Shown here piece after piece: positions 1 through 64,000 of a stretch of 64,000 bases of DNA. The notes under the pieces were generated by a model. It was given only the letters and a program-made list of their open reading frames with translations, searched no databases and was not told the DNA's origin. This DNA is from Eledone cirrhosa (taxonomy: Eukaryota). The stretch spans positions 86,614,001-86,678,000 of the forward strand of contig OZ024740.1 in assembly GCA_964016885.1 (NCBI GenBank). The letters run 5' to 3'. A program made the position numbers and the translations under genes. The first letter of the stretch is position 1, and every line of letters begins with the position of its first letter.

Positions 1-304
1 CCACGCATTCACACACAAATATATTTGCACACCTCTACAAAATACATATACTCACATTCACATAGTAACATGTTCATACTTACATACATATACACATGCA
101 CACATATATATATACACACATGTATTCATGTACATACATACGCGTTCATGTGTATACATTTTCATACTCAACTTATCTTTAATTACTCACTGCCACCAAA
201 AATTCTCACTGCTATCAAAAAACCACTCCCTCAACTATTCTTCTCACAACTTCACCCCTCCCTCCTAATATTCTCTATAAAAACCAAATAGGTCCTCAGT
301 AATA

Positions 305-425
305 TTATTCTGATGAAATTACAGTAAATAATAACATTGAAATATTGAATGTCTGCATAACTAAAACTTTGTAGATAGCAGCTGTTTTCAGGTTATGTAA
401 CTGTTATAGAAACACGTGTCAATAA
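305..425 (+). ncRNA. Type I hammerhead ribozyme with ~92 nt branched helix II
   Basis: TTATT-CTGATGA(310-316)-insert-GAAA(409-412)-CACGTGTC^AATAA. Stem I TTATT/AATAA, palindromic stem III ACACGTGT, predicted GUC cleavage after 420. Confidence 0.75.
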
Positions 426-611
426 ATTCCTTTCAACTAAACTGTATCCATTCAAATCTTTCTATTTTTCTCCGGATTACTTTTGGAACTACAACTGGAA
501 CCGTCGAGCAAACTCTACGTGAGCTGTCAATCTACTGTGTGTAATATTTATATTACAACACAACAGAAAATACTGTATATTCACCTCCTGTAAAGTCGAG
601 CAACCACAACA

Positions 612-2932
612 ATGGAAAAACACTACCTGGATATGTCACTCAAAAACATACGAACCCAAGGTAGAAAGGAATATTTATTGAGTATGATTCAAAAAACTAA
701 TGAATTCATTCGACGTGTCAGGTGGAAAACGCTCCACTATGATAGAAGCCGTATGAACTCAACATTAGAAAGTGGTGTAAACAACAAATTCGGTTTTAGG
801 ACGTGTAAAAACCCACCCACCAACCCACTATTAGATGCATTTGAGCAGGACCTTATGAACTTAATCCTTAAAATTAAATTCAAAGGACGCAACACCAACA
901 ACAAATTACAGAAAGATATAAAAAAAACTACTGGACGACCTTAAAAACACCAAAGGAATTGTAGTAAAAGCGGACAAAACATCAAACTTGTATACTATGG
1001 ATTGCACTACACACAACAACTTCATTCGAAAAGAATTACATAAAAAATATAGAAAAACGAATGAAGTAACTCTTAAGCACATCAATGATGAGTCATGCGA
1101 AATAGTGAAAAATCTCGGAATCGAAGATAGGACAGGACCACTCTTACCGGCGGTACCCACCTTCAATCTTAAGGACCATAAGGTAAACTTTGATAATGAC
1201 CCTAAAATTAGATTAATCTGCCCCTCTAAATCAGATATAGGTAAAATAAGCAAATATATCTTAGATAGAATCATCCCCCAAATTAAGGCTAAGGTTAACA
1301 TTAAACTCTGGGGGAAGACCCAGGAAGCAATAAGATGGTTTAATAGCATTAGCAATAAGAATAAATCTAAGTTTATCCAGTTTGATATCGATGAATATTA
1401 CTCATCGATATCACCTGAAACTTTGAATAGAGCCATTAAGTTTGCTAAGGATAACTCTGACCTTACAAACGATGAAATTAAGATTATATTAGAAGCTAGG
1501 AAAACTATAGTCAAATTTGAGAACAGTTATTGGGTACGTAAAGATAGACCCTCTAACTTTGACATAACAATGGGCTCTAACGATTCGGCGGAAATAACTG
1601 ATATTGTGGGGTTATTTATCGCCTTTAGACTCCAGGAAAAATTCAGCAATCTCCACGGCGGAATATACCGCGACGATGTTCTCCTAGTTAAAAACCTAAA
1701 TAACCAAAAACTAGAAAAACTACGCAAAGATATAAGAAAACTACTACTCGAAATAGGACTAACTATAACATATGAATACAACCTTAAAGTAGTTAACTTC
1801 CTGGGTGTCACACTCAATTTAAACTCTGGTTTGATTAAACCGTTTCATAAATTGAATGAAAATCTCAAATACGTAAATGTTGGGTCTAACCACCCCATCT
1901 CTATAATTAAATCTATCCCTAAAAATATTTCCCTTAGAATCTCGGGTCTATCTTCTAACATACAAGTATTTAAGGAACACGCCGAGTACTACGATAACGC
2001 CCTTAGTAAAGCAGGCTACCTCAACAAAATAGAGTATATAGATGGGAACAATCAAAACACCCAAAATAAATCCCACATAGGTAAATATAATAACACAACA
2101 CCAAACCACACTTACTACCATAGTATGCACACCAGCAAACCAACAAACAAAACTAATAGAAAGCGATGCAAAGAGTACTTATGGTATAACCCCGAATACA
2201 ATAGTTCCATTAGTACAAATTTACCAGTACTCTTCTTTAAAATAATTAAGGGACATTTTCCTACATCACACAAATACCACAAAATCCTAAACCCTACCAA
2301 TATAAGACTGTCATACTCTACAGCGTTAAACCTTGAACAACACATAAAAAAGATCAATACTAGAAGGTTAAACGAAAACACTAAGAACTTAAGTGCAAAG
2401 AACACAAAAAAAAACAGTAGACAATACACTACAGAACATAAATAAACCACACCTAAGTTCGTCCGCAATACTACTCCAGAGAAAACCCAACGTACACAAC
2501 TGTAACTGCACCTATCCTGACAACTGCCCCCTCGGCAATAACTGCCTGGAAAAAAATATTATTTATAAGTGTACCATTAAATCCGGAGGCAACGAGTGGT
2601 ATTACGTGGGATCAACGGCAACATCGTTTAAATCTCGATTATATAGGCATTCTTACTCAATAAAACACCAGAGCCAAAGAAATGTAACAACTTTAGCAGA
2701 AAAAGCTTGGACGCTCAGGGATAGCGATCAAAAGTTTACCCTAAAATGGGAGAAATTAGCTAAAACCCAAAGCTTTTCCAGGAGCCAAAATTTCTGCAAA
2801 TTGTGTAATCTTGAGATTTATTACATAATCACACACAAGAAGAAATTGCTGAATAACAGAATTGAACGAACATTATTCTGCCGTCACAGAACTAAAACCC
2901 TTTTTTCCCACTACAAGCCGAATATTACATAA
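612..2932 (+). pseudogene. PLE RT + C-terminal GIY-YIG endonuclease, frameshifted near 925 and 2410
   Basis: ORFs 612-944, 988-2445 and 2393-2932 join into one protein collinear with element B; breaks lie at A-runs. Confidence 0.88.
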
Positions 2933-3102
2933 AAGAGGGACATCCCCCCAACTATATAAACCTCAATCTAGTTAGAAAAATATAATAACAATCTCTTCTC
3001 AACATATATTAATAACCTTAAATTACCACACTAATAATGGAAAGATATGCTGATGAGAATAGGTGCAAATATGCGATAATGAATGTGTCTAAAAACGTCC
3101 AT

Positions 3103-3200
3103 AAGTATGTATATATATGTGAAAATGTATATAAACAAGTAAATATATATATATGTTTGCTGTGTATAGTTAGATGTAAGTGTATTCATGTATTAAAGTG

Positions 3201-3258
<58 letters not shown>

Positions 3259-3356
3259 CACTTTAATACATGAATACACTTACATCTAACTATACACATC
3301 AAACATATATATATATTTACTTGTTTATATACATTTTCACATATATATACATACTT
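3103..3356. repeat. Near-perfect palindrome, ~100 bp arms centred on (TA)n
   Basis: 3103-3203 is the reverse complement of 3256-3356 with about one mismatch. Confidence 0.9.
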
Positions 3357-4050
3357 TTCCATGCTGCCTGTCTGTTTCGTTCCTTGTATCTTTACCACTT
3401 CTAGCAGTCTCCCTCTCTGTTACTCTCTCCTCAACTTTCACTCACTCATTCTCTGTCACTACCTCTCCTCCTCCTCTTTCCTCATCCTCCTTCAAGTTTG
3501 ACCTGTGTGTAATTCTTTTCTCGCGCAGTCTTGACCGAGCTGGTATGGAATTTTTTTCTCTCTCTCTTTCGTCTGTGACTTCACAAAACTTGCGTTTACC
3601 GAATTCATAGACCAGACCACCTTATCTTCTTCTTCTTCTTCTTCTTCTTCTTCTTCTTCTTCTTCTTCTTCTTCTTCTTCTTCTTCTTCTTCTTCTTCTT
3701 CTTCTTCTTCTTCTTCCTCTTCTCTCCTTTCTCTTTCTCTCTCTCTCTCTTTTTTCCCCCCGTCAAACTTGGGCGAAATTCTTTCCTTGCTCACATTTCT
3801 ACCAGGTTCGATGGTCTTTCGTCTCTTGTTCACGATTTCACAGAGTTTATATTCATAGAGATCTGGGACTTGTCTATTTCTACTCACTTTCCGTTGCTTA
3901 AACCCTTTTTGTTGTTACTCTAGCGTCCCCCTTTATTTACGTGTCCCAACGACTTTTTTTAGCCGTTGTTCGCACCAACCTGAGGCATATGGCCCTTAAA
4001 GCGATGAAATGCCGAGGACGGTTGGAGGGTCACTGATGAAGGACTCACTT

Positions 4051-4084
<34 letters not shown>

Positions 4085-4087
<3 letters not shown>

Positions 4088-4268
4088 GAAGGAATTGTGG
4101 TAAGGAACCAGGTGGACCTTAACGCACCAGAGTACTCGATACTTTGGGTAGTAGAGTGGGTAATAGGAAAAGGTTCAGGACTCCGACGGCAGAGCTCAAG
4201 CCGTTTCGACGGTTATTTCCGTTGAAACGGCTTGAGCTTTGCCATCGGGGTCCTGAACCTTTTCCTAT
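4085..4268. mobile_element. Fold-back of two opposed PLE-type 3' ends containing HHR 3' halves, between (TA)n tracts
   Basis: Arms ~4163-4212 and ~4219-4268 with 4 substitutions; homologous to 50815-50860; left extension homologous to 38550-38600 and 51550-51621. Confidence 0.75.
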
Positions 4269-4270
4269 AA

Positions 4271-4374
<104 letters not shown>

Positions 4375-4614
4375 CTATATGTATATGTATATATATAGAG
4401 AGAGAGATGCGTGCGCCTGTGCATGTACGTATATGTGTATGCGAATGCGTACGTGTGAGAGTATGTGGTGTACATGTAAGCATATATATGTATGTATACA
4501 TTCCTATACAGACTTAATGAAATAACTGGCTTGGAACTGAAGCTGGTCTTTGGACATAATTTGTCTGTATTAGTCTACTTCAACTGCGTTTGCCTGCATG
4601 TATTTATTGATTAA

Positions 4615-4927
4615 ACACTTACACATTCACACGCATGCACATTCACACGTACACAGTCACACACGCATGCACATTCACACGAACACAGTCACACACGCAT
4701 GCACATTCACACGTACACAGTCACACACGCATGCACATTCACACGTACACAGTCACACACGCATACACATTCACACGAACACAGTCACACACGCATGCAC
4801 ATTCACACGTACACGGTCACACACGCATGCACATTCACACATCAAATACACATATACATAAATAAACATTCTCTGACACATTCACACATACACATATACA
4901 TATATAGACAATATTTGGCACACGCAC

Positions 4928-4958
<31 letters not shown>

Positions 4959-5243
4959 TATACATAAATAGACATTCTCTGACACACATACACATACACA
5001 TATACATACACATACACATACACATACACATACGCATATACATAAATAGATATTCTCTGACACACACACACACACATACATATACACATATACATTCACT
5101 GACACACACGCGCATACACATACACATACACACAGACATATACATAAATAGACATTCTCTGACACACACGCACATACATATACATGTACACACACACATA
5201 CACATACACATAAATAGACATTCTCTGACACACACATACATAT

Positions 5244-5274
<31 letters not shown>

Positions 5275-5419
5275 TACATATACATATACATATACATAAA
5301 TAGAGATTCTCTGACACACACACAGACATACATATACATATACACATACACATATATATATACATACACATAAATAGAAATTCTCTAACACACATACACA
5401 CATACATATACATATATAC

Positions 5420-5450
<31 letters not shown>

Positions 5451-6202
5451 AACACATACACATACACATATACATAAATAGAGATTCTCTGACACACACA
5501 TACATATACATATACATATACATATACACATACACATACACATATACATACACATACACATACACATACACATATACATGCACATACACATATACATACA
5601 CATACATAAATAAATATTCTCTGACACACACATACATATACATATATACATACACATACACATACATATATACATACACATACACATACATATACACATA
5701 CGCATATACATATACATATACATAAATAGAGATTCTCTGACACGCACACACACATACATATACATATATACATAAATATACACATACACATATACGTATA
5801 CATAAATAGAGATTATCTGACACACACGCACACATACATATACATATATACATACACATACACATTCACATATACATAAATAGAGATTTTCTGACGCGCA
5901 CACACACACATACATATACATATATACATACACATACACATACACATAAATAGAGATTCTCTGACACACACACATACATATACATATATACATACACATA
6001 TACATATACATATACATAAATAGAGATTTTCTGACGCGCACACACACACATACATATACATATATACATACACATACACATACACATAAATAGAGATTCT
6101 CTGACACACACACATACATATACATATATACATACACATACACATATACATATACATAAATAGAGATTTTCTGACACACACACGCATACATATAATATAT
6201 AC

Positions 6203-6239
<37 letters not shown>

Positions 6240-6640
6240 TATATATATACATAAATAGAGATTTTCTGACACACACACACATACATATACATATATACAT
6301 ACACATACACATATACATATACATATACAGTAATAGAGATTTTCTGACACACACACACACATACATATACATATATACATACACATACACATACACATTC
6401 ACATATACATAAATAGAGATTCTCTGACACACACACACACATACATATACATATACACATACACATAAACATACACATACACATATACATACACATACAC
6501 ATACACATACGCATATACATATACATAAATAGACATTCATTCTCTGACACACACGCACACATACATATACATATATACATACACATACACAAACATATAA
6601 ATATATATAAATAGAGATTTTCTGACACACACACACACAC
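4615..6640. repeat. Compound minisatellite of (CACATA/CATA)n punctuated by AAATAGAGATTCTCTGACAC
   Basis: Anchor recurs every ~50-110 bp; source of the spurious MCMYV-type ORFs. Confidence 0.9.
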
Positions 6641-7019
6641 ACGCACGAACAGATGAAAGAATAAGTTTATCACGTAAATGATTTCATGTTAAATCACCTT
6701 TAACACGACAGTGGAATTAATTCCTCAAAGATCCACTTGAGATGTGTCTTTCACACATTTCAGAAATTGAATCCCGTTTCCTGGACTTCTACCAATTCCT
6801 GCTAAATGACCGCCAGCCAATGAGTCATAAATTATAATTGAAACAACAACAACAACAACAACAATAGCAGTAGTAAGGAACTATAGCATTACTGGACAAA
6901 GCAACAACGGCGGGGTTCAATAGTTATATAATTCGCTTACTTAGCCACAACAACAACAGCTCAAACAAGAACAACAACAATTTTAACCACAGTAATATTG
7001 ACCCCAATAACAACAACAA

Positions 7020-7058
<39 letters not shown>

Positions 7059-7092
7059 CAGCAGCAGTAGTAGTAGTAGTAGTAGTAGTAGT

Positions 7093-7145
<53 letters not shown>

Positions 7146-7334
7146 GAACTATTGCATTACTGTACAAAGCAACAACGGTGTGTGTGGGGGGGGGGGGGGG
7201 GTTACCAAAACAAAAACAACTTTTAACAACAGTAATATCATTCGCTTACTTAGTCACAACAACAACAACACTAACAACAAAAACATCAACAACACTAACA
7301 ACAAGAATAACAGCAACTTTAACCGCAGTAATAT

Positions 7335-7540
7335 TGGTTTCTTATATAGGCACAAGGCCAGCAATTTTGCGGGAGGGGAAGTCGATTAAAACGACCCCAG
7401 TGTGTGACTGGTATTTTATCGACCTCGTAAGGATGAAAGGCAAAGTTAACCTCGGTGGGATTTGAACTCGGATCATAAAGGGCCGTAACTCTTTGCTGCA
7501 AAGCATGGCGTTGACCCTCTACCGATACTATTGACCCCCA
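7335..7540 (-). mobile_element. tRNA-derived SINE
   Basis: Minus strand has B box GTTCAAATCC and central GCCTTTCATCCT..GGTCGATAAAATACCAG shared with many copies in the window. Confidence 0.8.
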
Positions 7541-7832
7541 ACAACAACAACATCAAAAGCATAAAATCTAGTAGTATCAGCACTGTGTTAACAGCATCAT
7601 TTCTGATACATTTATTCATATTTTTAAAGACGATGGTTTATTAATTGAAGATTTAGCTGCTGGTTATAGCAGGTCAAGCGACAACGTAGAAACTGAATAA
7701 GTAGTTGGGTGAAGATGTGTGAGTGTGTGATCAAATATAATCGTTTGACTTGTAACTTATTGGACGCTCCACACCAGGTCCGAACACAGAAGAGCCGGAC
7801 TCCCACTGTCATCGCCTCCATCACTCTCTTTC

Positions 7833-7872
<40 letters not shown>

Positions 7873-8032
7873 GGTGGTGGTGGTGGTGGTGGTGGTGGTG
7901 GTGGTGGTGGTGGTGGTAGTAGTGGAGGTGGTGGTAATAGTAGTAGTAGTAATAGTGGTGGTGGTGTTGGTAGTAATAGTAGTAGTAGTAGTAGTAGTAG
8001 TAGTCGTGTTGTTGGTAGTAGTAGTAGTGGTG

Positions 8033-8112
<80 letters not shown>

Positions 8113-8122
8113 GGTGGTGGTG

Positions 8123-8166
<44 letters not shown>

Positions 8167-9300
8167 GGTGGTGGTGGTGGTGGTAGTAATAGTGGTGGTG
8201 GTGTTGGTAGTAGTAGTAGTAGTAGTAGTTGTTGTTGTAGTAGTAGTAGTAGTAGTAGTGGTGGTGTGTTGTTGGTAGTAGTAATAGTGGTGGTGGTGGT
8301 GGTAGTAGTAGTAGTAGTAGTGGTGGTGTGTTGTTGGTAGTAGTAATAGTGGTGGTGGTGGTGGTAGTAGTAGTGGTCGTGGTGGTGGTGGTAGTTATGC
8401 AATTCTGATTCTTTTTTCCTGACTTCCTTCTTAGAAACGGTTTAACGCCATTGTAAGTTACTTTTTATCGTTTCTTTTCTTTTGTCAAGTTACTCCTGCC
8501 CTTGGCTTTGCATTTGTTGCTATTATTGTTGCTGTCGTTGCTGTTGTTGTTATTGCTATTTATTTTGTTTATTTGTATTTAATTCTGTTTATTTGTTTTT
8601 AATTTATGTATTTTTGTTATTTTTTATGGAGGGGGCGGTTCTCATTTACCATAATACTTGTATGTTTTTTCTTTCTTTCTTTCTATAGTGGTTCTACTTT
8701 AATTTTCAAACATTTCTCTATACCACTACCACCACCAACAACAACAACAACAACACAACCACTACCATCACAGCCACCACCACCACCACAAGCACCACCA
8801 CAACCACCACCTCCTCCACCACCAACACCATCACAACCACCACAACAACCACCACACCCACCACAACACAACCACCACCACCACCAACACAACCACTACC
8901 ATCACAACCACCATCACTACCACCACCCCCAACACCACCACCACAACCAGCACCACTTATCCAACCACCACCACCTCCACCACCACTACCACCACCATTA
9001 CGAGCAATACTCCCAATGACACCACCACATCTATCTTCACAAATACCACTAACACTGCTACCACCACTACTACTACTACCAATACGACCATTATCACTAT
9101 CAGTACTGCCACCAACACCACCATATCTATCTTCACCACTACCACTAACACTGCTATTACCACCACCACTGCTACCACCAGCTACCACCACAACCATGAC
9201 AATCACCATCACCAAAACCAGCACCATTAAATCCATCACCACTACCACCACTACTCCTATGAACATCACCATCGTAACAACCGTTAATACCACTACACGT
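7833..9300. repeat. (GTA)n/(GGT)n then (ACC)n-rich low-complexity region
   Basis: Direct inspection. Confidence 0.9.
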
Positions 9301-9479
9301 GTCCTCTGTCACCAACATGATTACCACAACCCACCCCAACCACTAACACCACTTCTCCACTGCCTTCACCACCACCATCACTCACCACCACCATCACTAA
9401 CACCAATACTACTCTGCCAGCAATTCCACTACCACCAACAACATCACCACAACCACAAGCACAATCACTACCACTAACA

Positions 9480-11290
9480 CAACCACCTCCACTACCATAA
9501 ACACCAACCTCACTACTACCACAACCACATCCACTACCACAAACACCAACCTCACTACAACCACTACCACAACCACATCCACTACCACAAACACCAACCT
9601 CACTACAACCACTACCACAACCACATCCACTACCACTACCACAAACACCAACCTCACTACAACAACTACCACAACCATAACCACTACCACAAACACCAAC
9701 CTCACTACAACCACTACCACAACCACATCCACTACCACAAACACCAACCTCACTACAACCACTACCACAACCACATCCACTACCACAAACACCAACCTCA
9801 CTACAATCACAACCACTACCACTACCACAAACACCAACCTCACTACAACCACTACCACAACCACCTCCACTACCACAAACACCAACCTCACTACAACCAC
9901 AACCACATCCACTACCACTACCACAAACACCAACCTCACTACAACAACTACCACAACCATAACCACTACCACAAACACCAACCTCACTACAACAACTACC
10001 ACAACCATAACCACTACCACAAACACCAACCTCACTACAACCACTACCACAACCACAACCACTACCACAAACACCAACCTCACTACAACCACTACCACAA
10101 CCACATCCACTACCACAAACACCAACCTCACTACAACCACTACCACAACCACATCCACTACCACAAACACCAACCTCACTACAACAACTACCACAACCAT
10201 AACCACTACCACAAACACCAACCTCACTACAACCACTACCACAACCACATCCACTACCACAAACACCAACCTCACTACAACCACTACCACAACCACATCC
10301 ACTACCACAAACACCAACCTCACTACAACCACTACCACAACCACCTCCACTACCACAAACACCAACCTCACTACAACCACTACCACAACCACATCCACTA
10401 CCACAAACACCAACCTCACTACAACCACTACCACAACCACAACCACTACCACAAACACCAACCTCACTACAACCACTACCACAACCACCTCCACTACCAC
10501 AAACACCAACCTCACTACAACCACTACCACAACCACCTCCACTACCACAAACACCAACCTCACTACAACCACTACCACAACCACATCCACTACCTCAAAC
10601 ACCAACCTCACTACAACCACTACCACAACCACCTCCACTACCACAAACATCAACCTCACTACAACCACTACCACAACCACCTCCACTACCACAAACACCA
10701 ACCTCACTACAACCACTACCACAACCACATCCACTACCACAAACACCAACCTCACTACAACCACTACCACAACCACCTCCACTACCACAAACACCAACCT
10801 CACTACAACCACTACCACAACCACCTCCACTACCACAAACACCAACCTCACTACAACCACTACCACAACCACCTCCACTACCACAAACACCAACCTCACT
10901 ACAACCACTACCACAACCACCTCCACTACCACAAACACCAACTTCACTACAACCACTACCACAACCACATCCACTACCACAAACACCAACCTCACTACAA
11001 CCACTACCACAACCACCTCCACTACCACAAACACCAACCTCACTACAACCACTACCACAACCACATCCACTACCACAAACACCAACCTCACTACAACCAC
11101 TACCACAACCACCTCCACTACCACAAACACCAACCTCACTACAACCACTACCACAACCACATCCACTACCACAAACACCAACCTCACTACAACCACTACC
11201 ACAACCACTACCACTACCACTACCACTACCACAAACACCAACCTCACTACAACCACTACCACAACCACCTCCACTACCACAAACACCACC
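9480..11290. repeat. 48 bp minisatellite, ~38 copies
   Basis: Unit CCACTACCACAAACACCAACCTCACTACAACCACTACCACAACCAC(A/C)T with length variants in multiples of 3. Confidence 0.92.
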
Positions 11291-11805
11291 ACCATCATCA
11301 TCATGACGACTGTCATCACGACCAATGCTGAACGTATTGTGGCTGCTCACTAATTTCATTGTGCATGTCTTTAACAAAAGAACTATTGATGGACTGAAGA
11401 ATGTGTAATTTTGATTGAACCAAGACACGAATTCATTCCGGAAGTTCTTCACATAAACTTTAGCGACTAGAGAGGGAAAAAAAGTGATGGGTGGTGGTGA
11501 GAGCAATAAGGAATAGGGGAACAACAGCTAAGATGAAGGGAAAATAAAGAAATATATATGTAAACAAAAATACTATTAAAACAGAAAAAAAAAAGAAAGA
11601 ATGAAAGAGAAAAAAGAAAGGAGGAAGGAAAGAAGTATGAACAAAAGGCATCTAGCTGTAATTATCAATTAGTGAAAGGTTTCGCTTCATTTATTGTGAA
11701 TTATTGATATTTTAACCTGGCAACTAGTTTCAGTTCCTTCCTACACAATATAGGCTCTTCTCAGTATGTTTATCTATTTTTTGGTATTATATTCTCTATA
11801 ACATT

Positions 11806-11874
<69 letters not shown>

Positions 11875-12095
11875 CCAACACAATATAATTTAATATAATT
11901 TTATATATATATATATGGATATATATATTATGTATATAAAGGTATATGAAAATATATATATACATATATATATATAAATATCATGTATATATAGATATAT
12001 TATATGAATATATATATTATATGAGTATATATATATATAAATTTATATATGTGCAAGTGTTTATGTATGAGCGCATGCACATATATTATGTAGGA

Positions 12096-12131
<36 letters not shown>

Positions 12132-12264
12132 TGCGCGTGTGTGGGGGTGTCTATCAAGTGAAGACAACAGTGATTTTTTAATCGGAAGTTTTATTTGAAG
12201 CTTTCTGAAAACCATTAACCGACAATTAATTCGTTCTGGTATCTCACGTGTGAAAAGAACAGCA

Positions 12265-13500
12265 TAATAATGGTTTCTAATTTAGACACAAGACTACACA
12301 TTTGATGGGAGGAAACAGTCGATTAAATCGACCTCAATACTTGACTGGTACTTTATTCTATCGACCGCGGAACGATGAAAGGCTAATATGGCCTTGGCGT
12401 AATTTAAACTCAAAACGTAAAGAGCTGGAACATATACCGTAACGCATGTATCCAACGCTCTTAAGATTCTGCCAATCTATTGTCAGTTAAATCATAATAA
12501 TGGTTTTTAAATTTGACACAGAGTTAGCTATTTGAAAGAGAGGAAAGTGGATTAAATCAATCCTAGTACTTGACTGCCATTTTATTTTGTCGACCCTAAA
12601 AGGATGAAAGTTAAAGTTGATTTTGAACTCGGAACGCTATGAGCTTGATCAAATACTGCAAATCTTTTCTTCCGACGCTCTAACAATTATGCCAAACCAC
12701 TATCCACTCTTGAATCATAATTATTTCTAATCTAGGCAAAAAGCCAGCAATTTGAATGGATGGGGAATGTCGATTCAAACGAATTTGACTTATTTTATCG
12801 CCCACTGAAGAATGAAAGGCAAAGTTGGTCTTGGTGGGATTTGATCTCTCACTTGAATCTAAATGATTGTTTCTACTTTTGTTACAAGGCCAGCAATTTG
12901 AAGAGAAGAAGTCGATAAAATCGATGTCAGTGCCATACTGGTGCTTTATTTTATCGACCCTGTAAGTATGAAAGAAAAAGCTATCCTCGGCGAGATTTGA
13001 ACCTTCTCTTGAATCATAATAAAAACAATCATTTATGAGGCACAGGGCCGTACATTTAGAGAGAGGTAACTGTCGATTAAATCGATCCCAGTACTTTACT
13101 GGTAATTTATTTTCTTGAGATCAAGTTTGCTCTTCATCATTCTGCGGATTGATAAAATACAGTACCATTAATACACTGGAGTTGATGTTATTGGCTGACA
13201 CCACCAATATGTATTTCTTTGTGTCTCTCTGAGAAACAATCATTGTCCCTTTACAGTCTGCGTTCAAATCCCACCAAAGTTAACTTTGCCTTTCATCCTT
13301 ACGGGGTCGATAAAATAAACTACCAGTAATGCACTGAGGTAATTGCTGGCCTTGGGCCAAAGCAGAAACAATTATTAAGAAATCATTCTTCCGGTGTCAA
13401 TAAAATAAATTCACATTCAAGTATGAGAATCGATATAATCAACTGCCACACACCCTACCTTAAATTCGAGGTTTAGAGCCCGCGTTAAACATCGTTACTA
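12265..13500. mobile_element. Cluster of degenerate SINEs: about 5 head-to-tail on minus, then plus-strand copies
   Basis: Recurring TTTCTAA..CACAAG..GTCGAT..ACTGGTA..ATCGACC..ATGAAAG..TTTGAACTC blocks. Confidence 0.75.
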
Positions 13501-15770
13501 TCATGGCTTGTTTTTTTTTGTGTTTTTTTTTACTGATAGGATACCTAAACAAATTAATTATGAGTTAATAGTTTTCAAATAAAAATTTAAATAAATGAAT
13601 AATGAACCCTATATTTATTTTTAAAAACTAGGGTCTACGCTCGAAATCGAGTGTTATGGTAGCATATACCTGGTTTTTGCTGCGACTTTAGATGTTCATG
13701 TGATCGCAAGCAGACAAACATGCGGAATATCCAAGGTGTGACAGCTGGTGAAGGAGAGGGATTAACCTCAAAGGATGAAAGGCAAAGTGGCAGAATTAAT
13801 CTCAGAGGGATTTAAACTTTAAATGCAGAGAGCCAAAACAAACATTCAACATGTTTTACCCAACGCTCTAACGACTCTGCCATTCGACCGTTTCTAATCA
13901 TTTGATGATCACAAATGATATTAGCAAAGTATTTTACGAGAATGAACTATTTTTGTGTTGATATTTTGATGTGTAAAGCTGGAAGAGAAAGCAATATGTA
14001 TTTTAATCCTAACTTTCTAAGTTCGCTTTTTAAATTTCATTTTTCTGTAAATAGGATGTATCTTCATACTTATATCAGGGCAAAGAGCTCGAAACATTAG
14101 ATTCTCCACTTCTCATGTCAATAAAATTTACCAAACTCTTCTAAAGACTCTAGTAAGGTTAAAAACTGTTGTAACACAAGGTTAATAATTTTGAAGTTTT
14201 TTTGTTTCGTTTTTTTTTTTTTATTTTTGCATGGTTCGCAAAAATATGAAGTGGAAAATTTCAGCATTTTTCATTTTTCTTTTAAATCACTCAAGTTACA
14301 TGAAGCAGAATTTAAGTGTTCATAGTTCTGACACACTGCTGACAATATTTAGATCTAACTTCCTTTTAATCTCAGCTATTTGGCAATCCGCCATGACCTT
14401 AGATCATTGACCAAATGGCTTGCGGAAGGTGTAGTTGTACAACCATTATCAGACTTACATTGTTGTTACTATATCAGTTTATTGACGAAATCAACGTTGT
14501 TTTCTATAAAAAATAAATAAATGAATAAACAAATTTGTGTTTTCTATTGAATTGATTTGCTGAAACGAAATGCCAAGCAAATATTTCTCTTCATATGACC
14601 AAGATATTTTGATGATTGTTTTTAAAGACTTTATTTTCTAGCTTATACTTAACAAGTCAATAAGAGACTTTCTATATGAATGCTCAAACAGATGGAAATA
14701 GCAACCAAATATCCAACAAACACGAGCCTGTCGTCACATAAAATGAAGAATACAACTGACGATATAACCCTTGATATACAAAAATATATTATGGTCACAG
14801 TTGAAATATTTTTCATCATGGGTTTGTATAACAAGTGCTGACTTGCGCCTAAACACCACTTAAACAAAATACTCTTGTTCTCTCTAACTGCTACACCTGG
14901 CTTGCATTCTGGTATTAGATTCACCAACGTTATGAAGGCATGCGAACTAGTAGTTATGATTATAAGGTCATGTGCTCTATTCCAGGACAGGATGATACGT
15001 TGTGCCCTCAGGAAACACACGTCCTTTTAATTTATTTCTGTATACTCAGCTAAAACAAAAATAAGTACTTGCAACAGTTTAACACTGTGATGGGCTGGTG
15101 TCACGTTCAAGATAGAGCCGTGTGTTGTACTCTCAGTCGTTTAACGCAAACGAAACCAAGAATGGGTTTCTGGATATGGGACCGGATTGAAAGGAACTTA
15201 AATATCAGGCTGAAATATTGGTTTATATGTGGAATTGATGTAGAATCGATTACATCGATTCCAAGATTTACGTGATTGGTACTACATCTTTTTTGACACC
15301 TGAATGATTAAAGAATTTGAACTTGCTGTAGAATTTAACACAGAACGTAATGAGTCGGCACCAACACCACACACTATTGTTTACGACACTCTACTGATTC
15401 TTCCAAATCTCTGTGTGTAAGCTAATGAAATATTGTCTACACACGGTGCATGCTTCATCAATGTACTTTGTTTGAAATACAATGTGTTTAAAATATATTT
15501 TTCCTCTCTAAACATTTGCAACAGAAATCAATTCCGGCAATATATTAACTACTGAAAACAGAATGCATTCTTTTACAGGTTTCAAACACTAGACTACAAT
15601 ATTGCTGGGGCAACACCTTCAAAGACTTTAAACGAACATATCGACTACAGTACCTTTCAAGTCTGGTATCTATTTTCAAAAGCATAGTAGTCGAATTGAA
15701 GATTAGGTAGGAAAAGTTAAATTATTATTTTCACTTCTGCCTCTTCCCTCTTCAACTGAAAAGCATACTA

Positions 15771-16840
15771 TTACATATTTGTGTAAAATGTATGATACTG
15801 TATAGTATAGTTGAAACTGACGCTGAAATATTTGAAATAATCAATATTGTTGATGTAAGTTTCTTTCGGTAGGTTGATGTATTTCTTGTTAATTGGGGTT
15901 TTGTTTAAGCGTTCACACAAGCTGGGTAGTTTCACGTTTTCAAAAGCTTTTGTGTAGTCAATGAAGGTGATGTGCACAGGGTTGTTGAATTCTATTGATT
16001 TCTCAATGATTTGTTCAGAGGGATGTACTGTCAGCACTTCTTTTCTGTATAGTTATAGCTGCATTTATCTACCAAACTGAAAAATGCTCCTCTGGCTACC
16101 AAATAGGAGTTAAAATCCTATCAAATCTTAGCTATGCAGACGATCTGGCCATCATGATTTACTCTAGAACTGATCTGCAAAACTTTCTGAATGTACTGGC
16201 CAAACATTCGCTGGAGGCTGGCTTACACATCAACATCTCCAAAACAAAGCGTATGACAACTGATAAAAACAATGCCAATCTCCAACACACAATCTACAAG
16301 CAGAAAATTGCTCAAGTTACGGAGTTTATATATCTCGGTAACAAACTTTCATCAAACAACAATAGAATGGTCGCTGCACAGTATTGCATTGCTCTAGGTT
16401 GGGAAATTTTCAACAAGAACAAGGAAGTACTAACATCAAAACGAGTTTCCTATCATTTGAAGGCTCTAGATATGTGATACTTACATCCTACCAGTTGACT
16501 GTGTTTATTAGACAAGCTCTCTACATTCCAGAACCACATCATGAGACTTATGACTGGCAAGCGGCTCAGCGACCATATCTGTATCAGTGAACTGCTCAAC
16601 ATCACCAGGCTTAGACCAATCACATCAGTTGTCAGGTCAAGAGTGCTTAAACTGTACGGTTATATAAAACGATTTTAGGTTATACCTAGAAGGAAAGTTG
16701 GTTCGGCAGCCAAAATGATGGCTTGACAATGTCAACTTATGGAGTGAACTTGACCTTTGCTCTTTAAACTCTGCTGTTGGGGATTGAACTTTGTGGAGTA
16801 AAATATCTCATGTTGGTGCACAGTCTGCAACTGGCGGAGG
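15771..16840. mobile_element. Degraded RTE-like LINE RT with inverted 5' part
   Basis: Minus 15771-16037: QIIEKSIEFNNPVHITFIDYTKAF. Plus from ~16080: LSYADDLAI, GLHINISKTK, FIYLG. Confidence 0.75.
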
Positions 16841-17552
16841 TTAATATCTGGATATATATATATATATATACATTGAATAACGAATGTTTGCATTCAAACC
16901 TAGTGTACAGGTGCTCGGTTGAGTCGGGCAACCAAACCTTGCACTACATAGGCAGCACTGCAAACACCTTCAAAACTCGTTGGTAAACGCATCGTTACGC
17001 AATAAAGCACCACCAACACCGTTACGTAACGACTCTCGCCGACAAAATTTGGCACTTAAAAGGGAATAACCGACAATACACCCTTAAATGGACCAAACTC
17101 TCACATGCTCCTCCATACCGGAGTGGGATGAAAACGTGCCCGTTGTGTAATAATGAGCTCTTCCATATCCTAAGCTCAAGCCACCAACTACTAAACAACA
17201 AAATTGAAAGGTCAATTTTTTGCCAGCATAAACTGAAAGCGAAATTCTCACACTTCAAACCTTCAACTAAATCTTAACACTACCTTTCTTTCTACCCTAA
17301 ATAACAATTCCACACTCCTAAAAATAGACTATATATGAAATTTAATACTTTCTTCCTTCATCTATACTCTGGTAAGACTTTCGCCTGTCCACTATCAAAT
17401 GCCACTTAAAATTATATCTTCCTGCTCTCTCCCTCTACTCATCACAACTTTTAGCACACAACCCTCCTCCCCCTCCCTTCTTGTAACTTAACTATATTCT
17501 ATACAAATCCTCTCACACCACCTATCTCTTTCTTTCTCTCCCTACCTCCATC

Positions 17553-17637
<85 letters not shown>

Positions 17638-17707
17638 GCTCTCTCTCTCTGTTCCTCTATCTTACACTACTACCCCTTATTTCATTTCCTAAGGTCATTC
17701 CAACTTT

Positions 17708-17808
17708 GTATTTTGAAAATTCGGATGCTACAGTATCTTTCTTGATTGCCTATTATTACATAGTGTAGCAATAATGGACTGAAATTCTGATGAAACAATT
17801 GTTAATAC
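17708..17808 (+). ncRNA. Type I HHR, U3-A8 core, ~72 nt helix II (upstream pLTR of B)
   Basis: GTATT-TTGAAAA-T-TCGGA..TCTGA-T-GAAACAATTGTT^AATAC; inner stem TGCTACA/TGTAGCA; palindromic stem III. Confidence 0.65.
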
Positions 17809-18039
17809 GTGGATTAAATTCTTTTGTAACTGTTTACCTTCGTCCTATTTCTCTCTTCTTTGATTACACTCCTCGTTTGTTCGTGTTTCCACTACTGAAT
17901 CCCTACCAACCTGTTGAGTCATCTTAACGTATGTTGAGAACTTTCCTCACAACTTGTTCTACCAAGCTTTGGAATACTCCTAATTACTGAATTTATGCTC
18001 CTATCTGGTTGAGCCACCACTTCAACTTACGCCTTGGAC

Positions 18040-20375
18040 ATGGAAAAACATTACATCGGTATGTCCCTAAAGAATATACCTTTACCCAAAAGGAAGGATT
18101 ACACTCTTGGAATGATCCAGCGCACCAACGATTTCATACGCCGCGTAAGATGGAAAACAATCCACTTCGACAAAGGACGTAAGGATTATACCGCGAACTC
18201 TGGAAAGAATACATATGGGTTCAACTCCTGTAAAAACCCACCCACTAACCCTCTACTGGACGCCTTCGAACAGGACTTACTTAAGATGGTCATGAATACT
18301 AAATATAAGAAGTTCAAAACCAACAAGCTTCATAATGACATGGATACCTTTCTAAACAAGCTGCGCACCACTAACGGGATTATTGTCAAAGCGGATAAAA
18401 CATCTAACGTGTACACAATGGACATTAATACTTACCACGACCTTATACGGAAGGAATTACATAAAAAATATAAGAAAACTAATAACAAAGCACTACTTAA
18501 CATCAACAAACAAGCACACCATATTGTCAAAAGTCTAGAACTTGAAGATAGAACTGAGCCCATGACAACTTGCACCCCCACCTTTAATCTTAAGGACCAC
18601 AAATTAGATTTCCTAGATAAACCCACAATTAGATTAATATGCCCTTCTAAGTCAGACATAGGTAAAATTATCAAGCATATTTTAGATAGAATAATAATAC
18701 AATTAAGGAATAAACTAGTTATTAAACTTTGGGACAATACTAGCGACACAATTAAATGGTTTAATAGTATAGATAACAAAAATACCTCTAACTTTATACA
18801 ATTAGACATTAATGACTATTACTCCTCCATATCACCCGATACTCTAAACAAGGCACTAGCATTTGCGAAAGCCAACTCTGACTTAACCGACGACGAAATA
18901 AACATTATCCTAGCAGCTAGAAAGACGATAATTAAATTTGAAAATAACTTTTGGGTACATAAGGATAGAATAGATAACTTTGACATAACTATGGGTGCTA
19001 ATGACTCAGCACAAGTTACGGATATTGTTGGTATATACATAGCCCACACCTTACATAATAAATTTAGTTACCTTCAAGGCGGAATATATAGAGATGACGC
19101 TCTCCTATTAGTTAAAAACATGAATAAACAAAACATAGAGCGAACCCGTAAGAGCATTAGAAGAACCCTAGATAGCCTTGGCCTTAAAATCACCTACGAA
19201 TATAGTACCAAAGTAGTTAACTTCCTAGATGCCACCTTCAACCTCAACACCCAAATTATCACACCCTTTCACAAAAACAATGAGAACCTCACCTACATCC
19301 ACACTAGCTCTAACCACCCACTATCTATTATAAGGTCCGTGCCACATAGTATATCACTTAGAATATCCCGCCTCTCATCTAACCAACAAATATTCGATCA
19401 ACACGCTGAATACTACAACACTGCATTAGAACGGGCTGGCCACACCGACAAACTAGAATACATGGACCGACACAACCATAAAACACATAACCATAGACAC
19501 GCCAAACGCCCCACAAACACCCGCACACTCGCACCTAGACCCCCTAATACTAACCACACCACAAATACAACAGCAACATCAAAGCAAAACAGAACACGGA
19601 GTAGATCTTACATTTGGTATAATCCTATTTTTAACTCTTCTATTAGCTCTAACTTACCTTCCACATTCTACAAAATTATAAAAAAACACTCTCCAAATTC
19701 ACATAAATATAGTAGTATACTTAATACCAAAACAATTAGACTATCTTATTCCACTGCACCAAACCTAGACGCACACATTAAGATGCTCAACTCCAAAAAA
19801 CTCCGTAACAACAACACCCCAATCACTCAACACAATAATACACCTAATACACAACCACCCACTAACAAACAGTTGCACAAAACACACTCACACACACATC
19901 CCAGCCCACCTATAACTCCACCACTGCCCATAACAGAAATTGTAATTGCCACCTTCCAGAGACTTGTCCATTGAATAACGAATGTTTGCATTCAAACCTA
20001 GTGTACAGGTGCTCGGTTGAGTCGGGCAACCAAACCTGGCACTACATAGGCAGCACTGCAAACACCTTCAAAACTCGTTGGTACACGCATCGTTACGCAA
20101 TAAAGCACCACCAACACCGTTACGTAACGACTCTCGCCGACACAATTTGGCACTTAAAAGGGTATAACCGACAATACACACTTAAATGGACCAAACTCTC
20201 ACATGCTCCTCCATACCGGAGTGGGATGAAAACGTGCCCGTTGTGTAATAATGAGCTCTTCCATATCCTAAGCTCAAGCCACCAACTACTAAACAACAAA
20301 ATTGAAAGGTCAATTTTTTGCCAGCATAAACTGAAAGCGAAATTCTCACACTTCAAACCTTCAACTAAATCTTAA
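18040..20375 (+). CDS. PLE RT + GIY-YIG endonuclease, intact except one frameshift in the linker (~19870-19930)
   Basis: 646 aa ORF with FIQLDINDYYSSI, TMGANDSAQ, GGIYRDD; shifted frame RNCNCHLPETCPLNNECL..LVY..YIGST..CPLC..LLN..CQH. Confidence 0.85.
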
Positions 20376-20653
20376 CACTACCTTTCTTTCTACCCTAAAT
20401 AACAATTCCACACTCCTAAAAATAGACTATATATGAAATTTAATACTTTCTTCCTTCATCTATACTCTGGTAAGACTTTCGCCTGTCCACTATCAAATGC
20501 CACTTAAAATTATATCTTCCTGCTCTCTCCCTCTACTCATCACAACTTTTAGCACACAACCCTCCTCCCCCTCCCTTCTTGTAACTTAACTATATTCTAT
20601 ACAAATCCTCTCACACCACCCTATCTCTTTCTCTTTCTCTCCCTGCCTCCATC

Positions 20654-20724
<71 letters not shown>

Positions 20725-20797
20725 GCCGCTCTCTCTCTCTGTTCCTCTATCTTACACTACTACCCCTTATTTCATTTCCTAAGGTCATTCCAACTTT

Positions 20798-20898
20798 GTA
20801 TTTTGAAAATTCGGATGCTACAGTATCTTTCTTGATTGCCTATTATTACATAGTGTAGCAATAACGGACTGAAATTCTGATGAAACAATTGTTAATAC
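20798..20898 (+). ncRNA. Second copy of the element B HHR (downstream pLTR)
   Basis: Same motif 3090 nt downstream. Confidence 0.65.
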
Positions 20899-20947
20899 GA
20901 GGATTAAATTCTTTTGTAACTGTTTACCTTCGTCCTATTTCTCTCTT

Positions 20948-21005
<58 letters not shown>

Positions 21006-21156
21006 CTACTTCAAGACTAGAAACAGATAGTGACGTAACCACTACCATGATAGTCGTTATATCGATCTTCCACAATCAATCGGCCCTCTGAAACTATCGT
21101 AAAAAAATGAACTAATTAACTACCTATTTCTGATATATATATATATATATATATAC

Positions 21157-21803
21157 AAATGGAATCTTAGTAAAATCGAACCTTTGGCTGTGGCCAAACA
21201 AAGTCGACCTACAATTAGGAATGAGTAGCAAAGCACTCAATAAGGGTAGGTCCTCAGAGTAATAACGTTACGTTTAGAAAGCTTGGCAAATTGAAAATTG
21301 CAGCAGGCAAAACCCAGCCACACAATACCAAAACAACGAAAAAACTAATCAGATTAGACAACAGACCTTGACAAATCGAACGATATTCTGCAGGTTTCTA
21401 TGATTTCGAAATCATCAATCCAACTTACGCAATACGTAGCTTGTGGTATTCTATGATCGAACAGGTATTTCGTTCTAGGCCTCAAACCGGTATGAACTCA
21501 GGACGACTGCTACAATAGACAGCATTCAGTCTTTCGTTGTCACGTGTTATTTCCAACAAGGGAAGTAACCCCCGGTTTTTGGCGGCCAAACTCAAAGTGT
21601 GAACAAAGGAAAATAATTCCGCTCAACATTCCGAATAAAAGCTCTCGACTTGACGTTATTAAACAAACATAAATAATTAACCAATCAACAGAATTGTCTA
21701 ATTAAATTAATTAATTAATTATTAGGTCTAGGAGATAATAATACAAGTAGAAGCTTAGTAAAATCGAAGCTTTGGCTGCGGCCAAGTAAAAGCGACCTGC
21801 AAT

Positions 21804-21805
<2 letters not shown>
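21157..21805. repeat. Unclassified TA-flanked element with ~50 bp terminal direct repeat (period ~590)
   Basis: CTTAGTAAAATCGAA..TTTGGCTG..CGACCT.CAATTA at ~21166 and ~21755; inverted partial copy at 27840-28022. Confidence 0.6.
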
Positions 21806-21835
<30 letters not shown>

Positions 21836-21997
21836 AATATCCACGGTTAGTTGTGGGGTCTAGTCCGCATGAAGAACTCAATATAATCCATATGTTGAAA
21901 ATGTTGTAGGTTAAAATAAATCACGGAAAACAATAAAACATCAAAAGGAAAACAGAGTCATGATATAAGTTAATACAATGAAATAAAAATTCAAGTC

Positions 21998-22302
21998 ATT
22001 AGGAATATACTTCACTGCTTTACGATCGTTTCTAGGTGATAATAGTACATCGTACGCATATTTCGTTATCGATTTATGTAAGGTTAGTTACAAAATATCA
22101 AATAAGGAATATATTTACCTACGTGTATATCGTCAGCCGTTGTAAAAAAGCTTTTGACAACGGCTGACGATATACACGTAGGTAAATATATTCCTTATTT
22201 GATATTTTGTAACTAACCTTACATAGAACGATAACAAAATATGCGTACGATGTATTATTATCACCTAGAAACGATCGTAAAGCAGTGAAGTATATTCCTA
22301 AT
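21998..22302. repeat. Fold-back palindrome with ~150 bp arms centred on AAG|CTT (22150/22151)
   Basis: Arms reverse-complementary with about 5-6 differences. Confidence 0.92.
22150..22283 (+). ncRNA. Type I HHR, U3-A8 core, ~107 nt helix II
   Basis: GCTT-TTGACAA(22154-60)-insert-GAAACGATCGTA^AAGC; stem III palindrome ACGATCGT. Confidence 0.6.
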
Positions 22303-23145
22303 TTTTTCTCTTTTTTCTGGGTTAGAAAATGTTTAAAACAAAATATTTTACTTTGTGGGAAGTGTTAAGGTATTAGTTAATTTATTTGTTAATTAACAGT
22401 GCCATTTATTTATTTATTTATATATTTAATAATTGTCTATTACCAGTTTCAGCATTTTATGCATTATCAAAGGGGGGAATTTGTATTGGTGTAAAATGGT
22501 GATGTTGAACATGTTAAGGAAATGGTGAAGAAAGAATAATGTTATTTACAAACAAGGTTTTTGAAGTGAAAAGATTAAAGAAAAAAAAGAGGGTAATGTG
22601 GAACATGATAAGATAATGGGAAAGAAAAAAAAAAATTATTTACAAGCATAGTTCTTGAAGATAAGCAGTTCAAAATGTGTTATTATGGCAAGAGTGCTTA
22701 TTTGATCCATGATGGAGGCAAATTGTAGTCTGGGGTTTGATATGATTTCCCTTTTTAGAGAGTTAATATTCAGGGGAGGTAATTCAGGGTGGTCATGTAG
22801 GGGAGAGAGAAATGAGAGGGGGTAATTCATTTATATAAGAAAAAGGATTAAGTAGGGTGTCAGGGAGGTAACTCTTTAGAGAACATAGGAATTAGTTTAG
22901 TCCGAAGTTTAGTCCATTAAGTAGAGGTTGGAATTTGTTAATGAAGTATGTTTCTTAGACAATTATTAAATATATAAATAAATAAATAAATGTCATTGTT
23001 AATTAATAAACAAATTAACTAATACCTTAACACTTCACACAAAGTAAAATATTTTGTTTTAAACATTTTCTAACACAGAAAAAAGAGAAAAAATAAAAGG
23101 GAAAAATAATATTTTTCTTCCTAATAATCGTCTTTTTCTCCCTAT

Positions 23146-23193
<48 letters not shown>

Positions 23194-23256
23194 CAACTCG
23201 TGTGCTCCTTCTCCACATTGTATTATTATTATTTACTCCCACACGAGATACAGAAA

Positions 23257-24843
23257 ATGCCAACTAAAACAAAAACACTCTCATTAACATCAATCAAGAG
23301 ATACTCCAAGAACTACAAGAACTACAAAATATAAACTCTAATTTGTTAATACTCACCAACAAACTTAATTCTACAAGTAAAGAAACAATCCCCAAATACA
23401 CATCCTATGAAATCAACGACAATATCAACAACTTATGTGAAACAATAAAAACACACCTGAATAACAACACAAACCCTATTCAAGCGAACGAAAAAAACAC
23501 ATGACACTAATACACTCACAACTTACCAAATAAAAAACAAATTAATACCACAATGGTACACATCTCTTAAAAACAGGAAATTCTTCTTTTGGAAGATGAT
23601 ACAAAATAATAACAAAGCGGAGATCTATGAAAAATGGATTAACTTATCCCCATTAATTAGCCCCCGCAAACTACAAATTAAATCCATCCCAAACGAACCC
23701 GAGACACAAAGACGCCTCAGGGAAAGAATGGAACTTGATAACATAAAAACCGAAATTGAACTCCTTAAATTGAGAGCCCAAGCAAATGAAGACAGGATCA
23801 AATCAATCGACGATGAGATTAGTCTAGCAGTTATCAATAAAACCAAAGACACCACCCTAGAAAATATTTCAAAATTATGGTTAGAGGACTGTAATAAGGA
23901 AGAATTAAAATCCCTTCAACGTTTGGAAATAAACGAATCCTGGTTCTCTAACTATGAAACACTTTTCCAAAAAGAACACACATCCAAGAACCCCTTCATT
24001 AAAACCATAATAACAAGAAAACCTAATCACCACCCAAACACCACACAACAACCAACAACAACAAAAAACAATACCTCCCCACATACCAAAAAAAGAAGGC
24101 ATCACCTCGCCCTACCTCCTACACCCTCCACACAACTATCACACGGACTCCCAAGCAACAAATATAGTAATAGAGAAACATCAGCTACAAGATAGACACT
24201 ACAACTTCTCTCCTACCAGGAGAAACCATAAAATCCCCACACTTACAACCCCCCTGACATCCCCACACAACAAACCCACAAACATCATTACTTTCAACAT
24301 AGAACCCAAAATACACAACTACCACACATGTCACACAGGGTCTCACAACCACACACCAACTATAAGGAGACCCTAATCTACCCTCCTCCACTAACCACAT
24401 CCTACTACAAAACCAGCAGGGGGCAATACAACCACACGAGACACCCTAACCACTGCAACCATCATAACTACACACCATACAACAACAGCAGGACTCAATA
24501 TAACCACACAAGACAACCCTACTACAACTACCACCAAGTCTACACACCCTACAACAACAGCAGGGCTCAACACAACCATACGATACAACCCAACTTCAAC
24601 AACCACCACAACTACACACCCTATAACCACGTCAATCAAATCTACACACCCTACAACAACAACAGCAGGGCTCAATACAACCACACGAGACAACCTAACT
24701 TCAACAACCACCATAAGTACACACCCTCTAACAACAACAGCAGAGGCCAATACAACCATAAGAGACATCCAAACTTCAACAACCACCACAACTTCCGTAG
24801 TCATTTTTTAGACATAGCACACAGACACAGGGTAACAAGATAA
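23257..24843 (+). pseudogene. Upstream ORF of element C: helical region plus ~60 nt repeats (YTPYNNSRAQYNHTRQPNFNNHH), disrupted
   Basis: ORFs 23596-24195 and 24328-24843 lie between the 5' pLTR remnant and the RT region. Confidence 0.55.
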
Positions 24844-24856
24844 CACACAGGAGACA

Positions 24857-27144
24857 GAAAATGTAATAAAAATCGTTAACTTAACCTCTAAAGAATTAAC
24901 AACAGATCAAATTAACATACGAGAGTATGTTAATTTGGTCTGAAATTTACACCAACTCCCCAACGACCAAACTACCCCGAAGTGAGGGAAGATATTGCAG
25001 AATTCTGTAGAAAACTAAGACTCAGCGAGCAACTATACGACAAATACAATGAGGATGACTCAATAGCCAGAAATAGAAGCAACAACACCCCACCAAAAGG
25101 CAAGAACAAATTCCTCGATCAATTCTGCGAACACATTACTAATTACCCATACCACCACCTACACAGACATAAACAAAAACCAAACCTAAGCAAAAAAGAA
25201 TGAAATGGTCTTAACAGTCTAAAGAACGACAAAATCCTAACAATCAAAGAGACGGATAAAGGGAGTGCAGTAATCCTCATGAGGACAGATTACTACACGA
25301 CTCTAGTATTCTCAACTCTAGAAAACCAAACATATTACGAAAAGGCCCAACACTACACACAACAGAAAATAATGAGAAACCTAAAATCCCTAACAACCCT
25401 TTACAAAGAAGGCCTTACCCACAAGGAATACAACTACATCACCAATTTCAAAAGCAGAACCAGCCTCTTCTACGGTATCCCAAAGACACACAAAAGCGAA
25501 GTAATAGGCAGAGCCTGCAAGCAAGCCACAGACATTTACATCAATATACCCCTCCTGATGACCTTAAATTAAGACCCATAATAGCAGGCACCAAATGTGA
25601 AACCCACCGCCTAAGCAACTTCCTAGATATTCTGCTTAAACCTTTCCTAAAACACATAAAAAGCTTCATAAGGGACGACCTTGACATGCTCAACCACCTC
25701 CCAACAACACTCAATAATGAACATACCCTACTAGTAACCTTTGATGTCATCAATTTATATTCCAATATCCCACACAATCTAGGTATAGAGGCAATACAAT
25801 TCTGGCTTGAAAATTTCCCTAGTGAACTCCCACAGCGCATCCCTAAAGAATTTGTGTTGGAGGGACTCAAATTCATCTTGGAAAACAACTTCTTCGAATT
25901 CAATGCCAAATACGACAGGCAGAAATCTGGGACTGCCATGGGCACGAAAGTAGCCCCCCTCATACGCCAACCTTGTCATGGGATATTTGGAAACCACTCT
26001 CTACCGCAAAGTTCTAGACAAATACAGTAACCACTTCTACCTACACATAGAAAAGAACTGGAAGAGATATCTGGGCGACTGCCTCATCCTCTGGCATGAA
26101 AGTATAGATAGACTGATTGGGTTTAAAACCCTTCTGATTGGACTCAACACAAACTTACAATTTACAATGGATTACAGCCATGACCAACTCCCTTTCCTCG
26201 ACATCCTCATCAAGAAAACAAACAGCAAAATAGAAACAGACATATACTACAAACCCACAGACTCCAAACAATACCTTCCATTCAACTCGTGCCACCCTCG
26301 CCATACCAAAATGGCAATTCCTTATAACCTAGCCAGAAGGATCTGCACAATAGTTTCATATAAATACACATGCTACACACGACTAGAAGAATTAAAGAAC
26401 ACACTTATAAGCAGAAACAACCCACCATCCATAATCAACAATGGATTCAAACGTACCCTAAAACTCAACATCCATGAACTCAGACACCCCAAACCCAGGA
26501 ATGAACCGCAACAGAAAACTCTACCATACATCTCCACACACAACCCCTCAACAATGAGGCATTTGACACCATCCTCCAGAACATTCCTTTACTAAAAAGA
26601 GACCCAAGAATGAACAAAATCCTTCAAACACACAACATCATAAATAGCAAAAGACAACCTAAATCCAGAAAAAACATCCTCACACAAGCCAAAATCCAAC
26701 CAACCCTCACAATGAACCATACAGTAAAAAAATGCGGAAGGCCCAATTGTGGCATATGCATAAATCTAATAGAAGGTTCAACATTCCATTTTAAACAAGG
26801 ACAACATTTCACAGTTAAACACAACTTTACATGTGCATCTGAAAACCTAATCTATGTTTTGACCTGCTCAGGTTGTCAAGAGCACTACATAGGACAGACA
26901 GAAAAACAGCCTCCGACAACGTATGACCGTCCATAGATCACGAATCAAAATACAGGAATACAGAAAGATTGCTTTTAGTGAACATATCGCCAATTGTGCA
27001 TCTAACCAACATCCAAACTTTAAAATTTTCCCCATTTACAAATTCATAGACAACGCTTCTTTCATCCATCGTACCAATAAGGAAACATATTTCATTAACA
27101 AATTCCAACCTCTACTTAATGGACTGAACTTAGGACTAAACTAA
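24857..27144 (+). pseudogene. RT + Cys motif + GIY-YIG of element C, multiple frameshifts and stops
   Basis: Consecutive ORF fragments 24982-27144 carry motifs in the expected order. Confidence 0.9.
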
Positions 27145-27565
27145 AACTGGAACGAACAATGAACCAAAACCAAATTCCTATGTTCTCTAAAGAGTTACCT
27201 CCCTGACACCCTACCTAATCCTTTTTCTTATATAAATGAATTACTCCCTCTCATTTCTCTCTCTCCTACCTGACCACTCTGAATTACCTCTCCCTGCATA
27301 TTAACTCTCTAAAAAGGGAAATCATATCAAACCCCAGACTATCATTTGCCTCCATCATGGATCAACTAAGCACTCTTGCCATAATAACACATTTTGAACT
27401 GATTATCTTCAAGAACTATGCCTGTAAATAATATTATTTTTTCTTTCCCATTACCCTCTTTTTTTTCTTTTATCTTTTCACTTCAAAAACCTTGTTTGTA
27501 AATAACATTATTCTTTCTTCACCATTTCCTTAACATGTTCAACATCAACATTTTACACCAATACA

Positions 27566-27616
27566 AATTCCCCCCTTTGATAATGCATAAAATGCTGAAA
27601 CCGGTAATAGACAATT
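27566..27616 (+). ncRNA. Minimal HHR-like motif (U3-A8) in the pLTR of C; stem I weak. Minus copy at ~22431-22480
   Basis: TTGATAA-T-GCAT-AAA-ATGC-T-GAAACCGGTA^ATAGAC. Confidence 0.5.
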
Positions 27617-28018
27617 ATTAAATATATAAATAAATAAATAAATGCCATTGTTAACTAATAAATAAATTAACTAATACCTTAACACTTCACACGAAGTAAA
27701 ATATTTTGTTTTAAACATTTTCTAACCCAGAAAAAAGAGAAAAAAATAAAAGGGAAAAAAAAAGATTTTTCTTCCTAATAATCGTCTTTTTCTCCCTATT
27801 TTAATATATATTCCAACTCGTGTGCTCCTTCTCCACATTTGTCGCTTTTGCTTAGCCGCAGCCAAAGCTTCGATTTTACTAAGCTTCCACTTGTATTATT
27901 ATCTCCTAGACCTAATAATTAATTAATTCATTCAATTAGACATTTCTATTGATTGGTTAATTATTTATGTTTGTTTAATAACGTCTAGCCAAGAGCTTTT
28001 ATTCGGAATGTTGAGCGG

Positions 28019-28077
<59 letters not shown>

Positions 28078-28235
28078 TACATATATAATTAATATATATA
28101 AATAGTTTCCTCTACTCCTGATGAAGGACTAACGTTCGATACGTTTCTCTTTCAAACGTGAAACTAATACGACTATTGCTTTTTTGTATCTCTGTTTTTG
28201 TCCCTTTTTGTGTGTGTGTGTGGGGGGGGGGGGGT

Positions 28236-28291
<56 letters not shown>

Positions 28292-28388
28292 TTGTTGAAT
28301 AAAGATTACGCTGCTATAATTTCATCTTTCAGTTCTTCAGTATGCATTATATTTTTCAAAAAGATTGCAAATATATAAAATTAATTTA

Positions 28389-28950
28389 GGGTAGGAATGT
28401 GATTGGGAGTAAAGAAGTGAAAAGATGAGGAGGAGTTAAACGATGTGTAAGGGTAGGAATGTGATTGGGAGTAAAGAAGTGAAAAGATGAGGAGGAGTTA
28501 AACGATGTGTAAGGGTAGGAATGTGATTGGGAGTAAAGAAGTGAAAAGATGAGGAGGAGTTAAACGATGTGTAAGGGTAGGAATGTGATTGGGAGTAAAG
28601 AAGTGAAAAGATGAGGAGGAGTTAAACGATGTGTAAGGGTAGGAATGTGATTGGGAGTAAAGAAGTGAAAAGATGAGGAGGAGTTAAACGATGTGTAAGG
28701 GTAGGAATGTGATTGGGAGTAAAGAAGTGAAAAGATGAGGAGGAGTTAAACGATGTGTAAGGGTAGGAATGTGATTGGGAGTAAAGAAGTGAAAAGATGA
28801 GGAGGAGTTAAACGATGTGTAAGGGTAGGAATGTGATTGGGAGTAAAGAAGTGAAAAGATGAGGAGGAGTTAAACGATGTGTAAGGGTAGGAATGTGATT
28901 GGGAGTAAAGAAGTGAAAAGATGAGGAGGAGGAGTTAAAGGATGTGTAAG
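28389..28950. repeat. 62 bp tandem repeat, ~9 near-identical copies
   Basis: Unit GGGTAGGAATGTGATTGGGAGTAAAGAAGTGAAAAGATGAGGAGGAGTTAAACGATGTGTAA. Confidence 0.95.
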
Positions 28951-29204
28951 GAACTGAGATTGGCAATTGAAAAGGTGTATCCTTTGTGTGAAGGTTTTTA
29001 AATCTCTTTGGAGAAATCGATAAAAACATCAGGAAAACATACATATATGTTTCCAAATTGAAAATGGATCGTATTTTTGTAGTTAAGCACTGCTAACCTA
29101 GTCTACAATCAATGGGAATTATTTAATTCAGACTAATAATTTACCGGTTGTGACATATATTTTAATTTAATGTATTTTCTGCAATGTTCATATAAAACAG
29201 CCAA

Positions 29205-29638
29205 GCTGTTTATAGTAAGAGATGCTGAAAATGTTCTTCGTAATTTGAATTCCTGATTCTGAATATGATGTAACCTTTTTACCACTCATTGATAAAGTAT
29301 TTTCTATATCAATCACAAGAAATGTCATTTACCATCTCCTACCCTTTTTCAATCCAGTAGAATAATTTACTTTTGTATTCTGTTCGGTCAAAAGTAATTA
29401 TTTAATGTTCAATATAAAGCAATGCATTTTTACACTGAACAATGTAAAATTATTTCTTCTCGAAAGGAAAGAAAAAAATGATTCTACTGGATGAGAAGCA
29501 GTAGGTGAAGGAAATGACATTTTCTGTGAATGATATAAAAAAATGCTTTATTAAATGATTGGTGAAAGGTTAGTTCTTATTCTGAATCACGAATTAGAAA
29601 TACGAAGCCATTCGTCAGCATTTCACTGTATAAACAGC
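29205..29638. mobile_element. Old palindromic MITE-like element
   Basis: Nested inverted matches GCTGTTTATA/TATAAACAGC, ATGCTGA/TCAGCAT, AAATGTCATTT/AAATGACATTT, CCAGTAGAAT/ATTCTACTGG. Confidence 0.65.
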
Positions 29639-31139
29639 CTCTCACTGTTAGTCGGATGTGGGACCTGGCTATATAGCAGAATATTTTTATGTAACAGACA
29701 TTAATTTCATTTTTACCAAGCAAAATCACACCATTTTGATTGAATTTCCCGGCGAAAAACGTTTATTTTTAAGGTGTTTGAGAAAAAGAAAATCGTTTAC
29801 ATTATAATATTTAAAACTTGTTTTTGTTTTCTCCTAAACGCTTTAAAAATAATGTATGGTTTAAATTGTTAAAATCAAATAAACGCAGTGAATTGGTAAT
29901 AATAACAGCAAACATTAGCTATCGTGCGGTTTCCTTTTAATAATATTACGGTGACACAGTGACAGCAAGACTAAGAGACTGAAATAACCATATCCCCTCG
30001 AGTTCATCAACTGGTACGTTACTAAGGTTAGCCACCAACAATGACAAAAATATCGTTGTCCGCGGCACAGTACCCTCAAACAACTTGAAAGACACAGGCT
30101 AAACAAAATACTTTGCCGATATTTCCTGTTATTTTACAATGTTATACCTATCAGCTACGGATGCGATAATTTTCACCTTCACTTCAGCATCTAGGATGTG
30201 GGAAGGAGTAATTATTAGAGCACATGATTTTTTTTACTCTGACTGTCTTCCCTTTATACGCTGTTTAAATAGATATGACCTATTTTCATTTTTAACCCCG
30301 TTTATATGAAATTGAGGTGTTTAAAACTATTAAATCTCCTCGAAACATCTTAAAAAGAGTTCGTTTTTATAGCCCCAGTAATTCATTTTAATTTCTACTT
30401 TCTTCTATTATAATCGTTTCCTTCTATCCAGACATTTCATTTTCATCCCCACTCCCTTAACCTCTTTATACCAATTGTTTTCAAAGCACCAATATAACTA
30501 TTTATTAAAGTTTTCCATAGTTAGATAGCTTTCCAAATGTTTATTCATAAACATATCGCATATCATTAGATATACGAAATTCACATACTTATATGTATAC
30601 AGCTATGTCGGAGCAAAACGTTAATTCTACTTTCCAGCTAAGCCGGCTTGTACGGTTCCATATGCAAATGAAGCTAATCAGCCCATTTACATTGGCGAAA
30701 AATCTATACATTTTTGCCTGTTTCAAATTCCAGCAGAGAGCGGGAGAAGCACTGTCCTAATGACAGCCATAGCCAGAAATGTATTGGCAGTTTTTCCCCA
30801 CTAATTCTACTGGAAATCGCTAGACGGCGCCAGCTGTCAGCTTTTCAATATTCATAGTTAGAAGGCTTTATAAAAGTGTATTCGTTAATATACCGTATAT
30901 CATTAGATATACGATATTCACATAACTATTAATATTTCCAACAGCTTTTAACGATATAATAAAGACTGACCCATTGAGATGAAACTCATCTTAATCCCTA
31001 AGACGAAACAAGCGTTCTTACCATCGAAATCTTTTTAACAACAATGATGTTGCATAGAATAAATATCTGAAAGAAAACTTGTTTTCAGAAGCGCAGAATG
31101 GATTCTGCACAAACACATTTAACTATAAAGGTTACTTAT

Positions 31140-31530
31140 TGATCAACAGAGCTATAATCAAATACTGTAGAAGGAGAATAAATTGTCTACGCAAAACTTG
31201 GATTGACTACCAGAAGGCTTTTGACACCATATAGGAATCCTAAACACATCAGCCACCAGTAATATGAAAATAAATAAAATATCGTAATTGGTAAATAATT
31301 TGGCAGGTACAAAGAAAAGGAGGGATTACAGAAACAAAACATTTCCATTAGAAGAGGGTTATTTTCTAGTACTATTCTGTCTAGCGCGAACACCGTTCAC
31401 AAACATGTTAAGCAGAACTGGACTTGGATAAATAGCTATGGAAGAGCAATCAATCATATTTTGTATATGAAAGTCTTCAAGAGCCACGATGCAGATAATA
31501 GACAACCAGAAACATTACAGAAGCAAATAA
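31140..31530 (+). mobile_element. Degraded R4/Dong-like RT fragment
   Basis: WIDYQKAFDT, ISIRRGLF, AINHILYM in shifting frames. Confidence 0.5.
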
Positions 31531-31904
31531 AAATAAAATGTAGCTCTGCTTAGCATAGTCCGCATCCTACGCTAGATACTTTCTATTCAATAGTACAATT
31601 TAAACAGTGGACTCTCTCTACACACAACAAATACCCTATAACCGCACAATAAAAGAACTCATACAACACACAGTCGACTAAATCATCATAAAAAATTTAA
31701 CACACCTATTTTATATAATCATCACCAAATAAAATAATACAACACATACTGTTATATAATCGATTCACGACACTAGGGCATATAGAACCAATTACACAAC
31801 ACATGCATGAACAGCTCTCCAGGTCTGAAACAACAGGTTTCTTCCAGAGAAGGATAGAGAGCGAGAGAATGGAGGTGAGAAAGAGATACATAGGAATAAT
31901 CGAG

Positions 31905-32050
31905 CCAGTACTGGACTGGCACTTTTTATTGACCACGAATGTATGAAAGTCAAAGTTGACCTCGTTGGGATTTGAACTCAGAGAGCAGAGAGCTAAATCG
32001 AATAACGCAAATCATTCTATCCGACATTCTAACGCTTCTGCCAATTCGCT
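31905..32050 (-). mobile_element. tRNA-derived SINE
   Basis: Same family motifs as the other SINE copies. Confidence 0.7.
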
Positions 32051-32923
32051 GCTAGTACACAACACATACAAAACACCAGATACCAGCCAATAACTCACAT
32101 TGCATATACTCAACGCGCTAGACCAAATACTAAAATAACATTAGAAACAATTAAAATATATTTCACAACAATGCAATGTTGATGTAGTATACAAACACAA
32201 ATAATCTTACACACCCGACTACGACAAAAAAAAAATTAACAATGCTGCACACACTTCAGGAACATGAAGATGCACCTGGTGATGCTGTACAAACTCACAT
32301 AAAACTATGTTAAAAATATGAGAATAATAGTCAAACTTCGACTGAAGTAGATAGAAACAGTGAAAAGACCATTTTACATTTACCGGATGTTTGATGCCTG
32401 CTGTGTCTGATATATGTCTGGATGGGAAAGAGTGAAAGTAACTGCCTCTAATTTATTTAATACCTATTCTTTGTGTTGAGGGTGATTATAAATAACACAT
32501 AAGTTGTGTTAAGTGAATCGATTACTTTACAAGCGAAATAATTATAAAAGTAATCTGACATCTCTGGGTTACTCTCCAAACAATTCTATTTTTCGACAAC
32601 CAATGTACAATCGTGTACATTCACTAAGTTATTCCTCCATCACTATTTCAATAAATCCGGTAAAGTCTATGGTTTTCTGAAGAGGTCATGATGAGAGCGA
32701 AACATGTGCAAAGTTCCCGTACTTATCTTTCAAAATAAAATAATGACAAATGACAAATGTTGTTTTGTCATACATTATTTCTTGTTAGATTTTTATTGTA
32801 TTTATTGTATTTAATTTTTTAACAGTAACGTATTTGTCGTTGTTCGTGAAGATGACGTCTCTGAGTTGTTTATTCTTTAAACAATTATATATATATATAT
32901 ATGTACCACCAGTTGTAGAATAT

Positions 32924-33330
32924 TATACTGGGGACGGTCCGGCCGCTTCCTCTTCACATCAGTCGCCGTCGAGACCTCTGGCGTACTTGGACTCCGTAGA
33001 GTCGAGCTCCTCCGCAAGATCGGACCATCGGCGGCCTGTCTGAGGAAGAAGTCCCGTGAGGTGGGATGGCTGTTGCAGCGGGTGTCGCTGGCCATTGTCC
33101 GCGGGAATGTTTTTGAGGTCTTGTCCGCGGGGCGCTCCTTTACCGCCGCACCCTAGGCCTGGAGCCCAATCATCCTCCCCTTCCTCATTTTTCTGTTACA
33201 TTAGAGTCCTTGCCATTCCCTCCACTTTCCGTTTTTTTTTTTCATTTTTTCTCTTTTTTCTTTATATTTTCCTATTTTACATTCAATTCTTCTCAATCTA
33301 AATTTTTTTTTTTCTATTTCTATTAAAGTG
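32924..33330 (+). mobile_element. 3' fragment of CRE-like RLE non-LTR retrotransposon
   Basis: GC-rich island translating FLFTSVAVETSGVLG..EVGWLLQRVSLAIVRGNVF, then T-rich 3' UTR. Confidence 0.65.
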
Positions 33331-33427
33331 TATTTACATGATATATTCCATGATTAAAAAAATTTCAGAATTATACTTAGAAATATTCTCATCACTACTT
33401 CGTCAAGTACTTTGCTGATAAGGCTAT

Positions 33428-33618
33428 AATTGTTTCTACCTTTGGCACAAGGCCAGCAATTATATCAGTGTATTACTGGTACTTTATTTTATCGACCCCG
33501 TGAGGATGAAAGGGAAAGTTAACCTCGGCGGGATTTGAACTCAGACCATAAAGGGCCGTAACTCTTTGCTGCAAAGCATGGCGTCCGACCCTCTACCGAT
33601 ACTGCCAATCCACCGCCC
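33428..33618 (-). mobile_element. Well-preserved tRNA-derived SINE
   Basis: A box TGGCAGTATCGG and B box GTTCAAATCC on minus. Confidence 0.85.
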
Positions 33619-33954
33619 TATAATAACATCGAAACATGCCTGATTGTGACGTAAGAATTAATGGAATTATGTTAGTGACCAGAATGCAGAAGTACGGTAA
33701 AACATTTTGACACTTCCTAAAAGATTGTATCTCCAAAATGTAAACTAAGAGTAAAATATAACAGTTGTGTGTTGTAAATAACAAAAATGACTATGTCAAA
33801 CCATGGCCTTAGCAAATACGCTACCATCAGTAGTAGTAGTAGTAGTAGTAGTAGCAGTAGTAGTAGTAGTAGTTTTGGTGCTGATAGTAGTAGTAGCAAC
33901 AGCAACAGCAGCAGCAGCAACGACAGCAGCAACACATCAGCAACAGCAGCAGTT

Positions 33955-33999
<45 letters not shown>

Positions 34000-34020
34000 A
34001 GAACACTAATTCTTATTATT

Positions 34021-34345
34021 AATCCACCGCCCTCTGTCTATCCTAATAATTGTTTCTACGTTTGGCACAAGGCCAGTAATTACCCAGTGTATAAAGTACT
34101 AGTAATACACTGGGTAATTTATGGCCTTGTGCCAAAAGTAGAAACAATTATTAGGATAGACAGAGGGCGGTGGATTGGCAGTATCGGTAGAGGGTCGGAC
34201 GCCATGCTTTGCACCAAAGAGTTACGGCCGTTTATGGTCTGAACTTAAATCCCGCCGAGGTTAACCTTGCCTTTCATCCTTACGGGGTAATACACTGGAA
34301 TAGTTGCTGGCCTTGTGCCAAAAGTAGAAACAATTTTTAGGATAG
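34021..34345 (+). mobile_element. SINE partial tandem preceded by fold-back (palindrome 34021-34176)
   Basis: Full SINE ~34165-34340; ~72 bp inverted arms around a 12 nt spacer. Confidence 0.8.
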
Positions 34346-34934
34346 ACATAGGATATAGAAGAACTGTATTGTAGTCAAGCTCCAACAATGCTGTGACCTT
34401 TAAATGGAAGTTGACACAGAAATACCAAATGTATTATTATGTTATTAAATTATGAGATTGAAATAATAACAACATGATAGTGTGGACTTCCGGGAACATT
34501 AAGATGTTCAAGACAGAAGAAGCAAATTGGCAAAGTCATATATCTATTATATAAATGTGAAATGGGCGAAAATTGTCTGAGTCGTGTCTGGATACAGGCA
34601 AAAGGGTAGTACCAGTGCTCTGATTGTCATGAAAATTTACACATTAATGTAAAAGGTGCCGAGGAAGCGACAAATCTACTTGGGGTTCTCTAAATTGAAA
34701 AAGATGTGGACTCTAGGGCCAAAAAACGGTCTTTTTCTATCGATTATACCTCCCTATAGTTTCTTAGATTTACTCTCTCCGTCGCTCTTCCCTCTCTCTA
34801 TAATAAATCATTTCCCCCTCTCTATAATTTAACTGCTTTACTCTCTCTGTCGCTCTTCACTCCCTATATGACAACACTGCAGAGAGAGATAGGCCGTTAG
34901 ACAGAGAGAGATACAATTAAAGTGTTAGATATTC

Positions 34935-34966
<32 letters not shown>

Positions 34967-35028
34967 GGACCAGCAAACTTTAGTTAACGTTCAGTCACGT
35001 GTTATCTTTGATCTGTCGTCGCTCGCAT

Positions 35029-35071
<43 letters not shown>

Positions 35072-35403
35072 TACTTATATAAAGCTGAGCGTCGTGTGTA
35101 TGTATGTATGTATGTATGTATGTATGAATGTATGTATGTATGTATGAATGTATGTATGTATGTATCCTACACACCTCCCTATACTATTTAACCTAAAATA
35201 CTTTTATATCCATCTCTTAGTGAAGCATTTCCAATTCATTATACGTAAACAATGACATTAATGTTTCGCTTTTAGCTTAGCATTTTACATTCAATGCCTC
35301 CCTTTTTTAATGCAACTTTTTATTGAAACGACTATGTGCTCTCAGTGGTTCAGTAGTTAACCTAAAGTACTTTTACACTGCTTCTATAGTATCGTCATAC
35401 GAT

Positions 35404-36030
35404 ATGCCTAACCAAAAACGACCAGTATTTTCTTCTAAACGAAATAAAGCCCTTAAATTGCGAAGAATGAAGGCGCGTGCGCAGGTACGTTTTTTATCGA
35501 TATCCTTTGTTATTTTGCTTCTTTTATCTCCTTAAAAATATTATTTCTGTTGTGAGAAGTTGTAAAACAGTAGTGGCCGAGGTAAAGCATTCAGTTTTTT
35601 TTAACTCCAGGAGACATCAGATGCAAGGGAGGCCCGTCTTACTGTCCAGCACATTCAGCGCCAACTCTCACGTCTCGAGGAGACTCCGGAGGCAAGGGAG
35701 GCCTGTCTTGCTGCCGACCGCAATCAGCGCCAACTCTCACTCCTCGAGGAAACTCCGGAGGCAAGAGAGGCCTTTCTTTCTGCCCAGCGTGATCAGCGCC
35801 AACGCTCACGTATCGACGAGTCTCTGGAGGCAAAGGAGGGCCGCCTTTCTGATCAGCGCACTCGAAACCAACTCTCACTTCTCGACGAGACTCCGGAGGC
35901 AATGATACATGGACCCTGTGGTGCCCTTAACAGCCAAAATTCATGCATGGAGGGGAACAAGTGCACCAAACACTACCCCAGAGCCTTCACCAGGGAAACT
36001 TGCACTGGGGTTGACGGCTACCCCATCTAA
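35404..36030 (+). CDS. Predicted spliced Helitron N-terminus: exon 35404-35484, intron 35485-35610, exon 35611-36030; 166 aa with four 23-aa STPR-like repeats
   Basis: CAG|GTACGT donor, T-tract..CAG|G acceptor, phase 0; 69 bp repeats encode ETPEARE...; continues in frame into MIHGPCG and stops at TAA 36028. Confidence 0.6.
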
Positions 36031-36116
36031 CGGCGGCGTGCTCCCGATTTTCGCGGCCTTTCGGCTAGGATTAAGAAGAAAGGGAAAGAATACGACATTG
36101 CATTGACAACAGCTCT

Positions 36117-38348
36117 TTGCTTGCTAAAATATTTAATGCTCACATCAATGTGGAGTCCTGCACATCTGTTAAAAGTATTAAATACATCTGCAAATATATC
36201 AACAAAGGCGGCGACATGGCGGTGGTTGGCCTCAGTGATGGTGTAGAATCAAAAGACGAAGTTACTCAGTTCATGATGGGAAGATACATTTCGTCCAATA
36301 TGGCGGCTTGGCGCATTTTGGAGCTTGAAATTCACCGGTGCTCTCCAGCAGTTGTTAACTTGGATGTTCACTTAGAGAATGGTCAACGCGTTTATTTCAC
36401 TGAGGAAACCGCATCGGCTGCTGCCGAAAAGCCACCTGAGACGACGCTTACAGCATTTTTTAAGCTATGTTCTGTCGATACGTTTGCAGTTACCCTTTTT
36501 TACGTCGATGCACCTACCTACTTCACTTGGTCGAACAAAAAATGGCATCGGCGGTGACAAGGGGAAACAGTTGAGGATTGGGTAGGGTCTTCAGAAGTAA
36601 TGCCATCGGACGCGCGTACAATGTTCATTCGAAGCAACAAGAATGCTTTTTCCTGCGAATGTTGCTGCATCAAATCAAAGAGCCCAAGTCATTCGCCGAC
36701 TTAAGACTTTTCGATGGTCACATTTGTTCCAGTTACAGGGACGCGTGCGTGAAGCGCGGGCTACTCGAAGATGATGCCCACCTGAACGTGGCGTTGACAG
36801 AGGCTGCTGAATGTAAGATGCCTCGAGAAATGAGACGTCTGTTTTGCATAATGCTATTGTTCTGCGGCATAGGTGAGCCCCTTAAGCTTTGGGAAACGCA
36901 TAAGGACAACATGTCAGAGGACATCCTCCGTAGACTACGAGCAGAAGATCCAGCAGCTGGCTTTGCTTTCGACGACGCGGTGTACAATGAGACCCTCATC
37001 GACATGGACAACCATCTGAAAGCTCTTGGAGTTGGCGGTGTATCTGATTTCGGTTTGCCACAACCTGGAAACACTCACAGTGCTTTAGATGGGGAGTTCA
37101 TGCATGAGTTAAATTACAACATTGACGATATGACACATCAGGTAGCTCAGGACGAACCCAGACTTTTGCATCACCAGAGACGAGCATATGACAGAATTCT
37201 CTCCAGTGTCAATTCAAATGAGGGACGGCTATTTTTCCCTTATGCTTCTGGTGGAACAGGAAAAACTTTTCTCATCAACCTTTTGCTTGCGAAGCTACGA
37301 AAAGACGAGCGGATTGCTTTAGCGGTCGCCTCCAGTGGTATTGCGGCGCAATCTTCTTTCCTGATCATATGGGACGAGGCTACCATGAGTCACAAGGCGG
37401 CCTTTGAGGCTCTGGATCGAACTCTCAAGGACTTGCGTCGGAACTCACGCGTCATAAAGTGAGCGACAGTACTGCTGGCTGGCGATTTCCGACAGACTCT
37501 TCCTGTTATCACTAGAGCTGACGAAGTGAACGCATGCATCAAGTCGTCCTACGTATGGCAGTATGTCCGCAAACTACATCTGACTACCAATATGAGAGTG
37601 CATGTTCATGGTGACGCAGACTCCATCGATTTCTCAAAACATCTACTGGAAGTTGGTAATGGAACTACACCTGGAGTGGATGAAGAGCATATCCGTTTGC
37701 GTTTTGGGAACTTTGTGTCAAACATTGACGAATTAATATCATCTGTATTTCCAGACCTTGAATCACGATTCCATGATCACACCTGGCTGAAAGGGACAGC
37801 TATTTTGGCACCACACAATGCCACTGTTGACGTGATGACCCCAAAACTACTTGATCAGATTCCCGGAAATGAAGTCTCCTTCAAGTCGATTGACACCAAA
37901 GTCAACTACCTCCAGGACTTCCTCCTCATGATCTGAAACTGAAGGTTGGTGTGCCAGTTATGCTGCTGAGAAATCTGGATGCACCAGAACTATGCAACGG
38001 AACGCGTTTAATCATAAGAAAAATATGGATCCAAATTCTGGAGACAACAATTTTGAGCAGACCCGCTGCTGGCGTGACCAGGTTAATTACCCCATGACCA
38101 TTAGTCCCTCTGACGTCCCCTATGATTTTACGCGACGGCAGTTTCCCATAAAACTCTGCTTCGCAATGAGCATTAACAAAGCACAAGGACAATCACTGCA
38201 AGTGGTTGGCCTAAATCTAACACAGCAGGTATTTGCCAATGGTCAACTATACGTCGGATGTTCGCGCGTCGGCAGTCCACACAATCTCTTCATTTGTGGT
38301 AATCCGGGCAACACCGGGCACGTTGTCTACAAAGTAGTCCTGCAATAA
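36117..38348 (+). pseudogene. Helitron Rep C-half and helicase, disrupted
   Basis: ORF fragments with ordered motifs, stops and deletions. Confidence 0.88.
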
Positions 38349-38469
38349 CATCTTTGCACCCAACGTCCACCCAACGTCTCTCTGTCAAACCACTCTCTTC
38401 ACGTCTCCCCTCAACTTATTAACTTAATAAAAAGTGGCCCCGAATGCAACCGGGTTCAGCTGCTAGTAT

Positions 38470-38552
<83 letters not shown>

Positions 38553-38611
38553 GAAGGAGTGTGGTAAGGAGCCAGGTGGACCATAACGCACCAGAGTACA
38601 CAGACACACAC

Positions 38612-38649
<38 letters not shown>

Positions 38650-38653
<4 letters not shown>

Positions 38654-38878
38654 AGATTTGAATGGATACAGTTTAGTTGAAAGGAATTTATTGACACGTG
38701 TTTCTATAACAGTTACATAACCTAAAACAGCTATCTACAAACTTTTAGTTATGCAGACATTCAATATTTCAATGTTATTATTTGCTGTCATTTCATCAGA
38801 ATAATATTACTGAGGACCTATTTAGTTTTTATAGAGAATATTAGGAGGGAGGGGTGAAGTTGTTAGAAGAATAGTTGT
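38650..38878 (-). mobile_element. Solo pLTR fragment of family A with HHR (38688-38804)
   Basis: Reverse complement of ~232-463; TA-flanked. Confidence 0.85.
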
Positions 38879-38923
38879 ATATATATAAATTAAAAAAATG
38901 AAACGAAATTTCATTTCTCATCT

Positions 38924-39588
<665 letters not shown>

Positions 39589-39687
39589 TTAATAATAATA
39601 AATTTCAAGACTAAAATCCAAAGAGGGCTCATATATATATATAGTTTTGCGAGGTTTTTGATATGCATTCGTGTGTCGAAACAAATA

Positions 39688-42947
<3,260 letters not shown>

Positions 42948-43057
42948 TATATATATATATATATAATGTAGGAGGTGAGTTTTATTGTAGTACAATAAAG
43001 CAATGCAGATATCGGATAAGAAGCACTCTACAGTTTGTAGGACTGGAGTATACATAA

Positions 43058-43352
43058 TATATAAGATCAAAAGATGGTTAAATGAGTTCCATGTATTTTA
43101 TTATGCGCATTTCAAAAACAAATATCATCATGCAATAACATTTGTGTTTTCATCAGATAAAATAGGAGGACATGATATGAAGGTTAAAAAACATTTGTGG
43201 ATAGTGCAGTTTTAAAACCACAAGTGATTTTTAACCTTCATATCATGTCCTCCTATTTTATCTAATGAAAACACAAATGTTATTGCATGATGATATTTGT
43301 TTTTGAAATGCGCATAATAAAATACATGGAACTCATTTAACCATCTTTTGTT

Positions 43353-43360
<8 letters not shown>
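43058..43360. repeat. Fold-back palindrome, ~140 bp arms, ~17 nt loop, HHR in each arm
   Basis: Arms differ by about 4 substitutions; the left arm extends ~90 nt further to (TA)n. Confidence 0.92.
43094..43164 (-). ncRNA. Type I HHR with canonical core
   Basis: TATTTTAT-CTGATGA-36 nt hairpin-GAAATGCGCATA^ATAAAATA; plus copy 43254-43324 has CTAATGA. Confidence 0.85.
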
Positions 43361-43393
<33 letters not shown>

Positions 43394-43680
43394 GTGAGGT
43401 TTTTTTTCTTTATAAAATGAAAAATAACCGAGGTGTCCTACACCAGTGAAAGTATAAAGAAAAAAAGATGAAATCGAAAATGCAACTGATATATATATAA
43501 ATGGAAAAGAATGAAACGAAATTTCATTTCTCACTCTTAGTACGGCTGATACTTAAATGCATATTAACGGTACGCCCGGCCAACTAACTCACACGATATG
43601 CAAATTAGGCTGCTCAGCCGTTAATATGCATAAGGAAAGTATATACTTTCAAACGTTCAATCATCTGACAGGAAGGTATA

Positions 43681-43721
43681 CGATGCTGACGATAGCTAAT
43701 AAGCTTGAAACTAGTACATCG
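43681..43721 (+). ncRNA. Minimal HHR in retrozyme-like copy 2 (~43500-43810)
   Basis: CGATG-CTGACGA..GAAACTAGTA^CATCG with perfect stem I. Confidence 0.85.
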
Positions 43722-44644
43722 TTCCTGTGTCTGTGTTGAAAAAAAAGGCGACGATGGTTACCGAACACTGTAGGGCGTAATTCGGGCTGTTTGTTTACAA
43801 ACAAACCGAACATGTTTGCATGTATGTATAGGAGTTGGTGTTGGCAGAAACTTATCTGGACGTAGGACGTTTATCTGGACTTTGTCCAAGAAGCATTTGA
43901 ATGTTAAGTGCTTATTTTTTTTCGTTCTTGATGTCTTTCAATATGATAATAATGAGAGCGTAGCCAGTTGAGGTGAAATAATTTTGTCTTAATAATATAG
44001 GTTGCGAGCTCAATTTTGTGAGGCATAGATAGCGTGGAGATAAAGACTTGGGTGAAATTTAAAGTTGATACCAATATCATTTGGCGGCTATACAGAGGAT
44101 AGAGATTGAAATTTTCAAGTCGAACCCAATAAACACGGGCTAACATGTGTTAATCATTTCTGACAACAGTTTTCAAGGTGCAGCTGGACAAAAAAAGTAG
44201 AAAAATTATGCTATGAATATCACTAAACTGAAAGGTTGTAAATCTCAAAAACATATTCTGCAAGCCATGTTCCGTTTGTATGTGGGCATACCACCTTAAG
44301 ATATTATCGACAGTTAATTTGAGTTGAGGTCTCTAGTGTTATCGGATACAACGAGGCTTCACTCGTGTGAAAGGAGTAAGGTAGCTTAAGTGAATATTCT
44401 TTTTCAAATATATTGTCATCTAGAATCATATATTTTTCTTTGTCAATTGGATAACAGATCGGTTGATGACCCTTTAAACTATTCAGTCATTTTCATAATG
44501 TGTTATTTTGTTATGCTCCATGGTATTAATGATATTATTAATGTGATTAATAAAGAGGAGTGGGTCAATCACAATGCCTCATGGGACGCCATTATTCACT
44601 TTTGGGTGAATCTTAAAAAGGGCCGTGGATTGGCACCTTGAAAA

Positions 44645-44835
44645 GGGCGGTGGATTGGCAGTATCGGTAGAGGATCGGACGCCATGCTTTCCAGCATAGT
44701 TACGTCCATTTACGATCTGAGTTCAAATCCCGCCGAGGTTGACTTTGCCTTTCATCCTTACGGGGTCGATAAAATAAAGTACCAGTAATGCACTGGGTAA
44801 TTGCTGGCCTTGTGCCTAAAGTAGAAACAATTATT
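44645..44835 (+). mobile_element. tRNA-derived SINE, full length
   Basis: A and B boxes plus central domain. Confidence 0.85.
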
Positions 44836-44908
44836 CACTTTTGTTGAGCTTCATCATGTTCCTTCAACCACAACATGCTGACGTTCAATAATCTGGCTGG
44901 AAGGTATA

Positions 44909-44949
44909 CGGTGTTGACGATAGCTAATAAGCTTGAAACTAGTACATCG
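44909..44949 (+). ncRNA. Minimal HHR in retrozyme-like copy 3 (~44878-45160), core TTGACGA
   Basis: Same motif with C3U. Confidence 0.75.
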
Positions 44950-45348
44950 TTCCTTTGCCAGTGTTGAACAAAAGGGCAACGATGGCTGCTAAACACTGTA
45001 CGGCTTAAATCGAGATGTTTGTTTACAAACAAAACGAGCATTATAATAAATGTTCGGTGAATCCATACGTACATATAAATATGTGTGCATGTATGTATAT
45101 ATATATACATACTACTTTACGTCTGTATACATATATGTATGTACGTATACATACTTACATTTATATATATGAAAAGTGAAGAGAGACATTCATTGTTAAA
45201 TAAATTGCTTGGTTATTGCATTGTTTAATTGCCACTTGTAATTGGATGCTTTTGGTACACTACATTACCTATATCATCATGCAATTCAACATACCTCCTT
45301 TTTTTTTGTTTGTTGTTGTTGTTGTTGTTCTTCTTCTTCTTCTTCTTC

Positions 45349-45410
<62 letters not shown>

Positions 45411-45411
<1 letters not shown>

Positions 45412-46177
45412 TTTGAATCTCAGTCATTGATGTTAGTTAACTGGAAAGTCCGTTGGAATGAATATCAAGCCACTACCTGCAGCCTCAGATATTCAGGACG
45501 TATCGGAGGGTTCTTGCTGTTCCCAGCAAGCATGCCCTTTGAAGCGTTCCAAAAAGCGTGAAGGGGCCGATTTTCTTTAACCATCCCTGGAAACTTTTGG
45601 AGATAGTCCCCAGTGCGCCTATGACAATCGGGATCACTTTGACTTCATGGCAGTTCCAAATCCTTTTTACCTCCCACTTTAAGTCCTGGTATCGGTTAAT
45701 TTTCTCCCTCTCCTTCTCTTGCACTCTCGTGTCAAATGGGCAGGCCACATCTACAATCAGACACGATCTTTTTTCTTTGTCCACAACCACCAGGTCAGGT
45801 CTATTGTGTTCCAGTTTCTTGTCCGTCTGTATCCTAAAATCCCACAGCACCTTCACCTGATCGTTCTCCATCACCGCCTCTGGCTTATGCTCATACCATT
45901 TCTCAGAATGTGGTAAATTGTTTACTTTGCACAGGTGCCAGTGGATCACCCTGCCCATCACATCATGTCTCCAGCCCTTATAGTGGGTCTGGGCTAGGTG
46001 TTTACACTCGGATACAATGTGAGCCACAGTCTCCTCTCTCTCTCCACAGATCCTGCACAGTGGGCTAGCCTCCTCCTTGTAAATATGGTGTTTCAACCAC
46101 TTCGTTTTGAGGGCCTGCTCCTGCGCAGCCATTAACATTCCTTCTGTAGCCTTTTTAAGGTCTCCTCTTCTCAACCA
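45411..46177 (-). mobile_element. 5'-truncated R4/Dong-clade retrotransposon in (TAA)n
   Basis: AAQEQAL, CRIC..H....C knuckle, RHD, LWDF.IQTD, RPDLVVVDK, IVDVACP, K..RY.DL; (TTA)n on both flanks. Confidence 0.9.
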
Positions 46178-46715
46178 TTATTATTATTATTATTATTATT
46201 CCTTCGCACCAGCTCCTGCAATGCTGCTCGTATAGAGAAGGTGTCGCAGGTGCCGGATAGCGATACGGCCCCCAAGATGTGATGTTTAGTTGCAATATAA
46301 GCGCGGTGCTGCCAGATTACTAAGTAGCCCCGAACAACCAGCGTTAAACTACTGAAGATGACATAGCAATTGGTGACAATCTTTAACTCCCAAGAAAACT
46401 CTCACAACCCTATTACAAGGCGAATAAAGGCCAACTCATAAGAAGTATAATCTCTACAGATTGATGACTGGCGCAAATAAATGTATCAAAACTGCTATAT
46501 GGTGAGAGGTAACAAAAGGAATCATCGTCCTCGGCGCAGGTTAACAAGGGACGTGTTCAGGGCTTAAGTGGAGGGACCTGTTTGAAAAATATATTGCAGT
46601 CTCCATTTTATGTTGTATAATCTGTCGATGGGCCTGTGTTCTATACTGGGGGGTGTGTGATGGACACACAAAGATTGCATATCTCGAGACTCCGAAGAGT
46701 ATTCAACAAATCTAA

Positions 46716-46905
46716 CAATTGTTTCTATATTTGGCACATTTGAAGAGATGGAGGAAAATTGATTAAATTGACCCCAGTGCTTTATTGATATTTTATTTTA
46801 TCGACCTAGTAAGTATAAAAGGGAAAACTAACCTCGGCGGGATTTGATCTCAGAATGTAAACAGCCGTAACTATATGCCGTAAATCCTGTTGTCCGATAC
46901 TCTAA
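46716..46905 (-). mobile_element. Degenerate SINE
   Basis: Family motifs present. Confidence 0.7.
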
Positions 46906-47000
46906 TAACATGAAATGAATAGAGGAACTAACATACATGCATACATAAACACACACGCATGAAGATACCCACTCATAACAGGAGTACAATTACACATAGA

Positions 47001-47036
<36 letters not shown>

Positions 47037-47042
<6 letters not shown>

Positions 47043-47376
47043 AGAAAACGAAAAATCAGTGATGCATCTGGACTTAGTTTATTTCGTGTTACAAATGTTT
47101 CGCCGGCATGTAGCTCGAGTCATGGTCCTTGTATGGATCTGGCTGATTCTACTTCTGCGGGTTCTTTCAGTCACGGGTGTTATGTCCGGAGCAAATTTTA
47201 TCAGTGATAAAATTTGCTCCGGACTTGCTCCGGACATAACACCCGTGACTGAAAGAACCCGCAGAAGTAGAATCAGCCAGATCCATACAAGGACCATGAC
47301 TCGAGCTACATGCCGGCGAAACATTTGTAACACGAAATAAATTAAGTCCAGATGCATCACTGATTTTTCGTTTTCT

Positions 47377-47382
<6 letters not shown>
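47037..47382. repeat. Fold-back palindrome, ~155 bp arms with nested central hairpin, in (TA)n
   Basis: One mismatch between arms; inner palindrome 47184-47224. Confidence 0.93.
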
Positions 47383-47462
<80 letters not shown>

Positions 47463-47759
47463 TGCATATTAGCAGACTGGCTGATCAGTCAGATCTGCAT
47501 ATTAGCAGATCTACTGATCATCCAGATTTGCATCAGCAGACTGGCCAGTCAGTTTCCTGTATACGAGCAATAAATGGCCGGCTTTGCCAAATTCAAATAA
47601 TAAAAAAAATTTCGCTCTACATGGCTGAATACAATAAATGTAATCTGAGTTTTTCGAATATTAATAATAACATTCGATTCGTTTGCAATTTTTCAAACAA
47701 GCCTCAATGTTATAGCCATGTCAGTAGAATGACATGGCTATAAAATTGAGTCTTGTTTG

Positions 47760-50315
47760 CATAACTGTATATTTATGCCTGATTTTAAATACAGTCTATT
47801 CTACTATCATACATTAAGGGTCTCTTTAGATTGTTATCTATTCATTACTGGACAAGGTATATGTTATGAAGGATTATACAGCTGTTAATGTCATAATAGA
47901 TATGCTCTATGTTTAATAATATAATCCCTAATATACAATGCTATTACATTTTATATTTAATTATAAATGTATATATACTTTATTATTATTATGTTGAGTA
48001 ATTTAAGCATTTAATTATACAATTATAAATGCACATATAGTTTATTATCACATATTGCATTAAATGTCTCTACATACCAAGTGCCAAATATCCATTACTG
48101 TATATGATATAATTAATCTATTGTAGTTATATCACAAGGTGGTAACTCTATGTCTAATTCTAACTGCTATTACAGAGCATAAGGTTATAGATGGATAGGA
48201 GTTGTGTAGAGGAAAGAGTTGGTCGAGTGGTTTGTGGTTGTGGGTGCTGCTAACTCCTAGATGTGTAGTGTTAATGGTGGTGGGGAATTCAAATCTGACA
48301 TTGTTGTATACTAACAGCTAGGTTTAAAGTTATGGAACGAGTGCCGGTACCGGTGTTGGCACGAGGAAAATGTCTCTGACTTTCTATTAAGGAGGTATAG
48401 TTTCGAAAAGATTATAGTATTGGTCTCCAGAAGGCAGAGACTACACAATTTGTTCAGTGGTTTATACGATGAGACCTTACCTACTACATCCCATTGCAGT
48501 GGAGGTGCGAGTTGTATCTCGTCTTGAAGTTGTTCGAAGTAGAAGCTATATATGTTTTAGAAGAGTTGTTTGCGTTGACGGTGCATGAGTAGATGATGTC
48601 TTTGGTTAAACAATTATTACCTAAGAGGCAAGTTCTATTAGTTCTACAGTTACATTTATTCTGGGTGTTAGCTTACCGGTTCCTATGTTGTGAAGAATTC
48701 TGGTTGCTAGGGATAGCACTAGGGTAATGATGTCTATCATTCGTATTGCTATTGATTTCATGAGTGCTATTACCATTATTACTATTATTACTACTATTGT
48801 TTACAGGTACTAAGTTTACCTCCCGTTGTGTTTTAATTAGTTGGAAATAGTTATTAATCTTCCTTTTATTACTACTAGCTATATGGTATGCTATGTTAGG
48901 TGTGGTGGAGTACGATATTTTAATTGTATTTTTATTGATAAGGCTATGGTACTTGTGGCCGGTCGGGAATTTTTTTTCTAAGATTGAGAAGAAAGCCTTA
49001 GGCAAGTTGGTAGAGATTGAAGACTGTATTAGTTCTCCTTCTATTTTTGTTTATAGTATTGTTTTTTTAGGTATTTATATCCCTGTTTATATTATTATCG
49101 TGGTGTTTACTTTGGTGCGAGTTAAGTTTGGTATTAATCTTCGTCTTAGAGTTATAGTGGCTACTGTTTTTACTATTTTTCCTCATGGCCATATTATGAG
49201 AAATAATGTTGTAACTATGTGATTTTATAGGTAGGAATTCAATCTCATTCCTATGTCCTTATTTAGCTAAGGCCTCATTATAGCATTGTGAATTATTGTT
49301 AAATATAGTTTCGTTATATGATAGATTAGAGATTCTATTAGATATTCCTTTGGTAATAGAGTTTAATATGGATTTAGGGTGGTTAGAGTTGGTGTTCACA
49401 TAAATTAGTTTTTCGTTAGGTTTATGATAGTGTGTGTATATTCTAGAGTCTAGGCTAAAGGTAGCATCAAGGAAGTTGACGTGTTTAGTGTTTTTATCTA
49501 AGGTGATACTTAAGTTGTAGTTTTTGAAAATTGTGTGTAACTGTTTCCTAGTTTTTTCTATATTAAATTTTTTATAGTCTATAAGAAGAAGCGCATAATC
49601 GCGGTATAAACCACCGTTGAGGTAGGGTAGGTTCTTATGGATTTCATTGAGTAGGTATAGGCCCACCAAATCGGTGACCTGCGCCGAGTCACTAGATCCC
49701 ATGGTTATGGCAAAGTTGTTATGCGTATCCTTGAGGGTCCATAATTATTCTTCAAATGTAATTATGGTTTTTCGGGCCGCAAGTATGACATCAATTTAGG
49801 ATCTAGTCAGGTCACTATTGTTCATGGCCATAATTAGAGCCTTATTTAATAGGATAGGGAAAATAGAGGTGTAGTATGAATTGATATCAAATTGTATAAA
49901 TGTTTTATTATTACACTCTTTAATACCCTTGAACCATTCAATAACCACACCCGTATTTCCCCATTGGTTAAGGTATATTTTATGCTTAAATTGTGGGATG
50001 ATTTTATCTAATATTTTCTTGCTGATAATACCAATGTCAGACTTGGAAGGGCAAATCAGTCTAATTGAAAGGTTACTAATGAAGTCTTCTTTATGATCCT
50101 TCAGAGAGAATCTTGGGGGTTAGGGGTGTATAGCTGTGTATGTCTCTGAAGTCCTAATTTACTCACTATATTAAGGCCTTCAATATTTATATCTTCTAGG
50201 TTTTTAGTAGTAGTTTTCTTGTAGCTCCTATGCAGTTCCTTATATATAAATGTTCTATAAGTATCCTAATCTAAGCTATATATATTATTAGTTTTATCTG
50301 CATGTACTATGATTT

Positions 50316-50317
<2 letters not shown>
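47760..50317 (-). mobile_element. Degraded Naiad-like PLE E, 5'-truncated or interrupted at (TA)n
   Basis: IIVHADKTNNIY, RLICPSKSDIG, MGSSDSAQVTDLVG, GGLYRDY, KCNCRTNRTCLLGNNC. Confidence 0.85.
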
Positions 50318-50381
<64 letters not shown>

Positions 50382-50449
50382 TACTGATAGCTTTGATAGG
50401 TTTCCGCCAGTATTGGCCCAGGCCATGTCTAACAGGCCATGTCACCTGG

Positions 50450-50491
<42 letters not shown>

Positions 50492-50557
50492 CCAGGTGAC
50501 ATGGCCTGTTAGACATGGCCTGGGCCAATACTGGCGGAAACCTATCAAAGCTATCAG

Positions 50558-50605
<48 letters not shown>

Positions 50606-50613
50606 AAATCATA

Positions 50614-50619
<6 letters not shown>
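50302..50619. repeat. Compound palindrome centred on (AT)n
   Basis: Perfect ~70 bp arms (50381-50451 / 50490-50560), outer TA tracts and 17 bp outer arms. Confidence 0.9.
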
Positions 50620-50676
<57 letters not shown>

Positions 50677-50717
50677 TATATATATAGATATATATAGAGA
50701 GAGAGAGAAAAATCATA

Positions 50718-50816
<99 letters not shown>

Positions 50817-50826
50817 AACGAGTAGG

Positions 50827-50922
50827 ACCCCGACGGCTGAACTCAAGCCGTTTCGACGGCTAATTCTGGACTAAATAAAAATGTTTATCCTGGTATATGA
50901 ATAGCCGAGCTTCTCAGGGGGT
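50827..50922 (-). ncRNA. Type I HHR with full stem III and ~56 nt helix II; core CTGAGAA
   Basis: ACCCC(C)-CTGAGAA-GCTCGGCTA..TAGCCGTC-GAAACGGCT-TGAGTTC-AGCCGTC^GGGGT. Confidence 0.7.
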
Positions 50923-51619
50923 AATTCCATATATGGTATTACCCCCTGAGTGATTGTCACAAGGATTGGTCAAAAGTTTGTTGTTCAGACATAATAATTA
51001 TATCATTGCAATTTGTAGAGGAAAGGGGTAGCTGAACCTGCCAGTAGAAGAACGAGGGAGAGGGGGTGGAGGAAACCCAGTCGTGCGTTGATAGTGCCAA
51101 CTACAGCTGGGCAGGAGGTCAAAGAAGATACTAGGGAGGGGGAGGGGGAGCAAGTCGAAACAATAAGTAAAACAATATGGGGTAAATATATAGAAAAATA
51201 CCGAGAGTGTTAAAAAACAATTAAATGTAAAAAAAACAAACAATTTCTGGTTACTATGACCTAAGGACAGCTATCAAGTCTCTCACTGGTACTGCTAGAC
51301 TAAAGAAAGGTTGACTAGATGGGACGGAATTATAATGAGACCCTTTTAAGAGATATAAGTAAACAACCGAATATATCTTACGGTGACGGGTCAACAAGTG
51401 GGGGGCCAAAATACTAAAGAAACTACCACTAAATAATAATTCTGAAGTCCCGAGACCAGTACGAAATAAAGGTTTCTACCCTAGGCACAAGGCCAGCAAC
51501 CACCCAGTGCAAAAAAAAAAAACTAATATGAAATAATAATTCAAAATCCCTCTACTACCCTAAATATTGAGTACTTTGGTGCGTTATGGTCCACCTGGTT
51601 CCTTACCACATTTCCTTCG

Positions 51620-51668
<49 letters not shown>

Positions 51669-51669
<1 letters not shown>

Positions 51670-51900
51670 CTTTGATAACTTGAAGTCTTACAAATCAGGG
51701 TTTGGGCAACATGGCCAACTCGAGCAGAGAGTTACTGTTTACGGAGGCATATCCGGGTGTAGGAGGGTTATCTGGGATTTCTTGAAGGAATTTGTCCTAA
51801 GACTTCTTGAACTTGATGGGGTCTGTTTCTGTTTTTATGTGTTTTTGTGTAATGTTAAAGAGAGCAGGGCCAATTGAGGTGAAATAATTGTGCCGTATTG
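51669..51900 (-). mobile_element. LINE 3' fragment (CR1/Jockey-group-like C-terminus)
   Basis: FTSIGPALFN..FKKS*DKFLQEIPDNPPTPGY..SNSLLE. Confidence 0.55.
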
Positions 51901-51938
51901 TTGTTATAGTATCTATATCTATATATATATATATATAT

Positions 51939-51970
<32 letters not shown>

Positions 51971-51977
51971 GTATCTA

Positions 51978-52043
<66 letters not shown>

Positions 52044-52067
52044 TGTGTGTGTGTGTGTGTGTATGTT

Positions 52068-52732
52068 CAGTGAATATGGTTGGTTCGCTGGGGTGTCGGA
52101 GTTCAGATTTTCTATTGAATGGGGAGGGTAGAGATATGTATGTTTATTTGTGTGCTTGTGTGTGTGTTTGAATTTCTTTACTTAATTGAAGGCAACACGT
52201 ATACATTTAAATCAGGACAAAATTTTACTGTAAAAAATCACTTCACTTGCTCATCAAAAAATCTAGTTTATGCCATTAAATGTAAAGGATACAATGAAGA
52301 TTATATAGGACAAACTAAACTCACACTCAGAAACAGAATGACAGTTCATCGCCAACAATTACGAGATCCAACCACGAGATAGATACCACTAAGTGCACAT
52401 CTAGACATTTGCGCAAGTAATAAGACACCCAAATTCCAAGTCTTCCCATTTTACCTTTGCGCTAACAATACAACAGAACAAGTACGAATAAATAAGGAAA
52501 ATATGTTTATTCAAAAATATAGACCAGCATTAAATATGGTTTAATATACATTATGTCAACACCATAATATGACATACACACACACACACATAACACCTTC
52601 TACTTTAGAAAATAAAAACCCGAACTAAATAAATCTTAACATACGTTTGCACTGACAATACAACAGAACAAATACGAATAAGGAAGGAAAATATGTTCAT
52701 TCAAAAATATTCCTACTAAAGGAATCATTTTC

Positions 52733-52795
<63 letters not shown>

Positions 52796-53090
52796 ATATA
52801 TATATATATATATATATATTCTCTTCATCTTAACATGCTAACCATACTCCCCCACACATAACACCCATACACACACATAACAACCCCCACACCCACAACC
52901 CCCTCCCCCATTTCTACTAATAGAACCACTTTCCTACACACATATATACACACACAAAAAATATATATTCTCTCCATCTTAACATACTCGCACACACACA
53001 CACATAACACCCATATACACACACACACAACTCCCTCCCCCATTTCTACTAATAGAATCATCTTCCAATACACACACACACACACACACA

Positions 53091-53149
<59 letters not shown>

Positions 53150-54157
53150 GCACACAAATAAACATACATATCTTTACTTCTATAGAAAATCTGAACTCTG
53201 ACACCCCAGCGAACTAACCGTATTCACTGAACCAGAACAATTCTCCCAATCCCATTTCTCTTGACCACTATCTTTCCCTTGTCATAACATTCTCTATAAA
53301 GGCTACAGAATAGATTTCCAAATAAGGGCGCAAAAATGTAATGAAAACTTGTTCACGTGACAGCCAATTTTCATTTATAACCAATCAAATCACGTTTATT
53401 AAAAAAAAGCCTTCGTGAGCCACCTTTTTTTTAAGTAAAGAAATTCAAACACACACACACACAACACACACACAAGCACACAAATAAACATACATATCTT
53501 TACATTCTTTATTCAATAGAAAATCTGAATTCTGACACCCCAGCGAACTAACCATATTCACTGAACCAGAACAATTCTCCCATCCCTTTCTCTTGACCAT
53601 TATCTTTCACTTATCATAAAATTCTCTAAAAAGGCTACAGAATGGATTTCCAAATAAGGGCACGAAAATTTAATGAAAACTTGTTCACGTGACAGCCATA
53701 ATTTCATTTATAACCAACCCCAAAAAAGCCTTCGTGAGCCCCTTTTTTCAAGTAAAAAGAAATTCAAACACTCATATATGAAAAAACAACCTGTGACAAC
53801 CCCCCCCCCTCTTATTTGAAGAACTATTGTAACGCGAACTGGCGCGAAATTTATTATAATTATTGACAAACCAATCAAATTACTTCTCGAAAAACCTGGC
53901 ATTTCGAGCCACTTTTTCCATATAAAACAAGTAACATTTAGAGACCAACCAGATGTGAGAAAAACCACAGACCCTCCATCTCAACTCTACTTTTGAAAAG
54001 CAGAAGAACTGCGAAACCGGTAAAGGAACCAAATAAATATATATATATTTTTTTAAAATAAGACTCCAGTTGCATTTTCGATTTCATCTCTTTTTCTTTA
54101 TACTTTCACTCGTGTAGGACACCTCGGTTATTTTTCAATTTGTAAAAAAAACCTCAC

Positions 54158-54163
<6 letters not shown>
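52068..54163 (+). mobile_element. 3' part of Neptune-like PLE F (GIY-YIG, 3' UTR, pLTR) with short inverted 5' piece
   Basis: FTCSSKNLVYAIKC..YIGQT..RMTVHR; 52068-52170 inverted versus ~53140-53232; tail copies at 43387-43487 and 61441-61655. Confidence 0.8.
53988..54027 (+). ncRNA. Minimal HHR, U3-A8 core (minus copy 61578-61617)
   Basis: CTT-TTGAAAA-GCAG-AAGAA-CTGC-GAAACCGGTA^AAG. Confidence 0.78.
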
Positions 54164-54228
<65 letters not shown>

Positions 54229-54254
54229 TACATATATATATATATATATATATG

Positions 54255-54321
<67 letters not shown>

Positions 54322-54322
54322 G

Positions 54323-54420
<98 letters not shown>

Positions 54421-55582
54421 TACATATATATATATATATGCATACATATATATATATATACAGTTATTAAGGCCAGTTACTAAAACGGCGTCATACCAGA
54501 TACGTACGTTTCGGTAGCCCTGAGTACCAAATTGTTCTACCTCGACCGATGAAAAGGTTTACTCAAAAAAAAAAATACAGAACAATAATGAAAGAGAGAA
54601 GAGCTCCAAAACGAAACCCAGATAATCTGGATGATCGAAGGGAGAAAATTTGAGCGGAAAAGAAAACACCAACAAACGCTAAATTAGCTAATAATTATAA
54701 GAGGGCTACTAAAATTCGATAGATTAAGAAAGATATAAATCAGTATTAAGGTGGCCTATTCTTTAAAAGGTTCTTAGATAATCTAATCTAATCTAATCTG
54801 GCTGAGTTTACACTCACAAATATGAAGAACTATGCCGCCCCTAGGAGCATTGGATTTGGTGTACGTCATATTTGTTTCGGTTGCTGAATACAATCAGAGG
54901 TCGCCGCTTCTCTTGAAGGTCAATAGTTCTCTTCTAGCTCGAGCGGGAGAGCCTTTCCGTTGTCAATTTTTATTGAGCATCTGCAAAGCCGCATTGTTCT
55001 CAGAACCACTACACCAGTCTTTCGATGCGTGCAGCTGGGACTACTGCCACCCATTAATTTGGCAGGATTTTTATTTTTTATTTTTAGATGGTCGTTGACT
55101 CTTATGAGTTCTTCTGCCCTTTGTCAGGTTATGTTTTTTTGTCCTGCAAGGTGTCCAAAATCACCCTCCTCATCAAATAAATTTGGTGGGGTTGCCGGTT
55201 TAATCGCCGACCATACGACAGGTTGTACTGGGTTACATGCTACCAGTAGCACTCGAGAGTGACCTGACATAAACCTGACATAAAGGTTCTTAGAAACATG
55301 ACCTATTGTAAACACTTCGAAATATATTGAGTCACTTTGTTAGTTGTTGGTTTGATTTCCACACAGAAATTTGAATTTGTCTCCTAAGCTCTGGCTAATT
55401 AACCAAAGCAAGTTAAAGACAGCAATGTAAAATATCAAACCCATTCGGCCAATGTCTTTAATTTCCTTCATCGCTGATATCTTAACAGAATTGAAATGGA
55501 TCTAACAAATCACATACATACATACATACATACATACATACATACATACATACATACATACATACATACATACATACATACA

Positions 55583-56745
55583 TGGTGGCTGCCAACTCGT
55601 TTTCGAGTACGGCCACTACTTTATATCCATGTAGGAGAACCCCTACCGATGCGCTGAACGAGTGTGACTTTTTAGTCCAGCCAGCGACTTGAAAACTCTG
55701 GTACCAACGCTACACTTGTGACAATTATTGACACATAGTGCTGGGCCCATAGTACCATGTGACGACAAGTGCAGAGAGATCTCCAGATATAAAGCAATGC
55801 CTGTGCCGTGAAGCTTTTATAGTGAGCAAAGGCACTGCACAAAGCCACTCCCACTCTCTTAACCAAGATGATATTTACCAAAAAGAAGAACAAGTCAACA
55901 TCATTGGATACCATCAGGGTTGCAGGTGTTATATCAAAGTTTTCCTTCTCCTAGAATTCTGCTTTGACAAAGGCTAAGGGGTCATCTCTCCCGGTGATTT
56001 TGGATGGCCATTGACTCTTAAGAGCTTTTTTACCCTTTGACAGGTTTTGATTTTAGTCCTGCAGAATATCCAAAGTCACCCTCCTCACCAAGAAACCTTG
56101 GTGGGGTTGCCAGTTTAGTCGCCAACGACCCGACCATGAGACAGGTTGTACTGGGATACATGTTACCAGTTGCACCAACTGGTGACCTGACATACATATA
56201 TACACATACATACATACATACATACATACATACATACATGCATGCATACATACATACATACATACATACATACATACATACATACATACATACATACATA
56301 CATACATACATACATACATACATACATACATACATGGTGGCTGCCAACTCGTTTTCGAGTACGGCCACTACTTTATATCCATGTAGGAGAACCCCTACCG
56401 ATGCGCTGAACGAATGTGAGTTTTTAGTCCAGCCAGCGACTTGAAAACTCTGGTACAAAGACTACACTTGTGACCATTATTGACACAGTGCAGGGCCCAT
56501 GGTACCATGTGACGACAAGTGCAGAGAGATCTCCAGATACAAAGCAATGCCTGTGCTGTGAAGCTTTTATAGTGAGCAAAGGCACTGCACAAAGCCAGTC
56601 CCACTCTCTTAACCAAGATGATATTTACCAAAAAGAAGAACAAGTCAACATCATTGGATACCATCAGGGTTGCAGGTGTTATATCAAAGTTTTCCTTCTC
56701 CTAGAATTCTGCCTTGACAAAGGCTAAGGGGTCATCTCTCCCGGA
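55583..56745 (-). mobile_element. Two tandem copies of a short RTE-related element separated and flanked by (TATG)n
   Basis: 55583-55993 matches 56335-56745; C-terminal CSLCTRVFKSLAGLKTHIRSAH; 55994-56190 related to 55090-55270. Confidence 0.6.
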
Positions 56746-56763
56746 CATACATACATACATACA

Positions 56764-56794
<31 letters not shown>

Positions 56795-56968
56795 GTATGT
56801 ATAAATGAACACACATACCAAGATATATACATATATGTAAATATGAACATAAATATATATTTACATATATGCATGAATAGAAGCATATATAGAAGCATAA
56901 CTACATACATACACACTACACACATACACATATAAATACATACATACATACATACATACATACATACA

Positions 56969-57002
<34 letters not shown>

Positions 57003-57682
57003 CATTAAAAAATTTGTGAAATTATAAAACCAGAAGAACATACATACATGCACACATATAAACATATACACATACAGACAGAGAGACAGACATGCAGGCA
57101 GACTGATAGATGGTCAAACAGTTTGATGGACGGACAAACAGAGGAAGACAGAATCTTTGGAACTCTTTGACTGAAGAATGGAATATAATGGTGCTTTTCC
57201 AATTATGGCTGAAACCCTCGGCTCAGGTAATCATTGTTATCTGGAGTAAGAACGACATTGCCATGGAACAAGCAGTAATTGAAAAACCAACTGCTACATA
57301 GAACTGGATTTCAATGGCCGTCCGTATAACATGCTCACTTACGCGTTTTGGCTTCTTTTCCAAATGTTCTTCTTTTTCTTTTCTTATCATTATCTTGTTT
57401 TTTTTTTTGTTTTTTTCGTTTCTAAACGAAGAAAGGAGAAAGGATAAATTAGAAAGGAAGAAACAACAGATAAACAAAAGAGAAGAGATAACAACAACAG
57501 AAATGACAATAATAGTATCAACAGCAACAGGAGTGACAAGTCACAACAACAGCAATAAAAATGACAATGATAACAAGAGGGAAGAAATACAAACATAACA
57601 ACATCGAAATCCATAATAAAGCAACTGCGATAACGACAACTATAGCAACAACAATACCACCAAGAACAAACATCATCAGTTA

Positions 57683-57716
<34 letters not shown>

Positions 57717-57848
57717 TAAAGTGCAGAGGGACAGAGAAGGGAAGAGAGACCGAGAGGTACAGATATAGATATGGCTATATATATATATTATTGTTGCCGA
57801 GCAGAAGAGGCAATTCTTTAGTGTTTATGTATGATACATACATTTGTT

Positions 57849-57908
<60 letters not shown>

Positions 57909-58008
57909 CGTCCGTGTGTGTATGTGTATACACACTTATATCCCCAATCACCATGCATATACACACAAACAGTGCCTTATATAGTTATGTATTGTCATTG
58001 AGAAAAAC

Positions 58009-58138
<130 letters not shown>

Positions 58139-58315
58139 ATTTATATATATATATAGATAGATAGATATATAGATATACACATATGTATGCGCATATACAC
58201 ATAATAATAACTCTATCCATTCTCAGATATACATAAATATATCTGTGCGTATCATTCTTAAGCTAATATCGCCAAAACCACGATATAATTATATATGCAT
58301 ATATGAGTGTGTGTG

Positions 58316-58377
<62 letters not shown>

Positions 58378-59026
58378 TGTGTGTGTTTATATGTGTGTAT
58401 GTGTGTGTGTGTTTGTGTTTATGTGTATGTATGTATGTGTGTGTGTGTGTGTGTGTGTGTTTGAATGTATCTTATGTTTGTGCTAGTTTGTGTTTAGAAG
58501 GAGCTTCCATCTATATATGTACATTGTATATAAATATCTGTATATATAAGTTTATGCAAATATATATATCCATGTGTGTATATATGTATTTATGCGTGCG
58601 TGTGTATATGTGTGTTTCTGTGCGTGTGTGTGTATGTGTGTTTGCATGTTCCAGAGACCTATTCAGTAAAATTGTCAACCAATTTAAAGAGGTTTGCAAG
58701 GAAACATTTAACCTCAGCATAGCTACAATTGCCAAAACTCAACCAAAAGCAAAAACAAAACACCAAAACAATATGAAGAAAACTTACAAAAAAATATAAA
58801 TGAAATAACAAATCAGAAAACAAAAACAACATTAACAGCAGAATGTCAGAATAATAGAATGTTAAAAAGAAACAGAAACTTATTCTAGAATGAGTTAAAG
58901 GAGAGAAAGAAAGGAAGGTTAAGGTGGAACTTTATTTGCTATATTCAATTATAAAGATGCACTGAGGTTGCATAATCATACAATTTATTGTCTTTTACAA
59001 CTAATATGGATTTTAAGTCATAGTTG

Positions 59027-59078
<52 letters not shown>

Positions 59079-59300
59079 GGTGGTGGTGGTGGTGGTGGTG
59101 GAGCTGGTAGTGGTGGTGGTGTAGGTTGTTATTGCTGTTGTTGATGGTCATGGTAGTGGTGGTTATTATTGCTGTTGTTGTTGTTGTTGTTGTTCTTGGT
59201 GGTGGTGCTGGTGGTGGTGGTGGAGCTGGTAGTGGTGGTGGTATATTTTGTTATTGCTGTTGTTGATGGTCATGGTAGTGGTGGTTGTTATTGCTGCTGC

Positions 59301-59370
<70 letters not shown>

Positions 59371-59866
59371 GGTGGTGGTGGTGGTGGTGGTGGTGGTGGT
59401 GGTAGAGGTGGAGGTAGTGGTGTAGGTTGTTAGTGTTGCTGATGTTTGTCGTGTTGGTGGTAGATAGGGTGGTTTGGTGGTGGTGGTGGTATTGGTAGTG
59501 GTGTAGGTTGTTATTGTTGTCGTTGGTGGTGGTGTAGGTTGTTATGTTGTTGCTGGTCGTGGTGATGGTACTGGTTGTATTGGTAGTGGTATAGGTTGTT
59601 GTTGTTGTTGTTAGTGGTGGTGGTGGTGGCGGCGGCTGTGGTGTAGGTTGTTATTGCTGTTGTTGTTGGTGGTGGTGGTGGTTTAGGCTGTTATTGCTGT
59701 TGATGATGATGGTGGTGTTGGTTTTGGTATTGATATTTGTGGTGATTCCGTGGTTGTTGTTGATTGTTGTTTTCTTAATAAGAAAATAATATGCAACACT
59801 TGCGGTAGGAACAGAACAGTGTATAAATTAGAGATGTAAGTATTATATATATATATGTGTGTGTGG

Positions 59867-59897
<31 letters not shown>

Positions 59898-60008
59898 TAT
59901 ATACATATATATTTGTATCCATATATATATCCGTATATATATATATACACATATATATATGTACAATGAAAAACGGTATTTACGTATGTATGTATCTATC
60001 TATCTATC

Positions 60009-60797
60009 TAAGGCGGGTAAAATTCCCGAGATCCATGGACGAGTTCTCTCCAGCGGTCTCTGTCCCTCATTATCGCTGCCATATCCTGCATCTCCAACAG
60101 ACCAGTGTCTGTCCTTAGGGCATCAACATATGTTAACCTTGGTCTTCCTCTTCTAGTGTGTCCATGTAGGGGCTCCCAAAGGAGCACTGAGTGCAATGTC
60201 AACTCTGGATGTCGGTGAGCATGTCCAGCCAACCTCAGTCTCCTCTGTGTCACTTTTGAGCTGACTTTTGGGATGCTCCCATACAGCTCTGAGTTTTTCA
60301 TCCGGATGCTGAATTTGCCGACGACATAGTTTTGGTGACAAATACAGTGAAGGAGGCAGAGGATTTGATGCGGGAGGTTGAGACTGTGTCGATAAGTGTG
60401 GGGCTGAGAATGAATGAGACTAAAACAAAATATCTGGTGGAGAATGTTGAGAAGCCAGAGGGGATCACTAATGTAGGCGGGAAGCCGCTGGAATTGGTTG
60501 AGGACTTCCTGTATTTGGGAGCAAAGATTGGGAATACGGAAGATGATGTGGTTGGGAGGAAGAGCAAGGCCTGGGCGGCGTGTCACAGCTTGAGATCGGT
60601 GTGGAAGTCGGACCTTCGTAGAGACCTGAAGATCCGCCTCTTCATTGCTGTAGTGGAGTCTGTGCTGCTGTATGGGTCTGAGACTTGGACACTGACCAAG
60701 AGACTCACTCAGATGGTGGATGGGTGCTACACGAGAATGCTGAGGATGGCTCTGAACAATAATCAGTATACACTGAGGATGAAAAACTCAGAGCTGT
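60009..60797 (-). mobile_element. RTE-clade LINE 3' end with 5' inversion
   Basis: Plus 60311-60797: FADDIVL, FLYLG, LLYGSETW. Minus 60009-60305: [22 protein letters not shown] followed by (TAGA)n. Confidence 0.88.
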
Positions 60798-60825
60798 ATG
60801 TATGTATATATGTGTATATATATAC

Positions 60826-60946
<121 letters not shown>

Positions 60947-60988
60947 TGAAAAAGAACAAAGGAACTATTATGACATTATAACAAGTTT

Positions 60989-61039
60989 ATTGCCGACAGC
61001 CGTTTCGTCCGACCATATGGTGGGACTTTTCAAGGCATA
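60989..61039 (-). ncRNA. Type I HHR, U3-A8 core, in TA-flanked fragment 60943-61290
   Basis: TGCC-TTGAAAA-GTCC(C)ACCATATGGT(C)GGAC-GAAACGGCTGTC^GGCA. Confidence 0.82.
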
Positions 61040-61288
61040 TAACAGGTGATTGTAAGTTCATTATATACATCAACGTTTCACTCAAGATTAGCAGTTTGAA
61101 ATTGTGGTATACATCAGCAGTTCCGCTTGTATATTTGGGGTCTATATTCAAAGGGGGCTCTTTTATATTAGTTGTCGGAGTTGTAAAAGGGATGGGTTAC
61201 GGGGAGCTAAGAGAATTTGAAAAGGGCCTAAGAGTCAGGGATTGAAGGTTAAACATTAGAATTCACTTACGACCTACCATACATCTTG

Positions 61289-61329
<41 letters not shown>

Positions 61330-61352
61330 GTATGTATCTATATATATATATA

Positions 61353-61431
<79 letters not shown>

Positions 61432-61651
61432 ATATATATATTAGAAAGTGAGGTTTTTTTTAACAAAATGAAAAATAACCGAGGTGTCCTACACGAGTGA
61501 AAGTATAAAGAAAAAAAGCTGAAATCGAAAATGCAACTGGAGTCTTATTTTTTAAAATATATATATATTTATTTGGTTCCTTTACCGGTTTCGAAGTTCT
61601 TCTGCTTTTCAAAAGTAGAGTTGAGATGGAGGGTCTGTGGTTTTTCTCACA

Positions 61652-61728
<77 letters not shown>

Positions 61729-61729
61729 A

Positions 61730-61761
<32 letters not shown>

Positions 61762-61790
61762 CACATATATATATGTGTGTGTATATATAC

Positions 61791-61837
<47 letters not shown>

Positions 61838-61845
61838 CGTATATA

Positions 61846-63673
61846 CGGACCCCCCAAAACAATGATCAGGTAAGAAAAATGGTCGCACATGCAATAGGGG
61901 CTAGTATCAAAACTACCCTAAAGGGCCACATATTCAACGAGAAGATCTACACCCAAAATAAGGGAGCAGACATAGGCGTCAGCATAGCTGGTGATGTTGC
62001 CATGGTGGGAAAGGAGACTTAAAGATCTCCTTAATGAGAGCTCCATAGACCTCATCATGTACTCTCGTTATGTAGACGATATCAATATAGTTATAAGAAC
62101 ATCCCCACTATAGAGCACTAACAAGTTTGATTTAGAACGTAGCACGATGGAAAGCATCCAGAAGATAGCTAATTCCATACACCAGAGTATAACTGTAACT
62201 ATCGACTTCCCTTCCAAACACCCTAACAATAGACTACCTGTATTAGACACAGAACTCTGGATTAACACTATAAACGAGAGAGCCCAAATTCTCCACTCAC
62301 ACTATGCTAAATATCTGATACTCAAAAACTCAGCAATGTCCAGTAGTGCTAAGTTTAATATTCTGATCGCAGATTTGGTACGAGTGATGAAGAACGTGTC
62401 CCGCATGTGCGACCCAACAGAAATGGAAAGACCCATCCAACACTTCATCAACCGCATGCAGTTCTCCGGCTACAACCAAAGAGACAGAGTCAGAGTATAC
62501 GAAGGAGCCATGGGGAAGTATAAAACCCTCATAGAACTGGGCATGAAAGGAATTTGCCCATTATACAGGAGAAAATCATGGAATAGCTTAGATAGGGTTA
62601 GACATAAGATAGGGAAAGCCACCTCATGGTACGACAACCAGAGATACCAGAGTGTAATGTTTGTGGACGCTACCCCTGGAGGGAAATTAGTTAACCAGTG
62701 TAGAAAGGCCCTGAGAAAGACCCACTTAAAAATTAAGGTGGGAGAAAAGCCAGGAACCACCATAAAATCCCTGATCAGCAAAACCTACCCTTTTAAGAAA
62801 ACCCACTGTACCAATAGTAAATGTATCATATGTAAGGTAAATCCCCGGATAAACTGTAAAACTAGAAACGTAGTCTATAGCATAAGATGTACAGAGGGTA
62901 CTTGCAGAAACATGACAACAACATACATAGGTGAGACAGCTCGTAGCATAGGTGAAAGGATAGACCAACACTGGGGGGAACTAAAAGGATGAAAAAACGG
63001 GTCAGTACTATACGAACATGCTAGACAACAACATGACGGTAACATAGACAACATAGAAATTAGAATAATATCTAAACATAGAAATGACCCAGCAGATAGG
63101 CAAATCAGAGAGGCCAGTGAATTAGAAATTAGAAGACCAAGACTAAACAGAAAGAATGAATGGAATAACAACAACACCGAAACAAACAACACTGACCTAA
63201 GAGAAGTATAAATAAAATAAAATAAATAAATAAATACATACACAAGCACAATAACAACAAGCACATAAACACACACTAGTCACCCATCACACAGCAAACA
63301 AAACACTATACACACACGCAAACGCATGCGCAAAGTAGACAAAATAAAATAAACAAACAAGCAAATAAATAAATATATAGACAGACTGAATAAAAATGGC
63401 GTAGACATACAATACAACAGTAGGAAACGATAGCACCACTGACGATGTTGCAGATGTGCAACGAAAGATTTATGATAAACTATATATATGTGTTTGTGTC
63501 TATATTGTATCTGTATTATTTTTGACCGTCGGTCAGTCAATGGCAACATTGAGGACCGAATAAATTAGATTACCGATATAAAAGACACAGAAGCGAAAAC
63601 CAACCAAACAGTGACGGTGTTCTGTTATTAATTCTGGCAATATTACACAAATATGACCCTCCCCAAGTATAAC
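61846..63673 (+). mobile_element. Second 5'-truncated copy of PLE family D in (TA)n
   Basis: [30 protein letters not shown]; homologous to 39688-42062. Confidence 0.9.
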
Positions 63674-63692
63674 AATATATATATATATATAT

Positions 63693-63888
63693 ACAATTAA
63701 GTTAAATTTAAAATGTACATCCACATATGTATACTGAAATACTAGTATGCATATGAATACACACACGTGTACATATGTAGATGTACCGAGTTTTTCACTG
63801 GACACTTTACTGTGAGTGTCCAGCTATTCTGTATGTAAACATTTCAGTATACATATGTGGATGTACATTTTTAATTTAACTTAATTGT
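63693..63888. repeat. 48 bp inverted repeat with ~100 bp spacer containing an inner hairpin
   Basis: ACAATTAAGTTAAAT..ACTGAAAT / ATTTCAGT..TTAATTGT; inner CTGGACACT/AGTGTCCAG. Confidence 0.75.
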
Positions 63889-64000
63889 TTAAGCGTCAGT
63901 CATACAAAAGTGAGTTACAAACGAAACGAAATTTAATTTCGTTTCGTTATTTGTTTTTATCGTCTCCGCTGAACCGGTACGTACTCACGCTCTATGCAAA

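Follow-up and report, generated by a model that had tools for sequence, protein, structure and literature searches.

Penelope-like elements (PLEs) of the 'Hydra' clade are among the closest described relatives of the element analysed here. As characterised in section 11 of Craig et al. (2021, PMC8557442), Hydra PLEs feature RWK, DKT and CxCX5C motifs, CxxC and CxH in the endonuclease (EN) and a (TA)n target, and File S2 of that study gives their hammerheads in the format stem I-CTGANGA(T)-stem II-loop-stem II-(T)GAA-AC..GT-H-stem I, many with T...T flanking stem II. The same file holds spike-moss PLE-X motifs with 29-35-nt loops. Cervera and De la Pena (2014, PMC4209133) term the 10.1-11.1 G-C pair highly conserved, and propose circular RNA and more-than-unit copying for metazoan PLEs. 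Some PLE clades are reported to be without hammerheads, or to have only 'half cores' 35-50 nt apart, and Naiad PLEs thrive without canonical hammerheads, so hammerhead function in the family studied here is not a given. For one PLE, Poseidon of Anolis carolinensis, in vitro work (Frangieh et al. 2024, PMC11167929) found two internal reverse-transcription start sites and cutting of both strands, along with a hammerhead that is protein-assisted, dispensable for insertion and lacking RNA-seq ends at its cut site.

The headline claim of an earlier note on this locus, a PLE bracketed by hammerheads that would give a possibly circular RNA, is not new, because the published record up to 2014 already covers hammerheads in the end repeats of PLEs, the U3-A8 form of the core, their dimeric folding and the idea of a circular template. 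One point that is new in detail is a hammerhead whose helix II has expanded to 72-92 nt, with core and stems retained, in three families of a single genome; no description of helix II inserts of this length in animal PLEs was found in the accessible portions of the literature on PLE hammerheads, helix II and U3-A8. The locus is probably a 1.3-unit Hydra-clade PLE in (TA)n, each repeat of which carries a hammerhead motif homologous to those of the clade and predicted to cleave.

Element layout and clade placement

In the window, by which we mean the whole 64,000-nucleotide stretch of Eledone cirrhosa DNA that was analysed, positions 16871-20950 hold a 1.3-unit PLE copy inserted in (TA)n, with the target microsatellite readable in the sequence on the left (16851-16870) and on the right (20951-21003). 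On the plus strand, an upstream partial unit, or 5' pLTR (16871-17803), corresponds to the last 933 nt of the unit and contains a C-terminal EN fragment (16873-17274, 97% identical to the 3' copy), a 3' UTR with (CT)n and then the hammerhead up to its cut site. One full unit of 3090 nt follows between the two predicted cut sites (17804-20893, plus strand) and, as the earlier note held, encloses the whole ORF. Comparison of copy ends identifies the remaining 57 nt (20894-20950, plus strand) as a 'tail', with which a further unit begins and which belongs to the short one of the family's two 3'-end classes. The partial and full units were delimited by repeat comparison: 16871-17170 equals 19969-20268 at 98% with an offset of 3098, and 17632-17860 equals 20722-20950 at 99% with an offset of 3090, the offsets being unequal because the (CT)n lengths differ. 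The earlier suggestion of a young insertion, drawn from nearly identical pLTRs, holds only in a relative sense, as the two pLTRs differ by 11 substitutions over about 980 nt as well as in microsatellite length. The family numbers hundreds of copies, with 399 candidates at first look.

The N-terminal and reverse-transcriptase (RT) part of the ORF, starting MEKHY, spans 18040-19974 on the plus strand and has RWK, DKT and YRDD motifs, while the linker (CxCX5C) and GIY-YIG endonuclease part spans 19866-20375 on the same strand in another frame, with the frame shift falling inside the 19866-19974 overlap. The description of a near-intact PLE stands, subject to one caveat, the RT and EN parts being in different frames. 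Translation gives RRVRWKT, ADKTSNVY, CNCHLPETC, CPLCNNE and CQH, that is, RWK, DKT (a changed DKG), the CxCX5C linker, and CxxC and CxH in the EN. These protein motifs, together with the (TA)n target, place the element in the Hydra clade as published in the section cited above. We found 25 relatives of the ORF at 33-42% identity, mostly 545-806 aa long; those of full length (774-806 aa) have an RT-like part and a C-terminal CxC...GIY-YIG part in a single ORF. Neither the window ORFs nor four relatives drew a Pfam match to an RT or GIY-YIG family. Among other copies, on contigs of one study, a one-letter length difference occurs within the frame-shift stretch, and copy ends adjoin TA repeats. 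These contigs, a kind of data that cannot reveal RNA ends, have neither ends nor joints at the cut sites.

Hammerhead motifs in the end repeats

Motif 1 (17704-17812, plus strand) is a type I hammerhead motif with a predicted cut at 17803/17804, assigned from sequence reading, our descriptor, folding, shuffles and comparison with a related family, C. Its stem I pairs 17704-17712 with 17804-17812 around a U.U mismatch (17706/17810). The core UUGAAAA (17713-17719) and a U (17720) lead into stem II, in which UCGGA (17721-17725) pairs with UCUGA (17786-17790) to close a 60-nt interior, the span from A9 to G12 being 72 nt. Downstream come U (17791), GAA (17792-17794), the 8-nt palindrome of helix III, ACAAUUGU (17795-17802), and U17 at 17803. 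Motif 2 (20794-20902, plus strand; predicted cut 20893/20894), assigned from the descriptor, folding and alignment, is the same but for two substitutions (20865 and 20900), and its stem I has nine unbroken pairs. Run on both strands of 16500-21400, the descriptor returned these two sites only, and so recovered the pair exactly 3090 nt apart that had been proposed, with the U3-A8 core (TTGAAAA), 72-nt helix II and palindromic stem III that can also be read directly. Cleavage is predicted after U17803 and U20893.

The type I core is present in full (U4 G5 A6 A9, G12 A13 A14 and a 3-8 pair, here U-A instead of C-G), as are three helices around it, A15.1-U16.1 and an H17 that is not G. Position 10.1-11.1 is U.U, not G10.1-C11.1; the same U.U occurs in 25 of 30 relatives and recurs in many of the motifs published for the Hydra clade. 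Motif 1 lies about 237 nt 5' of the start codon, a place homologous to that of the clade's hammerheads upstream of the ORF. Among 78 metagenome relatives, a compact hammerhead is found on the sense strand in 65 and on the other strand in two, and the compact hammerhead of one relative, L053, has the same TTGAAAA core.

Two related families in the same genome extend the comparison. Family C, 77-81% identical to the window family (A) at the 5' end of the ORF, supplied eight hammerhead copies from seven loci (L182-L188). Its motif runs ...TATT, TTGAAAA, T, TTGG..CCAA, T, GAA, ACGGTCGT, A, AATAC; its helix II spans 75 nt, and CTGATGA is absent. Between the window and family C the 5' half is identical at 16 of 17 positions, and the helix II interior at only 33 of 63 (52%). 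Stem II, which is paired in 100% of cells, has gone from C-G to U-A and helix III from A-U to G-C, compensatory evidence that comes from few independent lineages (A, C and B). Family B lies in the window itself at 612-2923 (59-60% aa identity), and its motif (305-425) reads TTATT, CTGATGA, 92 nt, GAA, ACACGTGT, C, AATAA, with the canonical core CUGAUGA; MAFFT and BLAST aligned this region with the window motif only ambiguously, and these alignments were left out of single-base homology. A third Hydra-clade copy (50307-48317, minus strand) has no clear hammerhead downstream when inspected by eye. Within family A, 32 aligned copies show only scattered single changes in the motif, a sample with no power on this point, and among the 30 relatives with a 9-nt helix III, which had been preselected by a pairing descriptor, 14 of 16 pairs have changes on both sides. 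In the light of this comparison, the window motifs are real homologues of the clade's hammerheads, with a U3-A8 core and a long helix II.

A CTGATGA at 17787-17793 (plus strand) invites another reading, in which it is the true ancestral core, helix II has been deleted and the upstream UUGAAAA half is a chance look-alike. A canonical core joined directly to GAAAC can indeed be made out in CTGATGAAAC, and 12 nt, ATTCTGATGAAA, are identical between this stretch and the true core region of family B. Family C, however, keeps UUGAAAA, stem I and stem II and has ACCAATGAAAC where CTGATGA would be, and this alignment argues against homology between the window heptamer and the family B core. The alternative also has a stem I of only 3 bp, and it must treat as accidental an upstream 5' half whose equal arose once when the 139 nt upstream were dinucleotide-shuffled 200,000 times (15 times in 50,000 shuffles at loose thresholds), with thresholds chosen after the motif had been seen. 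On the family C alignment, the shuffles and the 3-bp stem I we rejected this reading, which we regard as highly improbable. The CTGATGA is better described, as it was in the earlier note, as a decoy made up of the 3' strand of stem II, a U and the GA of GAAA. A smaller hammerhead-like relic inside helix II (17745-17772; ATTGC..ACATAGTGT, A, GCAAT) scores 5.7 bits (E 0.094 in 301 nt) with a clade covariance model, R1, and has no counterpart in family C; it was likewise set aside and is treated as the distal stem of helix II or chance.

Standard searches are silent on the two motifs. Rfam reports no hammerhead at E<=10 in 16500-21400 and none at the gathering score in the whole window, a null result that says little, because Rfam also finds none in 20 relatives' loci that hold canonical-core motifs. 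Model R1, built from the 30 relatives with a 9-nt helix III, gives the claimed fold no score either in the window or in 17600-17900; in this model the long insert and the U-A core both incur a penalty. The fold energy is ordinary (MFE -17.5 kcal/mol, z 0.15 against shuffles), and folding into a hammerhead-compatible form costs 3.4 kcal/mol relative to the MFE. Motifs with a long helix II evade Rfam, a clade-specific model and published loop sizes alike, which bears on the reports of hammerhead-less or 'half core' PLE clades.

The silence of R1 and Rfam would also suit an inert relic, derived from a hammerhead and killed by the U3-A8 core, the U.U at 10.1-11.1 and the 60-nt helix II insert, in a family that spreads regardless, like the Naiad PLEs. 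Metazoan PLE hammerheads cleave poorly in vitro (PMC4209133), and insertion in vitro proceeds without need for cleavage (PMC11167929). Against this, families A and C share the core and both stems, where the changes are compensatory, around an interior that has diverged, the U3-A8 core recurs in the compact hammerhead of L053 and in Schistosoma PLEs, and U...U flanking stem II is common among the published Hydra hammerheads (PMC8557442, File S2). We therefore consider inertness distinctly unlikely. On the reading we prefer, selection would maintain the RNA motif and its cleavage is likely weak; the motif may work as a dimer through its palindromic helix III, or with the help of the element's protein, as has been reported for other PLE hammerheads.

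Copy ends and the template for new copies

Other copies of the family offer a record of how copies arise. The cut site is traversed by all 20 sampled copies, and none of the 15 that reach the 5' end of the ORF starts at it. Each of the 30 copy 3' ends examined falls beyond the cut site, by 51-193 nt, so the template RNA would span that site, either uncut or re-ligated. The ends fall into sharp classes, with 17 at unit position 193, one at 185, one at 81 and 11 at 51-65, and 29 of the 30 (from 20 other loci) adjoin AT repeats. Inverted pairs occur at 10 of 20 loci, in every case (10/10) with one long-tail and one short-tail arm. Upstream partial units in 11 full-length copies start at scattered points (units 2120-3079), and in none of the 11 does the upstream part extend to a second full unit.

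These observations are consistent with reverse transcription that begins internally, at two positions, on an RNA spanning the cut site, as demonstrated in vitro for the Anolis PLE, for which hammerhead cleavage was dispensable. New copies would likely arise by target-primed reverse transcription, in many cases on both DNA strands, with one start site 51-81 nt past the cut site (57-65 nt for the most part) and the other 185-193 nt past it, and two such starts on a spanning template would generate both the partial tandem and the 'tail'. A second point that is new in detail is that the two sharp 3'-end classes and the regular pairing of long-tail with short-tail arms make this young family a good natural record against which to test a two-start-site model of PLE copying.

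The earlier note had proposed a different route to the same layout, in which both hammerheads cut and the 3090-nt unit may be ligated into a circle; rolling-circle reverse transcription of that circle would yield partial tandems. A re-ligated circle would allow every copy to span the cut site, as all 30 ends do, and the scattered upstream starts of the 11 copies lack the pile-up expected of a fixed transcription start. The model is, moreover, already in print for PLEs (PMC4209133), and small circular RNAs are reported for related non-autonomous retrozymes. The same facts are, however, compatible with uncut read-through RNA, and the failure of any upstream part to attain a second full unit counts against the model. 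A circle copied twice would also give pLTRs identical at birth, against the 11 sites that now differ, although later mutation is possible, and the one PLE tested in vitro needed no cleavage and left no RNA-seq ends at the cut site (PMC11167929). The genomic copies lend the circular-template idea no specific support, and we judge it unlikely as the source of this layout. Divergent RT-PCR cannot separate a circle from tandem read-through, because the junction sequence is identical in both.

A bolder possibility gives the helix II insert a working role. This structured insert of 60-90 nt, kept in three families, might be a protein-binding or switching arm that makes cleavage and re-ligation dependent on the protein of the element itself, the coding RNA being trimmed to unit length, circularised and copied by rolling circle. 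We hold this to be improbable; were it true, the 3.09-kb element would be an autonomous, protein-coding counterpart of the retrozyme circles.

Comparison with known systems

The Hydra-clade hammerheads of PMC8557442 are a close match. The element type agrees (RWK, DKT, CxCX5C, a C-terminal GIY-YIG, a (TA)n target and pLTRs), and so does the motif, with the same order and format, an extra U after the core, a U before GAA, an AC..GT helix III, an H17 that is A, U or C, and a position near the unit end. The differences are that the published motifs have CUGANGA cores and a loop 2 of 3-10 nt, as against UUGAAAA and 72 nt from A9 to G12 here; that the unit, at 3.09 kb, exceeds the 'generally <3 kb' given for the clade; and that helix III is here a perfect 8-nt palindrome.

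The minimal hammerheads of metazoan PLEs (Cervera and De la Pena 2014, PMC4209133) resemble ours in lying in both pLTRs about 3 kb apart, in U3-A8 covariation with an unpaired nucleotide after position 9, and in a helix III that is short, palindromic and suggestive of dimeric action; the U3-A8 variant of the core is found there in Schistosoma Cercyon. Those motifs are compact, their helix II being 6-8 bp long, and carry G10.1-C11.1, whereas the window motifs have a long, irregular helix II and U.U.

Poseidon (PMC11167929) offers a parallel for copying: copies end at two discrete sites downstream of the hammerhead (its 'tail'), the element makes use of both strands at an AT-rich target, and the template spans the cut site. 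It belongs to a different clade and was studied in vitro, whereas the window element is known from sequence alone, and Poseidon's two end sites are 30-40 nt apart inside the ORF, whereas those of the window family are separated by about 130 nt and lie 5' of the ORF.

Animal non-LTR retrozymes, finally, likewise have units flanked by type I hammerheads whose helix III is weak, and circular RNA has been reported for them; they are small and non-coding, whereas the 3.09-kb unit described here codes for RT-EN.

Layout, coding and clade of the element

The Penelope-like element (PLE) copy at 16871-20950, a member of family A, consists on the plus strand of one full unit of 3090 nt (17804-20893), preceded by the 933-nt 3' end of another repeat unit (16871-17803) and followed by 57 nt from the start of a third (20894-20950), with (TA)n on either side. 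The repeated parts match at 98-99%, and their offset is 3098 before a (CT)n tract and 3090 after it because the tract differs in length between the repeats. The full unit encodes a single protein spread over two plus-strand frames, with the N-terminal and RT part running from the ATG at 18040 to 19974 and the linker and GIY-YIG part at 19866-20375. The frame shift falls inside their overlap, where contigs from four runs of one study differ from the window by one letter in length. An earlier note had called the insertion young because its two end repeats (pLTRs) are nearly identical; as about 980 nt of them show 11 substitutions, besides differences in microsatellite length, the copy is recent but not new-born. 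Two further features lie nearby: an open frame just upstream (16010-16477, plus strand) whose YADD motif is RT-like, perhaps a LINE fragment, and a 164-nt inverted repeat (21985-22315) with 93% complementary arms and 3 nt between them.

Pfam named no family in the RT or GIY-YIG part, nor in four relatives. Searching a large protein collection with the ORF gave 25 relatives at 33-42% identity, the sole named one coming from the cephalopod Argonauta hians (a hypothetical protein); in full-length relatives (774-806 aa) the two parts are joined in one ORF. Craig et al. 2021 (PMC8557442) describe the 'Hydra' clade as C-terminal-endonuclease PLEs marked by RWK, a change of DKG to DKT, a CxCX5C linker, and CxxC plus CxH in the EN; the elements are short, use (TA)n as target and have readily detected hammerheads. 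The window element has RWK, DKT, CxCX5C, CxxC, CxH and the (TA)n target in common with this clade, its translation reading RRVRWKT, ADKTSNVY, CNCHLPETC, CPLCNNE and CQH. The 3.0 Gb assembly holds 399 first-look candidates for the family A hammerhead region, and the 40 scored among them are 97-100% identical. The window also carries a family B copy of the same clade (612-2923, plus strand; 59-60% protein identity to the family A ORF) and a third Hydra-clade copy (48317-50307, minus strand; about 47% aa identity), which is 5'-truncated or decayed and ends near (TA)n at about 47380-47460, with no clear hammerhead seen downstream of it.

A hammerhead motif with a long helix II

Each repeat (motifs at 17704-17812 and 20794-20902) has the core, long helix II and palindromic helix III that the earlier note had described. 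The 5' half opens with GUAUU as stem I, which can be extended to CUUUGUAUU, followed by UUGAAAA, U, UCGGA and then 60 nt; the 3' half reads UCUGA, U, GAA, ACAAUUGU, U, the predicted cut site and AAUAC(GUGG). Cleavage is predicted after U17803 and U20893, the former 237 nt upstream of the ORF ATG. The U-A at pair 3-8 is the sole exception among the invariant core positions, and helix III is a perfect palindrome of 8 nt. According to Cervera & De la Pena 2014 (PMC4209133), metazoan PLE hammerheads cleave weakly in vitro and seem made to work as dimers that pair through a short palindromic helix III. A descriptor search of 16500-21400 on both strands returned these two sites only. The MFE structure already includes stems I and II, and the fully hammerhead-compatible fold lies 3.4 kcal/mol above it. 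Inside helix II, ATTGC..ACATAGTGT A GCAAT (17745-17772) is a hammerhead-like relic without a catalytic core. It is similar to the stem I, helix III and H17 found in the hammerheads of several relatives, such as L032, L034 and L037, and is not conserved in family C.

Covariance models miss this motif. Rfam reported no hammerhead at E<=10 in 16500-21400, nor at gathering score across the whole window, a silence that says little because it also found none in 20 relatives' loci holding canonical-core motifs. R1, a covariance model trained on the hammerheads of 30 relatives, did not report the claimed sites in the window and left the fold unscored in 17600-17900; it penalises the 60-nt insert and the U-A core. 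The motif's fold shows no gain in stability over shuffles (z 0.15). When the 139 nt upstream were dinucleotide-shuffled and the 3' half left unchanged, 1 of 200,000 shuffles matched the real 5' half under strict thresholds chosen after the fact (stem I at least 6, stem II at least 5, an allowed core), and 15 of 50,000 did so under loose thresholds.

Compact hammerheads are common among relatives, occurring on the sense strand in 65 of 78 metagenome loci (the other strand in 2 of 78), either about 140-190 nt ahead of the ORF or on its downstream side. One locus, L053, has the TTGAAAA core of the window in a motif that is otherwise compact. Across the 30 hammerheads used for R1, 14 of 16 pairs had changes on both sides, although choosing them by a pairing descriptor inflates the share of paired cells. 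R1 also detected five compact motifs in the window, all missed by Rfam at gathering score: 39250-39290 (E 2e-5), 43681-43721 (E 8e-7), 44909-44949 (E 0.04) and 53988-54027 (E 0.008; UUGAAAA core) on the plus strand, and 43097-43161 (E 7e-4) on the minus strand. The first two, spaced 4431 nt apart, are near-identical; between them, on the minus strand, lies an open frame of 289 aa (40622-41491) whose YVDD motif is RT-like.

Two further families in the genome carry the long form. Family C, found by a probe from the ORF 5' end and 77-81% identical, has the motif ...TATT TTGAAAA T TTGG (interior) CCAA T GAA ACGGTCGT A AATACC... in eight copies at seven loci, with 75 nt from A9 to G12. Relative to the window, its stem II changes C-G to U-A and G.U to G-C, remaining paired in all cells, and its helix III changes A-U to G-C and A-U to G.U. 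Identity to the window motif reaches 16 of 17 positions across proximal stem I, core, U and stem II (the 5' half), against 33 of 63 in the helix II interior. The window's CTGATGA at 17787-17793, composed of the stem II 3' strand, U and GA, is indeed the decoy that the earlier note took it for, since family C has ACCAATGAAAC in place of TTCTGATGAAAC. Family B, with 1023 first-look candidates in the genome, has its motif at 305-425 (plus strand; TTATT CTGATGA, 92 nt, GAA ACACGTGT C, AATAA), with a canonical CUGAUGA core and a stem II of six pairs and one mismatch. Its predicted cut site is 192 nt ahead of the ATG, and an alignment of 39 further copies from 30 loci shows the motif to be conserved. 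Compensatory differences from the window fall in stem I, in the 3-8 pair (C-G versus U-A) and in helix III (ACACGUGU versus ACAAUUGU), and 12 nt, ATTCTGATGAAA, are common to the window decoy and the real core region of family B. Comparison of the three motifs thus reveals a long-helix-II hammerhead common to all three families, and we conclude that the window motif is truly homologous to the hammerhead of the clade and has probably been kept by selection.

Genomic copies and the template RNA

The family A copies closely match the picture given by Frangieh et al. 2024 (PMC11167929) for the sole PLE reconstituted in vitro. There the hammerhead required the element's protein, insertion proceeded without need for cleavage and RNA-seq showed no read ends at the cut site; reverse transcription began at two neighbouring internal positions past the hammerhead and used both DNA strands, and these two starts account for the element's 'tail'. 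In 20 further loci every copy is truncated at its 5' end and extends across the cut site. Counted in unit positions from that site, their 30 3' ends fall at 193 (17), 185 (1), 81 (1) and 51-65 (11), and 29 of them adjoin AT repeats. Half of the loci (10 of 20: L140, L141, L143-L146, L152, L154, L157 and L158) hold head-to-head inverted pairs, in every one of which (10/10) the long-tail arm ends at unit 193 and the short-tail arm at 51-81. Family B, too, seems to have two classes of end, with hits ending at query 291 and 176. Word depth summed over hammerhead and tail (17678-17985), a crude measure from contig runs, is about ten times higher than over the ORF (3,000-5,500 versus about 100-350), which hints at many very short tail-end copies.

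Among the 15 copies that reach the ORF 5' end, 11 extend upstream over the cut site, with starts scattered over units 2120-3079, the remaining four start 8-127 nt downstream of it, and none starts at the site itself. The template RNA therefore held an intact cut site, either uncut or re-ligated. It may have been a long read-through transcript, uncut at this point, or a re-ligated circle, and the copy data fit both. The upstream starts are scattered and do not cluster at a transcription start, which slightly favours a circle; the absence of a second full unit from all 11 copies and the in vitro data (PMC11167929) both speak against it.

Relation to published elements

The main import of these findings is a warning that such motifs escape standard searches, along with a clean natural record of PLE copying. 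Four parts of the earlier account are already published in Cervera & De la Pena 2014 (PMC4209133), which reports a hammerhead in each pLTR, about 3 kb from the other, U3-A8 covariation, dimeric folding, and a circular RNA template from which more-than-unit copies would be made. Craig et al. 2021 (PMC8557442) likewise describe the clade and its hammerheads. The literature, covered mostly at the level of listings, gave no animal PLE hammerhead with a helix II of 72-92 nt conserved across families; in PMC8557442, spike-moss motifs with 29-35-nt loops are flagged as deviating (File S2) and Naiads have 'half cores' 35-50 nt apart. The same File S2 holds about 30 Hydra-clade hammerheads, which start with a stem I of 3-7 bp, CTGANGA often followed by T, stem II and a loop 2 of 3-10 nt, and continue with stem II, often T, GAA, AC..GT, H and stem I. 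The window motif has the same order, even to the T...T around stem II.

Follow-up and report, generated by a model that had tools for sequence, protein, structure and literature searches.

A pile-up of 5′ ends next to a hammerhead-like motif in a Penelope-like element family of Eledone cirrhosa

Results

Layout of the locus

The window, by which we mean the whole stretch of DNA that was analysed, comprises 64,000 nt of Eledone cirrhosa (assembly GCA_964016885.1, contig OZ024740.1, positions 86,614,001-86,678,000 of the forward strand), and it harbours a Penelope-like composite, element C, whose features are collected in Table 1. The element unit extends from TTCCAACTCG... at 23191 to a (TA)n tract at 27803-27810, and a second copy of its last ~200 nt with (TA)n (22956-23190) sits before the unit. 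Comparing these two regions by BLAST gives a direct repeat in which 22956-23157 corresponds to 27608-27811 with 95% identity over 204 nt, the first aligned bases being 22956 and 27608. Direct reading of the window puts the beginning of TAGACAATT, and with it the start of the sense copy, at 22956, in agreement with the first-pass annotation, which had the sense body starting at about this position. Near the 3′ end, positions 27597-27616 read GAAACCGGTA/ATAGACAATT, where the slash marks the cut predicted from a hammerhead-like motif, between 27606 and 27607 (GGUA/A).

What lies 5′ of 22956 is not a flank of host DNA but an inverted, 5′-truncated arm of the same element. By self-BLAST this arm (22302-22957) is the reverse complement of 27078-27745, in two blocks which pair 22302-22893 with 27745-27173 (93%) and 22892-22957 with 27144-27078 (94%). 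The sense and inverted arms share two nucleotides, TA, at 22956-22957, so that, within the predicted 3′ product, the sense end lies somewhere from +1 to +3; this is compatible with the annotation's placement of the junction 1 nt inside that product, and the sense copy of the window lacks A27607, the product's first base. Taken alone, a single end as close as a few bases to a given site has a chance of roughly 1 in 1000 in a unit of 4.65 kb, and the site was picked post hoc.

Table 1. Features of element C in the window
Feature	Position	Strand	Description
Inverted 5′-truncated arm	22302-22957	-	Reads through the hammerhead-like motif, head to head with the sense copy (self-BLAST)
5′ copy of the ~200-nt terminal segment	22956-23149	+	Starts TAGACAATT = 27608 = +1 of the predicted 3′ product (BLAST)
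(TA)n tract, inner of the two family 3′-end positions	23150-23190	.	Most family copies end here
Unit start, TTCCAACTCG...CCACATTGTATTATTATTAT	23191-23233	+	Same ~42 nt as the optional 3′ 'tail' of other copies
Element body, frameshifted ORF	23234-27575	+	RT pieces 25260-26595; GIY-YIG endonuclease pieces 26505-27144 (translations)
Hammerhead-like motif	27576-27606	+	Sequence reading; box common to 72 distinct family copies
3′ copy of the ~200-nt terminal segment	27607-27810	+	Segment 27607-27802, short (TA)n 27803-27810; A27607 is the modal 5′ end of short family copies
First 30 nt of the 'tail'	27811-27840	+	3′ end of Penelope-like sequence in the window copy

Identity of the element

Element C is a Neptune-type, endonuclease-bearing Penelope-like element that inserts into (TA)n. 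This reading is drawn from four features of its layout: the partial tandem, the inverted truncated arm, the (TA)n ends and the two 3′ ends ~42 nt apart. Both the partial-tandem pseudo-LTR and the inverted 5′-truncated copy at the 5′ side are present in the window by self-BLAST, and in a set of 39 near-full-length relatives 3′ body sequence stands ahead of the unit in 16, with inverted arms in several and the unit start placed directly after a (TA)n tract in ~30. The family is large, the 19-mer TTCTTCCTAATAATCGTCT near the 3′ end having 1629 genomic matches. In the 90 copies sampled from among these matches (see below), the first (TA)n, right after ...CCCTRTTTTCA, is the end of 76, and another 13 (plus one too short to tell) continue for ~42 further nt (TTCCAACTCG...TTATTATTAT) to a second (TA)n and end there. 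Nearly all of the 90 carry (TA)n at the 3′ end, where the tract may be partly templated, and many have it in the 5′ flank too.

As for the coding region, the RT-like motifs FDVINLYSNIPH and TAMGTKVAP are visible in translations of the ORF pieces, and a CGRPNCGIC linker with a GIY-YIG-like LIYVLTCSGCQEHYIGQT follows downstream of the RT pieces. Pfam searches of the frameshifted ORF pieces returned no RVT_1 match even at E ≤ 10 and no GIY-YIG match; the protein Atlas clusters nearest to the RT piece (score 0.96) are eukaryotic, with DUF8422 in 74-80% and RVT_1 in 12-14% of their members.

Endonuclease-bearing Penelope-like elements of the Neptune/Nematis type, for which Arkhipova (2006) is reportedly the source, are the closest known system. 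To the extent covered by the available text of Craig et al. 2021 (PMC8557442), element C shares with them partial-tandem pseudo-LTRs, an inverted 5′-truncated copy beside the upstream repeat, an optional 30-40-bp tail, (TA)n targets and, as a hammerhead-like sequence, the motif near the 3′ end; its RT-like pieces followed by a GIY-YIG-like one recall their order of RT and C-terminal GIY-YIG endonuclease, and their CX2-5CxxC linker is comparable to the CGRPNCGIC found here. The architecture shows no differences from this type; what the present counts add is that 5′ ends are in excess where the ribozyme is predicted to cut.

Neighbouring repeats

Several other repeats lie in and around the composite. 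A 184-nt stretch flanks it on both sides in inverted orientation (27841-28024 on the + strand, 21613-21796 on the - strand); we considered 27841-28024 as the tail or end of the element and rejected it, given that it is an unrelated high-copy repeat and that Penelope-like sequence stops at 27840. This separate repeat has at least 2032 candidates in the genome, occurs in the fixed context ...aattgtag/GTCG...GGAATTAT/tttcctttgtt, and has a 64-nt internal inverted repeat ~450 nt away. Positions 21998-22302 hold a 305-nt near-perfect palindrome (96%), inserted in the inverted arm at the equivalent of 27745; the same sequence is found again behind the (TA)n of L088, an unrelated copy of the family, and it resembles a repeat of the foldback or MITE-like kind with (TA)n among its landing sites. 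Immediately beyond the composite's own trailing (TA)n, 28108-28165 reads CTGATGA...GTTTC...GTGAAAC, with hammerhead-like boxes in an unusual order and no Rfam match. Yet another unrelated sequence, AACGAAGGAAGTGTGGTAAGGAACC..., stands directly after the (TA)n in 5 of the 90 sampled loci (L087, L094, L103, L113, L162) and, on the opposite strand, in the 5′ flank of L016, which points to a further repeat family using (TA)n sites in common with the Penelope-like element. Finally, self-BLAST reveals a tandem array at 28388-28951, with a 62-nt unit in ~9 copies of 97-99% identity.

The hammerhead-like motif

The motif lies ~200 nt upstream of the position where family copies end and reads UUGAUAA-U-GCAU-AAA-AUGC-U-GAAA-CCGG-UA/A. 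It consists of the core UUGAUAA at 27577-27583 (U3...A8), an extra U at 27584, helix II (GCAU-AAA-AUGC, 27585-27595), another extra U at 27596, GAAA at 27597-27600, the palindrome ACCGGU at 27600-27605 and A17 at 27606. GAAA and the type I order are present and the canonical CUGANGA box is absent, its place being taken by UUGAUAA, or by UUGAAAA in the fourth subfamily, so that the box fits only the U3-A8 covariant form. Three traits of Penelope minimal hammerheads can be recognised, namely a base between positions 9 and 10.1 (U27584), a G10.1-C11.1 pair that opens helix II, and a palindromic 15.2-16.2 (within ACCGGU) whose minimal helix III would allow a dimer. The extra U27596 separates C11.1 from G12, and we found no description of such a base in the literature on minimal hammerheads. 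Helix II is invariant between subfamilies, varying only in its loop. Across four subfamilies with wholly different upstream sequence the box differs nowhere but in loop II and at N7 (U or A), which are the positions that a hammerhead leaves free, and the variation therefore fits a hammerhead.

Helix I is weak. It has 1 bp in subfamily A and 2 bp plus a G-U in B and C, so the annotation's remark that stem I looks weak holds for the three abundant subfamilies (1-2 bp), and the energy model leaves helix I out. The rare fourth subfamily, D (L110, L111, L188-L197), has box flanks that differ on both sides (...CACATAA/UUUGAAAAUGCAUAAAAUGCUGAAACCGGUA/AUUGUUAAUU) and that, unlike those of the abundant subfamilies, are complementary over 5 bp (AUAAU/AUUGU). 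When two copies are folded together, the palindromes pair and both helix II hairpins form (subfamilies A and B). In the monomer and the dimer alike, the energy model pairs the core UUUGAUAAU (27576-27584) with AUUAUUAAA (27613-27622, +7..+16), a predicted alternative pairing that would bury the core and might keep cleavage low.

Database models do not recognise the motif. Rfam gave no ribozyme of any kind at the site and no hammerhead at gathering score in the window, and a hammerhead search at E ≤ 10 gave none among the best 150 of the 264 matches listed for the whole window, in 27500-27680 or in three subfamily D loci. Two other ways of reading the site were rejected. An HDV-like or other ribozyme 3′ of the cut finds no counterpart in Rfam, and that segment is rich in A and T to a high degree. 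Splicing at the junction is contradicted by the lack of an AG ahead of 27607 and by the position of the GT in CCG/GTAAT, which would place the cut 3 nt off.

The nearest known relatives are the minimal type I hammerheads of Penelope elements. The available part of Cervera and de la Pena 2014 (PMC4209133) lists the 9/10.1 base, the G10.1-C11.1 pair and a palindromic 15.2-16.2 as typical of them, describes a U3-A8 core variant in Cercyon elements, and reports a 2-bp helix I for the D. virilis hammerhead. Within the scope of that text, the motif of element C shares the strand order, the extra 9/10.1 base, G10.1-C11.1 and the UA cut dinucleotide, as well as a one-pair helix III inside the palindrome ACCGGU, which implies action as a dimer. 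It differs in the extra U between C11.1 and G12, in a helix I of 1-2 bp (5 bp in the rare subfamily) and in having no Rfam match.

5′ ends in copies sampled regardless of their 5′ end

As a sample that is blind to the 5′ end we took 90 of the first 98 listed TTCTTCCTAATAATCGTCT places outside the window, leaving out the last 8, and mapped their 5′ ends against 18 long family members and by eye; mapping by BLAST against a single reference had been dropped, as it produced false ends at subfamily boundaries. Five of the 90 copies (L104, L106, L112, L119, L121) start within 2 nt of 27607. For background, the remaining 196 positions within ±100 together have 19 ends, or ~0.1 per nt, and the excess at the site has a binomial p of 2.7e-4. 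Breaks at the site thus make up ~5% of all sampled copies (5/90) and ~7% of those that reach it (5/69), and the other 64 (~93%) read through. The annotation had proposed a histogram of 5′ junctions across the family, and the peak that it looked for is there, both in this sample and in the 41 further breaks described below.

The site is not the only place where ends gather. Seven further ends fall at +5..+20, five of them in a TA-rich context where microhomology could act, with a neighbouring cluster at +9..+14 in TA-rich sequence. A second, broad cluster spans 27297-27358, where ~14 of the 90 copies (L087, L089, L099, L114, L115, L117, L126, L132, L133, L147, L148, L150, L151, L171) have their end within ~60 nt, most densely at AGTCCACCATTTGCC. 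It could be a dispersed pseudo-LTR transcription start or a pause zone, and it demonstrates that hot spots without a ribozyme exist.

Genome-wide breaks at the site

For a larger collection we searched the genome for the 24-mer 3′ of the site, which has 939 places, and kept those in which all four bases at -7..-4 differ from CCGG. This filter left 47 matches. Inspection of the 46 outside the window identified 5 as indel or duplication variants of read-through copies and 41 as true breaks, so that there are 42 real breaks when the window is included. An A stands at -1 in 38 of the 42, and the modal first base is therefore A27607, the predicted N1.1. Eleven of these 38 also have an A at -2, which is about what chance would give in AT-rich flanks, and an extra G just before the site, present in 3 or 4 of the 42, is no commoner than G in the flanks.

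Sorted by flank, the 41 breaks comprise 17 next to (TA)n, 11 next to other sequence, 7 head-to-head arrangements with an inverted arm and 6 internal sense joins. Four of the head-to-head loci have an inverted arm that likewise terminates at 27605-27608. The internal joins lead to the site from 23878, 26940, 27419, 27535, ~27584 and 27589, with 0-3 nt of microhomology. Apart from element sequence the flanks are unrelated to one another, and the breaks are hence independent events. Most of them are plain ~200-nt units ending in (TA)n, and none of the 46 inspected loci continues into the element body. The share of each of the two main subfamilies among the breaks matches how abundant it is (17:9 vs 40:17); the fourth contributes 0 breaks against 7 read-through copies, numbers that are too small to weigh.

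A control filter at -10..-7 gave 8 matches with ~4 real junctions, and the comparison of 41 with 5 yields p = 4e-4 even if the control had half the sensitivity. Another control, on a CCCCCC stretch, was unusable: more than 50 of its 59 matches have the same upstream ATAATTTG, which is the fourth subfamily, and at most ~8 of the 59 could be junctions.

Near-full-length copies

The near-full-length copies speak against one part of the annotation as worded, in which the 5′ end of a full-length element maps to the site. The 39 best matches to 23300-23700, of which 37 are independent, were taken with 1.5 kb of upstream sequence, and none of the 37 starts there. Sixteen of the 39 read through the site into the 3′ body, with ends from -21 to beyond -1100, another 6 start inside the ~200-nt segment, and the others begin no further upstream than the unit start. 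The proportions 0/37 and 5/90 do not differ significantly (Fisher p = 0.32); the peak itself is made of ~200-nt short copies, and for element C, which had been called full-length, a short terminal segment placed ahead of the unit is the better description.

Discussion

A 5′-end hot spot at the site is real. The junction at 22956 is best seen as one instance of 5′ ends piling up, across the family, just 3′ of a hammerhead-like motif, and we lean, by a modest degree of belief, towards the view that this pile-up is most likely the footprint of reverse transcription on RNA cut by the motif. The peak is modest and built of short copies, and its cause is probably cleavage by the putative ribozyme, whose part in making the RNA end is deduced from the position of the ends and from the motif. 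Plain truncations, fold-backs and chimaeras which all begin at one base are as expected of an RT that reaches a real RNA 5′ end. The earlier idea of an RT running off a ribozyme-cut RNA therefore stands in so far as the 5′-end peak, the fold-backs and the joins speak for it, and it is qualified in so far as DNA cannot separate cleavage from other origins of an RNA end. What tells against it is the atypical motif, with its extra U27596, its short helix I, its lack of an Rfam match and a predicted fold that buries the core, together with the small size of the effect, the near-full-length copies, the other clusters of ends and the findings on PAc that are discussed below.

The series of events that we envisage would run as follows. 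A minority of template RNAs would carry a discrete 5′ end at A27607, and this end would probably arise when a minimal type I hammerhead, with U3-A8 in its core, cleaves itself at low efficiency. The hammerhead would act as a dimer via its ACCGGU palindrome, perhaps helped by the protein of the element. Starting at (UA)n or at the tail position, the RT would copy ~200 nt, after which it would run off the end, fold back or switch to a different template. In the window, the short segment at 22956-23190 was likely made in this way and joined to the inverted arm on one side and to the unit on the other.

The same footprints could be had from other sources, and an important one is that the discrete RNA end at 27607 is real but stems from a transcription start in the pseudo-LTR or from a host nuclease, after which the RT would behave alike. 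Transcription by RNA polymerase II usually starts at a pyrimidine-purine step and a start at an A preceded by an A is unusual, so that A27607, which is preceded by A27606, is a poor fit to a transcription start. A main start at this base would furthermore predict full-length copies that begin there, and, as mentioned before, there are none among the 37. The G that precedes the site in a few breaks might come from the copying of a cap, but it is matched by the frequency of G in the flanks. Nevertheless, the DNA footprints call for an RNA end and not for a ribozyme, the motif is atypical and unmatched in Rfam, and promoters in pseudo-LTRs have been reported for Penelope-like elements (Frangieh et al. 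2024, PMC11167929; also in the portion of PMC6765202 that concerns them). What places this account lower is the unusual A-A start, the fact that full-length copies start elsewhere and a coincidence that is exact to the base, as the modal end in 38 of the 42 breaks is the very position that the motif predicts; we thus consider it unlikely, albeit one to be kept in mind.

Two further accounts seem to us improbable. One does without a discrete RNA end and takes the site as a hot spot of joining or stalling, caused by a pause at the ACCGGU duplex or at structure close by, by a match of ATA/TA with (TA)n or by recombination at the palindrome. It draws on the (TA)n flanks of 17 of the 41 breaks, whose ends are ambiguous by 1-2 nt, on the cluster at +9..+14 in TA-rich sequence, on the 0-3 nt of microhomology at the junctions and on the existence of the broad cluster at 27297-27358. 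On the other hand, (TA)n is missing from the flanks of 24 of the 41 breaks and of all five sampled copies that break at the site, and target microhomology cannot explain those 24. The peak at the site is 1-2 bases wide against ~60 nt for the other cluster, the six internal joins and the fold-backs with both arms at one base would be hard to get from target microhomology, and a duplex of 6 bp is a weak barrier to an RT. The other account, to which we give a similarly small place, regards the ~200-nt copies as a separate non-autonomous repeat with a fixed 5′ end, sharing its 3′ sequence in a SINE-LINE-like manner, with element C carrying or adjoining one. That most breaks are plain ~200-nt units ending in (TA)n, with 0 of 46 continuing into the body, would suit it, and the accessible text of Li et al. 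2026 (10.64898/2026.07.22.740005) argues that animal retrozymes derive from pseudo-LTRs. However, the bases diagnostic of the two autonomous subfamilies occur among the short copies at the ratio seen among the long ones, which means that the short copies were spun off repeatedly and do not form one lineage. They also lack the ribozyme core, no internal promoter boxes were seen in them by eye, and their 5′ end would still need something to set it, which leads back to the other explanations.

It is instructive to compare the family with PAc, the Poseidon element of Anolis carolinensis. In both, the hammerhead cut, which for element C is a predicted one, lies ~100-200 nt upstream of the RT start, the targets are AT-rich, and two adjacent 3′-end positions are parted by a 'tail', here resembling the two RT start sites of PAc (PMC11167929). 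The PAc ribozyme is weak and assisted by protein, to which the putative weak ribozyme of element C may be likened, but its core has a canonical C3-G8 and overlaps the start codon, whereas the motif here has U3-A8 and lies downstream of the ORF (PMC11167929). Moreover, in PAc the ribozyme is unnecessary for insertion in vitro and no RNA-seq reads start or end at the hammerhead site (Frangieh et al. 2024, PMC11167929), in contrast to the genomic copies that pile up at the site here. Searches of the full-text literature, to which the supplements of key papers may add, brought up no account of Penelope-like copies whose genomic 5′ ends gather at a hammerhead cut.

The HDV-like ribozymes with which R2, L1Tc and relatives begin at the 5′ end, on which Eickbush and Eickbush (2010) and Ruminski et al. 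(2011) are said to be the sources, offer another useful parallel. In these and related non-LTR retrotransposons, according to the portion of PMC6765202 that treats them, the self-cleaving RNA sets the template's 5′ end, and this can be read in the DNA copies. The two kinds of ribozyme differ in what becomes of them. Cutting at its own 5′ edge, an HDV-like ribozyme remains part of the element, and all full-length copies therefore begin at that point. A type I hammerhead is left on the upstream fragment, and copies of the downstream fragment are consequently without ribozyme and coding region and are dead ends.

This leads us to what the finding may mean for Penelope-like elements in general. 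Hammerhead motifs have been known in them since 2014, their function being described as "still unclear" in the available text of Craig et al. 2021 (PMC8557442). A base-exact excess of 5′ ends, counted over three junction types, would be the first sign that cleavage takes place in vivo. It would suggest, and here we find ourselves evenly poised between belief and doubt, that Penelope hammerheads cut in living cells and that the downstream fragment serves as a template for RT, each cut spinning off ribozyme-less dead ends of ~200 nt, fold-backs and chimaeras, with the genome keeping a record of this for ~7% of templates and with a U3-A8 core and extra U that standard searches miss. Should the end turn out to be a transcription start, the promoter of the family would have been located and the fold-back and chimaeric copies would still be explained. 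In either case, plotting 5′ ends against the predicted cut is a simple test that can be applied to any assembled genome with such elements. Overall, our results suggest an origin for short repeats derived from pseudo-LTRs, and they suggest that a non-canonical core which database models miss may still act.
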